A stretch of 64,000 nucleotides of DNA from a virus. Lineage: Duplodnaviria; Caudoviricetes. The DNA lies in the IMG/VR virus record IMGVR_UViG_3300044448_008243, positions 1 to 64,000 of that record. One strand, given 5' to 3'. How positions within the stretch are numbered: the first letter of the stretch is position 1; each line of letters begins with the position of its first letter. Below the pieces are notes generated by a model. The model ran no database searches, had not been told where the DNA came from, and was given only the letters and a program-made list of their open reading frames with translations. This document shows, piece by piece, positions 1-64,000 of this stretch. A program made the position numbers and the translations under genes.

Positions 1-81
1 AGACCCAAGTCAGGGTTGAGAGAGCGTGGATGCGGTATGAAGCCAAAGAAAAAAAGAAGGATTAGGATTAAGATTAAATGA
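1..81 (+). CDS. 3' end of upstream ORF (partial; ...KPKKKRRIRIKIK*)
   Basis: Frame 1 open from position 1 to TGA at 79-81, overlapping the next ATG (ATGA junction). Confidence 0.6.
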   Translation, partial: RPKSGLRERGCGMKPKKKRRIRIKIK

Positions 82-560
82 AAATAGCAAAATCTAGATT
101 AAAAGAAATAATCAACGAAGAATACAAAGCTGTTTTGTCAGAGCAAGAATTGAAAACCGTTGGTGATTTAAGGGCAGTATTGCAGAAAATTCAACTTGCT
201 AAAAAAACGGGAGACGTAAAAGACGTTGCTAAGGATTTTGCTGTGGACATGGTAATGGATGCCATTCCGGGAGCAGCAACGGCAAAAGGTCTAGCTGGTC
301 TTGTAAAATCCTTGTGGGATCCTAGTGGAGATCAGCCAGAAAAGAAAACTGGTTCTAGTTTGGATAAGCTACAAATAGACCCCGAAGTTTCAAAAATAGT
401 TGATGATACGGTAGAGGACAACTTTATTAAAACTATAAGCAAAGAACTTGAGAGTGCGGATGATAGTATGCCCTTAACAAACCTAGATATGACCATGGCG
501 TTGCAAAAATATATTTCAGGTGAATACGATAGAAGATCAGTTTCTACACCGGAGAACTAA
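78..560 (+). CDS. Hypothetical phage protein with N-terminal MKIAKSRLKEIINEE motif (probable head/internal protein)
   Basis: ORF track; N-terminal peptide shared with several neighbouring ORFs. Confidence 0.75.
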   Translation: MKIAKSRLKEIINEEYKAVLSEQELKTVGDLRAVLQKIQLAKKTGDVKDVAKDFAVDMVMDAIPGAATAKGLAGLVKSLWDPSGDQPEKKTGSSLDKLQIDPEVSKIVDDTVEDNFIKTISKELESADDSMPLTNLDMTMALQKYISGEYDRRSVSTPEN

Positions 561-561
561 T

Positions 562-846
562 ATGAAAATTACAATAGATAGATTAAAAGAAATTATAAAA
601 GAAGAAATAGAAGCAACAGATCGACCTGACAAGTTATCGGGTTTTACAAAAAGCGCAACACAACAATCTAAAGTTAATGTTGGGAGAACGCAAGTTCAAG
701 CAGCCTTGGATGCTCTTGCAGCAGAAATAGGAAAGATGCAAAGCGTAGAACAAAAAGCAAAAACAGTTGGGCTCATCATCCAAAAACTAGGTATTGCGCC
801 GGATGAGCTTCTCAAGATAACAAACTTACTTAGGGCAAAAGACTAA
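562..846 (+). CDS. Hypothetical phage protein with MKITIDRLKEIIKEE N-terminus
   Basis: Start reassigned from 520 to ATG 562: GGAG at 551-554 and the shared motif begins there. Confidence 0.75.
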   Translation: MKITIDRLKEIIKEEIEATDRPDKLSGFTKSATQQSKVNVGRTQVQAALDALAAEIGKMQSVEQKAKTVGLIIQKLGIAPDELLKITNLLRAKD

Positions 847-1655
847 TGAACTTTAAAGAATTTATGAATGAAATAGATGATGAACTCAAGGGAACGTTTA
901 ATACGCAGGAAACCCTTGAGCCTAACTTCTGGCCTTTGGGTAAAAAGCTTAGACCATCTATTCGCAAACGGCTTATTGAGATTGCCCAAGATTTTTACGA
1001 CAGCCTTGAAATAGACGCAGAGTTAAAAGATATTACCTTTACTGGATCTCTCGCAAACTATAACTGGTCCCCACACTCAGATGTTGATCTTCACCTAATC
1101 GTTGATTACAAAGATGTTGAGGCAGATCCAGAACTAGCCAAAGATTATTTTAATGCTAAGAAATCTCTTTGGAACAGAATACATGATATCCTTATTGATG
1201 GCTTCGAAGTTGAAGTATACGTCCAAGATGAAAATGAGCCACACGCTTCTACGGGCGTCTACTCTATTATGAATGATGAGTGGCTTACAGAACCAAATAG
1301 AGTTGAGCCATCTTTTGATTGGAATGATATCGCAAAGAAAGCCGATGGCATCATGGACCAAATAGAAAGAGCGGTTGACATATACAAGGATAGAAAATAT
1401 ACAGATGCTCTCCAATATATTGACAAGTTAAGAGAGAAAATACGCAAGTTCAGGAAGACAGGTCTAGACAGGGCGGGAGAGTTTTCAAGCGAGAATATCG
1501 CTTTTAAAGTCCTAAGAAGAAACGGATACTTGGAAAAGTTAAGCAACCTTAAGCATATGGCTTATGATAGGTTGATGTCTAGAAAATCCGATGGTCTAAT
1601 TAGAATAAAATTATCTGAGACAGTTAAGTCTTGGAAGGAATTTCTAGGGAAATAA
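846..1655 (+). CDS. Pol-beta superfamily nucleotidyltransferase
   Basis: ITFTGSLANYNWSPHSDVDLHL matches hG[GS]x9-13DhDh; third acidic strand FEVEVYVQD. Confidence 0.75.
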   Translation: MNFKEFMNEIDDELKGTFNTQETLEPNFWPLGKKLRPSIRKRLIEIAQDFYDSLEIDAELKDITFTGSLANYNWSPHSDVDLHLIVDYKDVEADPELAKDYFNAKKSLWNRIHDILIDGFEVEVYVQDENEPHASTGVYSIMNDEWLTEPNRVEPSFDWNDIAKKADGIMDQIERAVDIYKDRKYTDALQYIDKLREKIRKFRKTGLDRAGEFSSENIAFKVLRRNGYLEKLSNLKHMAYDRLMSRKSDGLIRIKLSETVKSWKEFLGK

Positions 1656-1659
1656 ATGA

Positions 1660-2220
1660 TTGCCAAGAAAAAAGAAGAAAGTATACAAGAATATTGTATT
1701 AAAAAATGTAAAGTCGCTGGAGGATTTACCAGAAAACATTGCCATTCGTATTGAACGAGGTGTCGGTGGTCGCAGGACTTTGCGCTATGTAAACCAAAGC
1801 ATTTGTACTCAAATAGAAAAAGGCGAAGGAAAGCCTTGGGGTTATATTACAATAGCCAAGCCCAATGAAGAGTATGAGGGCGAGTGTGAAGGTGCTTACA
1901 TAGCAAGGATAATAGAATCAGATAATGAGTGGGGTCCGCTTTTGCTACAATTGGCGATTGAGTGGGCTTCGAAGAATAATGACGGGCTTATAGCCGACCG
2001 TTTCAGGGTCACTGAGTTTGAGTACCATCTCTGGAACCATTTGTTAGGCAATTTAGGAGGTGATTTTATCACTAAGCCCGTCGCCCTATGTTTGAATAAA
2101 TCTTCCAAAACTTGGTCTGAAAGACTAAATATAGAAGAAGATAAGATTGCAACGTCGTTCATCTTTTTTAGCAAGAGCAACATGTTGCAACAACTTTTAA
2201 AAGGAAAGAGGATTTGTTAA
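1660..2220 (+). CDS. Hypothetical protein, possibly GNAT-like acetyltransferase (TTG start)
   Basis: WGPLLLQLAIEWAS...GLIADR..V resembles degenerate GNAT motif A/B region; by-eye call. Confidence 0.4.
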   Translation: MPRKKKKVYKNIVLKNVKSLEDLPENIAIRIERGVGGRRTLRYVNQSICTQIEKGEGKPWGYITIAKPNEEYEGECEGAYIARIIESDNEWGPLLLQLAIEWASKNNDGLIADRFRVTEFEYHLWNHLLGNLGGDFITKPVALCLNKSSKTWSERLNIEEDKIATSFIFFSKSNMLQQLLKGKRIC

Positions 2221-2565
2221 ATGAAAGCGATTATCGTAAAAAATAGCAAACTAGTTAAATTTATAAATATCTTTAACTCTGGAGTTCGTGGAATTACTTT
2301 ATTTCCATTTATCTTTATTAGAGATGAAGGCGATGATCGCATTAACAACCACGAATCAATTCATATCGCTCAGTATGCTGAGTTATTTATTGTTGGATTT
2401 TTATTTCTTTATCTATGGGATTTTGTCCACGGATTTATAAAATATAAAAATTATGACAACGCATATAGGTCAATAAGGTTTGAGCGAGAAGCTTATTCAT
2501 TTGAAGCAGATCCTCACTATCTAGAATATAGAGAACCATATGCTTGGAGAAGATTTAAAGTTTAA
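2221..2565 (+). CDS. Small membrane-associated HExxH putative metalloprotease
   Basis: NHESIHIAQ, hydrophobic segment LFIVGFLFLYLW, downstream FEREAY. Confidence 0.6.
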   Translation: MKAIIVKNSKLVKFINIFNSGVRGITLFPFIFIRDEGDDRINNHESIHIAQYAELFIVGFLFLYLWDFVHGFIKYKNYDNAYRSIRFEREAYSFEADPHYLEYREPYAWRRFKV

Positions 2566-2616
2566 GGGCTTAAACTAAAACGAGATAATATTTATAATGT
2601 TACAGGAGACATTAAC

Positions 2617-3399
2617 ATGAAAATCACAAAACAAAGATTGAAAGATATCATTAAAGAAGAGTTGGAAAACTCACAAAATGAAGCAGACCAGATTGAAGAG
2701 ATTGATCTGGGTAGAGCAGCATCTGCAATCGGGCAACTGGTCAAGGGAAGATTGTTTAGAATAGGAACAAAATACTACGACTATTATGCGAGGGGTGTTG
2801 AAAGAATGGCCAAAGATCTTGAAGAAAAAGTGGAAAAATCAGGCGGCAACTATCAGCAGCTTAGATATGACATTAGTCATGTAGAGGAGATGATGGCTAG
2901 GTACAAAAAGCAGGAAGATAAAAGAAATCTAGTCTTTGATTTTATTCCAAACAGGCAACAAGAGGAAGTTAAGGCAGCATTAGATAAGTTAGACCAAGCC
3001 ATAGCAAAAGCGGCTGAAGTTGCTCAAGATGAAGAAGACAAAAAAATGCTCCAACTTTCGAGGGAGCGATATAGACAAGAGCAGAAAGACAGAGAGCGCA
3101 GAAAGAACGACGAAGAAAGAATGGCAAGAATGCGAAAAGAGATTGAAGACGAGTATAACGAAAAGAGATGGGCAAGACAATCCGCAGATCGTGAAAGAAA
3201 TAGATCTAGATCTTCCATTGACGTTAGTGGCAGAGGTTTTGCTTATGGTGACAACCCCGGTCGTGCTGGATACTCTGTTCGTGAAGGAAAAATCACTAAA
3301 GATGCTTTGAAAGGTATTATCGCAGAAGAACTCACAAAAGCCGAGAAGTCTAGAAAAAAAGAACTCGAAAAGGAACTCGACGACCTCAAGCATAAGTGA
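2617..3399 (+). CDS. Hypothetical coiled-coil protein with two copies of the KITKxxLKxIIxEE motif
   Basis: N-terminal MKITKQRLKDIIKEE, internal KITKDALKGIIAEE; AGGAG RBS. Confidence 0.75.
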   Translation: MKITKQRLKDIIKEELENSQNEADQIEEIDLGRAASAIGQLVKGRLFRIGTKYYDYYARGVERMAKDLEEKVEKSGGNYQQLRYDISHVEEMMARYKKQEDKRNLVFDFIPNRQQEEVKAALDKLDQAIAKAAEVAQDEEDKKMLQLSRERYRQEQKDRERRKNDEERMARMRKEIEDEYNEKRWARQSADRERNRSRSSIDVSGRGFAYGDNPGRAGYSVREGKITKDALKGIIAEELTKAEKSRKKELEKELDDLKHK

Positions 3400-3639
3400 A
3401 TGAAAGAGGGAAAGCTGAGTTCAGCTTTGCAAGAAAGATACGGCATTAAAAAAGAAGATGCTGTTGGAACTGTTCTTTGGCATTCTCTTAACGAAAGCGG
3501 CGCGATTGGTGTTTATGATATGAAGTTTGGTGATACTGTTATTCGTAACTTATCCGAAGCAGACATTGAAGAGATGACTGTCAAAGAGCATATGCATAAA
3601 AAACGTGATGATGACGATGCAGACAGGAAGAAAAAATGA
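3400..3639 (+). CDS. Hypothetical phage protein
   Basis: ORF track; tight packing with neighbours. Confidence 0.65.
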   Translation: MKEGKLSSALQERYGIKKEDAVGTVLWHSLNESGAIGVYDMKFGDTVIRNLSEADIEEMTVKEHMHKKRDDDDADRKKK

Positions 3640-3863
3640 AAATAACTAAACAAAGGTTAAAAGAAATCATAAAAGAGGAGCTTGATGATGATATCGTCAT
3701 GGTTCCCGGCTATGGAAAACTCCTTAAGAGACAAGTTAAAAGAAAGCTAGCCGAAATGCTCAAAGAGGCGGCGGAAGATGCTTTAGAGGGTAAGTACCCA
3801 CACTTAGATGGAGGCGTTATTCAAGCGCTCCACAAAGCTTTAAAGGGAAGCGAATCAGAATGA
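3636..3863 (+). CDS. Hypothetical protein with MKITKQRLKEIIKEE N-terminus
   Basis: Shared motif; ATGA overlaps at both ends. Confidence 0.75.
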   Translation: MKITKQRLKEIIKEELDDDIVMVPGYGKLLKRQVKRKLAEMLKEAAEDALEGKYPHLDGGVIQALHKALKGSESE

Positions 3864-4495
3864 AAATTACAAAGCAAAGATTACAACAGATTATCCAAGA
3901 AGAAATTACTTCTTACAAAGCATCTCAACTAAATGAAAGTATCGATGTGGAAACAGTAGAAAACATTGAATCTGCTATTCAGACGGCGTATAAGGAAATG
4001 ATGATCCCAGTTAAGCAAGACCAAACATACGCTGATACAGGTGAGCCGGTTTCCAAAGACCCTAAAGAAATGCATAAAAAGGCTGTAGAAATGATTATGT
4101 ATATGGTCAGCGATGCGATAGATGGCGCAATGGAATCAGAAGTAGAATTAAACGAAGATGGTCACACAGATATTCCTTCAGCTGCCAGAAAAATGAAACT
4201 TGCTATTGAAGATGCAGGACAAATCTTGTCTGCTTTAGAAGGCGGTCAAGGAGAGCTTCCATCTTGGTGGATGTCAAAAGTAACTATTGCTGCTGATTAT
4301 CTTAATAAAGCTCGTGATTATCTGCTTGTTCCTTCTCAAGAAATGGAAGAGAAATTAAAACCCAGTGATGGTGCGGGTGCTTATGTAGATGATTTCAGGA
4401 AATCAGATGCCCCCCAGTTTAAAGGAAAGAGTAAAAAGAAGAAGCAACAAATGGCTATTGCAGCCTATTTGGATGATAAGGACAGTAAAAAATGA
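3860..4495 (+). CDS. Hypothetical modular protein with MKITKQRLQQIIQEE N-terminus
   Basis: Shared motif; modules LPSWWMSKVTIAADYLNKARDYL and FRKSDAPQFKGKSKKKKQQMAIAAYLD. Confidence 0.75.
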   Translation: MKITKQRLQQIIQEEITSYKASQLNESIDVETVENIESAIQTAYKEMMIPVKQDQTYADTGEPVSKDPKEMHKKAVEMIMYMVSDAIDGAMESEVELNEDGHTDIPSAARKMKLAIEDAGQILSALEGGQGELPSWWMSKVTIAADYLNKARDYLLVPSQEMEEKLKPSDGAGAYVDDFRKSDAPQFKGKSKKKKQQMAIAAYLDDKDSKK

Positions 4496-5295
4496 TTAAA
4501 GGACTGGTTGAAAGACTTAGACAAAAGGTAGATTCGCTACAAGAGAAAGATGACCGCTGCACTCGTATTGCTAAACGTAAATATGATGCTTGGCCATCTG
4601 CTTATGCTTCTGGTGCTGTTGTTAGGTGCAGAGCGGGAAAGATTTGGAAAGGCGTCAAAGAAGATATGACCGATGAAGAACTTTCTGAAAATATAGAAAA
4701 TGAACAATTAGAAGCCTTAGAAGAAGATGAGGGTCTTAAAAAATGGTTTGATCGCCAAGGTGCACCCGGTAAGAAAGGCGGATGGGTTGATTGTAATACC
4801 TGTCGCAAAGGTAAAGACGGCAAAAAGAAATGTAAATCCTGTGGAAGACAAAAGGGAGAAAAAAGATCAAAGTACCCCAGATGTAGACCTACCCCAGCGC
4901 AATGCAAAGGCTACAAACGCAGAGGCTCCAATCTTCAAAAGAAAGAACAGATAGAAGAGATTGAATACAACTACATTGCTGCCTCCGACGCAACATACGA
5001 CGATGGCAATGCTATTGACTTTATGCTTGAGTTTTGGGATGATGTTGTTGTTGAAGCAGAATACCAAGGCAGAAAAGTAAAACTTAACAAGCCGATGCGC
5101 GGAGACGTGAAGAAATTCAAAGTTTTTGTAAAAGACCCAAAAACAGGTAATGTTAAGAAAGTAAACTTTGGCGATCCAAATATGAGAATTAAAAAGTCCA
5201 ATCCAGCAAGACGCAAGTCATTTAGGGCTAGACACAACTGTGATAATCCGGGTCCTAAGACAAAGGCTAGATACTGGTCTTGTAGGAAATGGTAA
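4492..5295 (+). CDS. Basic Cys/Lys-rich modular phage protein
   Basis: Modules WPSAYASGAVVRCR, GLKKWF..WVDCNTC..CKSC, KFKVFVKDPKTGNVKKVNFG..RRKSFRARHNCD..ARYWSCRKW separated by acidic linkers. Confidence 0.7.
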   Translation: MIKGLVERLRQKVDSLQEKDDRCTRIAKRKYDAWPSAYASGAVVRCRAGKIWKGVKEDMTDEELSENIENEQLEALEEDEGLKKWFDRQGAPGKKGGWVDCNTCRKGKDGKKKCKSCGRQKGEKRSKYPRCRPTPAQCKGYKRRGSNLQKKEQIEEIEYNYIAASDATYDDGNAIDFMLEFWDDVVVEAEYQGRKVKLNKPMRGDVKKFKVFVKDPKTGNVKKVNFGDPNMRIKKSNPARRKSFRARHNCDNPGPKTKARYWSCRKW

Positions 5296-5663
5296 TGAAT
5301 ATTAGCTTAGACAAACTTGTACAAATGGTTGAGAACCAACTGGTTTTATCCGAGCAAGAAAACCCACAAAGCATATATAAAGCAGCTGCTAAGTTGCGGA
5401 TAAACAAAACAAGAGGCGGGGATATGACTCAGCTTCTAAATGAGGTTAGGGGGATTGAAGGTGTAACCACTGTGAATCATAAAGCAGATTATGCCCGAGA
5501 TACGGAAACTTTTAACTTTGTTATTTTTGAAATGAAGTTTGAGTTAACAGGAACAGATGCTAATCCGATAACGTATATGAAAAAAACTTTGGTTCCCGGC
5601 ATTAGAGACATTAAGGGTATTGATATACAAGATATTCAATCCAGACCAGAAAAACTTTCCTAA
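5295..5663 (+). CDS. Hypothetical phage protein
   Basis: TAATG overlap suggests start 5295; N-terminus MNISLDKLVQMVE is a degenerate copy of the shared motif. Confidence 0.65.
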   Translation: MNISLDKLVQMVENQLVLSEQENPQSIYKAAAKLRINKTRGGDMTQLLNEVRGIEGVTTVNHKADYARDTETFNFVIFEMKFELTGTDANPITYMKKTLVPGIRDIKGIDIQDIQSRPEKLS

Positions 5664-5689
5664 ATAACATTTTTCTACATATTTATAAT

Positions 5690-7861
5690 ATGACAAGAAA
5701 TATTATCACAGCAATTTTCTTTATAATCTTCGGCATTTTAATGATTATTAACCTTGTTTCTTGTTCCGATATGTTTGAGAATCCCTATCCTTGGCCCGGT
5801 GATTTAGAGATTGAAGAAGAGCCAAAATATGATTTAGACAACGATGTTGTAACTAACCAAGATAAGTCCCCCGGTTCACTAGAAAAAGACAACATTTCCA
5901 GCCTTTTTGAAATACAAAAACAATACCAACAAGACTGTTATAAGACAGAATACTTTTTCTGTCCTCCTTCATTATTTTTGAATGAAATATGGGAATTTCA
6001 ATTAATAACAGACACCTGTAAAGACCCAGAAGAAATCGTATACAAAGGTCCTTGCGAACAAAAGTTCGAATGCGATCCATCAAATACAGAACCAGAAACA
6101 GTAATGTGCTCTGTCCCTGTTGAAACAGGTGGTAATGCATATGGATCTCAAGAAAAATGGTGTGATAAAGGGGTATGGAAATATACAGATTGTGTAATAT
6201 GTGAGCCAGAAGTTTGTGATGGCATTGATAATGATTGCAATGGAGAAATAGATGACCTTCCAATCCAAGAGTGTCAAAACGAATGTGGACCCGGCGATCT
6301 AGTTTGCGTTGACGGAAAAGAAGTTTGTTTTGGAGACGAACCAGAGGAAGAAATCTGCGACTATAAAGATAATGACTGCGACGGCTTGATTGATGAAGGT
6401 CAAACAAACGCTTGTGATAGTTGCGGCGATGTCCCAGAAGAGGTCTGCGATGGGTTTGATAATGACTGTGATGGTCAGACTGATGAAGATTTGGAGCAAC
6501 TTTGTGAAACTGCATGCGAAACTGGTCTTGAGTTCTGCGCTCTTGGGTCTTGGGTTGGGTGCACAGCAAAAGTTCCTTTTATAGAAATATGTAATGGGCT
6601 GGATGATGATTGTGACGGTAGTGTTGATGAAGACTTAGACTGCCTCTGTACAGTGCAGATGGTTGGTGCTCTTTTCCCTTGCTATGAATCTCCCCTTATT
6701 TGCGGTCAAGGATATAAAACTTGTGAATGTTTTGATGAAGACTGTGAGCAAATATTCATGACCGAGTGTTATGCTATGTGCAGTTATGAAGAACCGGTAC
6801 CTGAGAATTGTGATAAATTTAAAGGTATTATTGTTGATGAATTATGCAACAATCATGACGACAATTGTAACGAAGTGATAGATGAAGATTTGTTTAAGGG
6901 CTGTTATACTGGTGAGCCAGAGACTTTGTTTGTTGGCATTTGTATCCCCGGCGAGATGACTTGTGAAAAAGGTTCATGGGGCAATTATTATGAGGATGGA
7001 GAAACATTCATAGGCGACTATTGTATGGGCGAAGTTGTTCCTAATCAGACAGATGAGTGTAATGGAGAGGATGATAATTGCGATGGGATTATAGATGACG
7101 GCAAAGAACTAAAAGATACTGATATTCTTTTTATTATTGATGCTTCCGGGTCTATGCAAGATGAGATTGATGCAGTCCTCATAGCCATGAATCAGTTTGC
7201 AACATATTACCAAGACGAAGAAGTTATACAATGGGGATTGGTTATGGGACCATTTGCCCAATCAAAACCAGACACATGGGGCAATGATCAAGTAAGTGAA
7301 ATAATTGTAAATCTATCCCCATTTAGTGATTTTATCAGTGCCCTGTCCGGAGTAAATGCAGACTGGGCTACTGGAACTGAGCCGATATATGATCTAATAT
7401 ATTTATCGCTATGGAACTTAGCGCCAACATCAGCGCTGCCATGGCCGATATCTGACTTAAGCTTCTTAGAAGATTTTGGATCTTGGAATGAAACTTACAC
7501 AAACCCGAAACCTCAAGACTTTGAAATCAACTGGAGAGATGACGCACAACATGTTGTTATTGTATTCACAGACGAACCGGGACAAAGTTATATATCCATG
7601 CTAGAGCAACTAAATGTTTTGTCATCGTTATATAACGAAGGAATCTCTCAATTAGATCTACAACAACTAATATCTAACTGTATAGATCTCAATGTTTATA
7701 CATTTACAAAATTAGCACAAAAAGATACGAGTTGGATGGGAGAACAGGCTGGTTTTGAACCACTAACTATCTTTGGTGGTCAGTGGTTTGAGCTGGTTGG
7801 CAATCCTGCACAACTCTATGAAAACCTAATGCAAATTATTGACGATAACGCCTGTGAATAG
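5690..7861 (+). CDS. Lipoprotein with six Cys/Asp metal-binding (MopE-like, myxobacterial type) repeats and a C-terminal vWA domain
   Basis: Signal peptide with lipobox LVSC; six E-x-C-[DN]-x-x-D-[DN]-[DN]-C-[DN]-x-x-x-D repeats; MIDAS DILFIIDASGSM and VFTDE. Confidence 0.8.
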   Translation: MTRNIITAIFFIIFGILMIINLVSCSDMFENPYPWPGDLEIEEEPKYDLDNDVVTNQDKSPGSLEKDNISSLFEIQKQYQQDCYKTEYFFCPPSLFLNEIWEFQLITDTCKDPEEIVYKGPCEQKFECDPSNTEPETVMCSVPVETGGNAYGSQEKWCDKGVWKYTDCVICEPEVCDGIDNDCNGEIDDLPIQECQNECGPGDLVCVDGKEVCFGDEPEEEICDYKDNDCDGLIDEGQTNACDSCGDVPEEVCDGFDNDCDGQTDEDLEQLCETACETGLEFCALGSWVGCTAKVPFIEICNGLDDDCDGSVDEDLDCLCTVQMVGALFPCYESPLICGQGYKTCECFDEDCEQIFMTECYAMCSYEEPVPENCDKFKGIIVDELCNNHDDNCNEVIDEDLFKGCYTGEPETLFVGICIPGEMTCEKGSWGNYYEDGETFIGDYCMGEVVPNQTDECNGEDDNCDGIIDDGKELKDTDILFIIDASGSMQDEIDAVLIAMNQFATYYQDEEVIQWGLVMGPFAQSKPDTWGNDQVSEIIVNLSPFSDFISALSGVNADWATGTEPIYDLIYLSLWNLAPTSALPWPISDLSFLEDFGSWNETYTNPKPQDFEINWRDDAQHVVIVFTDEPGQSYISMLEQLNVLSSLYNEGISQLDLQQLISNCIDLNVYTFTKLAQKDTSWMGEQAGFEPLTIFGGQWFELVGNPAQLYENLMQIIDDNACE

Positions 7862-7863
7862 TC

Positions 7864-7892
7864 TTTACTTTATTTTAAATTCATGGTATAGT
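7864..7892 (+). promoter_or_regulatory. Putative sigma70 promoter for purA
   Basis: TTTACT (7864-7869), 17 nt spacer ending TGG, TATAGT (7887-7892). Confidence 0.5.
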
Positions 7893-7923
7893 TCTACTAT
7901 AAACCCCAACAAAGAGAGGCGCT

Positions 7924-8919
7924 ATGATTGCAGATGTCGTCCTTGGTCTTCAACACGGAGACGAAGCCAAGGGTAAAGTCACCCACCAACTATGTTCTAA
8001 AGGAAATTACTCACATGTCATTCGTTTTAACGGAGGGTGCAATGCAGGTCACACCATTTATCACGAAGGAAAAAAGTTTGTAACTCATCATATCCCAGCA
8101 GGAGTATTTTACGGCATCGAATCAATCATAGGTCCGGGGTGCGTTGTAGATCCAGAACAATTTTTTAAAGAAATCGAGGAGCTTGAATCGGCGGGTATAC
8201 CTGCTTCAACTCTTGTATCGATTGCCAATAACGCGCATGTAATTACAAAAAATCATAAAACTGAAGACAGCAAGGATTCTAGAATTGGCACCACAAAAAG
8301 AGGCAACGGTCCAGCATACAGAGATAAATACAATAGGACTGGCACTAGGGCAAAAGAACTTGAATGTTTTGAGGGGTACTTAATTGATATCTATGAAGAA
8401 TTATATTCAAACCCCAACGCAGAAATACTATTTGAAGGCGCACAGGGATTTGGACTAGACATTGATCATGGCGACTATCCTTATGTAACTTCATCACATT
8501 GCACAACAGCCGCCGCACTTCTTAACGGAGTTCCTCCACAAGCAATCAGAAATGTTTGGGGAGTTGCAAAGATTTACGAGACTTACGTCGGAGCAAAGAC
8601 TTTTCAACCCAAGGGAAATGTCTTTAATGCCTTGCAGAGTATCGGAGAAGAATTTGGCGCTACAACTGGTCGAAAAAGACAGTGTAATTGGATGGACTTA
8701 GATAATCTCAAAAAAGCTATCCGCATGAACGGTGTAACTGACTTAGTATTTAATAAAATGGATGTTCTTAGAGAAATTGGAGAATGGAAATTTTATAACA
8801 ATGGCGAAGTCATGCGTCTCGATACCGAACAAGAAGTCAGAAGTTGGCTTACTTCATACTTCTCTACCTTCCCTACTATTTCCAACGTCTACTTTTCAGG
8901 AAATAAAGATAGGATTTAG
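7924..8919 (+). CDS. purA: Adenylosuccinate synthetase (short type)
   Basis: QHGDEAKGK, RFNGGCNAGHT, IGTTKRGNGPAY, FEGAQG, YPYVTSS, GATTGRKR motifs. Confidence 0.95.
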   Translation: MIADVVLGLQHGDEAKGKVTHQLCSKGNYSHVIRFNGGCNAGHTIYHEGKKFVTHHIPAGVFYGIESIIGPGCVVDPEQFFKEIEELESAGIPASTLVSIANNAHVITKNHKTEDSKDSRIGTTKRGNGPAYRDKYNRTGTRAKELECFEGYLIDIYEELYSNPNAEILFEGAQGFGLDIDHGDYPYVTSSHCTTAAALLNGVPPQAIRNVWGVAKIYETYVGAKTFQPKGNVFNALQSIGEEFGATTGRKRQCNWMDLDNLKKAIRMNGVTDLVFNKMDVLREIGEWKFYNNGEVMRLDTEQEVRSWLTSYFSTFPTISNVYFSGNKDRI

Positions 8920-8930
8920 TTCTTTTCATC

Positions 8931-8938
8931 ACTATTTA
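8931..8938 (+). promoter_or_regulatory. Putative phage late promoter box ACTATTTA
   Basis: Recurrent octamer, 4-7 nt before GTG/ATG, no SD. Confidence 0.5.
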
Positions 8939-8945
8939 CTAAGTG

Positions 8946-9743
8946 ATGGAAAATACACAGAACATTAAAGATCTTGTCCAAAAGTTCTACCCATATGCCA
9001 AGAATGCTTTAGGATTTGAGCATCCTGTACGTGTTATTATGCGACAAGATGCTGAAAATGCTGAACAATCATTAGGAAAAACGGCATACTATGATCCGGA
9101 GAATAAACTTATTGTTCTCTATGTAACAAATAGGCATCCAAAAGATGTACTTCGTTCCTTTTCCCATGAACTAGTTCATCATGCACAAAACTGTCGTGGT
9201 GATTTAGATGATATGACAACACAAGGTCACTATGCAGAAGATGGCAAAGGTAGAGAAATTGAGAAAGAAGCCTACTTACAGGGAAATTTAAATGTAAGAG
9301 ACTGGGAAGATCAGTTAAAGTTTAAAGGAGAAAACCAAATGAACGAACATTATCAAATCGCAAAAGAAGAATTAAGAAAACTAGTGGCAGAAACTTTTAA
9401 ACAAGTTATGGCGGAAAAAGAAGCGAAGCCTGATTTTCTTGATTTAGATAAAGATGGCGACAAAAAAGAGCCGATGAAAAAAGCCGCCAAGGATAAAAAA
9501 GAAAAAGTTAAAGAAGCCGAAAAGCCTAAATATGATAAAAGTCAAGACAAAGAGCACGATGATGCTAAAGAACTTGGTGCCAAGCTTGCTGGCAAACTAG
9601 AGGAATCCAAACAAAAAGAAAAGCAAGTGGTAACAGAAACACCACAGCAACCCAAAGAAGTTAAAGAAACAAATAAGTCTTGGTATAATACAAGTCTTTA
9701 CAGTAAATTAGTATCCAAATGGACAAAAAAAGGAGATAAATAA
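8946..9743 (+). CDS. HExxH metallopeptidase-like domain fused to a charged module with an EF-hand-like loop
   Basis: SFSHELVHHAQ...EKEAY; DFLDLDKDGDKKE; possible internal start at 9339. Confidence 0.65.
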   Translation: MENTQNIKDLVQKFYPYAKNALGFEHPVRVIMRQDAENAEQSLGKTAYYDPENKLIVLYVTNRHPKDVLRSFSHELVHHAQNCRGDLDDMTTQGHYAEDGKGREIEKEAYLQGNLNVRDWEDQLKFKGENQMNEHYQIAKEELRKLVAETFKQVMAEKEAKPDFLDLDKDGDKKEPMKKAAKDKKEKVKEAEKPKYDKSQDKEHDDAKELGAKLAGKLEESKQKEKQVVTETPQQPKEVKETNKSWYNTSLYSKLVSKWTKKGDK

Positions 9744-9744
9744 A

Positions 9745-9975
9745 ATGGGAAGCCCAAGAAGAAGAAGACTAAAAAAAGCAATGAGAGCTGGCATGCTAAA
9801 AGCTAAAGAAGCAGTTGAAGCAGTAGTGGATGTTGTTGTCGAAGCTGTGACACCGGAATTAGAGCCCGAGCCAGAACCACTAGAAGAAGCCCCTGCGGTA
9901 GAAGCCCCAGTGGTCAAAGAGGAGATTAAGACTAAACCCAAAGCGCCCGCAAAAAAAGCACCAAAGAAAAAGTAG
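9745..9975 (+). CDS. Small low-complexity (Glu/Pro/Ala/Lys) protein
   Basis: ORF track; GGAG RBS upstream. Confidence 0.6.
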   Translation: MGSPRRRRLKKAMRAGMLKAKEAVEAVVDVVVEAVTPELEPEPEPLEEAPAVEAPVVKEEIKTKPKAPAKKAPKKK

Positions 9976-9985
9976 GTAAATACTA

Positions 9986-11353
9986 ATGGCAACCGTATAT
10001 GTTTCAAAATCTGGTAATGATAGTAACAACGGTACTGCTGGCGCTCCTGTATTAACTCTTGGAAAAGCTTTTGAAAAGGTTGACGTGGCAAACGAAGCTG
10101 GTAGCGAGATCATCATACAAGATAGCGGCGTCTATCAAGAGGGTGGTCTTGGTACAACATCTAATAACGGTGGGTCAAATGTAGTTGTATCTGATATAAC
10201 TCTTATGGCTCTAACTGGATCAGATGGGCTACCCACAGTTACTCCAACTATTCAAGGATCTGGCAGTGCAGTTCAAAGCTATGCTCTTTACTGCTACAGA
10301 GGTTGGACAATAAAGGGTATTACATTTACAGATTGGATTACCGATGAGGGGGTTATATATCAGCGATCTACCGGCGCTGGAGACTATGGATTAACTATTA
10401 CTCTCTGTACATTCTATCATATAACTGGATCTTGTATTAACCTTAAAGGTGGAAACTCCGCTGCGAATGATCCGGGTATGCACATAATCGATGGAAACAC
10501 TTTTTACGATTTTCAAGCATCCGCAAGCGTTGGATCAGCAATCCACGCTGGGGGCACAAATCATTCAAGACAAATAACGGCTGTGAATAATGTTTTTTAT
10601 GATTGGAAACCGTTGCGTTCAGGTGATAATATTATATTTACGGGCACTACAAATGCTAAAAGACCCCTCAATGTTATTTCACACAATACTTTTGGTACCT
10701 CTAGTGTTGGAAGCAATTTCTTCCCCAATGTAGCGGTAGAAGTTGATTATGCGAAGTTTGAATACAATATAATAAAAGACCAAACCAATGCTCAGTCTTT
10801 TGCTCAAGTAGATAACGGAGAAGCTAATTATAATATTTACCATGGTCTATCTCAAGGAAATGCTCGCGCACCCTTTGGCACCTCCGCCGATCCGACAGGA
10901 TCAACTGGTAACCAGAATATAGATCCAATTTTGAAAGGTCCAGCATTTACAGGCGCTAATGCAAATTACAGATTAAAAGGTAGCAGTTCTCCAGCATTCG
11001 ACGCAGCTATAGGCAGCGCTAATGCCACAAAAGATAGAACAGGGAGGTTGAGATCTGTTTTGGATGTAACTGCTTTCAATACAGGAATATTTGATATTGG
11101 AGCCTATGAGGTAACTGGACTTTGGCAAGATGAATCGCCAGATTCTCTTTCTCAAATCGAATCTGATTTTACTATCAATAGAATTCCAAACGCTGACAAT
11201 CAATGGAAAAAAGGATTGCAGGAGGGCAATTCAGCTGTTCTTGGCAAGGATGTTGATCAAGTTCCGCTTTCCACCGCAGTAAACGGAGCCGTTCCCTCAT
11301 TTATAAGAAAAAGACCAACTGCGAATACTCAAGAATTAGGCAAGAAGGTATAA
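9986..11353 (+). CDS. Right-handed beta-helix (pectin-lyase-like) protein, probably virion-associated
   Basis: N-terminal TVYVSKSGNDSNNGTAGAPVLTLGKA; Asn/Thr/Gly-rich coils; DIGAYE near C-terminus. Confidence 0.65.
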   Translation: MATVYVSKSGNDSNNGTAGAPVLTLGKAFEKVDVANEAGSEIIIQDSGVYQEGGLGTTSNNGGSNVVVSDITLMALTGSDGLPTVTPTIQGSGSAVQSYALYCYRGWTIKGITFTDWITDEGVIYQRSTGAGDYGLTITLCTFYHITGSCINLKGGNSAANDPGMHIIDGNTFYDFQASASVGSAIHAGGTNHSRQITAVNNVFYDWKPLRSGDNIIFTGTTNAKRPLNVISHNTFGTSSVGSNFFPNVAVEVDYAKFEYNIIKDQTNAQSFAQVDNGEANYNIYHGLSQGNARAPFGTSADPTGSTGNQNIDPILKGPAFTGANANYRLKGSSSPAFDAAIGSANATKDRTGRLRSVLDVTAFNTGIFDIGAYEVTGLWQDESPDSLSQIESDFTINRIPNADNQWKKGLQEGNSAVLGKDVDQVPLSTAVNGAVPSFIRKRPTANTQELGKKV

Positions 11354-11357
11354 AGAT

Positions 11358-11642
11358 ATGAACATAGATTACTATAAAATGACAAAAGATTTTTTATTGC
11401 ATGAAGGAGTGTTGCCCGAGGCTACTATATTGACATATGTGCAAGCTTTGTCAGAGACAATTGCAAATATGAAACCTCGCACTCAATCAGAGAGCCGCCG
11501 ATTATCGATGGCAAAGCAGCAATTAAAAGAGATCAAAAAGATGGCTCGTAGAATGCAAGAACAAATAACCGTCTTAGAAGAAAGAGTAAATGTCCTTGAA
11601 GAAATCAAAGAGGATTTAGATAATGGTAAAACTAATAGCTGA
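11358..11642 (+). CDS. Hypothetical coiled-coil protein
   Basis: ORF track. Confidence 0.6.
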   Translation: MNIDYYKMTKDFLLHEGVLPEATILTYVQALSETIANMKPRTQSESRRLSMAKQQLKEIKKMARRMQEQITVLEERVNVLEEIKEDLDNGKTNS

Positions 11643-14358
11643 AGGTGGTGTTGCAGGTCACTTAGCACACCTCTATGACAACCGAAGCTTAACATTTGAA
11701 AAGCTAGCAGAAATTTTAACTTCTGCAAGCAGAGGTAAACTCGTCGGAACTGAAAAGACTGACGGGTTTAATGTTTATTTGGGCTTTAACAATGGAGAGG
11801 CTAAGGCTGCTCGAAATAAGGGAGACATGCAAAAGGGAGGCATGAATGCCGTAGACCTTGCCATGCGTGATTTTAAAGGCGGTCCAGATATTAAAAAGGT
11901 TTATGTTGATTCTTTTAACGCTTTTGAAGCTGCCGTTGCCTCCTTATCTGAAGAAGAAAAGAAAGCTATCTTTGGTTCCGAAGGTGAGATATTTTATAAT
12001 TCAGAAATCATGGGTCCCGGCGCGTCTAATGTTGTTAACTATGATTCCAATATTATCACCATACATAGCGCAGGACACAAAAGATATGACGCAGAAACAG
12101 ACAAAGTTGTCAATGCTGATGTAACAGAGGCGTCCAAAGCATTAGATAAAGTTGTAGATCGCTTTGAGCAAGCAACCCAAGGAAAAAACTTTGGTGTTCA
12201 AAGAACCGCGATGGTCAATCTTCAAAAACTTAGTGGAGATTATGACCTTAAAATAGCACTTGAAAAAATCAAAAAAGCAGGATTCCAAGGTGATATGACC
12301 GTTGAAGACTACCTCGAAGAGAAACTTTCACAAGATGTTGAAGAAAAGTTTAGATCTCTTGATGAAAATCTGAGACAACGGATTGTTGATCGCATTCTGA
12401 AAAAAGAAGGAGCACCTACTCTTACACAGATCTATCGTGGGCTCGGAGCAGAAGCCGAGATAAAAGATCAAGTTAGGAGTTATGTTCAAACCGGTAATAA
12501 GACCATCTCTAAACTAATCTGGCCCATTGAAGATGCCATACACGATTTTGCTGTCGCCATGCTAGAGGGCATGGAGAGCGCTTACATACTTGATAATAAC
12601 AAGGAAATTAGCCGCCTCAAAGGAGAGGTAGAGACAGCCATTAAATCTATTCAGGCTTACCAAGGACCCGGACAAGAGATGGCACACGAAATCTTGGCTA
12701 AACAGCTCAGGAAAATAAAAAACTTAGACAATATTACATCTGTCGCAGAAGGTTTTGTTTTTGAGTATGATGGTCAACTTTACAAGTTTACTGGTAACTT
12801 TGCGCCAATCAACCAGATCTTAGGTCTTTTCCGCTTTGGAAGAGGTGGCGTTAAGATCCCAAGAGTTGATGAGGCAAAAGGTGCTACTGAGACAGTTGCT
12901 ATCGTCCCCGGCGCTTTTAAACCTCCACACAGAGGGCACCTAGATATGGTTAAGCATTACGCAGACAATGCCGACCGTGTTATTGTTATGGTTTCACCCA
13001 AAGCGAGGCAAACTCCTTCAGGGCAAGATGTAGGTCAGGAACAGTCCATTGATATTTGGGAACTTTACTTAAATAAAGCGGGACTTACAAACGTAGAAGT
13101 TATACCTTCTCCACATCCGTCACCAGTTAGATCTGCTTACGAATACGTAGAAAATACCGCACAACCCGGCGAAAATGTTATACTTGGGACAAGCACAAAG
13201 GGCGGTGACCAATCAAGGTTCGCAAAAAACGTTCAAGCATATGCTAAAGAGGGCGTTAGGGTATTAGATCCTATGAAGTTTGCTTTCGATCCAGTTGGCG
13301 AAGAACTTAGTGCTAGTGATTTTAGATCAGCGGCAGAAAGTAGCGATATCAATAGATTTTTACCTAGTGGTATTGAACCACAGGACGTGTTAGATATTTT
13401 AGGCATACAGGGCGGGACTGAAGAAGTTGTAGAACACGCTGCCCTCCCCTTGTTCTTTCGGCTGATTGAAGAAGTTCTGGATGAAATGGAGCCAATTCAA
13501 AAGTTTTATGCAAAAGATCATGCTAAGAAAAGAATGTCTACCAAAGGTGAAAAAAAGAAAGGCGGAGTCCCTTACGATATAAACCCGCCAAAGGCTAGAG
13601 CAAAATCAGCCCCTCCGGGCTTTGGCGGAGCACTAGAGGAAGAGCATAGGTTATCCGAGGGCATTGAAGATGAAACTTGGTATTATTCAACGGATAAGCC
13701 CATTGGTGATAGTTTAGAGCCTATGTATCTTGTGCCAAACAGAGATACTGCCGAAATGACAGGCAAACATGTCTATGCTTTCAAATTTAAACCGGGAACA
13801 AAGTGGTTTGATCTTGGTGCCGATAAAGATATGAAAAATATGCTTCCATACAATATTGACACTCTTGGTTATTTGAGCTTTAGGTGGGAAGATTTCACAT
13901 ATAAAAATATTGATGTTGTTTGGGATATCCCTGATTTCAAACAAGGCTTTGAAAAGATCTTCGTTGTAAATCCAGACGCACTAGAGCAAGTTGATATGGA
14001 ACTAGGTGAAATATCCTCTATGGCTGGTGGTTCTGTTGCGGGGTATTCTTTGCCTTTAGGTGCCAAGGCTAGAAAGAAAAAGAAAAATAAAAAAGCAGGA
14101 AAGCCCTACATGGAACCACACATGCATCAAGATGGAAATAATCTTCAAGAGATTTCAACTAGTTCCGGTGGTTCTATTGAACAATTAAATTTTGACCTTA
14201 CAGATGATACACAAACTTTGTATGTTAGAGAAAAAGAGGGCAGAAAAGGATATCCTTTTGCAGGTATTAAAATAAACATTAAAAAAAAGAAGTACAGGCA
14301 TGATAAAATAAAATTTCCTAGACCAAGGAAAGACGCCCACAGGTATGGTAAAGAGTAA
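11623..14358 (+). CDS. Multidomain protein: ligase-like nucleotidyltransferase fold plus HxGH (NadD/cytidylyltransferase-like) domain and C-terminal modules
   Basis: TEKTDG, NSEIMG, AEGFVF, YKFTG; PGAFKPPHRGHL and LSASDFR. Confidence 0.6.
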   Translation: MVKLIAEGGVAGHLAHLYDNRSLTFEKLAEILTSASRGKLVGTEKTDGFNVYLGFNNGEAKAARNKGDMQKGGMNAVDLAMRDFKGGPDIKKVYVDSFNAFEAAVASLSEEEKKAIFGSEGEIFYNSEIMGPGASNVVNYDSNIITIHSAGHKRYDAETDKVVNADVTEASKALDKVVDRFEQATQGKNFGVQRTAMVNLQKLSGDYDLKIALEKIKKAGFQGDMTVEDYLEEKLSQDVEEKFRSLDENLRQRIVDRILKKEGAPTLTQIYRGLGAEAEIKDQVRSYVQTGNKTISKLIWPIEDAIHDFAVAMLEGMESAYILDNNKEISRLKGEVETAIKSIQAYQGPGQEMAHEILAKQLRKIKNLDNITSVAEGFVFEYDGQLYKFTGNFAPINQILGLFRFGRGGVKIPRVDEAKGATETVAIVPGAFKPPHRGHLDMVKHYADNADRVIVMVSPKARQTPSGQDVGQEQSIDIWELYLNKAGLTNVEVIPSPHPSPVRSAYEYVENTAQPGENVILGTSTKGGDQSRFAKNVQAYAKEGVRVLDPMKFAFDPVGEELSASDFRSAAESSDINRFLPSGIEPQDVLDILGIQGGTEEVVEHAALPLFFRLIEEVLDEMEPIQKFYAKDHAKKRMSTKGEKKKGGVPYDINPPKARAKSAPPGFGGALEEEHRLSEGIEDETWYYSTDKPIGDSLEPMYLVPNRDTAEMTGKHVYAFKFKPGTKWFDLGADKDMKNMLPYNIDTLGYLSFRWEDFTYKNIDVVWDIPDFKQGFEKIFVVNPDALEQVDMELGEISSMAGGSVAGYSLPLGAKARKKKKNKKAGKPYMEPHMHQDGNNLQEISTSSGGSIEQLNFDLTDDTQTLYVREKEGRKGYPFAGIKINIKKKKYRHDKIKFPRPRKDAHRYGKE

Positions 14359-14403
14359 AAGCAAGTAATTAATACTACTTAAGGTATTAAGGAGAAACAC
14401 CAA

Positions 14404-15132
14404 ATGTATATTGATAGACAAGAAATAGTTGAAGAACTTAAGCTTCGCAAGCTTATTCGCAAGGCAATCCGAATCGCAGAAGCAAAAAGACAAAATAACG
14501 AGCAAAAATTCTTATCTGAAGAAGAAAGACTTCGCAAGGTTATTCGTAATTTGATTGCCGAAGCTGAAGTTGGTGATACAGAGGATTCTCCCTATGATAG
14601 CACTGGCTTGAATGTTCTAAATACTTTGTTTGATAACATTCTTAAAACCATTGAGACAGGATATAAAGAACTTGCTTCATCAAGCGATCAAAGGGATTCT
14701 TTTGCTGCACATATGCTTAAAGCTGTTGAGAATACTTTAGCGCCACTCCGCGCTTTAGACAGATCAGATCAAGTATCAGAAGATATTGATATTGAAGTGA
14801 GAAAAGACCGCCCAGAGGATATGTCAGATATTAGAGTTGACAAAGAAGAGCAGGCCGTAGATGACTTTGGTATCGAAGGACAAGACTTAACTGGTCGAGA
14901 TAAGGCTTACGAGACATTTAATAAAGTTGAGACACAGATTGTAGAAGCCTACAAATCACTGCATAGCCAAGAAGACATCAAGGCTTTCTATGATGGACTG
15001 CTTATGAACTTGGATCTTTACTTTAAGAAATTCGAAGATGAAATCCAACCATCAGTCGCTGCACCAGAAACAGCCGCCCCAGCAGAGCCGGAAGCTGGTG
15101 ATATGGACCTCGATGACATAGCCAATATGTAG
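14404..15132 (+). CDS. Acidic hypothetical phage protein
   Basis: AAGGAG RBS; LRKLIRKAI and LRKVIRNLIAE resemble the shared motif. Confidence 0.7.
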   Translation: MYIDRQEIVEELKLRKLIRKAIRIAEAKRQNNEQKFLSEEERLRKVIRNLIAEAEVGDTEDSPYDSTGLNVLNTLFDNILKTIETGYKELASSSDQRDSFAAHMLKAVENTLAPLRALDRSDQVSEDIDIEVRKDRPEDMSDIRVDKEEQAVDDFGIEGQDLTGRDKAYETFNKVETQIVEAYKSLHSQEDIKAFYDGLLMNLDLYFKKFEDEIQPSVAAPETAAPAEPEAGDMDLDDIANM

Positions 15133-15133
15133 T

Positions 15134-15238
15134 CTACTTCAATAACATCCACAAAATAGCACAAACAACCGCAAGTTGCCCTCTAGTCACAAGTTGACCT
15201 GAGTGTAAACTCCACATATCTTTTACTTTCTGTAACAT
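15134..15238 (-). CDS. Unlisted 34-aa small membrane protein (MLQKVKDMWSLHSGQLVTRGQLAVVCAILWMLLK)
   Basis: Hand-translated; GGAGG SD (15246-15250) 7 nt from ATG; ACTAGTTA box upstream; hydrophobic C-terminus. Confidence 0.65.
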   Translation of the reverse strand: MLQKVKDMWSLHSGQLVTRGQLAVVCAILWMLLK

Positions 15239-15270
15239 ATCTATTCCTCCATATATTAACTAGTAGAAAC

Positions 15271-15305
15271 AAAAAAAGCCCTCAACCTTAATTAGTTGAG
15301 GGCTT
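15271..15305 (-). terminator. Rho-independent terminator
   Basis: AAGCCCTCAAC/GTTGAGGGCTT 11-bp stem with 8-nt loop, followed on the minus strand by a T run. Confidence 0.85.
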
Positions 15306-15328
15306 ATATATCAAAATACTTTTTTACT

Positions 15329-16012
15329 TTAAGCTAGCCTAACTGTATTGGTAGATCCGTCTACGTTAGTTACGCGAGTTTCAAACCACCCAACAGGCTG
15401 ACCACCAACAGTAGCTGTTTCCCCATCGGCGGCGGTTGCAGCGACTTTTACTAACTGATTAGTTTGAACAGTCTGCCCTGTAGCGGCAGTCAAAACCAAG
15501 CTTTGATTAACTGTTCCGCTAGCGTTTACCAAGTGCCACCTAATTGTGTCACCAACTTTGATTTTATCTGATCCACCGAATAGGGCTAGAATTACTGACT
15601 TGGCTGGCATTGTTACGGCAACGCTAGTAGAATTAGCTGTAACAACAACGACAGAACTAGCTAGATTTGCAGCAGTCAGAGTATGAGCACCAGTTGCAAC
15701 AGAACCGGCTGCTGGCGGTCTAGTTTTTCTGGCGACGTTAAGAACGCCAGTATCAATATTGGATGTCAGCACCCCTTGCGCTTGAGAGTGATTTCCAAGA
15801 GTTAACCTGTGATCTCCCCCATCCGGATTTTCTATAATCCCACCTGCTGTAACTGTACAACCTCCGGTATCAACAGTCGCTCCACCTGCGAGATGAAGCT
15901 TCTTTTCAATACCAATTCCACCTTTGAATTCAACAGCCGCTGTAGATTTATCCGACGCTTCTGTTACATTAGCGAAGGTTACCCTTCCGTTAAATTGTTT
16001 TTGATCTGCCAT
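15329..16012 (-). CDS. Putative virion structural/decoration protein, paralog 2
   Basis: Thr/Ala/Val/Gly-rich; near-identical termini to 16033-16707. Confidence 0.6.
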   Translation of the reverse strand: MADQKQFNGRVTFANVTEASDKSTAAVEFKGGIGIEKKLHLAGGATVDTGGCTVTAGGIIENPDGGDHRLTLGNHSQAQGVLTSNIDTGVLNVARKTRPPAAGSVATGAHTLTAANLASSVVVVTANSTSVAVTMPAKSVILALFGGSDKIKVGDTIRWHLVNASGTVNQSLVLTAATGQTVQTNQLVKVAATAADGETATVGGQPVGWFETRVTNVDGSTNTVRLA

Positions 16013-16032
16013 TTTATTAGTCCTCCCTTATA

Positions 16033-16707
16033 TTAAGCCAAGCGAACAGTTGCAGAAGATCCGTCCACGTTAGTTACGCGAGTGGCAAATCTCCCTGCTG
16101 CTGTTCCACCTACTGTTGCGGTTTCACCATCTGCTGCATTGGCAGCAATCTTAGCCTGTTGACCCGAAGGCACTGTTCCGTCTCCATCATCAGATACGGT
16201 TAAAACAATACTTTCATTAACTGTAGTACCCAGATTTGCAATTGTGTATTCAATTGTATCTCCAACTGTAATCTCGCCGGAGCCTCCAAATAAAGCAAGA
16301 ATAACTGATTTGGCAGGCATTTTTACAACAGTACTAGTAGCATTAGCTGTAATTTGAATATATCCAGATGCCATCTGGGCAGCTAACAGTGTAGTAGGAC
16401 CAGTTACATTAGCATGTGGCGCTGGTGAAGTTTTTCTTTCTACGTTAAGAACGCCAGTATCAATATTGGCTGTTAAAACACCTTGAGCTTGGGATAAGTT
16501 TCCTAGCTTAAGTTTTCCAGCTGGCATTGTGATACCACCTGCGGTAACTGTAAGCCCACCTGTATTAACTGTAAGTTTTTCTCCGGTGTGTACTTTCTTT
16601 TCTACAGCAACTCCACCTTTGAATTCCACTCCTGCTTCAGAGGCACTAGCTGCGTCTGTTGCATCAGCAAAGGTTACCCTTCCGTTAAATTGTTTTCTAT
16701 CTGCCAT
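16033..16707 (-). CDS. Putative virion structural/decoration protein, paralog 1
   Basis: MADRKQFNGRVTFA...TRVTNVDGSSATVRLA vs MADQKQFNGRVTFA...TRVTNVDGSTNTVRLA. Confidence 0.6.
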   Translation of the reverse strand: MADRKQFNGRVTFADATDAASASEAGVEFKGGVAVEKKVHTGEKLTVNTGGLTVTAGGITMPAGKLKLGNLSQAQGVLTANIDTGVLNVERKTSPAPHANVTGPTTLLAAQMASGYIQITANATSTVVKMPAKSVILALFGGSGEITVGDTIEYTIANLGTTVNESIVLTVSDDGDGTVPSGQQAKIAANAADGETATVGGTAAGRFATRVTNVDGSSATVRLA

Positions 16708-16785
16708 TTTATTATTTCTCCTATAGGTTTAAAATGTTTTTAATTTTCTATATTAACATGCATGTTAGGGTATAACCCAACGTAA

Positions 16786-16793
16786 TAAATAGT
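16786..16793 (-). promoter_or_regulatory. Putative phage late promoter box ACTATTTA
   Basis: Recurrent octamer in the intergenic gap upstream of the paralog pair. Confidence 0.45.
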
Positions 16794-16818
16794 TAATAGT
16801 TTGCGAAAATACCATTTT

Positions 16819-17076
16819 CTATTCTGTTGGGATTTGTTCGTAGATTATGCCGACTTTGTATCTCTTGCCAAACTTAGCTTGGATCTTTTCTTCTAGCTCA
16901 AAGAGGTGCCTAAACTGTAGCTCTTCCCTACCCTTGATTTGCAAGTCCCTAACATAAAAAGTTTGTACCTCAGAGTCGTACTTTTCTAAATCAAAATCAA
17001 CACTCCAAATCTTGGAGCAATACTCTGCGTGGTCTCTTGTCCAATCTCTAACTAATTCAACATCATCTTTGTACAT
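16819..17076 (-). CDS. Hypothetical protein (MYKDDVELV...)
   Basis: Start reassigned to 17076 because the listed 5' extension overlaps tRNA-Asn. Confidence 0.6.
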   Translation of the reverse strand: MYKDDVELVRDWTRDHAEYCSKIWSVDFDLEKYDSEVQTFYVRDLQIKGREELQFRHLFELEEKIQAKFGKRYKVGIIYEQIPTE

Positions 17077-17088
17077 TACAAGCTCGCA

Positions 17089-17163
17089 TGGCTGCGGAGG
17101 CAGGACTCGAACCTGCAACCTTGAAGTTAACAGCTTCCTGCACTACCATTGTGCTACTCCGCA
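17089..17163 (-). tRNA. tRNA-Asn(GTT)
   Basis: Acceptor TGCGGAG/CTCCGCA + G + CCA; anticodon loop CTGTTAA; GGTTCGAGTCC T arm. Confidence 0.95.
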
Positions 17164-17442
17164 TTAGCTCCTTTCCTTTAATTTTACAAGAGTTTTTAGT
17201 GTTTTGTTAAGGTCTATTTTGTGGACATCATCGCAGCGATAATATTTGGGGATAAAGTGATTTTTGTCTTCTGATCTTAGCTTGGCTTTCCACCTTTGGG
17301 ATGTAACATATTTCTCATCGTCAATCCAATCAATCTTAGCCCAAAGCCAGCCGTCTCCTTTAAAATTTTCTTTAACTTCTTCAACTTTACCATAGCGATG
17401 CAATCCGCCATAGTTTTGGAAAACTATATCATTTACCTTCAT
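17164..17442 (-). CDS. Hypothetical protein
   Basis: ORF track; stop abuts the tRNA-Asn 5' end. Confidence 0.65.
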   Translation of the reverse strand: MKVNDIVFQNYGGLHRYGKVEEVKENFKGDGWLWAKIDWIDDEKYVTSQRWKAKLRSEDKNHFIPKYYRCDDVHKIDLNKTLKTLVKLKERS

Positions 17443-18575
17443 TCCTTCTCCATCTTATTTGCTGTAACCGGTTCAAAAAGAACCACAAGATCCATAGAGG
17501 GGGTAGAATAATAAGCACCAAGGTAATTTTTATGTATTGCTTTAAAAAGCTCAGTCCATTCAATATCATTTCTAAAACCATAAGTAGGGTGCCTAATAGA
17601 TTTCATAATTCCTTCAGGATCGCTTTTTATACTATACAGCTGATTTGTAGGAATGTCAAGAGAAAAAAGATGCTTTCCTTGCTTAACTTGGCTTTCTGCT
17701 TGGTCAAGGTTGACATAAAAGAATGAACGAGGATATGTTGATCTTTCCTTTTCTCTTCTGGAATATCTTTGTTTTCCAAACTGTGAAGGGTCAACTTGTA
17801 TTTTATCAGCTTCAACTGGAGCGTAGTGATAAAGGGTGACTTTGCCGTTATCATCATAGGCAGACAAGTCTGCTTCGTTTAGATTGTACACCATGTGCAT
17901 CTCGTTGATTTCTCTATCAACTCTCTGTGCTATTAGTTTTGCTGCTTGCCTTTGTTTTCCGGGCAGATCTTCGTAAGTTTTTGTCTCTTCGTCTTCTTTC
18001 ATAACAAAGGGCCGCCCACTAACACGAGACATAAATTCGCCTGTTTCGCCGCCCATAAACTTGCCAACAGTTTCTTTTTGGTCTAAGCCGGGGTACTTCC
18101 CTTTGTTTGTGCCGTAAATGTAACCTTCTTCACCTTTTGGAACGAGAATAACTGAATCTTGACAATATCTTTTACCAAGATTGATTATTTCTTCAAAGAA
18201 ATGCGGGTCGTCTTTTAGGTTAGTTACAAAGAAACTGGCTTCTTTAACCTCTCTTGGTACTTTTTCTGGGTCAATAGATCCAAAGTTCTCAATATAAGAG
18301 CCTTGAATGTTTTTAACACCGTAGCCCTGACTAAGAAGGAAAGCTGAGAGTTCTTTATTGTTTCTTTTATTAGTTTCGCCTCTTTTTCCCATCTTGTCTC
18401 TCTCGGAGAGTTCTTCTTCGGATGGAGGCATATAAACGCACATAGATTTGTCATTTATATCGCCACGAAATGCTGTGATGAAGGCAGTATCGTAGTCAGA
18501 CATATCTTGTCTAATTTTATTTAAGCCTGCTTCATTGATAAGAAATTTTTGCCAGTTTTTGTGTGGATTGTTCAT
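17439..18575 (-). CDS. Two-module phage protein (DUF3293-like N-terminal domain plus a second module)
   Basis: AFITAFRG..NKEL..L..GY...QGSY..E.SFFV..QDSVI; second module starts after YNLNE. Confidence 0.5.
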   Translation of the reverse strand: MNNPHKNWQKFLINEAGLNKIRQDMSDYDTAFITAFRGDINDKSMCVYMPPSEEELSERDKMGKRGETNKRNNKELSAFLLSQGYGVKNIQGSYIENFGSIDPEKVPREVKEASFFVTNLKDDPHFFEEIINLGKRYCQDSVILVPKGEEGYIYGTNKGKYPGLDQKETVGKFMGGETGEFMSRVSGRPFVMKEDEETKTYEDLPGKQRQAAKLIAQRVDREINEMHMVYNLNEADLSAYDDNGKVTLYHYAPVEADKIQVDPSQFGKQRYSRREKERSTYPRSFFYVNLDQAESQVKQGKHLFSLDIPTNQLYSIKSDPEGIMKSIRHPTYGFRNDIEWTELFKAIHKNYLGAYYSTPSMDLVVLFEPVTANKMEKE

Positions 18576-18580
18576 AATGG

Positions 18581-18588
18581 TAAATAGT
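18581..18588 (-). promoter_or_regulatory. Putative phage late promoter box ACTATTTA
   Basis: 5 nt before ATG 18575, no SD. Confidence 0.5.
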
Positions 18589-18606
18589 TTATAATATTTA
18601 AAAAGA

Positions 18607-18931
18607 TGGTGGAGGTGGGGGGAATCGAACCCCCGTCCTAAATAACTCTGCTAATGAGTCGTTCACAAGGTTAGTCTGTAAAATACTAGAAAATAACACA
18701 GACAATTTATTTTCCATAAGCCTGCTTTCGCACCACTCATTTTTAGGAAATGAGAAACCATATGCCATTTTGGTTTAGAAGGTATGGCTACCCCCGATTA
18801 CGCAGCTAGTGCGTATTCAGAGTAAGTGTCAGTATTTGCACTTATAAGTTTCAGCGTTTTTACAGAGACCGTCGCTGCCCTCTGCCTTGCACACATTAGT
18901 TTCACTACCCAGTCGAAACCTGTACACCCCC
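18607..18931 (-). ncRNA. ssrA: tmRNA; tag peptide ANTDTYSEYALAA (18798-18839)
   Basis: 5' GGGGGTGTACAGGTTTCGAC, 3' GGTTCGATTCCCCCCACCTCCACCA; acceptor stem with G3:U wobble; tag ORF ending ALAA-stop. Confidence 0.95.
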
Positions 18932-18940
18932 ATATTTCAA

Positions 18941-19105
18941 AGAACTTCGCCCCCTCGCCATCCTAAGCAAACGAGGGGGCATCGTTAAAAAGCGAACGGA
19001 TACTCGCAGAGCCGTCGTGCTATCCCTTCTTCAATATTTATCCCCTTCGTTAAGGGCATGGAAGGTTAACCTACTTGTTATTTAGATAACGCCTTTCAAC
19101 TTCCT
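18941..19105 (-). ncRNA. Candidate structured ncRNA of unknown family upstream of tmRNA
   Basis: GC-rich non-coding stretch with four or more hairpins, starting at the predicted +1 of a sigma70 promoter. Confidence 0.5.
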
Positions 19106-19112
19106 AATCATA

Positions 19113-19140
19113 ACTATACAGGTTTCTGAGATTATGTCAA
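19113..19140 (-). promoter_or_regulatory. sigma70 promoter for the candidate ncRNA/tmRNA transcript
   Basis: TTGACA (19135-19140), 16 nt, TATAGT (19113-19118). Confidence 0.65.
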
Positions 19141-19481
19141 TCAGTTTCTTCAAAAAAACCTATTGTATTATATTTTTTCAACAAGTTGTCCATTTTATCA
19201 ACATCCATTCCAATCAAATTTGCGGCATCAACTTTAGTTCTACAAACTGAGATAGCTGTTTTCAATACAGCATCTCTTACTATGAAAGGTATTGATTTCC
19301 AAATAGGAATGCCAAATAATTTGCCACTTACAGGTCTGCTGGAGATTTCTAGTTTTAATGCGATCAAATCTTCCAATGGCAGATTAGAAACGAATATTTC
19401 CATTTCTTCAGGCAACTTTCCTTCTTTCCTCAACTTCCTAATAATACTATAACTTTTCTTCTTTTTTGAATCTTTTTTCAT
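19137..19481 (-). CDS. Hypothetical protein with possible C-terminal Fis-type HTH
   Basis: AVLKTAISVCRTKVDAANLIGMDVDKMDNLLKKY. Confidence 0.5.
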   Translation of the reverse strand: MKKDSKKKKSYSIIRKLRKEGKLPEEMEIFVSNLPLEDLIALKLEISSRPVSGKLFGIPIWKSIPFIVRDAVLKTAISVCRTKVDAANLIGMDVDKMDNLLKKYNTIGFFEETD

Positions 19482-19488
19482 TTTTTAT

Positions 19489-19517
19489 TTGACATTGAAA
19501 ATTTGCTGTGCTACCCT
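19489..19517 (+). promoter_or_regulatory. Putative sigma70 promoter
   Basis: TTGACA (19489-19494), 17 nt with TGTG, TACCCT (19512-19517); an ACTAGTTA box follows at 19532-19539. Confidence 0.45.
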
Positions 19518-19547
19518 CAAAACAACTAATTACTAGTTATTATTAGC

Positions 19548-20024
19548 ATGTTAAAAACTACTTGGAATACTGGTTCTAAAGATATCATAGAATTTAATGA
19601 TATTATAGAACAGATTAAAAAACATACCTTATTAAATGGTACTGTATATATTGGTACTGATTCTTTCTTTATTAAAAATAAATGTATATTTGCTACTGCT
19701 ATTTGCTTATATGGAGCAGATAAACAAAAAGGTGGTAGGTATTTTTATATTAAAACAAGTCTAAATAAGAAACAATTTCCTGAACTAAGTATCCGCATGA
19801 TTAAGGAAGCAGAAAAGACTATAAATCTAGCAAATCATATTGTAGAATTAATTCCAACTGCTAAACTAGAACTACACTTAGATATTAGCCCACAAGAAAA
19901 TAACGAAGGCACTAGTCACTTGGCTAAGATGTTAGTTGGCTATGTAAAAGGTTCTGGCTATGAATGCAAAATAAAGCCTGATGCTTTTGCTGCTGCGTCA
20001 ATCGCAGATAAACACTCTAAGTAA
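19548..20024 (+). CDS. YkuK/DUF458-like RNase H-fold protein
   Basis: VYIGTDS, FATAICLY..GGRYFY, EAEKTI, LELHLDI, AAASIAD. Confidence 0.75.
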   Translation: MLKTTWNTGSKDIIEFNDIIEQIKKHTLLNGTVYIGTDSFFIKNKCIFATAICLYGADKQKGGRYFYIKTSLNKKQFPELSIRMIKEAEKTINLANHIVELIPTAKLELHLDISPQENNEGTSHLAKMLVGYVKGSGYECKIKPDAFAAASIADKHSK

Positions 20025-20035
20025 AGGGAAATATT

Positions 20036-20551
20036 ATGATTACCACATCTGTCTTAATATGTATGACTGTTTTTTCTATTGATATGAGAAATGCGGATGT
20101 TATATGTGATAATGCTCATATTATTGAAGAAATGTCAAAAACATATGACCTAGACCCGTCTCTTATTATTGCTGTGGGTAGAATCGAAAGCGCTTGGACC
20201 CCAACAGCTAAAAGTCCTGCAAATGCTTGTGGGATTATGCAAGTTCTTCCAAAATACTCTAAGAAATTTGCTAATAAGGGAAGAAATTTAACTTGCGAAG
20301 AGCTTAAAGATCCAGAAACCAGTATTAGAGTTGGAACTAAAATACTAAGCTATTGGCTTCATAAATATGCTAAGGGAAACGAAACTACAGCATTGTGCGG
20401 ATATAACGCAGGATTTAGATGCAAAGGCGAAAATAAGAACAAGCAAGGTTTAAAATACGCCAAAGCTGTGTTAAAATACAGAAAATATTTTAAAAGAAAA
20501 ATGAGAATACAAAAGCGAAAATACAAAAATGAAATGTTTGCCAACCACTAA
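20036..20551 (+). CDS. Lytic transglycosylase (SLT domain)
   Basis: IIAVGRIESAW, ACGIMQV, SIRVGTKIL, ALCGYNAG. Confidence 0.85.
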   Translation: MITTSVLICMTVFSIDMRNADVICDNAHIIEEMSKTYDLDPSLIIAVGRIESAWTPTAKSPANACGIMQVLPKYSKKFANKGRNLTCEELKDPETSIRVGTKILSYWLHKYAKGNETTALCGYNAGFRCKGENKNKQGLKYAKAVLKYRKYFKRKMRIQKRKYKNEMFANH

Positions 20552-20558
20552 CTATTTA
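20551..20558 (+). promoter_or_regulatory. Putative phage late promoter box ACTATTTA
   Basis: Recurrent octamer upstream of the tubulin-like gene. Confidence 0.45.
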
Positions 20559-20593
20559 TTATCGTTGAAAAAAACATTTAGGAGATTAATAAA

Positions 20594-21745
20594 ATGAATG
20601 ATTTAAACTTGCCAACTCTGGATATCGAAGACATTGATATTGATGAGATTGAACAATCTAAGATGGACCTTGTTGAAGACGAAAGTGGCGGAGCCCTTCG
20701 CTATGGTATAGTTGGCTCAGGTCAAGGCGGCGGAAGAATGGCTAAAGCATTCTTTGACTTGGGATATAGAAAAACAATCGCGTTTAATTTGGCAAAGTCA
20801 GACCTTAATCATTTGGGCTTACCAGAGAACCACAAACATCATTTAGAGTATGAGGGCGCTTCTGGTGCTGGGAAAAACCATGCTGTATCAAAGCAGGCTT
20901 TCGATGATAAAAGCCAAGAAGTATTTAATAAATTTAAAGAAATCTTTGGTGATAATATTGATCGCATTTTAATTTGCGTCGGAGTCGGCGGCGGAACAGG
21001 TGGCGGAAGTGTCATGTCCCTTCTGGACACTGCAAAGCGATATTTTGCATACATCGGCGTTGAAAATCCCAATGAAAGAATCGGCGTTATTGCTTCTCTG
21101 CCAACTACAGGTGAATGCGCTTCTCCAATTGTTGCAGAAAATTCTTACAATAGAATGACAGAGCTTTGCAAAGAAGCAGAAAAAGGTAATTTTGCACCTC
21201 TCATTATTATTGATAATGATAAGATTAAAAAATTATATTCTCGCTTAACTGTGAAGCAATTCTGGCCGACACTCAATAATACAGTCGCCGGTCTTTTTCA
21301 CATCTTTAATCTTCTTTGCACCAAAAACTCTGATTATACTGTTTTTGACCCAGCAGATTACGATAGTATTATGAAAACGGCTGGTTGTATGATCTTCGGG
21401 GCTACAACAATCAAAGACCCGGAAAGCCCAACATCAGTTTCTCAAGGTCTTCGTAATAATCTAGAAAAAACACTTCTTGCCAGTGGGTTTGATTTGACTT
21501 CCGCAAAAGGTGCCGCATCTATTATTGTTGGCGGAACTGAACTATATGAAACAGTCCCCGGTCTCATGGATAATATTGAATATGGCTTTGATACTCTGGC
21601 TACCTTAACTGGCGGTGCTATCATCCATAGGGGTATTTATGAAGATCCAGAAAGAGAAAAGCTTGTAGCCTACACAATCGTTGGCGGTCTCAAATCCCCA
21701 AAGAAAAGAATTGAAGAATTGAAAAAGTTCTTGAAATTGAAATAA
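20594..21745 (+). CDS. Tubulin/FtsZ-family GTPase (PhuZ/TubZ-like)
   Basis: GSGQGGGRMA (T1), GVGGGTGGGS (T4 signature), TVFDPADY (T7-like). Confidence 0.9.
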   Translation: MNDLNLPTLDIEDIDIDEIEQSKMDLVEDESGGALRYGIVGSGQGGGRMAKAFFDLGYRKTIAFNLAKSDLNHLGLPENHKHHLEYEGASGAGKNHAVSKQAFDDKSQEVFNKFKEIFGDNIDRILICVGVGGGTGGGSVMSLLDTAKRYFAYIGVENPNERIGVIASLPTTGECASPIVAENSYNRMTELCKEAEKGNFAPLIIIDNDKIKKLYSRLTVKQFWPTLNNTVAGLFHIFNLLCTKNSDYTVFDPADYDSIMKTAGCMIFGATTIKDPESPTSVSQGLRNNLEKTLLASGFDLTSAKGAASIIVGGTELYETVPGLMDNIEYGFDTLATLTGGAIIHRGIYEDPEREKLVAYTIVGGLKSPKKRIEELKKFLKLK

Positions 21746-21757
21746 AAATAAGCTATA

Positions 21758-22120
21758 ATGTCTCTCATGAAGAGCGTTATAAAAATTATTTCTATTCTTT
21801 TCTTACTCACTCCTCTTGTTGTTCAAGCACAAGATTATTCACAAATTAGAAGACATTCAAATGTTTGGGTAAACGAGTGCAAGTCTTGTCACTCACCTTA
21901 TCAAGAATTAGCTAAAGATGTTGGCATCCAAACAGAACAGTACATGTTTAATTTTGTTTATTATCACAAAAATAAGGATGGTAAAGAATTTAATAAAATC
22001 TTATCCGCCGAGGAGATAGACTTTGTTGCTAGATTTGTATTGATAGCTGCTTATCTACATAAGCTGGAAGCGGATATGCGAAAAGCTGGGGAGCACTTGA
22101 AGAAGAATTTTGAATTATAA
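21758..22120 (+). CDS. Exported c-type cytochrome-like protein
   Basis: Signal peptide ending VQA; single CxxCH (CKSCH); C-terminal LSAEEIDFVARFV helix. Confidence 0.65.
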   Translation: MSLMKSVIKIISILFLLTPLVVQAQDYSQIRRHSNVWVNECKSCHSPYQELAKDVGIQTEQYMFNFVYYHKNKDGKEFNKILSAEEIDFVARFVLIAAYLHKLEADMRKAGEHLKKNFEL

Positions 22121-22194
<74 letters not shown>

Positions 22195-22223
22195 CTACAT
22201 ATTGTATAAACACAGAGGTTTTT

Positions 22224-22844
22224 ATGAAAAAATATTGGCACTTAGAAGCAGAAGATGAAGAAAATGAAGGTCCAACTATGATGGCAGGATCTTCAGATGA
22301 CAGCAGAGTTTCGGTAGAACAAAACAGGATATATTTTTATTCTGGTGTGACTAGGCAGGACAATCTTGCCCTCAACAAGTTGATACACACCACAGGAAAT
22401 AAACTAGCAAACATTCAGCAGATTTATAAACTTGAATGTCCTCCAAAATTAAATATACATATTAATTCTTATGGTGGTTCTGTTTTCGCAGGTTTCGGTT
22501 CAGTTGACTACATCCGAAATTGCCCCGTTCCAGTTGTTTCCATTATCGATGGCTGTGCTGCATCTGCTGCCACAATTATGAGTGTTGTTGCCGAAGAGAG
22601 ACTTATGCACGAGCATGCTTTCATGCTAATTCACCAACTATCATCAGGCATGTGGGGCAAGTTTGAAGAGATGAAGGATGATATGAAAAACAACGAGTTG
22701 TTGATGAAAAAGATTATCGGAATCTACGAAGAACACACTAAAATACCTAAATCAAAAATCAAAGATATTCTAAAAAGAGATCTATGGTGGGACGCCAAGA
22801 CTTGTTTAAAGTATGGTCTTGTCGATGATATTATCATCCCATGA
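22224..22844 (+). CDS. clpP: ClpP-like serine protease
   Basis: INSYGGSV, GCAASAATI (catalytic Ser), MLIHQ (His), YGLVDDII. Confidence 0.85.
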   Translation: MKKYWHLEAEDEENEGPTMMAGSSDDSRVSVEQNRIYFYSGVTRQDNLALNKLIHTTGNKLANIQQIYKLECPPKLNIHINSYGGSVFAGFGSVDYIRNCPVPVVSIIDGCAASAATIMSVVAEERLMHEHAFMLIHQLSSGMWGKFEEMKDDMKNNELLMKKIIGIYEEHTKIPKSKIKDILKRDLWWDAKTCLKYGLVDDIIIP

Positions 22845-23308
22845 GTGAAAAAACAATACTAGTAAGCGGTGCTTTCAACCCACTTCATTTCGGTCATTTG
22901 CTTCTTTTAAAAGATGCTAGCAAATATGGAAAAGTGATTGTAGCCTTAAACAGCGATGAATGGATCATGCAAAATAAAGGATATCTTTTATTTGATTTTG
23001 AAACCAGAAAAAGCCTACTAGAAGAGTGTGAGCATGTATCTAAAGTAGTTTCTTTTGATGACACCGATGGAGATGCAGTATACGCTCTGTTTGAGATTAG
23101 ACCAACATATTTTGGAAATGGTGGATCTGCTACAGGGTGTTCTTTACCAGAGGTTGAGATGAGAGTTTGTGAATATCTTGGGATTGAACCTGTTTTTAAT
23201 CTAGGAGATACTGTAAAAAATATAGATAATAATGTGCTGGTATCCGCACAGAGATCTATAATCAATCACGCAAACAAAGAACTAAAAAATCTCAAATCTC
23301 AAAAATAA
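22841..23308 (+). CDS. HxGH cytidylyl/adenylyltransferase (RfaE/TagD-like)
   Basis: SGAFNPLHFGH, VIVALNSDEW. Confidence 0.8.
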   Translation: MSEKTILVSGAFNPLHFGHLLLLKDASKYGKVIVALNSDEWIMQNKGYLLFDFETRKSLLEECEHVSKVVSFDDTDGDAVYALFEIRPTYFGNGGSATGCSLPEVEMRVCEYLGIEPVFNLGDTVKNIDNNVLVSAQRSIINHANKELKNLKSQK

Positions 23309-23924
23309 CTTCTTGATCAATCCAAATCTTCACAGGTTGACCCTTATACATCGCTGGCTCAAAGGTCCAGTTAGCAACTGCTTTCAGGGCAGCATCGTCA
23401 AACACACTCTTTGGCAGAGACTTTGTAACACGGCTCTTTAGAACCCTACCTTCTTTACTCAACAATATTTTCAAAGTTATTTTACCCGTAATACCATCTC
23501 TTGCTGCTTGTCTTGGATAGGCAGGCGGTTTATTAGAAATGTTTGGTCTCGGCTTTGTATCAACAGATCCAGCAGTCATAAGTAAATCTTTTGCGCTCTC
23601 TACCTCGCCAAGTAGATCATTACTAACAATATCCTTTATTTCTAGGGAAGGTATATCAAAGGATGCTCCCACAAGTGTGGATAGTATAACTGGCTTGGGT
23701 GCTTTGGCTTTCGCAGCCTTTTTTACCCTTTCCTTCTTCTTTTTCTTTTTCGGCTTGACTGGTGGTTTTTTAACCTTCTCAACCTTGAAGACAGTTTGTT
23801 TTTGTTCTGGTTTCTTATCCTTGTCCAAACTTTTCTCGTTGAGGGCAATAATAAAAAACATCACACCAAAGAAGCCAGCAAAGCCTATCAGTAGAGACAT
23901 AAAAAATCTTTTTATCTTTTTCAT
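23292..23924 (-). CDS. tonB: TonB-family energy transducer
   Basis: N-terminal TM, Lys/Pro linker, C-terminal PAYPRQAARDGITG..FDDAALKAVANWTFEPA. Confidence 0.85.
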   Translation of the reverse strand: MKKIKRFFMSLLIGFAGFFGVMFFIIALNEKSLDKDKKPEQKQTVFKVEKVKKPPVKPKKKKKKERVKKAAKAKAPKPVILSTLVGASFDIPSLEIKDIVSNDLLGEVESAKDLLMTAGSVDTKPRPNISNKPPAYPRQAARDGITGKITLKILLSKEGRVLKSRVTKSLPKSVFDDAALKAVANWTFEPAMYKGQPVKIWIDQEVIFEI

Positions 23925-23962
23925 ATCTATACTTATTTTTTGCTATTGTCATAAGATAAACC

Positions 23963-23992
23963 TTGACAAAGATGTAACAATAATGTTATAAA
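23963..23992 (+). promoter_or_regulatory. sigma70 promoter for tRNA-Leu
   Basis: TTGACA (23963-23968), 18 nt with TGn, TATAAA (23987-23992). Confidence 0.6.
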
Positions 23993-24008
23993 CTGTATAG
24001 ATTAAAAT

Positions 24009-24094
24009 GTCGGGGTGGTGGAACTGGTAGACACAGCAGACTTAAAATCTGCCGCACTAAAGCGTGTGTGGGGGTTCGAATCCCCCTCTCGACA
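24009..24094 (+). tRNA. tRNA-Leu(TAA), CCA not encoded
   Basis: GCAGA-CTTAAAA-TCTGC anticodon arm; long variable arm; GGGGG-TTCGAAT-CCCCC T arm. Confidence 0.93.
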
Positions 24095-24922
24095 CTAAAG
24101 ACTATTATCGCTCATATCAGACAGACCCAATCCTTTCCAAAAAGGCTCAACAACTCTGTCTTTTTTCTCTCCAAGTCTCAATCTCTCATTCTTCCTTATA
24201 CCATTAACGATAAAGGCTCTAAGCTCTTTAAGTGGGGGAGAGACTGACACAACTGGGAAATATACATTGACCGAGTGGATCATACCAACGATTTCATTGT
24301 GTTTATTAAAGATAGGAGAACCAGAACTACCGCCCATTGCAGGCACAGAATAATATGCTCTAGTATCTCTATTTCCCATAAAGAATCCTTCTAAAAGAGG
24401 AACAACATCTTTATAAAAAATACCAACAGGGGCAGCAACGTTATAGACCCTCTCCCCTTCTTCTAAAGATCTAGAGTATGGTGCTATTTTTGCTACTTTA
24501 GTCGTGTAAAGATTACGAGCAAACAACAAACAAGTATCAATAGTGTGATCCATACTAATAATGTCAGATACATACTCTCCAAGGCTAAAATTAACTGATC
24601 TCATTTGTACTAATATTTTTGAACCAGCAAATTCCGATGCTAGTTGCATCTCTTTCTCAAAAGAACAAACATGACCAGCAGTCAAAACATAAGATCCTTC
24701 ATCAGTTCTCATAACAACAGCACCAGATCCAGTTGATCTACTTGTTTTTGTTAAACATTCTTTAGGATCCGCAGGATTACAAACGGTAATAGCTACATTT
24801 TGTTTTATTTTAACAAATGTGTCTCTGGCATCTCTTTGAAAATCAAGATTAGATGTAGCACAAGAAAGTATTGAAAGACTAAATATGAATAATGATAGTA
24901 TAGTTAAAAGTCTGTTTCGCAT
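24095..24922 (-). CDS. Trypsin-like serine protease lipoprotein
   Basis: Lipobox ILSC; LTAGHVC, IDTCLL, GGSSGSP. Confidence 0.85.
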   Translation of the reverse strand: MRNRLLTILSLFIFSLSILSCATSNLDFQRDARDTFVKIKQNVAITVCNPADPKECLTKTSRSTGSGAVVMRTDEGSYVLTAGHVCSFEKEMQLASEFAGSKILVQMRSVNFSLGEYVSDIISMDHTIDTCLLFARNLYTTKVAKIAPYSRSLEEGERVYNVAAPVGIFYKDVVPLLEGFFMGNRDTRAYYSVPAMGGSSGSPIFNKHNEIVGMIHSVNVYFPVVSVSPPLKELRAFIVNGIRKNERLRLGEKKDRVVEPFWKGLGLSDMSDNSL

Positions 24923-24926
24923 ATCT

Positions 24927-24975
24927 TAACTAGTTTCAAAAAAGTTTAAACTTTAATATTTTCTGGTAGTATTTA
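24927..24975. promoter_or_regulatory. Divergent pair of putative late boxes flanking a 14-bp palindrome
   Basis: ACTAGTTA on minus (24927-24934), AAAGTTTAAACTTT (24941-24954), AGTATTTA on plus (24968-24975). Confidence 0.45.
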
Positions 24976-24992
24976 TAATACGAGGTATACCT

Positions 24993-26300
24993 GTGAAAAA
25001 AACATTTGTCCTAGACACCTGCGTTTTCCTATCCGATCCTAACTGCTTGAAACAGTTTGAAGAAAACGACATTGTTGTTCCCCTTAAAGTTTTAGATGAA
25101 ATAGATAAAAACAAAGCTAGACAAGACGGAGCGGGGTTTAATGCTCGCTATGTCATCCGCATCCTAGACGTATACAGAACAAAGGGCAGCCTTTTCAAGG
25201 GCGTCTCCCTTGGCGAAGGCAAAGGAAAGCTTTTTGTACAACACTACGAAACGGAAGGGCTCCCCCATGATTTTGACTTAAGTGTACCAGACAATCAAAT
25301 CATAGCTACTGCTCTCACCGAAAAAGCAAAATACAAAAGAAAAAAAGTTATTGTTGTCTCGCAAGATATTAATATGCGTGTTAAATGTGACTCGCTTGGG
25401 CTATTATGCGAAGATTATGTAGCCCACGACACAGTTGAGAACAAGGACGAGGTATTTACGGGTTTATCCAAATATCTTGTTGACGAGCAAGTTGTTGATT
25501 CATTCTATGCAGGTGAAGATATTTTTGCCGACAAAGAAGAGATAAAACTCCAACCAAACCAATATGTGATGCTTGTGTCCAACTCAAATGACAAGAAAAC
25601 TGCTTTGGCTAGGTTTTATAGTTACAGCGACCCGCTTGTAAAAATGTATAAGATGGATAATGTATGGGGAATAGATGCTAGAAATAAAGAACAATCATTT
25701 GCTCTCGAACTCTTAATGGATCCAGATGTTGAAGTAGTATCTCTTATCGGTCAAGCCGGTTCTGGTAAAACTCTATTAGCCGTAGCAGCAGGATTAGAGC
25801 AGGTATTAGGCGACGACAATGAATATAAAAAACTTATTGTATCCAGACCTATTCAACCATTAGGAAAGGATATCGGCTTCCTGCCCGGAACACTTGAGGA
25901 AAAAATGGACCCTTGGTTGATGCCAATTAAGGATAATCTAGAGTTTTTGCTAGGAAATGACAGAGATACAGTTAAAATGTACTTCGAAAAGGGTGTAATT
26001 GAGATAGAAGCCATTACATACATCCGTGGGCGCTCTATCACAAATGCCTTCATTATTATTGACGAAGCACAGAACCTTACACGACACGAACTTAAGACTA
26101 TTCTTACTCGTGTTGGTGAGGGAACAAAAATAATTCTTACTGGCGATATCGAACAAATTGATAATATCTACATTGACGAGACCTCCAACGGCTTAACCTA
26201 TGCTGTTGAAAAATTTAAAGATTATGACATTTCAGGTCACATCACCCTCCAAAAAGGCGAACGGTCAAAGGTAGCTACCTTAGCAGCAAAGATTTTATAA
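24993..26300 (+). CDS. phoH: PIN domain-PhoH family ATPase
   Basis: FVLDTCVF..ELD/EID PIN N-terminus; GQAGSGKT, GFLPG, RGRS, IIDEAQN, GDIEQID. Confidence 0.92.
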   Translation: MKKTFVLDTCVFLSDPNCLKQFEENDIVVPLKVLDEIDKNKARQDGAGFNARYVIRILDVYRTKGSLFKGVSLGEGKGKLFVQHYETEGLPHDFDLSVPDNQIIATALTEKAKYKRKKVIVVSQDINMRVKCDSLGLLCEDYVAHDTVENKDEVFTGLSKYLVDEQVVDSFYAGEDIFADKEEIKLQPNQYVMLVSNSNDKKTALARFYSYSDPLVKMYKMDNVWGIDARNKEQSFALELLMDPDVEVVSLIGQAGSGKTLLAVAAGLEQVLGDDNEYKKLIVSRPIQPLGKDIGFLPGTLEEKMDPWLMPIKDNLEFLLGNDRDTVKMYFEKGVIEIEAITYIRGRSITNAFIIIDEAQNLTRHELKTILTRVGEGTKIILTGDIEQIDNIYIDETSNGLTYAVEKFKDYDISGHITLQKGERSKVATLAAKIL

Positions 26301-26309
26301 CTTTTTTTC

Positions 26310-26338
26310 TTGACAAAACTTAAACATCACAATATAAT
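26310..26338 (+). promoter_or_regulatory. Consensus sigma70 promoter
   Basis: TTGACA (26310-26315), 17 nt, TATAAT (26333-26338). Confidence 0.85.
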
Positions 26339-26349
26339 ATTATATATTA

Positions 26350-26426
26350 GGACCTCTAGCTCAGTTGGTTAGAGCACACCGCTCATAACGGTTAGGTCCT
26401 CGGTTCGAGTCCGAGGGGGTCCACCA
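26350..26426 (+). tRNA. tRNA with CAT anticodon, most likely Ile2 (lysidine type)
   Basis: GGACCTC/GGGGTCC + A + CCA; loop CTCATAA; C4-G69 and C5-G68 (E. coli TilS determinants); lacks the initiator mismatch. Confidence 0.85.
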
Positions 26427-26440
26427 AATACGGAGAAAAA

Positions 26441-26737
26441 ATGGATATTGAGTTTAAAGATAATGTAGAGGATGTCAATGAAGTCCTTGGCGAGGTTGTA
26501 AGCCCGGAGAACGAACTAAAGTCAATGCTAGTAAATTATGTTGGCGAAAAACAATCCCCAGAGGGGGATAGTGTAACAGTTGAAATGATTGTAGATCAGC
26601 TAGCTAATGAATTCCCTGAGTTTGTCTTAGCAGTTGCAGAAGAAAACTTTGTGCGTGGTTATCAACAAGCTTTGACTGATGTAGAGGTCGGACGAAAAGC
26701 GTGGGAAGAAGAACAGAAAGAAAATGAGCAAGAGTGA
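26441..26737 (+). CDS. Hypothetical acidic protein
   Basis: GGAG RBS; ORF track. Confidence 0.7.
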   Translation: MDIEFKDNVEDVNEVLGEVVSPENELKSMLVNYVGEKQSPEGDSVTVEMIVDQLANEFPEFVLAVAEENFVRGYQQALTDVEVGRKAWEEEQKENEQE

Positions 26738-27419
26738 TTACATAAGGGAAAGTTTAAAAAAAGCTAAATCTATGAATCACTATAGTTTGTTTGGTTCTGA
26801 AATACCCATTTATATAAAAGATAAACTAATCTTCACAGATGATAAAAGCACACTTGAAGATGTAATAAAAATAGTAGAAAATTCACTTCCTTCCTTCCTT
26901 GTCTCTAATGTAGATGTAATCTACGTTGGGGACTTTTCTTTGTTTCAAGAACGGGATACAAATGCTGCATACGAAAACGGGGCAATTTATGTCATTAGTA
27001 CACAAGATAATGCAGAAGATATGGCTGATGATATTGTTCATGAAATAGCGCATGCTGTAGAGGAAAAGTATTACGATAAAATTTATGGTGATGTAAGGGT
27101 AGAGAATGAATTTCTAGGAAAAAGAGCCAAGTTATATCAAATATTAAAAGCATATGAAGAGCCCCTTTTAGATTATGTGTATTTTCAGTACCCACTATAC
27201 AATCATAAATTCGATGAATATTTATACACTCAAGTAGGTTATCCAGCATTGTCAGCATATGTAAATGGATTGTTTTATTCACCATACGCTGTTACTTCCG
27301 TCAGAGAATACTTCGCAAGAGGTTTTGAAGCATATTTCTTGTATAAAGATTTAAAAACACTTGCAAACATTAGCCCCATACTGTATAATAGGATAGAAAC
27401 TTTAGCAGATATGGAGTAA
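26724..27419 (+). CDS. HExxH metallopeptidase-like protein
   Basis: IVHEIAHAVE...REYFARGFEAY. Confidence 0.65.
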   Translation: MSKSDYIRESLKKAKSMNHYSLFGSEIPIYIKDKLIFTDDKSTLEDVIKIVENSLPSFLVSNVDVIYVGDFSLFQERDTNAAYENGAIYVISTQDNAEDMADDIVHEIAHAVEEKYYDKIYGDVRVENEFLGKRAKLYQILKAYEEPLLDYVYFQYPLYNHKFDEYLYTQVGYPALSAYVNGLFYSPYAVTSVREYFARGFEAYFLYKDLKTLANISPILYNRIETLADME

Positions 27420-27421
27420 AA

Positions 27422-28195
27422 ATGGGTCACATTAGCTTTTCTGAGGCAAAAAACTGGAACTTTTGCCCTTTTTACCATAAATTAATGAACATTGACAAGG
27501 TAAAAGGCTTTGAAGGTAACGCTTTCACTGCTTTTGGTAATGCTATACACGACACCTGCGAAAAAATGATGACCGAAGGTTTAGACGATAAAAAGTCGTT
27601 TTTTGACCTAAAATTTAAGGAAATCCTTGAAAATCTGCCTGAAAACGCTAATAAAGACCCAAAATTAGTCAATTCTATGCAAAATCAAGGTCCTTTAATA
27701 CTGGATGAAGTACTTCCCGCCATGGAAGAGCACTTTGGAGAGTATAAAGTCCTCGCTGCCGAGGAAGACTTGATGGAAATGATTGAAGACTTCCCCTGTA
27801 AAGAGAAAAATAAGTTTAAAGGCTTTATTGACTTGGTTATTAAGACTTCTGACGGTAAAACACACATAATTGATTGGAAAACTTGCTCTTGGGGCTGGGA
27901 TGCAAGGCGCAAAAGCGACCCAATGATGACATACCAGCTTACTTTTTACAAACATTATTGGGCGAAGAAACATAACGCTGACCCAAAGACAATAGAGACT
28001 CATTTCGCGCTACTTAAGAGAACTGCAAAAAAAGATAGAGTAGAAATATTTCGTGTAACGAGCGGAAAAATAAAAACTCAAAATGCACTTAAATTTCTTG
28101 AAAAAGCGATTTACAATATTGAGAAGAAAAACTTCATTAAGAACAGACTTGCTTGTCGCAAGTGTGAATTTCACAGAACGGAATATTGCCCATGA
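27422..28195 (+). CDS. PD-(D/E)xK RecB/Cas4-like nuclease
   Basis: N-terminal CP, GFIDL, IIDWKT, YQLTFY, C-terminal CRKC..YCP (possible 4Fe-4S). Confidence 0.85.
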   Translation: MGHISFSEAKNWNFCPFYHKLMNIDKVKGFEGNAFTAFGNAIHDTCEKMMTEGLDDKKSFFDLKFKEILENLPENANKDPKLVNSMQNQGPLILDEVLPAMEEHFGEYKVLAAEEDLMEMIEDFPCKEKNKFKGFIDLVIKTSDGKTHIIDWKTCSWGWDARRKSDPMMTYQLTFYKHYWAKKHNADPKTIETHFALLKRTAKKDRVEIFRVTSGKIKTQNALKFLEKAIYNIEKKNFIKNRLACRKCEFHRTEYCP

Positions 28196-29448
28196 CAGAT
28201 AAGAAAATTACGGTTTTAACCATTAGTGATCACCCACTATCGCCATCCGGTGTAGCAACTCAGACAAAATACATGATAGAAGCTTTACTTTCTACAGGTA
28301 GATACAGGGTTATTTCTTTGGGTGGAGCAGTCAAGCATAACAAATATGAGCCACACTACGTTGATCCCCATGGAGAAGATTGGATTATATTTCCAGTCGA
28401 TGGATATGGGGAGCCGGATATTATAAGATCCGTAACTAGAAAATATAAACCAGATATTTTATGGTTTATGACAGACCCAAGATTTTACGAGTGGCTTTGG
28501 ATGATGGATAATGAAGTCAGAAACAATATTCCAATGGTTTATTATCATGTTTGGGACAATTACCCAGCTCCAGTTTTTAATAAGCAATATTATGAATCAA
28601 ACGATTTGGTGGCTTCAATATCAAAAGTCACGCACGACATCGTTTCTCAGGTTACTGATAGTGTAGAAAATATTTACTTACCTCATGCTGTTGACCACAA
28701 TATATTTAAGCCGCTTGATAAAGAAGAAGTGCAGAAAATTAGGAAAGAACAAGGGTTAGAAAACAAAACTGTCTTTGTTTGGAACAATAGAAATGCAAGA
28801 AGAAAACAAAGTGGATCTTTGATATATTGGTTTAAAAAATTCTGTGACAAAGTTGGACATGACAAAGCAGTGTTAATTATGCATACAGACCCGGCAGATC
28901 CATATGGTCAGCCCTTGGAACACTTAATACAACACTTTGGTGTGAATAATGGTCAAGTAAGATTATCAAAAAACAAAATTCCTCCACAACAATTAGCAAT
29001 GATGTATAATGTCGCCGATTGCACAATAAACATATCAGACGCAGAGGGATTCGGGCTGGCTACGCTAGAGTCCTTATCGTGTGGCACTCCTATTATAGCA
29101 ACAATGACTGGAGGTCTCCAAGAACAAGTTACAGATGGAGAAAATTGGTTTGGAATTGGCATTGAACCGTCTTCGAAAGCAGTAATTGGTTCTCATCAGG
29201 TGCCATACATATATGAGGACAGAATATCTGAAGATCAATTTGTAGATTCGCTAACAAAAATACACGAAATGAGCGATAAAGAAAGGTCTGATTTAGGAAA
29301 ATCTGGTAGAGAGCATGTGAAGAAAAATTACTCTTTTGAGAAATTTCAAAATCAATGGGTAGAAGTGATGGATGAGGTAAATGAAAAACATGGCTCTTGG
29401 GAAAATAGAAAAATTTATAAACCATGGAAATTAACACGGATTAATTAA
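28192..29448 (+). CDS. Glycosyltransferase (GT-B, GT4-like)
   Basis: NRNARRK; EGFGLATLESLSCGTPII. Confidence 0.85.
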   Translation: MTDKKITVLTISDHPLSPSGVATQTKYMIEALLSTGRYRVISLGGAVKHNKYEPHYVDPHGEDWIIFPVDGYGEPDIIRSVTRKYKPDILWFMTDPRFYEWLWMMDNEVRNNIPMVYYHVWDNYPAPVFNKQYYESNDLVASISKVTHDIVSQVTDSVENIYLPHAVDHNIFKPLDKEEVQKIRKEQGLENKTVFVWNNRNARRKQSGSLIYWFKKFCDKVGHDKAVLIMHTDPADPYGQPLEHLIQHFGVNNGQVRLSKNKIPPQQLAMMYNVADCTINISDAEGFGLATLESLSCGTPIIATMTGGLQEQVTDGENWFGIGIEPSSKAVIGSHQVPYIYEDRISEDQFVDSLTKIHEMSDKERSDLGKSGREHVKKNYSFEKFQNQWVEVMDEVNEKHGSWENRKIYKPWKLTRIN

Positions 29449-29459
29449 AAGGGAATAGC

Positions 29460-30731
29460 ATGAGAAAGAAAATTTTAGTAAGAGCACCTGTTCTGAGTAG
29501 GTCTGGGTATGGCGAACAGTCAAGGTTTGCTTTAAGATCACTTAGGAAACATGAGGATAGATTTGAAATATATTTAATTAATACCTCATGGGGAGGCACT
29601 GGCTGGGTTACCGAAGATGATGAAGAGAGACAGTACATTGATTTTATAATTGAAAAAACTTATCACTTTCTTAATAACGGAGGCAAATTTGACCTATCAC
29701 TTCAGGTTACAATTCCAAATGAGTGGGAAAAATTAGCTCCATATAATGTTGGATATACTGCTGGTATAGAGACAACAAAGATAGCACCGGAGTGGATAGA
29801 GAAGTGCAACATGATGAATAAAATAATCGTCACTTCCAATCATTCCAAACAAACAATGATAAATACTCAGTATGATCTTTATAGAAAAACCGGTCCAGAC
29901 TCAAGTGAAAAAGCTGGTACTGCAAGTGTAACAGCCCCTGTAGAGGCAGTAGGATATCCAGTAAAACTAACAAAGAAAGAAAATGTGGATTTGCAATTAG
30001 AAACAGATTTCAATTTTTTGGTCGTGTCTCAATGGGGTCCCAGAAAAAATACAGTTGATACAATAAATATGTTTGTTAATAAGTTTAAAGATAACCCCAA
30101 TGTCGGCTTGGTGCTAAAAGGTTTTCTTAAAAATAACTCGACTATCGATTCTATACAAGCTGAAGAATCTTTAAAAAGAGGTATACCAAAAGACGCTAAG
30201 TGTAAAGTATATCTCCTTCATGGAGATATGACAGACGAAGAGATGATAGGCTTATATTCTCATCCAAAAATTAAATGTCTCATTTCTCTGTCCCATGGTG
30301 AGGGCTGGGGTTTGCCCCTTTTTGAAGCTTCTTATACTGGGCTTCCAATTATCACAACTAATTGGAGTGGTCAGTGTGATTTCTTGAACGTACCAACGAA
30401 ACAAAGAAAAAAAGGCTCAAAAACAAAAACTAAAACAGTAAATAAGGCAATGTTTGGAGAAGTAAACTACACTCTTGGTCAAATACAAAAGGAAGCGGTA
30501 TGGGACGGAGTTTTACAAGAAGACTCAATGTGGTGTTATCCGGATCAAAAAAGCTTTTTAAATGTTCTTGGAGACGTACATGAAAATTATAAAAAATATG
30601 AGGACATGGCTAAAAAATTAAAAACTTGGGTAAGAAAAGAGTTTGAAGCAGAAAAGCAATATGATGCTTTTGCAAATGCTGTTGATATCGGTCCTTCGCT
30701 AGGAAACCTTGATGTGGTAGAATTTAGTTAA
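29460..30731 (+). CDS. Glycosyltransferase (GT-B, GT4-like)
   Basis: SRSGYGE; GEGWGLPLFEASYTGLPII. Confidence 0.85.
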   Translation: MRKKILVRAPVLSRSGYGEQSRFALRSLRKHEDRFEIYLINTSWGGTGWVTEDDEERQYIDFIIEKTYHFLNNGGKFDLSLQVTIPNEWEKLAPYNVGYTAGIETTKIAPEWIEKCNMMNKIIVTSNHSKQTMINTQYDLYRKTGPDSSEKAGTASVTAPVEAVGYPVKLTKKENVDLQLETDFNFLVVSQWGPRKNTVDTINMFVNKFKDNPNVGLVLKGFLKNNSTIDSIQAEESLKRGIPKDAKCKVYLLHGDMTDEEMIGLYSHPKIKCLISLSHGEGWGLPLFEASYTGLPIITTNWSGQCDFLNVPTKQRKKGSKTKTKTVNKAMFGEVNYTLGQIQKEAVWDGVLQEDSMWCYPDQKSFLNVLGDVHENYKKYEDMAKKLKTWVRKEFEAEKQYDAFANAVDIGPSLGNLDVVEFS

Positions 30732-32338
30732 TGAAGCAGATCATCCACATAGCAGATTTTTATGCTTCGGAGATTAGGGGAGGCGGCGAACTCGTAGATG
30801 AGATTGTCGTCTCTTCGCTCGTTAATAGGGGATACCCTGTAGCCAGAATAAAGTCTAAGAATGTAACAGAAAGGTTCATAAAAGAAAACGCAGATAAACT
30901 TTTTATTGTTTCCAACTTTGTCATGCTGCCCGGTATGTGTATTAACTTACTCAAGTCTTGCGACTATGTGATATACGAACACGACCACAAATATATTGTT
31001 GGGAGAGACCCTTCCCCCTACAAAGACTATAAAGTACCAGCTAACAGATTACTCAATCTAGATTTTTACAGAAGTGCTAAAGCGGTCTTCGCCCAGTCTA
31101 AGTTACACGCTGAAGTAATTAGCAAAAACATCAGAGAAGCAAATGTTATAAATCTAGGGTGCTCTTTGTGGTCAGACGAAGAGTTTGAAACCCTTCAGCA
31201 GTATGTGGATAGTAAAAAGAATGGCAAGATGGCTGTCCTAAACAGCACCAATCAGGTCAAGGGAACAGCGCAAGCTAAAAGTTTTTGTGAGCAAAATAAG
31301 ATTGATTACAACTTTATTGTTTCACTAGATTATAACAACTTCATTAAGCAACTTGCGGAGCACGATGGTTTAGTTTTCTTTTCTCAGGTCCTCGAAACTT
31401 TCTGCCGTTTGGCTGTTGAAGCTCGTATTGTAAATTGCAAACTTAAAACCAATAATAACCTCGGCTGCGCTAGTGAGGAATGGTTCTCCAAATACAAAGG
31501 GCAAGAGCTTTTAGATTTTGTAAAGTCGCAAAAAACAAAGGTTATTGACAAGGTTGCGGAGGTTTTGGAAAGTGACAAAAGAACTGAAGCTACTAAAGCC
31601 CCTATTACAGTTATTTTAAATGCTTATCGTCGCCCATATAATCTTAGAATGCAGATTGATGCGATCAGGAAGCAGACAACTAGACCAACACAGATTTGGC
31701 TGTGGGTAAATCAACACGAGGACAATGATGGATTCAATTTTAAAGAACTTAACCTTGATAGAATATTCCACAATGATTACAACTGGAAGTTCTATGGAAG
31801 GTTTGCCGCTGCTTTGTTGGCTGACACTGAGTATGTAGCCATATTTGATGACGATACTATTCCGGGCGAGAGGTGGTTTGAAAACTGCTTAGAGACAATG
31901 AAGACCAGCGAAGGCATTCTTGGATCGGCTGGTGTTACACTTAACGACAAGTTTTATGTCCAGCACGACCGCTGCGGGTGGCCTACGCAAAACAGTGAAA
32001 CAACAAGAGTAGACCTAGTAGGACACGCTTGGTTCTTTAAGAGGGAGTGGCTGTCTCACCTGTGGAGAGAGAAGCCAACGACTTGGGATAACGGTGAAGA
32101 CATTCAGTTTTCATACCTTGCCCAGAAATACGGCAACATCCAAACATACTGCCCTCCACACCCACCAGAGGATAAAAGTCTCCACGGATCTATCTTGGGC
32201 AACGAGTTGGGCATTGATATAAAAGCAACCTCAACTAACCAAGCAGTATCACATCAGCGTTTTTTCAACGAAAGAGATGTCTGCGTCCAGACAGCGATCA
32301 AGGGCGGCTGGGAAACTGTACGAGGCATAAAAGTATGA
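30731..32338 (+). CDS. Fused GT-B plus GT-A glycosyltransferase
   Basis: ETFCRLAVEA; ITVILNAYRR...IFDDD. Confidence 0.75.
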   Translation: MKQIIHIADFYASEIRGGGELVDEIVVSSLVNRGYPVARIKSKNVTERFIKENADKLFIVSNFVMLPGMCINLLKSCDYVIYEHDHKYIVGRDPSPYKDYKVPANRLLNLDFYRSAKAVFAQSKLHAEVISKNIREANVINLGCSLWSDEEFETLQQYVDSKKNGKMAVLNSTNQVKGTAQAKSFCEQNKIDYNFIVSLDYNNFIKQLAEHDGLVFFSQVLETFCRLAVEARIVNCKLKTNNNLGCASEEWFSKYKGQELLDFVKSQKTKVIDKVAEVLESDKRTEATKAPITVILNAYRRPYNLRMQIDAIRKQTTRPTQIWLWVNQHEDNDGFNFKELNLDRIFHNDYNWKFYGRFAAALLADTEYVAIFDDDTIPGERWFENCLETMKTSEGILGSAGVTLNDKFYVQHDRCGWPTQNSETTRVDLVGHAWFFKREWLSHLWREKPTTWDNGEDIQFSYLAQKYGNIQTYCPPHPPEDKSLHGSILGNELGIDIKATSTNQAVSHQRFFNERDVCVQTAIKGGWETVRGIKV

Positions 32339-33330
32339 TTTTATTAAGTTTTGGAACAAGACCAGAGTGGATTAAGATTAAGCCATTGCTAGACCAAATG
32401 GATGGCAACATACCATACCGCTTGCTTTTCACAGGTCAACACACAGACCTACTCTCAAAAGTAGGCGAGGGTAAAGATTTAATAAAGTTAGAAATCAAAG
32501 ACGGTCCAAATCGACTTGACTCCATCGTGAGTTCCGTTATGAACTTAGAGGAGATTTTCGAAGGCGTAACCTCTGTTTTGGTACAGGGAGATACGACCTC
32601 TGCTTTCTCTATTGCGTTAGCTGCTTTCCACAGAAGAATTAAAGTAATCCACTTGGAAGCAGGTCTAAGAACATATGATAAAAATCAACCATATCCAGAG
32701 GAATTTAATCGACAAGCCATCTCTAGGATTGCCGACGTTCATCTTTGTCCAACCACAATGTCGAAAGACTTTTTAAAAAATGAAACAACTCAAGGCAGAG
32801 TAGAAGTTGTAGGCAACACCGTGTTGGATAATCTGCGAGGGATACAAACAGAATACACAAATAAAGTTGTTGTAACGATGCATCGTAGAGAAAACCACCA
32901 CAACATGGAAGATTGGTTTAAAGCTATTGACAAGATTGCTGAAGTAAATAAAGACTTGGAGTTTATTATTCCTCTGCATCCAAATCCCAATGTTCAAAAG
33001 CATAAGCATTTGCTAAAAAACCTTAAAATTGTTGAGCCAGTAGAGTATAATGAGTTCATAAAGTTGCTGGCTAAAACAAGGCTCGTTATCACTGATTCTG
33101 GCGGCTTACAAGAGGAAACTTCTTTTCTAAAAAAGAAATGTATTGTATGTCGAAAGAAAACAGAAAGACTTGAAGGTGTCGGCACTTTTGCTTTAATGTG
33201 TCTTGAACCAGAGGATTTGGAAGGTCTTTTCAATCAAGTCAACGCAGATCATATACCTGTTGGAGACTGCCCCTATGGAGATGGATACGCTGCTGAAAAA
33301 GTGTACGAGGTCTTAAAGGATGAAGTTTAA
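32335..33330 (+). CDS. wecB: UDP-N-acetylglucosamine 2-epimerase (non-hydrolysing)
   Basis: GTRPE, TGQH, VQGDT, HLEAGLRT, YPEE, HRREN, TDSGGLQEE. Confidence 0.93.
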   Translation: MILLSFGTRPEWIKIKPLLDQMDGNIPYRLLFTGQHTDLLSKVGEGKDLIKLEIKDGPNRLDSIVSSVMNLEEIFEGVTSVLVQGDTTSAFSIALAAFHRRIKVIHLEAGLRTYDKNQPYPEEFNRQAISRIADVHLCPTTMSKDFLKNETTQGRVEVVGNTVLDNLRGIQTEYTNKVVVTMHRRENHHNMEDWFKAIDKIAEVNKDLEFIIPLHPNPNVQKHKHLLKNLKIVEPVEYNEFIKLLAKTRLVITDSGGLQEETSFLKKKCIVCRKKTERLEGVGTFALMCLEPEDLEGLFNQVNADHIPVGDCPYGDGYAAEKVYEVLKDEV

Positions 33331-34111
33331 AAAAGATTTTAAAACCTTCCTAGAAAAAATAAAAACAGGTGAGCCATTTGCTTTCACTAGGTTTTCCGAT
33401 GGTGAGCTTTATATTCTACAAAACAGAAAGATTTTTATAAAAGAAAAAACTTGTTTTCTTCGAGAACAAGAACACCCCGGTAGTTGGGGCGAGGAAGAGC
33501 ACAAGTCGTTTATTCCAGAGGAAAACCAAGACCTGCGGAAGCATTTATTCAAATGCTATACTCACAAGCAACACAATTATTACAAAGGAATATGCACAAA
33601 ACAAGATGTTGGAAACGATGATTGGTCATGGCAGTATGATAATGGGTTATTAAAAGACGAACAAAACTTAACTTTTGCAAATCTTTTGATTAACGGAAAT
33701 TACATTAACTTTATGACACAAATGTTACCGGCAATGAAGCAAAAGAATTATGAAGTTGTGTATGTGTGCAATAAAAAAGCAGACCTTTCAGGTTTTCCAT
33801 TAAATTTAAAAAAAGATTTCAGAATTGGCAGCAACTGTCACGTTAATGATACTCATTTAATAAAAGAAATGCTAGACTGGGTAGAAAAAAACAATATTAA
33901 AAATCATTTATTTCTGTTTTCAGCAGCTAGCTTGACTAATCTTTTAATATATGAGTTGTATAAAAAATTTCCCAATAACACATACATGGATATAGGTAGC
34001 ACTTTAAATCCAATGCTGGGGCTTGACGGCTGGAAAGGGAGTCGTGGTTATCTTCGTGGATATTGGCTTAAAGAACCCAATCCTTATTATTACCAAGATT
34101 GCGAATGGTAA
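33320..34111 (+). CDS. GT-D fold/DUF1792-like glycosyltransferase
   Basis: FAFTRFSDGE; MDIGS. Confidence 0.6.
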   Translation: MKFKKDFKTFLEKIKTGEPFAFTRFSDGELYILQNRKIFIKEKTCFLREQEHPGSWGEEEHKSFIPEENQDLRKHLFKCYTHKQHNYYKGICTKQDVGNDDWSWQYDNGLLKDEQNLTFANLLINGNYINFMTQMLPAMKQKNYEVVYVCNKKADLSGFPLNLKKDFRIGSNCHVNDTHLIKEMLDWVEKNNIKNHLFLFSAASLTNLLIYELYKKFPNNTYMDIGSTLNPMLGLDGWKGSRGYLRGYWLKEPNPYYYQDCEW

Positions 34112-34117
34112 AAGAGC

Positions 34118-34753
34118 ATGAAGAATTTTGTCTATATTATTACTGGAACCACAAAGGGTCTAGGTAAGGAAATAGAAAATGCTTTATTATTACAAAATAA
34201 ACAAGTTATTTCTATAAACAGGAGAGACATTGATTTGTCAAAACCAAAAATTTTGGCATCCTACTTACAATCTCTAAGACAAAAAATTAACAATGAATAT
34301 AAGCAGAGTGTAATTGTTTTTGTGAATAACGCTGCTATGCTGGGTCCTGTCGCGCCCATGTCTGATGTCAAGCCTTTAGAAATTATAAACACTATAGATA
34401 CAAATTTAACATCCCCTATTCTAATATGTAATTTTTTATTTTCTTTGACATGTGATTGGAAATATTTTAATATTACTTCTGGTGCTGCAAAATCAAAAAA
34501 TAAATATTTAGGACTTTACAGTATTACAAAATTAGGACTAGAAGAATATTTGGAATTCATGAGACTTGAGAGAGAAAATACGAATTGTAAAGGAATATAC
34601 AATTTTGATCCAAAAATCATAGCAACAAATATGAACAATCAGCTTAGAGAAAATTGTTTTTTTAATAATCAGAGATTTAAAAAAACACAACCAAAAGATG
34701 TAAAGGCAGTGGCTAAAGAATTCTGTGACTTTGTTGAGAGTAAGTTGGTATGA
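34118..34753 (+). CDS. Short-chain dehydrogenase/reductase
   Basis: ITGTTKGLG, VNNAAMLGP, ITSGAA, YSITK. Confidence 0.85.
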   Translation: MKNFVYIITGTTKGLGKEIENALLLQNKQVISINRRDIDLSKPKILASYLQSLRQKINNEYKQSVIVFVNNAAMLGPVAPMSDVKPLEIINTIDTNLTSPILICNFLFSLTCDWKYFNITSGAAKSKNKYLGLYSITKLGLEEYLEFMRLERENTNCKGIYNFDPKIIATNMNNQLRENCFFNNQRFKKTQPKDVKAVAKEFCDFVESKLV

Positions 34754-35721
34754 TAAATATTTTAGTTAGTGGTGTTGGGGGAGATGTTGCACAAGGCGTT
34801 ATAAAATGTCTTGATAAATCGAGTATTTGCACAAGAATATATAAAATAGGTCATAGCGTGGAAGACTCTTGGCTATACAGAGATAACTTATCTTTTATAA
34901 GTCCTTCAGTTGGCTCAGAAGAGTATGTGCCATTTTTAGTATCTTTTATAAAACAACATGATATAGATGTTTATATCCCATGTATTGATTCGGAAATATT
35001 AAAGATATCAGAGAACAAAAGCTTTATTAGCGAAAAGACTGGGTGCAAAATTGTTGTTGGAGATTATCAAAAAATATTGATCTGCGAGGACAAGTTCAAA
35101 ACCTATGAATTTTTAAAAGATAATTCATTTTGTTATCCAGAAACTTTCTTACCATTGGAGTGCGAGTACAACAGATTTCCATACATTTTAAAATCCAGAA
35201 CCGGCTGTGGATCAAAAGAGGTATTACAACTAGAAAACAAAGAACAAGTTGAAAATGTAAATTTTTCCTCTGATAAAATTATACAGGAAAAGTTAGCAGG
35301 CGATGAGTACACAGCAGGTGTTTATTTGGGTAAAGATAAGAAGGTAAAGGGAATCTGTATATTTAAGAGAAAATTAAAGTGCGGATCTACAAACTTCGCC
35401 GAGAGAATTATTGACAAAAACATGGAGTCTTATTTGAGTTTGATCGCAACAAAGTTAGGACTAGATTATGTTAATATTCAGTTTAGATTAAAAAATGGCT
35501 TACCATGCCCATTTGAGTTTAACGGGAGATTTTCCGGTACCACTGGCATGATAAGTAGAATATTTAACGCGCCAGAAATGTGGCTTAAAGAAAACTTACT
35601 GGGTGTGAGCTTGCCTGTATCTGATAATAAAGAAAAGTTTTGCGTTATGAGATATGCAGAGGAAATATATGCAACGCAAGACGAAATAGAGTCTTTGATG
35701 AATAGGGGCGTAAATGATTGA
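34750..35721 (+). CDS. ATP-grasp enzyme
   Basis: CEDKFKT, LKSRTGCGS, IIQEKL, FEFNGRFSG. Confidence 0.85.
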   Translation: MINILVSGVGGDVAQGVIKCLDKSSICTRIYKIGHSVEDSWLYRDNLSFISPSVGSEEYVPFLVSFIKQHDIDVYIPCIDSEILKISENKSFISEKTGCKIVVGDYQKILICEDKFKTYEFLKDNSFCYPETFLPLECEYNRFPYILKSRTGCGSKEVLQLENKEQVENVNFSSDKIIQEKLAGDEYTAGVYLGKDKKVKGICIFKRKLKCGSTNFAERIIDKNMESYLSLIATKLGLDYVNIQFRLKNGLPCPFEFNGRFSGTTGMISRIFNAPEMWLKENLLGVSLPVSDNKEKFCVMRYAEEIYATQDEIESLMNRGVND

Positions 35722-36394
35722 CACTGTTTTATTCGATTTTGTAAACACCATAGCTTTTTTGACACCCCGAAAAGAGGATATACTTACAAAATATTGTAAA
35801 GAAAATAATTTAGAAGTAATATCTAGGCTGGATATATTAAGGTGTTATGCTGAATTAGATGGAGAGATGCCTTATAGTTCTGTAACTATAAAAAAAGATA
35901 GTGAAAAAAGAAAATTCTACAATGAGTATAATAGGAAATTATTTAAAAAGCTTGGCATCCAAGGGCACAAAAAATTCTATGATTTTTATCACTCCATAGA
36001 GAAAGAATGGACTCTAGATAGTAATGTGTATGAAGTGTTTAAATTTCTTAAAGAGAAAGAAGTAAGAATTGGAATTCTTTCTAATTTTGATGATAATTTA
36101 GAAAATATATTGTTAAAACTAAACATTTTGAACATGCTTGATTTTGTAGTGGTATCTGCAAAGGTTGGCTTAGAAAAACCAAACGTAGAATTTTACAATT
36201 ATGCAAAAGCCAGATACAATATTGATACAAATAGTTCGATATACATAGGGGATAGTTATGAATTAGACTATGCTCCGTCAACAGAGTCAGGCTTTGTAAG
36301 TTTTTTAATTGACAGAGATGATGTTGTTGAAAAAAATATTAGAAAAATAAAAAATTTAAATGATCTAAAAAGAGAGGTTGATAATGCTGCATAA
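35714..36394 (+). CDS. HAD-superfamily hydrolase
   Basis: LFDFVNT, ILSNFD, GLEKP, IGDSYELD. Confidence 0.85.
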   Translation: MIDTVLFDFVNTIAFLTPRKEDILTKYCKENNLEVISRLDILRCYAELDGEMPYSSVTIKKDSEKRKFYNEYNRKLFKKLGIQGHKKFYDFYHSIEKEWTLDSNVYEVFKFLKEKEVRIGILSNFDDNLENILLKLNILNMLDFVVVSAKVGLEKPNVEFYNYAKARYNIDTNSSIYIGDSYELDYAPSTESGFVSFLIDRDDVVEKNIRKIKNLNDLKREVDNAA

Positions 36395-37004
36395 CCCATA
36401 TAAGGTAGTACAAATGTTTGAGGAAGAAGTTGCACATTATACGGGAGCACCCTATGCTGTATCTGTTAATAGTTGCACCAATGCTTTGTTTCTGGCTTGC
36501 AAATGGCATCAGGTGGAAGGGAGAGAAGTGATAATTCCTAAGCGAACCTACCTTTCTCCACCGCAATCCATCTTACAGGCGGGGGGTAAATTAATTTTCC
36601 AAGATATAGATTGGGAAGGCATTTACCAGCTTAAACCATTCCCAATCTATGATGCAGCAAAACGCCTGACATCTAACATGTATATTCCCGGCTCTATGAT
36701 GTGCCTATCCTTTCATATCAAAAAACATTTAAAGATTGGAAAGGGTGGAATGATTTTACTTGATGATCCAGAAGCAGTAAAATGGTTAAAAGCTCGCAGG
36801 TATGAAGGCAGAACAGACGGAATGAAGTATCACGAAGATATGATCGATGAAGAAGGATGGAACATGTATATGACCCCGGAGCAGGCGGCTAGAGGACTCA
36901 CTCTCATGCAGAACTACCCACAAAATATGCCTGACATTCCAGAAAGCCCTCCCTATAGAGATCTGACAGAATTTGAGTTGTTTCGAAATACAGAGGTGAG
37001 ATAA
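36384..37004 (+). CDS. Short DegT/DnrJ/EryC1/StrS-family aminotransferase
   Basis: AVSVNSCTNAL, IYDAA, CLSFHIKKHLKIGKGG. Confidence 0.85.
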   Translation: MLHNPYKVVQMFEEEVAHYTGAPYAVSVNSCTNALFLACKWHQVEGREVIIPKRTYLSPPQSILQAGGKLIFQDIDWEGIYQLKPFPIYDAAKRLTSNMYIPGSMMCLSFHIKKHLKIGKGGMILLDDPEAVKWLKARRYEGRTDGMKYHEDMIDEEGWNMYMTPEQAARGLTLMQNYPQNMPDIPESPPYRDLTEFELFRNTEVR

Positions 37005-37862
37005 ATGGATTATTTAGAAGAATGGGACTTAGAGGAATGGAAAAAAGAACAAACTAGAAAATATGTTACAGACAAGGGGGATTATTACGAAATGATAATT
37101 AATGACCCTCCACTAGCAGACCCGATAAAGATGTCTAAAAAAATTAAAGACTATTGGGGCTCTACAAGAGGGCTATACTTCTACGAAATTCATTCTATGA
37201 TTGCAAATCTTAGCAAAATGGTAACTGAAACAGAAAAAAGAAAGGATTTTAATGGAGAAATATTGTTTTTAGATATAGGGGCGAATACAGGAAATTACTG
37301 TTTTCTAACTTATTACAAACCCAACATTAAATGTATCGCTTTTGAGCCGGGAGAAACAGTATATGAAATCTTGCAAGAAAATATAAAAATTAATAATTTA
37401 GAAAATAAAATAAAAGCTTACAATGTTGCCCTATGGAGCAAAACAGATTCCAAAAAATTAAAAATCGCTAAAGAGGGAAAAGATTCTGGATTATCTACAT
37501 TGGCACCTAATCCCAAAAGATTTAATAGCGAAGGATTTTATGAGCAAGAAGTCAAATGTTGGTCTTTGGATGATTTCTTAGCAGCCAATGAGGGTATTTT
37601 AGGCAACAATGTTATATCTGGGTGCAAAATAGATACAGAGGGAGCAGAGTTGGACATTCTAAAGGGATCGCAAGAGACTTTAAAAAAATACAAACCATTT
37701 TTAATAATAGAATATGATCAAAAAAATACTGAGCAGTTTGGATATGATAAAGCAGACATTGTAAGATTTTTGGTATCCATAGGATATACAGATTTTTCTT
37801 TATCAGGATTTGATGGGAAAATAGATGGAGAACTGATGGCTTGGTTTACAGAGGAAGAATGA
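37005..37862 (+). CDS. FkbM-family methyltransferase
   Basis: LDIGANTG, IAFEP, KIDTEGAELDILKG. Confidence 0.9.
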   Translation: MDYLEEWDLEEWKKEQTRKYVTDKGDYYEMIINDPPLADPIKMSKKIKDYWGSTRGLYFYEIHSMIANLSKMVTETEKRKDFNGEILFLDIGANTGNYCFLTYYKPNIKCIAFEPGETVYEILQENIKINNLENKIKAYNVALWSKTDSKKLKIAKEGKDSGLSTLAPNPKRFNSEGFYEQEVKCWSLDDFLAANEGILGNNVISGCKIDTEGAELDILKGSQETLKKYKPFLIIEYDQKNTEQFGYDKADIVRFLVSIGYTDFSLSGFDGKIDGELMAWFTEEE

Positions 37863-38740
37863 TAACTTTTTACGAATTAGGACAGTTGGGGAGATTGGGC
37901 AATCAACTATTTCAGTATGCTGCGCTAAAATCTCTAGGCTTGGAGAAGGGTTATGAGGTGATGATACCGAATCCTTCTACTAGAACTTGGCATGGTCAAG
38001 AATGTCTTTTAAATAACTTTAATATCAAATCATCTTATTTTAATCAAGGAGATTTAAACTTAATTAAGTACTCATATAGAGAACCTTCTCCTGAGCAGTT
38101 TGATAATAACTTCTTTAATATACCCGATAACACCAATATAACAGGCTTTTTCCAAAGCACAAAATATTTTAAAAATCATAAAGATAAATTAATATCAGAG
38201 CTAACACCAAAAAAGCTTTTAGTGGACCAAGCCAAAGAAAAAATTGAAAAAATAAAAGAGGATAACAAAGGCTATGAAATAGTGTCTCTTCATATGAGAC
38301 GTGGAGATAATACAGACAATACTGATCCTAATCAAGTTGTTTATAATAATTCATATGGGGGAAAACAACTAACAAGTGATAGTTTTTATTATAAATATTT
38401 CCAAAACGCCACATCAGTATTTAAGAATAAAAAAGTAAAATTTCTTGTTTTTACTGGGGGCAAGCGTTGGCAAAGTAGCAATGTAGAAGATGTTCAATGG
38501 TGTAAGGATAATTTTAAAGGAGGAGATTTTCTTTTTTCTGAAAATAATTCACCCATTGAAGATTTTTGCTTGATTTCTTCGTGTGATCATCATATACTAT
38601 CACATATAAGTAGTTTTGGATGGTGGGCTGCATATATTGATCAAAAAGACAATTTAACAGTAGCACCGCTTAAATATGACCCGGAAACAAGTTATAATCA
38701 TCGTGACGGTTTTTACCCAAAAGAGTGGACATTGGTATGA
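37859..38740 (+). CDS. GT11 alpha-1,2-fucosyltransferase-like protein
   Basis: GRLGNQLFQYA, HMRRGD, SSFGWWAAY. Confidence 0.9.
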   Translation: MITFYELGQLGRLGNQLFQYAALKSLGLEKGYEVMIPNPSTRTWHGQECLLNNFNIKSSYFNQGDLNLIKYSYREPSPEQFDNNFFNIPDNTNITGFFQSTKYFKNHKDKLISELTPKKLLVDQAKEKIEKIKEDNKGYEIVSLHMRRGDNTDNTDPNQVVYNNSYGGKQLTSDSFYYKYFQNATSVFKNKKVKFLVFTGGKRWQSSNVEDVQWCKDNFKGGDFLFSENNSPIEDFCLISSCDHHILSHISSFGWWAAYIDQKDNLTVAPLKYDPETSYNHRDGFYPKEWTLV

Positions 38741-39732
38741 AATTAATTAAAAGCTTATCTCAAAACTATCCAGATTGTATAGTGACTCATTTTGATTATG
38801 AAAAGCATGTTTCCAACTATAGCGAAGATAAAGAAGTGTGTCTTTCAATTGGTTACGACTGTTTGTGGAACGAAAAAGTTCATAAATATATTGAGACATT
38901 TAAAAGAAAGATGTTTTTTAATGGAGAGCATCCGTGCTCTTACACACAAGATTTGAAGTATGGAACAAGAACATCTGGTCTGGCTGATATATTTACAGAT
39001 ATTTATACAATTTGTCCCTACACGGCGCAATGGCTAAACGATAAATACAATGAAGGTACAAATAGATTTAAGCTTAGTCTATTTCCAATAGATAAAGAAG
39101 CAGCACTAGCATACAACACAGATGAAAAAATATATGATTCTATTTTTTATGGTTCTATCTGTGGTAAAACACACGAAAATATTGTTAATGAGATAAGCAA
39201 ATTCAATTACAAATTCACAACAATAGGACACCAGCATTGGCATCCAAATGAGCCAGTTGACCTTCAAGGTCTTGCAGGCAAAGTAACGGATGTAAACTTG
39301 ACAACATTTCAAAAGTGGGATATTTTAAGTAAAACAAAGACTGTCCCCATTGTTAATCACATCTTTTTGCACGATAATCATATTAATAATATTAAAAAAT
39401 ACGACGGTTGGGAAGATAATAGGGCTTTTTCAAACATTGAGGATCGAATTGCTTGCCAGCTTAAACCTAGAATAACTGAAGCAGGGATGTTTAAGATGCT
39501 GATGTTAGTCAAGAAAGATCCATGGAATGCAATTGAATACTTCTACGAGCCAGAAAAAGAGTTTCTGTATTATGAAGAGGAAAAAGAATTGCCGGATATG
39601 ATTTCTGAAATAAGCAACAATTGGGAGAAATATAAACACATTGTGGAAAATGCCCATAGCAGAGCGATTAATAATTATACAACTGAGGCAGTCCTCAAAA
39701 CAATGATGGAAAATAAAGAGGTTAAAAGATGA
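38737..39732 (+). CDS. Hypothetical protein, probable GT-B-like glycan modifier
   Basis: KPRITEA..YFYEPEKEFLYY resembles YkvP/CgeB-like C-terminus; cluster context. Confidence 0.45.
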   Translation: MKLIKSLSQNYPDCIVTHFDYEKHVSNYSEDKEVCLSIGYDCLWNEKVHKYIETFKRKMFFNGEHPCSYTQDLKYGTRTSGLADIFTDIYTICPYTAQWLNDKYNEGTNRFKLSLFPIDKEAALAYNTDEKIYDSIFYGSICGKTHENIVNEISKFNYKFTTIGHQHWHPNEPVDLQGLAGKVTDVNLTTFQKWDILSKTKTVPIVNHIFLHDNHINNIKKYDGWEDNRAFSNIEDRIACQLKPRITEAGMFKMLMLVKKDPWNAIEYFYEPEKEFLYYEEEKELPDMISEISNNWEKYKHIVENAHSRAINNYTTEAVLKTMMENKEVKR

Positions 39733-40661
39733 GTTTTTGGAAAGGCAAAAAAGTTTTAGTTACAGGCGCTCATGGTTTTGTTGGCAACAATTTGATGAAA
39801 TTGTTGAAAGAAAAAGATTGTAAAATTTTAGCACCAACAAGTAAACAATTGGATTTGACAAAAGAGGAGCAAGTCAAAAATTACTTCTTCTCACACAAGC
39901 CAGATATTGTTTTGCACCTTGCTGGCAAGGTCGGAGGCATCGCTGCCAATAAAGCCGCTCCCGGAGAATTCTTTTATAAAAACATTACTATGGGCACTCT
40001 TGTTATGGAATATGCCAGATTAGCCGGATGTGACAAAGTTGTGGCACTAGCTGCTGGTTGTGGTTATCCAAAGCACCTCCCGGTTCCCTATACAGAGGAA
40101 GATTTTTGGAAAGATCTCCCCGATGAAAATTCTATTGGTTATTCAATGGCAAAGAAAAATCTTATCATTCAGTCTTGGACCTATAGAGAGCAGTATGGGT
40201 TTAATTCTGTGGTACTATTACCAGCCAATTTGTATGGACCATACGATAACTTTGATTTAGAAACATCGCATGTTGTTCCTGCTTTAATTAGGAAGTTTCT
40301 AGAGGCTAAGGAAAGGGGCGATAAACAGGTGGAGGTCTGGGGTACCGGCGTTGCATCTAGAGAATTTCTATATTCTATAGACACAGCTCAGGCTATAATA
40401 GATATGGCTGAAAAGGTAAACGAAAGTGGACCTTTTAATCTTGGAACTGGAGTCGAAACAACAATTAGGGAGTTGGTGGAAACAATTAAAGATTTAACTG
40501 GCTTTGGGGGGAAAATTGTTTGGGACACCTCTAGACCAGATGGTCAGCCAAGAAGGTTTTATGATATGGCTAAATTCAAAAACGCTTTGGGATATGTCCC
40601 TTCGACCTCATTAAGGGACGGTCTTGTAGATACGATTGATTGGTACGGAGAAAATAGATAA
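39729..40661 (+). CDS. fcl: GDP-L-fucose synthase family epimerase/reductase
   Basis: GAHGFVG, AGKVGGI, YSMAK, PANLYGPYDNF, SHVVPALIRK, WGTGVASREF, KPDG-like RPDGQPR. Confidence 0.88.
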   Translation: MSFWKGKKVLVTGAHGFVGNNLMKLLKEKDCKILAPTSKQLDLTKEEQVKNYFFSHKPDIVLHLAGKVGGIAANKAAPGEFFYKNITMGTLVMEYARLAGCDKVVALAAGCGYPKHLPVPYTEEDFWKDLPDENSIGYSMAKKNLIIQSWTYREQYGFNSVVLLPANLYGPYDNFDLETSHVVPALIRKFLEAKERGDKQVEVWGTGVASREFLYSIDTAQAIIDMAEKVNESGPFNLGTGVETTIRELVETIKDLTGFGGKIVWDTSRPDGQPRRFYDMAKFKNALGYVPSTSLRDGLVDTIDWYGENR

Positions 40662-41629
40662 TGTCCTTCACTATATTAATTCAGGGTCCTTTGAATGAAA
40701 TATCATTAAAAAATATAAATAATTATTTAAAATTTGGCAAAGTTGTTATATCTCACTGGTACGAAGACGATACTTCTTTGTTAGAGTTGATAGACCCATC
40801 ACACCTTGACTCTAAAAGCGTTGCTGTTTGTGGTCAGTACATGCCATCAATGGAAGAGTGGGAGCCAACTTGGTACGGGGACGCTTTAAGTCGATCAACA
40901 TTTCCTTGGGCAGTAAAGTCAACATACTACGGACTGCAAAATGTTGACACAGAATTTGTAATCAAAGTCAGAAGCGATGAAATGTTTGAAGATTTAAATC
41001 CAATTATAGATTTATTTTTAGAAAGCAAAAAAATGGTTTTTGGAAATATATATGCATACAAATTTAATAGTGATCCTTACAAGCTTGGAGATCATATTTT
41101 TGTTGACTATACGGATAAGCTTGTAAAGGCTTATGAAAAAATAATCGAATCAGACGAGTTCAGATATCCAACGTATTGCGCGGAACATATTCTGATGATA
41201 AACTATATGAGAGCAAACTATGGTCATATGTCTGGAGATATATTTGAACATAGAGGGGGCTATCCTTTTTATGAAAAAGGTGACTTGAATTTTTCATATC
41301 TCTCCGAAGCCTCCCCGATACCCACCGCCAAAGATACAACTTATAGCTATGAGAGAAACGTTGGGAGTGTGATAACAACTGTGACAAGTGATGAACTTTA
41401 TTCTCGCCAAGGTCCAAAAAGCTTCCCGGCCGGTAAGCCTGTCCATCAGAGAAGTGGAGAAGAGATGGAATCTCAACTTTATTTTTGTAAAATGGCATTT
41501 GAATGCATTGACCTTAATTTGCTTAAAGACTTTATTTTATGTCCTAGAGAAAATAATTTTAGCTCAAAAGAAAAAGGCTACTGGGATTCTCCCGGAGTGG
41601 TTAAAAATACAAAGGAGTTCTTTTCATGA
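40661..41629 (+). CDS. WavE-like lipopolysaccharide synthesis protein
   Basis: ILIQGP, VVISHW, IKVRSDE. Confidence 0.55.
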   Translation: MSFTILIQGPLNEISLKNINNYLKFGKVVISHWYEDDTSLLELIDPSHLDSKSVAVCGQYMPSMEEWEPTWYGDALSRSTFPWAVKSTYYGLQNVDTEFVIKVRSDEMFEDLNPIIDLFLESKKMVFGNIYAYKFNSDPYKLGDHIFVDYTDKLVKAYEKIIESDEFRYPTYCAEHILMINYMRANYGHMSGDIFEHRGGYPFYEKGDLNFSYLSEASPIPTAKDTTYSYERNVGSVITTVTSDELYSRQGPKSFPAGKPVHQRSGEEMESQLYFCKMAFECIDLNLLKDFILCPRENNFSSKEKGYWDSPGVVKNTKEFFS

Positions 41630-42168
41630 TAGATATGTTAGTTTTAGATGTAGATGGTGTTCTCACCGATGGCACAAAAGTATATGACTCAGACCATAAC
41701 GTGCTCAGTAAAAAGTTTTTTTGTAAAGACTTTACCGCAATAAAAAGGTTTATCGCCGCTGGCGTAAAGGTGATTATGATATCTGGCGATAATTTTAATT
41801 CAACCATGGCTAATAAACGAAATATAGATTTTTATTGTTCAAGGGGCACCGATCTTAGTTTGGATAAGTCTAGGTTTTTAGATATGTTTGAAGAAAAATA
41901 TGGTGTAAAAAAAGAAAAGATGGCATTTGTTGGAGATGACTATTTTGATCTATCCATGTTCAAAGCCCTTGATGTAACTTTCTGCCCATCAGATGCTCCA
42001 AATACTATTAAACAAAACGCATCTTATGTGCTAGACTCTAGAGGTGGAACAGGGGTTCTTGTAGAGCTTTATGACTTCTTTTCAAAAATGTCTTGGATCA
42101 CTGACGCAGACGAAGAAGCAGTAGCAAATTTAGATAAACTAGAAGCCACCAGCGGAGAAATGAAATAG
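41626..42168 (+). CDS. KdsC-like HAD phosphatase
   Basis: LDVDGVLTDG, AFVGDDYFD, RGGTG. Confidence 0.85.
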   Translation: MIDMLVLDVDGVLTDGTKVYDSDHNVLSKKFFCKDFTAIKRFIAAGVKVIMISGDNFNSTMANKRNIDFYCSRGTDLSLDKSRFLDMFEEKYGVKKEKMAFVGDDYFDLSMFKALDVTFCPSDAPNTIKQNASYVLDSRGGTGVLVELYDFFSKMSWITDADEEAVANLDKLEATSGEMK

Positions 42169-42855
42169 ATGCAGACTTATGACTTGGCGCTCTATGGTCA
42201 TATTACGATTGATCAAATGATAAACGAAAAGTTTGAGAAAAGTTATAGTCTTGGAGCGATGGCTAATGTTTGGAGTGCGCTAAAAGAAGTGGATTCGAAC
42301 CTGTCCGTGGATCTTAATCCTACTGCAATCGGTGAAGCAATTATTTTAATTAATGAAAAGCAAGGTGTCCGTTTAGGTAGGGGAAATTTAAATTTGAGAA
42401 CCTGCGAAAACATAAGCCTCTCTAACGCTGGGTGGCACCATGTTATGTATATAAATAAGTTGAAAAATACAGATTTTGTCAAAGATATTAACGGAACAGT
42501 ATCAGCAGATATAACTTCGGGACCCATAAAAGATTTAGAAATATTAAAATATATTGATTATCTTTTTATATCAGATGAAGATTTATCAGTTAGTTTGGAA
42601 GATTTGGTTAAAAATGTCAAAGGGTTTGTCGTTCTACATTACCCAGCCGGAAGTATAATTGCGAACGGCGAAAAAGAAATTAAAAGCAGCACAAAAGTTA
42701 TAGAAAATTTAAATGTTCTTGGGGCAGGAGATACTTTTGCAGCTTGTTTTATTGACCACAAGATACAAAACCCGTCTGCCACACTCGAAGAAAATGCAAA
42801 ATATGCCCATCTTATGACAGAGAAAATATTAGTTAGTAGGAGAGATAATGAGTAA
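42169..42855 (+). CDS. PfkB-family carbohydrate kinase
   Basis: NVLGAGDTFAA. Confidence 0.8.
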   Translation: MQTYDLALYGHITIDQMINEKFEKSYSLGAMANVWSALKEVDSNLSVDLNPTAIGEAIILINEKQGVRLGRGNLNLRTCENISLSNAGWHHVMYINKLKNTDFVKDINGTVSADITSGPIKDLEILKYIDYLFISDEDLSVSLEDLVKNVKGFVVLHYPAGSIIANGEKEIKSSTKVIENLNVLGAGDTFAACFIDHKIQNPSATLEENAKYAHLMTEKILVSRRDNE

Positions 42856-43579
42856 AGTAAATATACTTTTGCCTATCGCCGGTAGAGCACAAAGATTTGT
42901 TGATGATGGATACAATACGCCAAAGCCTTTGATATATGTTGATGAAAAACACATGATCGAAAGAGCTTTGGAGTCTGTTAATACTGAATCAGCACATTAT
43001 ATTTTTATTGTAAGAAAAGAACATATTGAACAATATGAAATCGATAAAAAATTGTCTGATATTTTTGGCAAAGACATCGATGTTGTTGTAGTTGATAAGG
43101 TAACTCAAGGTGCAGCCTGTTCCTGCTTGTTAGCAGAAGAGTTAATTGATAATGAAGATCCACTTGTAATTTTTACACCCGATTGTTTTTTTGAGCCTAA
43201 ATTTGATCCACATTCAGTCCCAGAAAAATATGATGGAATGGTAGGAGTCTTTAAATCCTCCAGTGATGCACATAGCTATGTGGCAACTGATGAAGAGGGG
43301 TATGTTACAAAAGCTGCTGAAAAAGAAGTTATAAGTGAAGATGCTGTTGGTGGTCTTTATTATTATAGAAAAGGAAGTGACTTTGTAAAGTATTCCAAAA
43401 TGATGATAGAAAGGGAATTAAAGATTAAGAACGAATATTACATTTGCCCCGTTTATAATCTATTGATAGAAGATGGAAAAAAGGTTGGCATTGATTGCCA
43501 AGACAGGCACGTTGTTTTAGGTACACCTAGAGATTTGAGGAGATATATTATGGAGGTTAGCAATGGCTCACAAAGCTGA
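42848..43579 (+). CDS. Sugar-phosphate nucleotidyltransferase
   Basis: LPIAGRAQRF..PKPL, TQGAA, NEYYI, LGTP. Confidence 0.85.
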   Translation: MSKVNILLPIAGRAQRFVDDGYNTPKPLIYVDEKHMIERALESVNTESAHYIFIVRKEHIEQYEIDKKLSDIFGKDIDVVVVDKVTQGAACSCLLAEELIDNEDPLVIFTPDCFFEPKFDPHSVPEKYDGMVGVFKSSSDAHSYVATDEEGYVTKAAEKEVISEDAVGGLYYYRKGSDFVKYSKMMIERELKIKNEYYICPVYNLLIEDGKKVGIDCQDRHVVLGTPRDLRRYIMEVSNGSQS

Positions 43580-44213
43580 TAAAGAATTAAAAAAGAGACT
43601 TTTAAAATTGTTGTATGATCATAACGAGGAGCATGTAGGAAGTTGCTTTACATGCATTGATATGATTGACGGCATATATAAAAAAATGGATAAAGATGAT
43701 GTCTTTATTTTATCAAATGGTCATGCTGCATATGCTCTATATGTTATTTTGGAAAAATATTATGATCATGTTGATGCTGATAATCTCGTTGAGAAGCATG
43801 GTGGGCACCCTAACTTAGATTTAGAAAATCACATAGATTGTTCGACTGGCAGTTTGGGGCTGGGAATCGCCGTAGCAGTGGGAAGAGCAGCGGCAAATCC
43901 AGATAAAAAAGTTTATGTTACCATAACCGATGGAGAGTGTGCTGAAGGAATTGTTTGGGAAAGCCTCAGATATATTAAAGTTGCAGGTCTTAAAAACATA
44001 GAGGTCCATGTCAATGCTAACGGCTGGGCTTGTTATGACCCAATTGATGTAGATTATTTGGAGCAAAGGTGTAAGGCATTTTTACCAGATATTGTTTTTC
44101 ATAGAACAGAAGTTGAGCAGTTCCCGTTCCTTGTTGGGCTCGATGCTCACTATATGAAATTAACTGAGGAAGATTATAAACTAGGATTGGAGATATTAGA
44201 AAATGAGTGTTAG
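43563..44213 (+). CDS. Transketolase-like N-terminal (ThDP-binding) subunit
   Basis: LSNGH, GGHP, STGSLG, DGECAEGIVWE. Confidence 0.9.
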   Translation: MAHKADKELKKRLLKLLYDHNEEHVGSCFTCIDMIDGIYKKMDKDDVFILSNGHAAYALYVILEKYYDHVDADNLVEKHGGHPNLDLENHIDCSTGSLGLGIAVAVGRAAANPDKKVYVTITDGECAEGIVWESLRYIKVAGLKNIEVHVNANGWACYDPIDVDYLEQRCKAFLPDIVFHRTEVEQFPFLVGLDAHYMKLTEEDYKLGLEILENEC

Positions 44214-44685
44214 AAAAACTTTTGTTTCTCTTTTGCATGAAGAGATGAGAAAAAATGAAGATATTGTTTTGATTGCGGGTGATTTGGGCTATAAGCATTT
44301 TGATGATTTGAGGGACGAATTCCCAGACAGATTTTTCAATCCGGGTGCTGCGGAACAACTTTTGGTTTCCATGGGAGTCGGTATGGCTCTTGAGGGAAAA
44401 ATTCCTATCTGTTATTCAATGACTCCCTTTTTAATTTATCGACCATTTGAGGTTATTAGAAATTACCTAGAGAGAGATCAGATACCTGTAAAATTGTGCG
44501 GTGCAGGAAGGGACAAGGATTATGACTGGCTAGGATGGTCTCATTGGGCTGTGGACGACAGAGCCCATATGAGTGGCTTTGAAAACATCGTTAAAATTTG
44601 GCCAGAAGATGCACAAGAAACACAAGCACTTTTTAATCAAATTATTTATGATAAAAAACCATACTATGTAAATTTGTCACGATAA
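44203..44685 (+). CDS. Transketolase-like pyrimidine-binding subunit (no C-terminal domain)
   Basis: GDLG, FFNPGAAEQ, YDWLGWSH; 160 aa. Confidence 0.85.
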   Translation: MSVRKTFVSLLHEEMRKNEDIVLIAGDLGYKHFDDLRDEFPDRFFNPGAAEQLLVSMGVGMALEGKIPICYSMTPFLIYRPFEVIRNYLERDQIPVKLCGAGRDKDYDWLGWSHWAVDDRAHMSGFENIVKIWPEDAQETQALFNQIIYDKKPYYVNLSR

Positions 44686-44686
44686 A

Positions 44687-45127
44687 ATGATAAAAATAGC
44701 ACACAGAGGCAACACAGAGGGTCCAAAGCCGTCATTAGAAAATAGCCCTTCCCACATAAATTCAGCTCTACAAAAAGGATACAATGTCGAAATAGATGTA
44801 TGGTATGTGGGCGGCTCTTTGTTTTTGGGGCACGACAAGCCAGACCACAAAGTTTCAATTGAATATTTGAAAAACGATAAATTCTGGTGTCACTGCAAAA
44901 ACATAGAAGCATTAAAAATATTACTCTCTAATGATATCAGGTGTTTTTTTCATGATAGCGACGAGGCTACACTAACTAGTGACAATTATATCTGGACTTA
45001 TTCTGGAAAAGAAATAACTTCAAAGTCAATTTGTGTAATGCCCGAAAAAGACAATTGGAAAATTCCTCAGATCGCCGCTGGCGTTTGTAGTGATTATGTT
45101 GATAACATAGGAGAGATCATAGGATGA
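44687..45127 (+). CDS. Small GDPD-like phosphodiesterase
   Basis: IAHRGN..EN..VEIDV..LGHD..WCHCK. Confidence 0.7.
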   Translation: MIKIAHRGNTEGPKPSLENSPSHINSALQKGYNVEIDVWYVGGSLFLGHDKPDHKVSIEYLKNDKFWCHCKNIEALKILLSNDIRCFFHDSDEATLTSDNYIWTYSGKEITSKSICVMPEKDNWKIPQIAAGVCSDYVDNIGEIIG

Positions 45128-46113
45128 GTTTTTGGAAAGATAAAAAAGTTATGGTTACAGGAGGAGCGGGTTTGATTGGATCCGCTCTTTCTGCTAATTT
45201 GGTTAAGTGTGGATCAAAGGTTACAATTGTTGATAATTTTGAGAGGGGCAAGTTTGATTACATAGTTGATATCATGGACGATTGCATTGTCAAAAACGCC
45301 GACTTAAGAGAAGCGAGATTTTGTGACCTGTATATAAAAGATTACGATATTGTTATTCATATGGCTTCCAAGGTCGGCGGCATTGGATATTACACTTCGC
45401 GTCCATATGAGGTTATGAGTGAGAATTTAAAAATGGATTCCAATGTTTTATCAGCATGTGTAAAAAATAATATCCCAATGTTTTTCTATGCCAGTAGCGC
45501 CCATGTGTACCCAAAAGAATTACAAGGAACACCAGACTCGCCGCTTATTAGAGAGGAACAAGCGGAACCTGCCAATCCAGAGTTATCTTATGGGTGGGCT
45601 AAACTAATCACAGAAAAGCAAATTGAAGCAGCGGTCCAGCAAAGTTCAAATTTTAAAGCAGCGATTGCAAGATATATTGGAATATACGGTAAAAACCAAG
45701 ACTTTGGTTTAGATACGGGCTCTGTAATTCCAGTATTTTGTAACCGAGCTATAAACCACCCGGATGTAGAATTTAATGTTTGGGGCAATGGAAAAGAAAC
45801 TCGTTCCTATTGTTTTATAGAAGATGCCATTGAGGGCACCAAAGCAATGATTGAGGCAATGGATTCCAAAAACATGGTCGGACCATATAATCTTGGCAAA
45901 CAAGAAAGGGTCTCAATCGGAGAAATAGCAGAAAAAGTTATTGCAATTTCTGATAAAAACATTATAATAAACTTTGACACATCTAAAGAAACTCTTATTT
46001 GGGGTCAATGGTGTGATTGTAGTAAAATCAAAAATGACTTAGGCTGGGAAGCTACAACCAGCTTAGAAGATGGACTAAAGGTGGTGTACGAAGATGTCAA
46101 ATCAAGAATCTAG
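45124..46113 (+). CDS. NAD-dependent epimerase (GDP-mannose 3,5-epimerase-like)
   Basis: GGAGLIG, ASKVGGIG, YGWAK, WGNGKETRS. Confidence 0.85.
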   Translation: MSFWKDKKVMVTGGAGLIGSALSANLVKCGSKVTIVDNFERGKFDYIVDIMDDCIVKNADLREARFCDLYIKDYDIVIHMASKVGGIGYYTSRPYEVMSENLKMDSNVLSACVKNNIPMFFYASSAHVYPKELQGTPDSPLIREEQAEPANPELSYGWAKLITEKQIEAAVQQSSNFKAAIARYIGIYGKNQDFGLDTGSVIPVFCNRAINHPDVEFNVWGNGKETRSYCFIEDAIEGTKAMIEAMDSKNMVGPYNLGKQERVSIGEIAEKVIAISDKNIIINFDTSKETLIWGQWCDCSKIKNDLGWEATTSLEDGLKVVYEDVKSRI

Positions 46114-46507
46114 AAAATATTTACCAACCCTCTCAGAGTTAATTGACAGGCTTTCAATTTCTCAACTAAAGGAGGTTTTTATTACAGACCATAAAGATGA
46201 ATATTCCCAAGAAATTGCTGACATAGTACATGATATTCAGCTTTGCTTGGACCAGCAAGACGGCAAGGTTACTGCTGAGACAATAAGAGCTATCGTGGTT
46301 TTATCTCAAATGAATTTACATATCTGGCACAATGAGTCAAATTATCGTAAGGGAATTAAAGATGGCAACAATTTAGAATTAACTCACGGACTCAATGGAA
46401 TTAGAAATACGGCTAAAAATAAAATTCAAGAAATTGTAGGCGGAAGAAAAGATTATAAAGTTGACTGCCTCGCCGCAGATTTTGAAGATTGGGAGATTAG
46501 CTGGTAA
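46094..46507 (+). CDS. Hypothetical helical protein of glycan clusters
   Basis: ORF track; ELIDRLSI..LK. Confidence 0.6.
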   Translation: MSNQESRKYLPTLSELIDRLSISQLKEVFITDHKDEYSQEIADIVHDIQLCLDQQDGKVTAETIRAIVVLSQMNLHIWHNESNYRKGIKDGNNLELTHGLNGIRNTAKNKIQEIVGGRKDYKVDCLAADFEDWEISW

Positions 46508-47259
46508 TGAGAGTCTTGGTTGTTGGCGATGCTTGCGAAGATGTATATGTTTACGGACACTGTAAGAGGCTGGCACCCGAAGCACCAGTTCCAGTATTTG
46601 TTAAAGACAAAGAAAAACGAAATGGCGGCATGGCCTTAAATGTATATGAAAATTTGAAATCACTAGGTGTTGAATGCGATATTCTGCACAATGAAAAACA
46701 TATAGAAAAGACCAGATATGTAGAAGAGAAAACGAATCACATATTCATAAGAATTGATTCTGATGAATCAGACATTAAAAGAATTAACAAAAAATATTTG
46801 ACAAAAAAATATCTTTCACAATATGATGCGGTTGTAATATCTGATTATAACAAAGGATTCTTATCTGAAGAGGATATTGAGACAATATGTTACAGGCACC
46901 CCCTCACATTCATGGATACCAAAAAATCTTTAGGTCGTTGGTGCAAAGATTGTAAATGGATAAAGATAAACGAAATAGAATTTGAAAAAACTAGTTCAAA
47001 TCTTTTTGGCTTAGAGCACATATTTGAAGAAAAGCTAATTGTCACACTTGGGGATAAGGGATGTTCTTATAACGGCAAAACATACGATGTTCAGAAAGTA
47101 GAAATAAAAGATCTGTGTGGCGCAGGAGACACCTTTTTGTCAGGCTTTGTAACAAGGTACTTGCAATCAAAAGACATTGATGAGGCATTAAAATTCGCCA
47201 ATGAGTGTGCTACAATAGTGGTACAACAGAAAGGGGTTAATGTCATCAATGGAATTTAA
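46507..47259 (+). CDS. HldE/RfaE kinase-domain protein (PfkB family)
   Basis: RLAPEAPVPV, ISDYNKG, DLCGAGDTF. Confidence 0.9.
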   Translation: MRVLVVGDACEDVYVYGHCKRLAPEAPVPVFVKDKEKRNGGMALNVYENLKSLGVECDILHNEKHIEKTRYVEEKTNHIFIRIDSDESDIKRINKKYLTKKYLSQYDAVVISDYNKGFLSEEDIETICYRHPLTFMDTKKSLGRWCKDCKWIKINEIEFEKTSSNLFGLEHIFEEKLIVTLGDKGCSYNGKTYDVQKVEIKDLCGAGDTFLSGFVTRYLQSKDIDEALKFANECATIVVQQKGVNVINGI

Positions 47260-47539
47260 AGAGTACTATGAATATTATTTGACATTACACCAAAACAAGT
47301 GGTGTCGCAGACTCCACGCCCTTGGGCAAGCAACAACAATTTCCTTTGTAGTTTTTTGTTTGTTTAATTCTTTCTTTCTTGCTTTGTTGGCTACCCCTTT
47401 TATTATCTATCCATTCGCGTGGTCAGGTCACTTCTTTTTTGAAAAGAATAAGCCAGCAGCTTGGTCCAATCCTGTGTGGGCAAAAGCTTGTGACTGGGTA
47501 ATGCTCAAGGACATGATCACAGGGAGGATAAAATTTTAA
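47240..47539 (+). CDS. DUF962/Mpo1-like membrane protein
   Basis: YYLTLH..CRRLH, AWSGHFFFEKNKPA. Confidence 0.85.
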   Translation: MSSMEFKEYYEYYLTLHQNKWCRRLHALGQATTISFVVFCLFNSFFLALLATPFIIYPFAWSGHFFFEKNKPAAWSNPVWAKACDWVMLKDMITGRIKF

Positions 47540-48466
47540 ATGAAAATATTAATAACAGGCGGAGCAGGATATATCGGCAGCGAATTAGTTGGATATCTCA
47601 TAGATAAACATCAGGTATATGTTGTTGATAGCTTACTCTATGATAGAACGTCCCTTTTAAGATACGTAAACCATCCCAATTTTCATTTTGAAAAGGCGGA
47701 TGTAAGAGACCATTCTGTTTTGGAAAGATATATGAAAGAGTGTGATGTGGTTATTCCACTCGCTGCCTTAGTGGGATTTCCTTTGTGCGACCAGAGACCC
47801 CAAGAAGCTATTGATGTTAACTATGGAGCTTGTGAGTGGGTTGCTAAAAACAAATCTAAAGATCAGATGGTTGTCTATCCCTGTACTAATTCGGGATATG
47901 GGACGAGTGAAAATGGCAAGGTCATTACAGAAGATGACCCCCTAAATCCTATTTCCCTCTATGGGAGAACAAAAGTGGACGCAGAAGCCATCTTCAGAGA
48001 AACTGAAAACTGTACTACATTTAGGTTAGCAACTGTATTTGGTCCATCAACAAGGGCGAGGAGTGACTTGTTGGTAAATAATTTTGTTTTGAAAGCGATT
48101 AGGGACAGGGTACTTGTGCTTTACGAGTGTGAGTTTATGAGAAACTATGTTCACATTTGGGATGTATGTAAGGCGTTCACTCAGGTTATTGAAAACTGGG
48201 ACACATTCAAGAATGATACCTACAATGTTGGTAATGATATTATCAACATGAATAAACTCCAGCTCGCTGAAACTATTAAGAAATATACTCCACTAGAAAT
48301 CATCAAGGCTGAGTTTACTTCAGACCCAGATAAGCGAGATTACATTGTAAGTAGCCAAAAAATCTATGATAAGGGCTATTCCTGCGACTATGATTTGGAC
48401 GACGGAATCAAGCAGATGATTAAAGTTTATAACTTAATTGATGAGCCTTGGTATGCAAACTACTAA
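47540..48466 (+). CDS. NAD-dependent epimerase/dehydratase
   Basis: TGGAGYIG, AALVG, YGRTK, RLATVFG. Confidence 0.88.
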   Translation: MKILITGGAGYIGSELVGYLIDKHQVYVVDSLLYDRTSLLRYVNHPNFHFEKADVRDHSVLERYMKECDVVIPLAALVGFPLCDQRPQEAIDVNYGACEWVAKNKSKDQMVVYPCTNSGYGTSENGKVITEDDPLNPISLYGRTKVDAEAIFRETENCTTFRLATVFGPSTRARSDLLVNNFVLKAIRDRVLVLYECEFMRNYVHIWDVCKAFTQVIENWDTFKNDTYNVGNDIINMNKLQLAETIKKYTPLEIIKAEFTSDPDKRDYIVSSQKIYDKGYSCDYDLDDGIKQMIKVYNLIDEPWYANY

Positions 48467-48857
48467 CATCTGGGTAAATGGTTGCTTCGACATTTTACAT
48501 CGAGGTCATATAGAGCTTTTAAAATTTGCTAAATCTCAAGGAGATACTCTAACCATCGGTATCGACACTGATGAGAGAGTAAAAAGCTCAAAAGGTCCCA
48601 GCAGACCTTTCAATAATACTGAAGACCGAAAAGCTTTCTTGGAGGCAATCAAGTATGTTGACAGAGTTGTGACCTATGGATCTAACGAAGAGCTAGAAAA
48701 ACACTTAGTAGACAATAACATCGATGTGATGATCATTGGTTCAGACTGGAAAGGGAAGACCGTTGTAGGAGAAAAACTAGTGAAAAAAGTAGTTTTTTTT
48801 GATAGAATAGGGACATACTCAACAACGAGAATTTTAGAAAATGAAATACGTATTTGA
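48453..48857 (+). CDS. HldE/RfaE adenylyltransferase-domain protein
   Basis: NGCFDILHRGH, KGPSRP, YSTT. Confidence 0.88.
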   Translation: MQTTNIWVNGCFDILHRGHIELLKFAKSQGDTLTIGIDTDERVKSSKGPSRPFNNTEDRKAFLEAIKYVDRVVTYGSNEELEKHLVDNNIDVMIIGSDWKGKTVVGEKLVKKVVFFDRIGTYSTTRILENEIRI

Positions 48858-49176
48858 CATTGACGGCACAATTTGCGACAAAAATAATAACGACGATTAT
48901 GACAAATCGTATCCGTTTTTAGAGAGAATAAGAAAAATTAATAAACTCTACGATGAGGGGCACTACATAGTATTTTTTACTGCAAGAGGCATGGGTAGGC
49001 ACAATAACAATGCGTCATTAGCGATCCGTGACTTTTATTCTTTGACAGAAAAACAACTAAAACATTGGGGTGTTAAGCACCACCAACTAATTCTTGGTAA
49101 GCCCAGTGGAGATTTATACATAGACGATAAGGGGATTAAAGATGGAGACTTCTTTGCCAATGAACTTCGTCCCTAA
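48841..49176 (+). CDS. Small HAD phosphatase
   Basis: FDIDGT, FTARG, GKP..YIDD. Confidence 0.8.
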   Translation: MKYVFDIDGTICDKNNNDDYDKSYPFLERIRKINKLYDEGHYIVFFTARGMGRHNNNASLAIRDFYSLTEKQLKHWGVKHHQLILGKPSGDLYIDDKGIKDGDFFANELRP

Positions 49177-49501
49177 AGGATGGGGTTTTGAAAAGTGGAT
49201 TGTAAATAATGAAGAATACTGCGGAAAACTGCTTTATTTTGTTAAAGGCAAACGATGCTCTTGGCATTATCACGAATTGAAAGACGAAGTATTTTACATC
49301 CAATCTGGCAAGATCTTAGTCAAGTATTCTGACGGCGATGACATTAATAATGCAAAGGAAAAAATACTTTCTAGAGGAGACAATTTCCACGTCTATCGCG
49401 GTCTAAGGCATCAAATGATTGCCTTGGAAGATACAGAATTATTTGAATTTTCAACACAACACTTTGACAGCGACAGTCACAGGATCCAAAAAGGTGATTA
49501 A
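49142..49501 (+). CDS. Cupin sugar isomerase-like protein
   Basis: KGWGFE, SWHYHELKDEVF, RH. Confidence 0.8.
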   Translation: METSLPMNFVPKGWGFEKWIVNNEEYCGKLLYFVKGKRCSWHYHELKDEVFYIQSGKILVKYSDGDDINNAKEKILSRGDNFHVYRGLRHQMIALEDTELFEFSTQHFDSDSHRIQKGD

Positions 49502-50458
49502 ATGAAGTTGGTTGTAATCACAGGCTGTTTAGGTTTCATTGGCTCTCATGTAACTAGGAAATGTCTTGATCTGGGATGGAAAGTCTACGGAGTTGATAGC
49601 ATGACATATGCTTCCAATCCTGATTTGATAGACGATTTTTGCTATGAATACCCTGATAATTTCACGTATGTAAACGAAGACATCGCAGATTTAAAGTATC
49701 TACCTGATTGTGATTACATTATTAATACGGCCGCTGAAACCCATGTTGGGAACAGCATTATAGATAGCAAAGACTTTCTAAGGTCCAACATTGATGGAGT
49801 ACAGAACCTACTTGATTTAATAAAGTCAAAACCAAACAATGTTGACAATCGACCGATTTTGTTTCATTTTAGTACAGATGAGGTATACGGAGATATTGTA
49901 GAGGGAGAACATTACGAAACAGATCACCTAAACCCAAGCAATCCTTATTCCGCTTCCAAAGCAGCTGCTGACATGTTAATTACTGCTTGGGCGAGAACCT
50001 ACGGAATAGAATACATTATTTTCCGCCCAACAAATAACTACGGGGAGTATCAATACCCAGAGAAACTTATTCCTTTATCAGTAAAACTTTTGCAGCGAGG
50101 TAAAAAGATTAGACTTCACAACGAAGGAAAGCCAATTAGGAACTGGCTACATGCCGAAGATACGGCAAGTGCAGTTATAAGTATTATAAATAGTGGGAAA
50201 ACAAACGACATCTACAACGTTGCCGGTGGTTTTGAGCAAGAAAATCGTGAAACAGTGAGGAAAATTATTAAAGCCTATTATGGAACTGATAAAAACTGGG
50301 AACAATATGTTGATTTGGGATATAAAAGACTCGGACAAGACGTAAGGTATGCTCTAAACGATGACAAATTGAGGTCTTTGGGGTGGAAACCACAAAAAAT
50401 ATTTAACGAAGAGATACAAAAAGTGGTACAATTCTATGTAGATAACTTTAAATGGTAG
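49502..50458 (+). CDS. rfbB: dTDP-glucose 4,6-dehydratase
   Basis: AETHV, STDEVYG, NPYSASKA, NNYGEYQYPEKLIP, GQDVRY. Confidence 0.9.
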   Translation: MKLVVITGCLGFIGSHVTRKCLDLGWKVYGVDSMTYASNPDLIDDFCYEYPDNFTYVNEDIADLKYLPDCDYIINTAAETHVGNSIIDSKDFLRSNIDGVQNLLDLIKSKPNNVDNRPILFHFSTDEVYGDIVEGEHYETDHLNPSNPYSASKAAADMLITAWARTYGIEYIIFRPTNNYGEYQYPEKLIPLSVKLLQRGKKIRLHNEGKPIRNWLHAEDTASAVISIINSGKTNDIYNVAGGFEQENRETVRKIIKAYYGTDKNWEQYVDLGYKRLGQDVRYALNDDKLRSLGWKPQKIFNEEIQKVVQFYVDNFKW

Positions 50459-50465
50459 GAGAACT

Positions 50466-50669
50466 ATGAAACTTTCAAAACAAGCAATGGGATCACTGAT
50501 GATGGCTCTACAGAAAAGTCTTTTGGAACAAAGCGATATTACAGAAACCCTTCAAAATATGGATTTTGTTCCCGCTGCCGAAGAAGAAGGCGGAGAAGCA
50601 GAACTTTATGTAAAAAATCCACCCTTGGTTAAGTTTAATAATCCAGAAGCTTCACAAGAAGACAAATAA
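50466..50669 (+). CDS. Hypothetical protein
   Basis: AGGAG RBS; ORF track. Confidence 0.65.
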   Translation: MKLSKQAMGSLMMALQKSLLEQSDITETLQNMDFVPAAEEEGGEAELYVKNPPLVKFNNPEASQEDK

Positions 50670-50911
50670 TGCCAAGTTATGTATATGAGTGCTCAGATTG
50701 CAGAGAAATTGTTGAAGTCTATCACTCAATAAAAGAGGAAAAAACCGATTGCGAGATATGCGGAGCAGAAAATACACTAAATAAAATACCAGAGGTGCCA
50801 ATTTATTTAAAAAATAATGATACTGGTAAAGTTGTTAAGCAACATATCGAGGACGCCAAGCAACAAGTTCGTCAGGACAAGGAAAAAATGAAAGAGGACT
50901 ATACAGGGTGA
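50669..50911 (+). CDS. FmdB-like zinc-ribbon protein
   Basis: MPSYVYECSDC...CEICG. Confidence 0.8.
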   Translation: MPSYVYECSDCREIVEVYHSIKEEKTDCEICGAENTLNKIPEVPIYLKNNDTGKVVKQHIEDAKQQVRQDKEKMKEDYTG

Positions 50912-51210
50912 CGTGGATTATAATCATTTGTGCAATTTCAATAAGCATCAATATTCTACTGATATGGTATATCAGAAAAATGTTATCAAAATTGCTGTAT
51001 ATTTCAGATAGTATAGGCTCTCTTTTATTGTCGGCTAAGAATTTTTCTAATCATTTAAATGGATTACATGAGATGGAAACTTTCTATGGAGACGAAACCC
51101 TTGGTGGTTTGATTAAACACTCTAAACAAGTTGTAGAAGACATAAAAGAATTTGAAGACATCTATACTCTAACTAACGATGGCTTGGAAGAAGATGAAGA
51201 ACAAGAATAA
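50908..51210 (+). CDS. Single-TM hypothetical protein
   Basis: N-terminal hydrophobic helix; GTG start. Confidence 0.6.
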   Translation: MTWIIIICAISISINILLIWYIRKMLSKLLYISDSIGSLLLSAKNFSNHLNGLHEMETFYGDETLGGLIKHSKQVVEDIKEFEDIYTLTNDGLEEDEEQE

Positions 51211-51896
51211 TGCCAAAAAAAGCAAAAAAGAAAAATCACTACTTTACGCAAGATCACGAAGATGCAATAGTTAAGTACGCACAAACAAACGATATTAAGA
51301 TCCGCACAGACCTATATATCCAATGGATAGAGCCTGCCTTTAATGAGATGGTTGACAAGATCATCTACACTTACAAATTTACAAACCTTCCAAATATTGA
51401 TGTTCTAAAAGATGAGTGCAAAATATGGCTAACGACCATTCTGGATAAGTATGACCCCAACAAAGGATCCAAAGCATTTTCATATTTTTCAGTTATCACC
51501 AAAAATTGGTTTATCCACAAAGTAAAAAAAACCACCCTAGAGAACAAAAGAGAGGTACAATTTGATAAAATACCTAAAAACGTGGAAATAAGACAATTTA
51601 CAGTTCAAAACGAATATGAATCAAAAAGAATAGAAAAAGAATTTTGGATGGGATTTTGGCAAGAGGTAAATTCTTGGGAAACATCCAGCATGAAGCCAAA
51701 TGAAGAGAAGGTATATGAAGCCATTAGGCTTATCTTTTCAAATCCAGATCAAATAGATATATTCAATAAAAAAGCAATATATTTCTACATCCGAGAAATT
51801 ACTGGTCTCAACACAAAACAGGTAGTTAACAATCTAAATAAGATGCGTGTAAAGTATAGAGTATTTAAAAAGAAGTGGGATAAAGGTGATTTGTAA
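51210..51896 (+). CDS. Phage sigma-factor-like protein (gp55-like late sigma candidate)
   Basis: NHYF N-terminus; region-2-like LDKYDPNKGSKAFSYFSVITKNWFIH; C-terminal helical HTH-like segment. Confidence 0.65.
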   Translation: MPKKAKKKNHYFTQDHEDAIVKYAQTNDIKIRTDLYIQWIEPAFNEMVDKIIYTYKFTNLPNIDVLKDECKIWLTTILDKYDPNKGSKAFSYFSVITKNWFIHKVKKTTLENKREVQFDKIPKNVEIRQFTVQNEYESKRIEKEFWMGFWQEVNSWETSSMKPNEEKVYEAIRLIFSNPDQIDIFNKKAIYFYIREITGLNTKQVVNNLNKMRVKYRVFKKKWDKGDL

Positions 51897-51913
51897 TACT
51901 TTTTTGCTCTTTA

Positions 51914-51921
51914 ACTATTTA
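51914..51921 (+). promoter_or_regulatory. Putative phage late promoter box ACTATTTA
   Basis: 8 nt before ATG 51930, no SD; heads the structural operon. Confidence 0.5.
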
Positions 51922-51929
51922 TTTTTGTT

Positions 51930-52220
51930 ATGAAAGACTTAGAATCATATATTGGCGAAGCAATAAAAAATATAAGAAGTGATCGCGCCATTACAACAAC
52001 TTTATTGATGGAGTTAATGGAGTATATCAAGAAGGATGAAAACAGAAAAGAGTCTGTTGGCACAATAGCGGCTAAATATGTCGAAACACTACAGAGATCA
52101 AATGAGCAGCTTGTAAAAATCAGTGCACTACTTCAAAAAAAATCAGGTGCAGAGCAGGGTCTAACGGACGAAGATAAGAGCGAATTGTTTGACTTAATAA
52201 AGGAGTCCGGAAGTGGCTAG
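51930..52220 (+). CDS. Hypothetical helical protein
   Basis: ORF track. Confidence 0.7.
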   Translation: MKDLESYIGEAIKNIRSDRAITTTLLMELMEYIKKDENRKESVGTIAAKYVETLQRSNEQLVKISALLQKKSGAEQGLTDEDKSELFDLIKESGSG

Positions 52221-54258
52221 TGATAAAAGCGACAAGAGCAAAGGTAACCCGTATGCAAAGATCTTGCAGATTGGTTATGGGGTTTTGAATCCAGTTTCTG
52301 ACACCCTTACATCAAAAAATTATGATGGTTCGGACACGACTTGGTTTGATAAAGTTAGAGAAGCCACCACCAGATCTTTTTCGGCAAATACCTTTGAAGG
52401 CACAGGACCATTCATAGGCATAGTATTGAGGGACGAGGGACTTACAACTATAAACGGAGTTGTAGACCCTTCAAGTTGGGTAGCAGGTCCTTTTGCACAC
52501 AGAATAGTTAAGGACGACGATGAAGCAGAAGATGCAGGTGGAATCGATAGATCAAAGCTCGCACAATTACCCGGACTAAGACAATTGAGGGTGAGAATAC
52601 CTGAGATACATGCCTCTTTGCCCATCCCGCCTGATCTCCCAAAAAGAAACGAGAGCGCCAATGACAGACAAAAAGAGGCGCACCAAATAATAAATTTGTA
52701 TCCTGTTTTTATCGCACAAAATGCTGCCATATCTTCAACAGAAATAAAACCCGGATCTTTAGTTTGGGTTGATTTCCAAAATAAGAACACCTTGACTGGT
52801 GGAATATTTTTATCAGAGTTAGATCCAAAGCCAGTAGTGGAAGAAACTAGTGGAAGATCCAGAAGCGCCAGAGCAGCATTATCTAGCGAAGAATGCATAG
52901 ATCGAGGGGGGAGTGAAGAAGAATGTTCAATATATACTGCATCTGATGTTGATTACACTAGTGGTGGTTCAACATCAGATTTAGAGCTGTCAATAGCCAA
53001 GCCATTAATTGTACAAGGATCAGGATTTCCTTATGAAGTAATCGACACGTTTAGTCAATCTCTTTCTATTAGGTCAAAACTCCACACTCATCCAAAATAT
53101 GGAACAATGGTTTCTAAGGTCAGAGGATCAGGCTTGAATTCAAAAAGACCATTTTTTTGGTGCTATGGTGTACCTGAGTCCTCCCAATTGGAGAGACCGA
53201 TAGGTTCTGCCGAATCATGCCATAAGTTGATTATCCCCCGCTTCACAGCTTTGTTGGACATGTGGGATGTATACAGAAATAGTGTATTGAATGCATCATC
53301 TGGTACTGCTGTAGGGGCAGCATCAGGCGATGTAACCTACAGGCAGATGAATGGTAATGATTACAAAAGGAAGAACTGGTCTTCGCGAACCTATACTCGA
53401 ACAATGGACGTGACATCTGGCTATAGACGACCGGGAGGTGGCGGATCTTTTCTTGAGGCAGAAAAAATCAAAGATTGGATGATCACAACACTGCAAACTA
53501 AGGGATATAAAAGCTTGTCGGATGGGGTTCGAAAACGAGCGCTCTTTGGTGCTCATACAGCTGGATTAGCGATTGATCTTGGAGGAAATGGAGTCGCCGA
53601 GCCCGGAGCCACTATTCATGGTTTTGATAAGACAACCCTAAGCGCCTACAAGAAACAGTTCAAGAGTGACGCTATCGCCCCGAACAACAAAAATTGGATT
53701 CCTCAATACGCATCTGGGTTCTACATATTCATGCTGAAATATGCTTGGTTATTCGGTTTCAACAATTATAAAGCTGAACCTTGGCATTGGGAATTAAGAG
53801 TACCCCGACAGGCTTGGAAAAATGTTGAAGAGTATAGTTTCTTCGCTGGTGATAAAAACCCTTACTACGATGCATATTATAATTCTAAAAAAATTATAAC
53901 GTCTTTAGGTGAATTTAGGTCTTTACAAGCCAGCGATATTATGAATACAGGCACCATCATCACAGATCCAAAATTAGCAGCAATATATAATGCAGAATTG
54001 ATGCAGATGTTTTATACAGAACAAAAATTCCCATATGCTATAAGCGTAGAGGAAAGGGCAAAAAGCGGAGTATATGCGGGTAAAGATATGGATTTTTTCG
54101 GTCGCTATGGTACCCAGCATATAGTGGAAGAGTATTTGGGTCAGCTTGGAAAAAGTACTAGGTTGGGATCCTATAAGGCAAACTCAAAAACAATAGAAGA
54201 GATAAGGGGTCTTCCAACTTCATTTAGTTTTAGGGTTCCGTGGTTTGCATCTAAATAA
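52213..54258 (+). CDS. Baseplate spike/gp5-like protein with M15 (VanY-like) peptidase domain
   Basis: N-terminal GIVL..RVRIPEIH..PGSLVWVDF; SGYR..AHTAGLAIDL..EPWHW. Confidence 0.6.
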   Translation: MASDKSDKSKGNPYAKILQIGYGVLNPVSDTLTSKNYDGSDTTWFDKVREATTRSFSANTFEGTGPFIGIVLRDEGLTTINGVVDPSSWVAGPFAHRIVKDDDEAEDAGGIDRSKLAQLPGLRQLRVRIPEIHASLPIPPDLPKRNESANDRQKEAHQIINLYPVFIAQNAAISSTEIKPGSLVWVDFQNKNTLTGGIFLSELDPKPVVEETSGRSRSARAALSSEECIDRGGSEEECSIYTASDVDYTSGGSTSDLELSIAKPLIVQGSGFPYEVIDTFSQSLSIRSKLHTHPKYGTMVSKVRGSGLNSKRPFFWCYGVPESSQLERPIGSAESCHKLIIPRFTALLDMWDVYRNSVLNASSGTAVGAASGDVTYRQMNGNDYKRKNWSSRTYTRTMDVTSGYRRPGGGGSFLEAEKIKDWMITTLQTKGYKSLSDGVRKRALFGAHTAGLAIDLGGNGVAEPGATIHGFDKTTLSAYKKQFKSDAIAPNNKNWIPQYASGFYIFMLKYAWLFGFNNYKAEPWHWELRVPRQAWKNVEEYSFFAGDKNPYYDAYYNSKKIITSLGEFRSLQASDIMNTGTIITDPKLAAIYNAELMQMFYTEQKFPYAISVEERAKSGVYAGKDMDFFGRYGTQHIVEEYLGQLGKSTRLGSYKANSKTIEEIRGLPTSFSFRVPWFASK

Positions 54259-54308
54259 TAATTTTTTATTTAAAACATAGATATTTTAATCTATAATGGT
54301 AAGAAGAT

Positions 54309-55280
54309 ATGTCAATTACAGAAGAATATGGAACAGAAAGCAAGAGCGATTACACCAACACTGTAATCAAAAAAAACGATTTAAAAAACCTATCAGATGC
54401 TGTTAAGAGATCGTGGGATGCTTTAGATGAGGAAACCAGAAAAAGACTAGAGGGCTTTGGTGGTGGAGAAAAAATAGAGCCCATACCTCAATTGATTACA
54501 ACTCCTTGCGAAAAAGTATACAGTGGAAAAAATAATACTTGGATTGTTTTAGGTAGAGATAGACCCGGATCTGGAGGCTCTGGTTATGGTGGTGATGGCT
54601 CAACTAATGCTGGGTGCATTGACATATGTGTTGGTCGCGCTGGTCGCCAAGCCAAGCAAACAGCACCAGACGGAACACCCCTATTTGTTGACAACGACTT
54701 TGTTAATGATGCCGCAAGGATTTATATAAGTCAGAAGACATCAATAGATAGGAACTTTGGTATTGTTCCGGGATGGCAAGGCAGCCCAACACCAAGATCT
54801 GGTATAGGAATTAAGGCAGATCTTGTTAGGATTGTTGCGAGAGAAAATATAAAGCTGGTGACTAGGACGGATGATACAAACTCTCAAGAGGGAAAAATTG
54901 GAACGGTTGGCGGAATTGATTTAATAGCAGGCAACGATGATTCCAAGCTACAGCCACTTGTTTTGGGTAAAAACTTAAGAGAGTGTCTTTTTTATATCCT
55001 ACAAGACATATCAAGTTTAACACAAGCTGTTCACGACATGGCTTTAACTCAAATGTCCATAGAGACCGTATTGGCTGGTCATATTCACACTGCTGCTGGA
55101 GCCGTTACTGCTCCGTCTGCGGAGATGGCAGTAGCAGTCGCGCTTAAATCATTAAAGCAAATAACTTATGATTATCCGGCGCACATAGCACAGATCATAA
55201 ATCACATTATGATGAGGTTTAAGTTTATTACTCCTTCTATTGGTAGTTATATTTGTAGCGAAAGAAACAATACAAACTAA
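54309..55280 (+). CDS. Probable baseplate/spike-associated structural protein
   Basis: IVLGRDRP, DAARIYISQKT, IKADLVRIVARENIKLVT beta-strand repeats; position. Confidence 0.55.
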   Translation: MSITEEYGTESKSDYTNTVIKKNDLKNLSDAVKRSWDALDEETRKRLEGFGGGEKIEPIPQLITTPCEKVYSGKNNTWIVLGRDRPGSGGSGYGGDGSTNAGCIDICVGRAGRQAKQTAPDGTPLFVDNDFVNDAARIYISQKTSIDRNFGIVPGWQGSPTPRSGIGIKADLVRIVARENIKLVTRTDDTNSQEGKIGTVGGIDLIAGNDDSKLQPLVLGKNLRECLFYILQDISSLTQAVHDMALTQMSIETVLAGHIHTAAGAVTAPSAEMAVAVALKSLKQITYDYPAHIAQIINHIMMRFKFITPSIGSYICSERNNTN

Positions 55281-55288
55281 GTAAGATT

Positions 55289-58200
55289 ATGGCAAACGAT
55301 TATTTTTTTAAAGTTAAATTAAGTAAAGATCCGGTAAAAGTTTCTTCAACAGCTACGATTCATCTTCCCTTTATTGATGATGGCTCAGAAGCCAGCACAG
55401 TCCCGTACTTGCATGGGTGGGGTGTCCCCGTTGATGGAAAGATCAATAAACGCATTTCAGATGATATGGGGACAAATTATTACAATAATCTTTCTGCATA
55501 TTTAGCTCACAAAACAGATTGGCAAAACATTCTGGCTAATGAGGAAATCGCCGATACAGATATGACAGGATTTCCTGATGGGTATCCAACAGATCAGTTA
55601 ATTTTTGATTTAAATGATTTTTTAACAAGAGAATTAACCGCAGAAGCAATCTTTCAAGATCGCCACCTTTCACCAGCTTCACTAATGTCAATTTACAAAC
55701 ATTGGACTCCCACAAAATTTGGCGATTTTGTTCTTGAAACCTTAGTAGGAAAGTCTCTTAAGCAGGCACTTTTATACAACTATTTTGGTTTTCCTGTTAG
55801 AAATTTGAGCGATTACTATGGCGTGAAGTATCCCGGTCCAAAAAGCACTCTTCAACAAAATTGGGTACAAAAGACGTACTACAAGTCCGGTGACTCGGGC
55901 GCACCACTCTTGCCCGACACCTCCAATAAAGACGGATCAAACTTCTATTCCATGGGAAATATTCCCAGCTTTGGAACATCGGATTCCACAAGTATACCAT
56001 TAGCTTCTTTTGACTGGGGCTCTTCAACAACAAACTTAAATTCTTTTGGAACTGGCACGGGTTATATGCAAAACCCGAACATGTCAATTGTAGCTCAATT
56101 GGCTGGGTCTTCAATGCAAGACTTTGTAGATATGGGATATCAGGGGTTTACGCCCCTAAATCATCTTTATCAATCTAGGACACCAAAGATTGTAATGCCG
56201 CCAGACTTTGGAACAGCGGTATATAAACATGCCTTTGTTCTTGCTAGTGACGGTAATTTTATCGATGGACTTGGTATAACCTTCGGCACCGGCACTGCGT
56301 TAGAAAGACCTGACGTTACTTCCAATATTTTATATTATGGAGGTGCCACCGGGGAGTATTATTATGACCCTATGGCTCCTCAAGAAGCCCAAGACTCCAT
56401 GACACATGGCGGTGAGTTTCCACCAATGTTCAGTCTGTATGATAGCCCTTGGAATCATTTGACACCAACACATGCAAAAGTATTCATGCCGTCGCTCCCA
56501 GCTGCCATGAGCGGTCAACTGCACAAGGTAATGAACGGAGCAAACGGTCTTTTGCATTCAAAATTCTTTTACAGATTTTATAAATTTCTAAATTCTGTGG
56601 GATTCGACCCAGTTGAAGATCTTACAAGCTCAGACAACTTCGACGAAGCTATAGCCGAAAAACTTCCTCTTTTGATTCCATCGGGAGATGACCCAGAATT
56701 AAGCTTTAAATTTACAAATCTTGCTAGTGCTATGAAGCTTGTTCCGTATGGCACAAAAGAAGAAAATTTGCAGTATTATCTTGAGAACCCCAATCAAACA
56801 TTGAACGAAATGAGAAGAAGAATTTTTGATTTTGTTTTATATGTTGTGCCTGATAATGTAAGACATGCGTGTCCAAGACCAGCCACATTGGAACCGGACT
56901 CTAAAGCTTTGGTCACCTCTGTGAAGCCAGAAGCCATTGAAAATCCAGCCCTTGCAACGACTGTACAATTAAAAAGAATGGTTTCAGGAAGTTTCTTTGA
57001 GCTTTCCTGTGTGCCACCCCTCGTTGGTTCCGCAACAGAAAATAAAACAAACTATTTGGGCGAAAGGTCTCAAATGGAAGATGTGCTTGAATCCGCGCAT
57101 AGAGATACTTTAATTAATATACAAGCTAATGTTATTGCCAATAAAGGGATTGATTCTATATTCACATATAATAGAGCGAACCAGAGATTTAAAGAAGCAC
57201 CGGGAGAGGCGGGAAATTACATGGTTGATGTTGCCTTCAACCCACAATCGGATCTCGGAGTTAAAAAGCCTAATGATATGGACCCTAGCGCTATATTATA
57301 TAAATATGGCGTGACTTTCGGTCCCTATCTGCTAAATCCAGCTGGAATAAGTGTGGATACATCCATACCAAAATTTACCGACGAGCAGATAGATTATTCA
57401 TTTAAGTTTGGGTTACCCGCGAATTATTTTATTGGTCACAGAAATCAATTCGGAGAACCACCACTTTACGCAGATGATGTATTAGTGCATCATCCACAGT
57501 TGGCTGGTGAGTTGGTGCACAATAATCAACAGTTTGCTGTAATGCCTGTTAGTCCTCAGACTCTTTATTCCATGATTGATTCACTGCCAAATGTGGTCAG
57601 AAGAATTTTATCAACAAATACAAACCCTCAGTTCAAAGACTTTAAATATTTTTCTACAAACGAAAATATTAATTTTGAAGATCCCATTGAAAGAACAAGG
57701 TTTATCACAAATTTATGGATGATATATCATTTTGCAGCCATACCCATTAATTTATATGAGCAAGGACATAATTTTCTGTTAGACAGTTCGAATATATTTA
57801 GTTCAAATTACTGGAGTGACACAGTAGGTTTAGCAGCCACACCTGCCCCTGCGGAGGGCTTACAGTTTAAAGTAGATTTTGCTAAAGAAAGGGGTATTTT
57901 TATAGATTACCCACCCTTGTTACTACATGCCCTAGCCAGTGATCCAACAAGAAACATAGTGAAAAACTATATGCCATCTGTCGCAGTGAAACAGGGCAGG
58001 TATACTGAAGGTACGGGAAACCTTGCGGGGTATGCTATGGATGTTCTACAGCTTCTTACCGGGGCTTATCCAAAGGATGACGGCACCATTATGTCATCCG
58101 ACTCTCTCCTCGGATCAGGAGCAACCACCATCCGTGACTTGCTCGGAGGAAACCCCGGCAACGAGACTCGCTATATTGTAACACAAAAATCAAAACTTCT

Positions 58201-61200
58201 TTTTCCTGTTTGGGATTATCAACGCGGTGCATCAAATTCTTTCGGAAAGTTTGAACAATTTTCAGCCGGTCCTTATGATTTGAACGCTATTAATTGGCCT
58301 CTAACAATAAACTCTTCTCCTTCCTCTGGCATGAGCTTAACAAGAATGAAGCAGTTTCTAGAAGACGCAGAACCGTTGGTGCCAGATTTTGACTTTGAAG
58401 CACTAACAGAAGACAACCCAAAGCTGCTAGATAAGCCAAGAGAATGCGTACCAAATTGGTGCACCAAATTACAAGTTTACCCAACAATACACAAAAGTTC
58501 TGCAAAATTTGGATTTATAAAGGAAGAATTAGATTTTATAGGAACTAAAATATTTAAAACTGGAGAAGACAACGACGACAAAGAGGATTTGGTTGATGGT
58601 TTTAATTCTGGCGCAGGAGTCTCAACAGATGGCATACAATATTTGACTGCTGATGACCCCGCAGATTTAGCCAAAACAATAGATTTTAACTCTGCATTAT
58701 TAACAAATTATAAAAATGAAAATTTGCCGTTAAAAGACAAGGCAAAGCCACACATCGCTGTGAGATTCCAATATAATACAGATGTTGCCAAGGGAATCCT
58801 GTATGAAACGGCACCATTTGGCACCGTTAACTTTGACTTTAAAACTGCTGCTTATAGAAAAGGCGAAGAGACCTCTCCAAACTACAGAAATGAAGCTATT
58901 GGATACGCAGAATTAACATACGCTACTGATTTAGAAATAGATGAAAGAAAATTATTTTTGGACATGTTGCGTCACGGTGTGTTTTCCTTGGCGGGAACAG
59001 GAGATGAGTACAAGGAAGCAGGTTTTGAATTGGATGAGTTATTTGAAAATGGCTCTCCTGATTCTTTTTTGTCTGCTGATTTAAAAGAAAAATACAGAAT
59101 ATACATTGAGTCTATAGCAGGTATTTTGGGGGCAGTAGATTTTAGTAATCTTCCAAGTTTTCTTCAAGGAACAGATGTAACGCAAGAGCTTGCAAACGCG
59201 CTAGTAGAAAAAGAGCAAGAGTTTTATGATAAGTATATTAGTCTAACAAATGAGGCTGGTAAGTGTGGGGCAACTAGCATAGTATTGGTTGACCGGGGCA
59301 AAGCGCCAACAACAAAGGAAGCGTTATCGGTAATGAGGGTTGCTCCGGGTCTCAACGCAGATGTTGTATCGGAAACAAGAACCTATCCTCTAAAAAACCT
59401 TACGGTTGTTAAAGTTTTACAAGAATGGGTTAATGGGAATGGACCAGAAGGTGGAGATTTTAATTACATAGAAGTTGTAGATCCTGACTCTCCTTTGAAT
59501 GGAATTCAAGGATATGTGTTAGCTATTGATTTAGCACCTATAAAAGCGTTTTTGCCTCAATTTAATTACAAAGACGACCTATTCTTTACGTCATATCCTC
59601 CACCTGAAAGTCCAGAGTTAGAATATAACACTAACTTCGCATTGAAAGAAAATGGAGGCTTAAGATTATCTCCCCTAGAGGGAAGATATGCGGTAAGGGC
59701 ATACGAAGAAGGGCAAAGATTAACGACTCCTATATGGTGGAAAACAGATCAACCTTATTATAATTCTGAAGAGGGTAACTTTTGGTACTCCGTCGAACTT
59801 GAAGGTGAGACATGTATTATTGATAGATCTGATTTGGAGACCAAAAAAATTGAAGCTATGAAAAAGGGAATTGCTGAAGTTTTAGATTTCTTTGGTAAAG
59901 GCTATACAACTGACCAAGTTGAAATGCTCATGAACTGCTGTTTGGGCGCTGAAATAGCAAATTATTATATTGATTTGCGCCCCGGAGAGAGTATAAAATT
60001 TTTACTTAAGCTTGGGGCGATTTATGTAAATTCTTTTCCAAATTCTTATGAAACCCTCGATGAGTTAAAACAAAAAAGCACAAAAATATTAACTTTAGAT
60101 ACAAGATATTACGTCAATCATTTAGCTCAAGCAAATTTTGGTCTGAACAAAATGTATTTAGATATATTGAATTCAGTATACCGTGTCGAGGGTGTTAATT
60201 TTGCACTTGAAGCAGGTAGAATGGATAAAATTCCTATTTTACTAAAACAATTAATATCACTAAATGATTTTTCACTTAACGTAGAAGAGCAAAACTTAAT
60301 AAATATTGGTTTTGATAACGATTACAATGTGATATTTATTTCTTACAATGAGGGTGCAAAGGAAGAGGGGGAAGCTTTACTTTCAATAGGTTTTGATTAC
60401 ATAAAAAACAAAGAACCTTTTAATGTTCAAAACACAATGTCTCTGTTCTATCACCACAGGCAGCTTAAAAATCCTTTGCTTGATTGGAAATATGCTATAG
60501 AAGAATTTTTTGTAGAACCAAAACCTTTAATTGTTTTAAAAGATCAGACAACTTTGCCTGATCTACCCTCTTCTAAGTGCAAGCCCCCAAGATTTCAGCT
60601 TCCAACGTGGCAAGAACTTCTGGGTCCAATAGCTGCACAACTAGATGACGCACTTCAATTAGATCCGAGATATGATTTAGGCTCATTTCAGTTTAATCTA
60701 ACGGAATTTTTGCCACCATGTCCAAAACCTCCATCTGGTAGGGGACCAGTATACTTTAAGGGAGAAATTGAAACAGTAACTGAAAGAGCTTTCTTTGAAG
60801 ATATTGAATCCTTAAAAAGAATGGCAGACATTCGCGCTGGATACGATGAATATGTCGGAGATTTTATGGGGTCAGCGGAAGACTTACAAGACATGGCTTC
60901 GAAGGTGTTTGACTTAGATGACTTGTATGATGTATTTCTGAGAAGAGTCGGAGGTTTCCCAGAGATTTATAATAAAATTTGCCGGTGTTTTATTGATTTA
61001 GCAGGCTTAGAAGATCTTGCTGTTCCAAATCTATCTGTAGATTTACAGGGTGGTTCTGGGGGACTAAATATTAAGCCCCTATCTTATATACCTTCTCTAG
61101 ACCCAGATGCTCCATCTGATGTTTCAATAACAGGAGGGAAAAAAGCTGGATGGGATGATGGAGAGGAGTATGAGCTTGACGGAGGGTCTTTTGGGTCATT

Positions 61201-64000
61201 TCAAGCTTTTAAAGATTCAATTAATACTGATCCAACAATAATTGATGCTAAAGATTTAATATGTTCATTTTGCTTAGAAGTACCAGATTTTTTCATCAGG
61301 CTACCAACTACAAACATACTAGATGTTTTAATTGATGCACTCCTGAAAGCCTTAGAGTTTATCTTAGCTCAACTTTTATTAGGTCTATTAGCCACATTAT
61401 TAGACTTATTATTACAATGCCCAGAAATAACATGTCCAGAGGGTGCCCAACGTGTAAAAGATTATGGAGCACAAGACTTGAATGATATAATGTCAGGAGA
61501 TACAACACCCGCCCAAATGATGGAGTTGTGTGGACTGGTTGTTGATGATCAATCTGTTACAGCTGGAGATGTACAAGATTTCTTAATAGATCTTTCGGAA
61601 GTTCTTAGTTCAAGCGAGGTACTACAACTTTTTGATGGCTCAATGTCAGACAGGTTAATAAAAGTTGTTGATTCAAAAATTTCAAATTATCCGGGCTTAA
61701 AACAGCAGCTCCCAAATACAGCAAAAATAAGAGACTTTTTTAGGTGTTTAGGATTTAAATTACCACCGGGCGCATTAGCTACAATTGAAGATGTCATAAT
61801 TGAAAAATATCAAGACCCTGATGTATGTCAATCAATTTACGATGATGCAGTGGCAAAGCTTGGTGAAAAATGCGGCATAGTAGAAGATAAAGACAAGATA
61901 ATTAAAGACGCAACAGAGGCAGAGCTTGACAGATATAAGGCGTTAGCTAATTTGATCAGAGAATTGCCTGATTTAACTTCTCAAATACCTCCTATTTTTG
62001 CTGACAATAAAGGAAACAAAGGGCTCTTATCTGGGTTGTCAAACCCTACTATTGATTACGCAGTAGAAAAAACGATAGAAAACGTCTTTAAGCCTGTATC
62101 TAGATCTTTAAACGAGGAGAGCAAAGCGTTTTTTAATCCAAGATCTAATGTAATGATTAAGATAGACCCGGACAAAAAAGCTGTTATCGATAATGATTTG
62201 AGATCTTCTGCATTTTATATTCCTATAATGTCAACTATAGCCCTCGGACCAATAGGAGGAGTTGCTGCACTCATCTCGGCAGGCGTACTTACAGGAACAG
62301 CATTGTTTTTTGATAAAGATGTGGGGCTGGGAGTTGGGAACTTTTTCCCAATGAATGACAACTTCGCCCCCGCCCTACCAAAAGGCTCTTCAGTAAACAT
62401 TCCCTCTGTCGTGGGCATTCTAGAATCATTTGCTAGCGGAATCGTTGATGAAAAAAATTATTTAAAATTAGATGTAGAGAACAATTTTATATCAATAAAG
62501 GTGGGAGCATACAATGAAATTAGTAGCGTTTTAGTTGATGGTGGGTACATCGATGGTAACATAGATTTTAATTACCAGCTAACTGCGCCTGACAAAATCA
62601 ATGGCGTTCCTGTATATACAAATAACCAAACAATTACAGCGAACGTGCCCTCAATTTCTTCTGGTTACAATGCATCGTCTAGCGAGATTGTTTTATTCCC
62701 AAACGACAAGGACTCAAAAACAATTGACCAAGGATTGCTTGATCTTTTGAACCAATATGAATTAGATGATAGTACAATACCTCCACAAATACAATACTTT
62801 ATGAAACTCCTTGCAGATAAAGTTTTTGCAGGCTTAAACACAAATAACGAGCAATTGAAAAATGCTAAAAACAAAATAGAGAATGTTTCTAGGCAAATTT
62901 ATTCTGCTACGTTACAATCACTTGTTTCTGGTGTAGCTAATAGAATGGCTGGTGCAGAATACAGCAAAAAATTCTCTAGGAATCTTTTTGATGAGATAGA
63001 AGAGACAAGCATGGGGCTCGTTCCATTTCTTATAGATATCATAGACAAAACGCTTGCAATAGGCGGAGGCGAACTCGTAGCTGAAACATCGCACTGGGAA
63101 TTAGAAAGATTTAATTTAACACCATCTGCTACAAATGACAAAAAATTCTCAGCTGGATTAATAGATTTAAATAGGGTAGCAAAAATTGCACAAGACAAGT
63201 ACGATTTTTCTCAATACACTGATCCAAACTCATCAGAACTTGGAATGCCGCATTATGCGTTGCTTGAAGCAACCATTTCCGCTATTTTCCAAATGGTTTG
63301 CGGAGAGATGCTGTCAAGGGGCTTAATTTCGTTTAGCCAGTTCCCCTCGTATGTATTTACATCTCCTGACGATGCTTTTGTTGAGTTTGTTTACGAGGAG
63401 TTAAAAAGCTTTTTAACTGGAGTTGCAACAGAGCAATCTTGGGAGTCTGGTCTTGATGTAGCATTTCAGTTAAAGTTTCAAAATGTTATTAAATTTATTG
63501 TATCTTCTAGGGCAGATTATGTTACTAATGAAGAAATCGACCCATATAACCCTCCTTCTTTAAATAATTTCTATCCCGGCAAGATATTTGACACAAGAGA
63601 CGGTCGTGAATATATCATTGACAATGCTAAGGATGCAATAAAATACTATATTAGACAAGAATTGCCTTCATCAATAGAGTTCTTAACAAGCAGAGTGGCT
63701 AGTTTTGCATTAACTGATAATTCAAAAGCAACTCAGGCAAACCCTCTGGAACTTATATCTTATAGCACTCCTCTTTATGTTCATGATGAAGTCTTTTCTA
63801 CTGATATAGATGCAAAAGGGACTAGTGGTGCGAAAACCATAGAAGAAGAAAGCCCTTTTGATTTGCCATCATCTTTGTTTGACAATGAAAGATATGAATA
63901 CTTTTTAAATGGAAGATTCTTTTTTCAACAATACTTTGAAATAGAAGAGCTTAGTTCAACTGAGGATAATTACAGAGAAGACCTTGTTAACAGGGATAGC
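55289..64000 (+). CDS. Very large (>=2904 aa, 3' truncated) probable virion protein; contains an SH3b-like segment
   Basis: ATG 55289; frame open at hand-checked points (55289, 57002, 59282, 60002, 61262, 63962); no ORF closes in this frame in the supplied track, so it runs off the window. Confidence 0.8.
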   Translation, partial: MANDYFFKVKLSKDPVKVSSTATIHLPFIDDGSEASTVPYLHGWGVPVDGKINKRISDDMGTNYYNNLSAYLAHKTDWQNILANEEIADTDMTGFPDGYPTDQLIFDLNDFLTRELTAEAIFQDRHLSPASLMSIYKHWTPTKFGDFVLETLVGKSLKQALLYNYFGFPVRNLSDYYGVKYPGPKSTLQQNWVQKTYYKSGDSGAPLLPDTSNKDGSNFYSMGNIPSFGTSDSTSIPLASFDWGSSTTNLNSFGTGTGYMQNPNMSIVAQLAGSSMQDFVDMGYQGFTPLNHLYQSRTPKIVMPPDFGTAVYKHAFVLASDGNFIDGLGITFGTGTALERPDVTSNILYYGGATGEYYYDPMAPQEAQDSMTHGGEFPPMFSLYDSPWNHLTPTHAKVFMPSLPAAMSGQLHKVMNGANGLLHSKFFYRFYKFLNSVGFDPVEDLTSSDNFDEAIAEKLPLLIPSGDDPELSFKFTNLASAMKLVPYGTKEENLQYYLENPNQTLNEMRRRIFDFVLYVVPDNVRHACPRPATLEPDSKALVTSVKPEAIENPALATTVQLKRMVSGSFFELSCVPPLVGSATENKTNYLGERSQMEDVLESAHRDTLINIQANVIANKGIDSIFTYNRANQRFKEAPGEAGNYMVDVAFNPQSDLGVKKPNDMDPSAILYKYGVTFGPYLLNPAGISVDTSIPKFTDEQIDYSFKFGLPANYFIGHRNQFGEPPLYADDVLVHHPQLAGELVHNNQQFAVMPVSPQTLYSMIDSLPNVVRRILSTNTNPQFKDFKYFSTNENINFEDPIERTRFITNLWMIYHFAAIPINLYEQGHNFLLDSSNIFSSNYWSDTVGLAATPAPAEGLQFKVDFAKERGIFIDYPPLLLHALASDPTRNIVKNYMPSVAVKQGRYTEGTGNLAGYAMDVLQLLTGAYPKDDGTIMSSDSLLGSGATTIRDLLGGNPGNETRYIVTQKSKLLFPVWDYQRGASNSFGKFEQFSAGPYDLNAINWPLTINSSPSSGMSLTRMKQFLEDAEPLVPDFDFEALTEDNPKLLDKPRECVPNWCTKLQVYPTIHKSSAKFGFIKEELDFIGTKIFKTGEDNDDKEDLVDGFNSGAGVSTDGIQYLTADDPADLAKTIDFNSALLTNYKNENLPLKDKAKPHIAVRFQYNTDVAKGILYETAPFGTVNFDFKTAAYRKGEETSPNYRNEAIGYAELTYATDLEIDERKLFLDMLRHGVFSLAGTGDEYKEAGFELDELFENGSPDSFLSADLKEKYRIYIESIAGILGAVDFSNLPSFLQGTDVTQELANALVEKEQEFYDKYISLTNEAGKCGATSIVLVDRGKAPTTKEALSVMRVAPGLNADVVSETRTYPLKNLTVVKVLQEWVNGNGPEGGDFNYIEVVDPDSPLNGIQGYVLAIDLAPIKAFLPQFNYKDDLFFTSYPPPESPELEYNTNFALKENGGLRLSPLEGRYAVRAYEEGQRLTTPIWWKTDQPYYNSEEGNFWYSVELEGETCIIDRSDLETKKIEAMKKGIAEVLDFFGKGYTTDQVEMLMNCCLGAEIANYYIDLRPGESIKFLLKLGAIYVNSFPNSYETLDELKQKSTKILTLDTRYYVNHLAQANFGLNKMYLDILNSVYRVEGVNFALEAGRMDKIPILLKQLISLNDFSLNVEEQNLINIGFDNDYNVIFISYNEGAKEEGEALLSIGFDYIKNKEPFNVQNTMSLFYHHRQLKNPLLDWKYAIEEFFVEPKPLIVLKDQTTLPDLPSSKCKPPRFQLPTWQELLGPIAAQLDDALQLDPRYDLGSFQFNLTEFLPPCPKPPSGRGPVYFKGEIETVTERAFFEDIESLKRMADIRAGYDEYVGDFMGSAEDLQDMASKVFDLDDLYDVFLRRVGGFPEIYNKICRCFIDLAGLEDLAVPNLSVDLQGGSGGLNIKPLSYIPSLDPDAPSDVSITGGKKAGWDDGEEYELDGGSFGSFQAFKDSINTDPTIIDAKDLICSFCLEVPDFFIRLPTTNILDVLIDALLKALEFILAQLLLGLLATLLDLLLQCPEITCPEGAQRVKDYGAQDLNDIMSGDTTPAQMMELCGLVVDDQSVTAGDVQDFLIDLSEVLSSSEVLQLFDGSMSDRLIKVVDSKISNYPGLKQQLPNTAKIRDFFRCLGFKLPPGALATIEDVIIEKYQDPDVCQSIYDDAVAKLGEKCGIVEDKDKIIKDATEAELDRYKALANLIRELPDLTSQIPPIFADNKGNKGLLSGLSNPTIDYAVEKTIENVFKPVSRSLNEESKAFFNPRSNVMIKIDPDKKAVIDNDLRSSAFYIPIMSTIALGPIGGVAALISAGVLTGTALFFDKDVGLGVGNFFPMNDNFAPALPKGSSVNIPSVVGILESFASGIVDEKNYLKLDVENNFISIKVGAYNEISSVLVDGGYIDGNIDFNYQLTAPDKINGVPVYTNNQTITANVPSISSGYNASSSEIVLFPNDKDSKTIDQGLLDLLNQYELDDSTIPPQIQYFMKLLADKVFAGLNTNNEQLKNAKNKIENVSRQIYSATLQSLVSGVANRMAGAEYSKKFSRNLFDEIEETSMGLVPFLIDIIDKTLAIGGGELVAETSHWELERFNLTPSATNDKKFSAGLIDLNRVAKIAQDKYDFSQYTDPNSSELGMPHYALLEATISAIFQMVCGEMLSRGLISFSQFPSYVFTSPDDAFVEFVYEELKSFLTGVATEQSWESGLDVAFQLKFQNVIKFIVSSRADYVTNEEIDPYNPPSLNNFYPGKIFDTRDGREYIIDNAKDAIKYYIRQELPSSIEFLTSRVASFALTDNSKATQANPLELISYSTPLYVHDEVFSTDIDAKGTSGAKTIEEESPFDLPSSLFDNERYEYFLNGRFFFQQYFEIEELSSTEDNYREDLVNRDS

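Follow-up and report, generated by a model that had tools for sequence, protein, structure and literature searches.

An uncatalogued, covarying leader domain and a predicted rRNA-type boxA between the promoter and the tmRNA gene of uncultured marine phages

What separates a strong promoter from the tmRNA gene that it faces across roughly 175 nucleotides (18932-19106, minus strand) was the question raised by one locus in the stretch of phage DNA analysed here (64,000 nucleotides, hereafter the window), which is part of a 72-kb virus record. A preliminary description of this DNA had placed a non-coding, GC-rich RNA between a sigma70 promoter and a tmRNA, and in these respects it was borne out. 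The interval was non-coding and the GC content over 18900-19049 was 0.51-0.53 as opposed to 0.22-0.30 in nearby gaps. The promoter was kept in all 26 relatives of the window type described below, its TTGACA containing, as TGA, the stop codon of the gene upstream, and the tmRNA was identified by two programs. The features that frame the leader are as follows.

19137-19481, minus strand: gene for a 114-aa protein that looks Fis-like, always directly upstream of the promoter.
19140-19113, minus strand: promoter TTGACA-16-TATAGT, matching the consensus at 11 of 12 positions.
18607-18931, minus strand: phage tmRNA (ARAGORN; Rfam RF00023, 140.7 bits) with tag ANTDTYSEYALAA, the first gene behind the leader.

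The 177-nt leader strand folded better than shuffled sequences (z of -2.65, with 2 of 200 shuffles reaching an equal value). The most plausible account of the interval is that it forms the transcribed 5' leader of an operon in which the phage groups untranslated RNAs with early genes, among them the tmRNA, a 378-aa gene and tRNA-Asn. A leader of this length is peculiar to the tmRNA operon, since the tRNA-Met at 26310-26350 (plus strand), which has its own promoter (TTGACA-17-TATAAT), has a leader of only about 4 nt. Metatranscriptome contigs covered the tmRNA only and were uninformative on transcription of the leader; one of these contigs ended at 18931, a weak hint of the processed 5' end of the tmRNA. 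The 378-aa gene directly after the tmRNA (17439-18575, minus strand) gave a weak Pfam match to PF23780 over residues 66-174 (31 bits, cut-off 28), the S-adenosylmethionine lyase family, to which the anti-restriction, SAM-degrading enzyme of phage T3 belongs.

Relatives of the leader were gathered by neighbouring-protein and pattern searches, which yielded 5 viral contigs and 21 metagenome contigs, mostly marine, while a scan of viral sequences with a bare GC hairpin pattern returned unrelated hairpins only. The resulting alignment (A2) held 26 distinct leader sequences of the window type from uncultured marine phages, and the domain defined below was aligned for the window type as A3. Neither the 114-aa protein nor the leader RNA was found in deposited phage genomes, and the phage belongs to a marine lineage without a cultured relative. 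Counts of paired changes in these sequences revealed covarying pairs in two helices, 5 of 11 pairs in a long-range helix (P1) and 4 pairs in a hairpin nearer the tmRNA (T2). Every wobble pair in T2 was G.U on the tmRNA strand, which indicates that selection acts on the sense RNA. The leader is firmly a real, selected, structured RNA of the tmRNA strand and, as firmly, a composite, in which an uncatalogued domain closed by P1 is followed by a hairpin-boxA signal of known kind. The earlier proposal of a novel structured RNA accordingly stands for the domain of about 115 nt, which has no Rfam match, but not for the 3' third of the leader, where a hairpin and an rrn-type boxA make up a known kind of antitermination signal. 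The elements of the domain are these.

18984-19100, minus strand: domain of ~115 nt closed by helix P1, from covariation.
19090-19100, minus strand: 5' strand of P1, GUUGAAAGGCG, starting ~6 nt after the predicted transcription start.
18984-18994, minus strand: 3' strand of P1, CGCUUUUUAAC, which pairs with GUUGAAAGGCG.
19077-19090, minus strand: P2, a small variable hairpin, GUUAU-CUAA-AUAAC, from folding.
19044-19065, minus strand: helix a, CCUUC (19065-19061) with GAAGG (19048-19044), its 12-nt loop holding CCCUU; invariant in the window type.
19024-19056, minus strand: helix b, a proposed pseudoknot between loop CCCUU (19056-19052) and AAGGG (19028-19024), from homology with a wider family.
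18995-19016, minus strand: P4 hairpin, GACGG (19016-19012) with CCGUU (18999-18995), its loop holding GCGAG; invariant in the window type.

Helix P1, which the preliminary description had overlooked, was proposed unprompted by RNAalifold as a long-range pairing. In A3, 98.8% of its cells were paired and the 5 covarying pairs were changed on both sides, one of them being CG in 12 sequences and UA in 11. The covariation score was reached by no shuffle, slid controls collapsed, and P1 was present in the unconstrained minimum free energy fold of nearly all types. The earlier pairing of GTTAT with ATAAC was recovered as P2, a region that varied greatly in length and sequence among relatives. In types of the 5' domain other than that of the window, an extra covarying helix of 6-9 bp (P0) surrounded the 5' strand of P1; the window type is without P0. 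The long GGAAG/CTTCC stem that had been drawn in this region was given up, being absent from the other types of 5' domain and carrying an uncompensated G>A change in two relatives (L250 and L260).

Conservation of a small peptide gene, either the 24-codon ORF MPLTKG... pointed out in the preliminary description or another, is the explanation that these alignments treat most harshly. An ATG-to-stop frame is indeed present at 19059-18985, but only 8 of the 26 sequences kept the ATG and only 3 the full frame, the frame was broken by a 13-nt hairpin insertion in L228 and L266, and substitutions followed the pattern of a base-paired RNA. The alignment refutes this reading, to which we attach practically no probability.

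The remaining helices were invariant within the window type, and part of their assignment depends on comparison with more distant leaders. A stem of CCCTT with AAGGG had been described previously. The window-type columns, being invariant, do not tell the possible partners of CCCUU apart, and comparison with the wider family favours the second AAGGG (19028-19024), with which CCCUU would probably form the pseudoknot of helix b, over the adjacent AAGGG (19047-19043), with which a nested pairing is possible. A conserved AAAUAUUGAA lies between the strands of helix b and UAGC comes after it. The earlier ACGG/CCGT stem corresponds to P4, whereas its inner CTC/GAG pairing was not conserved. The 3' strand of P4 abuts the 3' strand of P1, so that P4 stacks on P1 with zero nucleotides between. 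An intrinsic terminator made up of a hairpin and U-run (18987-19016) was rejected because the U-run serves as the 3' strand of P1, where its bases covary with those opposite; a terminator-like prediction at 19007-18992 rested on an inner stem that is not kept in L250.

As the preliminary description had said, the RNA is not recognisable as 6S, SRP, RNase P, Y RNA or a common riboswitch: Rfam 15, searched at the gathering threshold and at E<=10, gave no match in the leader (18932-19108). Searches with the covariance model of the window type (R1) found the domain once per phage record, with no further copy in four phage records, and did not find it in 86 other phage tmRNA loci. Matches below or just above threshold to RF04321, a model of permuted tmRNA, were noted at 18798-18992 of the window (minus strand) and at 1788-1958 of L432. 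These matches join the upstream hairpin or tRNA to the 5' half of a true one-piece tmRNA and are probably artefacts of the layout of the model.

Further leader loci came to light behind divergent homologs of the 114-aa gene. Some of these (such as L400 and L409) consisted of promoter, small hairpin, boxA and tmRNA, the domain being absent. In others (L402 and L406) the leader was larger and its core read ACCUUC-AAU-GGCUCU-NNU-GAAGG ... AUAUUGAAAG-GAGCC-UAGC; downstream of the core came a hairpin and the 3' strand of a closing helix, then a U-run and boxA. A scan of viral sequences with this core added 19 more distinct sequences. The slot was the same throughout this wider family, with the Fis-like gene, a promoter overlapping the end of that gene and then the domain, downstream of which lay either tRNA-Gly(UCC) followed by tmRNA, tmRNA alone or a nucleotidyltransferase-like gene. 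The promoter was kept as TTGAC-N17-TA...T even where the overlapping codons differed. Rfam 15 gave no match to the domain in six wider-family loci at E<=0.1, and RF04321 matches at such loci leaned on the neighbouring true tmRNA or tRNA.

Pair counts in the wider family (alignment A6) supplied the covariation for helices that are invariant in the window type. Thus, the fifth pair of helix a, CUUC/GAAG, was CG in 6, GC in 5, AU in 4, GU in 2 and UA in 1, and the variable pair of the pseudoknot, which joins loop GGCUC(U)N to N'GAGCC, was CG in 7, GC in 7 and AU in 5 and unpaired in none. All 8 pairs of P4 showed double changes while its loop kept G(U/C)GAA(A/G)A. P1 was always present, its sequence being wholly different between lineages. 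In shape, helices a and b make a compact H-type pseudoknot: the first loop spans 3 nt, the second stem has 6 bp and the third loop is A-rich. Between P1 and tRNA-Gly of L413-L431, the length of a T-run ranged from 6 T to some 20 T in contigs otherwise nearly identical, which may reflect polymerase slippage or an assembly effect.

Several features connect the domain of the window to this family. Common to both are the genomic slot, after the Fis-like gene and overlapping promoter and at the head of a tRNA/tmRNA operon, and an architecture with shared words (ACCUUC.AUG, GAAGG, AUAUUGAA and UAGC) and with P4 abutting the 3' strand of P1. L402 was intermediate in sequence between the two. A covariance model built from the wider family only (R2) did not match the element of the window at E<=1 in a search of the whole window; locally, its best match (9.9 bits, E 0.005 in 351 nt) coincided exactly with helix a and the UAUUGAA word. 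Conversely, R1 scored L402 at 10.5 bits (E 4) at the right spot. The statistical link between the window type and the GGCUC/GAGCC family is thus weak, and the pseudoknot of the window is treated as probable. The best explanation of the module at 18984-19100 is membership in an uncatalogued family of phage leader RNAs, in which P1 encloses a variable arm, an H-type pseudoknot (helices a and b with an A-rich third loop) and P4 stacked on P1. The unpaired nucleotides of this module were highly conserved.

The 3' part of the leader holds two elements.

18949-18980, minus strand: hairpin T2, GC-rich, GCCCCCUCGUU with GGCGAGGGGGC, 11 pairs, 100% paired.
18935-18945, minus strand: predicted boxA, GUUCUUUGAAA, lying 168 nt after the -10 element and ending 3 nt before the 5' end of the tmRNA.

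The perfect 9-bp hairpin reported earlier at the position of T2 (GCCCCCTCG/CGAGGGGGC) is real and extends to 11 bp, with double changes at the 4 covarying pairs noted above. In divergent relatives T2 was absent, and P1 itself or a small hairpin preceded boxA. A CsrA-type GGA loop in T2 was considered and set aside as the loop is not conserved. The word at 18945-18935, overlooked in the preliminary description, begins 3 nt downstream of this covarying hairpin. It is predicted to be an rRNA-type boxA (GTTCTTTGAAA), that is, a loading site for NusB/S10. Compared with the gamma-proteobacterial boxA consensus GYTCTTTAANA (PMC5725501), GTTCTTTGAAA has one difference, A8G, and in two other phyla it is this A8G variant that stands before 16S and in the spacer. 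The word (G)(T/A)TCTTTGA(A/C)A was noted at the same place before the tmRNA in many unrelated phage contigs. Other readings of TCTTTGAAA, as a Bacteroidota -7 element, an extended -10, a sigma-32 -35 element or a T4 late promoter, and as one strand of a leader-trailer pairing or of a pairing with the D-loop region of the tmRNA, were dropped once the word was recognised as a boxA; no complement of the boxA word was found in trailers.

The classical positions of boxA are before the 16S gene and in the 16S-23S spacer. The survey of bacterial genomes places it in addition immediately before ssrA in many phyla. In at least 120 genomes (L271-L390), TCTTTGA(C/A)A was found 5-8 nt upstream of the point at which mature ssrA begins, in a transcribed leader downstream of ssrA's own promoters, the phyla including Phycisphaerae, Dependentiae, Myxococcota, Bdellovibrionota, Balneolaceae and Bipolaricaulota. 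Of three such genomes inspected, two carried the word again about 90-100 nt before 16S and in the 16S-23S spacer. No description of boxA before ssrA was found in the literature searched, and the main study of non-rRNA boxA targets excluded non-coding RNAs (PMC5725501). By its position, as in rrn leaders, T2 may be called "boxB-like", a label that is only an analogy because an excess of structure in the 40 nt before boxA over a control stretch was not significant among 115 bacterial ssrA leaders (p 0.15 in a crude test).

The relationship of the domain to the tmRNA and to boxA was evident from loci in which one or another of these was missing. That P1 directly precedes boxA, in place of the hairpin, in L402, L418, L419 and L434 indicates that domain and boxA belong to one leader. 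Compact relatives lacked boxA altogether, so the domain does not need boxA, and L400 and L409, with a tmRNA but without the domain, indicate that tmRNA expression does not need the domain. In a marine contig, L265, promoter, full leader domain and T2 were present (148-400, plus strand) and the tmRNA was absent. P1 of L265 carries compensatory pairs of its own, the core and T2 are also kept, and the leader runs directly into a homolog of the 378-aa gene, with only a degenerate boxA-like word, GCTCTGTAAGA, left before it. This looks like a clean loss of the tmRNA, and since the domain was kept, the domain is not simply a tmRNA accessory. This contig, together with relatives in which tRNA-Gly or a protein gene follows the homologous domain, shows that the element is not tmRNA-specific. 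The domain is firmly concluded to be maintained independently of the tmRNA and of boxA. In a further contig (L266, 3018-3049, plus strand), the tmRNA was internally deleted, with GGGGGT joined to the T-arm and CCA end; it looks deleted between two GGGGGTTCGA repeats and, lying at the end of the contig, the deletion is possibly an assembly artefact.

A leader that serves processing or stability only, for example by protecting the 5' end of the primary transcript or by aiding the folding of the RNase P substrate, would have no specific partner. Such a role would suit a position at the extreme 5' end of the transcript and an element dispensable in relatives that still have a tmRNA, but an invariant pseudoknot, conserved loop bases and four helices compensated across divergent phages would be superfluous for it, and we regard it as improbable.

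The same loci bear on a second reading, in which the domain is a stable small RNA that is transcribed from its own strong promoter together with the tRNA or tmRNA, is released by RNase P or ended at a U-run and acts in trans on a host or phage protein. The tRNA cluster of phage T4 includes co-transcribed stable RNAs of unknown function, with which such an RNA would be comparable. P1 brings the two ends of the domain together by pairing, a feature shared by many stable RNAs; the tRNA of compact relatives begins 3-18 nt after P1, where cleavage by RNase P would leave an RNA of about 120-130 nt; and a U-run comes right after P1 in about half of the relatives. Strong conservation of the loops across divergent phages and survival of the domain where the tmRNA was lost are also in line with a trans-acting RNA. 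Against it, the domain of L422 and L424 lies directly before a protein gene, like a 5' UTR, a terminator common to all members is absent and the U-run of the window is paired within P1. We hold a stable RNA possible but doubtful.

The reading that we prefer, tentatively and with a probability of about 0.4, is that the domain binds a protein and, as a leader, influences the transcription complex that made it before RNase P cuts it off. Host RNA polymerase would start at the strong promoter, and the domain would fold first and offer a docking site to a protein, acting on the very complex that transcribes it, much as lambda nut boxB, HK022 put or EAR RNAs do. This docking is the weakest step, any contact of the domain with polymerase or a protein being a guess from its position. 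BoxA would then load NusB/S10 with other Nus factors, and polymerase would pass the untranslated tmRNA and continue onward without Rho-dependent or premature termination, as in known rrn antitermination, from which this step is carried over by sequence identity only. Finally, RNase P would cut at the 5' end of the tmRNA and free a leader RNA of about 175 nt with ends protected by P1 and T2. Such a release, already proposed in the preliminary description, is reasonable to expect, whereas the results gave no support to the antitoxin or decoy role suggested there.

Both likenesses and differences were noted between the phage leader and the systems after which this protein-binding leader is modelled. 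The rrn antiterminator is a complex of Nus factors (NusA/B/E/G), SuhB and S4. In rrn leaders the order of sites is boxB, boxA, boxC (PMC10250234). Like an rrn leader, the phage leader has a strong promoter, a hairpin and a boxA a few nucleotides before a long untranslated structured RNA, and its boxA word is shared by rrn leaders and spacers in bacteria whose ssrA it also precedes. Unlike an rrn leader, it precedes a tmRNA rather than rRNA, has no identified boxC and inserts between promoter and hairpin a pseudoknotted domain of about 115 nt that is unknown from rrn leaders. Lambda nut, HK022 put and the EAR RNA of Bacillus subtilis are cis-acting RNAs that make polymerase resistant to termination. 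The phage domain resembles them as a promoter-proximal structured RNA heading a long phage operon, and lambda likewise combines such an RNA with boxA; where the P4 loop reads G(U/C)GAAGA, it contains GAAGA, presumably that of lambda nutL boxB. In contrast with these RNAs, to which similarity in sequence or by covariance model was lacking, the phage domain is closed by P1 and contains a pseudoknot, and in contrast with lambda no N-like protein was identified.

The compact pseudoknot invites comparison with another class of RNAs, namely the SAM-II/V, preQ1 and guanidine-III riboswitches, with which the domain shares a first loop of 3 nt that spans a second stem of 6 bp, a third loop rich in A and unpaired bases that do not vary. 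If the domain were a riboswitch or another attenuator controlled by a ligand or protein, the pseudoknot would be the sensor, and P1 with the U-run, or T2, would be the terminator that decides access to the tmRNA and later genes. The closing helix around such a core is aptamer-like, a U-run follows P1 in several relatives, the covarying P0 around the 5' strand of P1 in the non-window types could be a switch, and T2 might offer its 5' arm as a pairing partner for AACGAAGGGG of the core. P0 is absent in the window type, however, and the pairing of AACGAAGGGG with the T2 arm as an antiterminator was uncompensated in the L248 lineage, where the T2 arm has changed. The linker between P1 and T2 varied from 2 to 25 nt and was not conserved, and the downstream genes (tRNA, tmRNA, nucleotidyltransferase) have no common metabolic theme. 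Unlike the named riboswitches, the domain had no Rfam riboswitch match, has its pseudoknot embedded in a larger P1-closed structure and is without a conserved expression platform or a shared downstream pathway. Control by a ligand or attenuation is therefore considered unlikely.

To return to a protein-binding leader that acts on transcription, the strong covariation, the compact pseudoknot and the invariant loops mark out an RNA family for which catalogues list no relative. RNAs of this sort generally have a specific binding partner, which makes the domain a defined candidate for a new RNA that regulates expression or modifies polymerase. A more far-reaching and speculative idea is that P1-closed pseudoknotted domains constitute a new class of promoter-proximal RNA with which a widespread lineage of uncultured marine phages reprograms, where its tRNA/tmRNA operon starts, the polymerase or some other conserved machinery of the host. 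Such a class would be put/nut-like or ligand-sensing, would have no described relative and might work with the Fis-like protein of the phage.

The adjacent gene extends the likeness to bacterial stable-RNA operons. Fis activates rRNA and tRNA promoters in E. coli, and a phage Fis beside a stable-RNA promoter would parallel that activation. By eye, the 114-aa protein has a lysine-rich N-terminus and a Fis/NtrC-like C-terminus with the motif ...EAA.FLG....F..LLKKY... An AlphaFold model (pLDDT 71.6) compared with the PDB by Foldseek gave Fis structures for all of the top 20 or so matches (probability up to 0.97, TM 0.5-0.57) with E-values of only 0.2-2, which are non-significant, and on this model the protein looks Fis-like; sequence searches of Pfam, PHROGs and the PDB gave no match. 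A Fis-like gene in this position suggests that the unit as a whole imitates the bacterial way of driving stable-RNA operons and, together with the consensus promoter and the host rRNA-type boxA, that these phages follow the bacterial stable-RNA recipe for translation RNAs of their own. The protein had 150 homologs, two of which carry the JGI name of an NtrC-family regulator.
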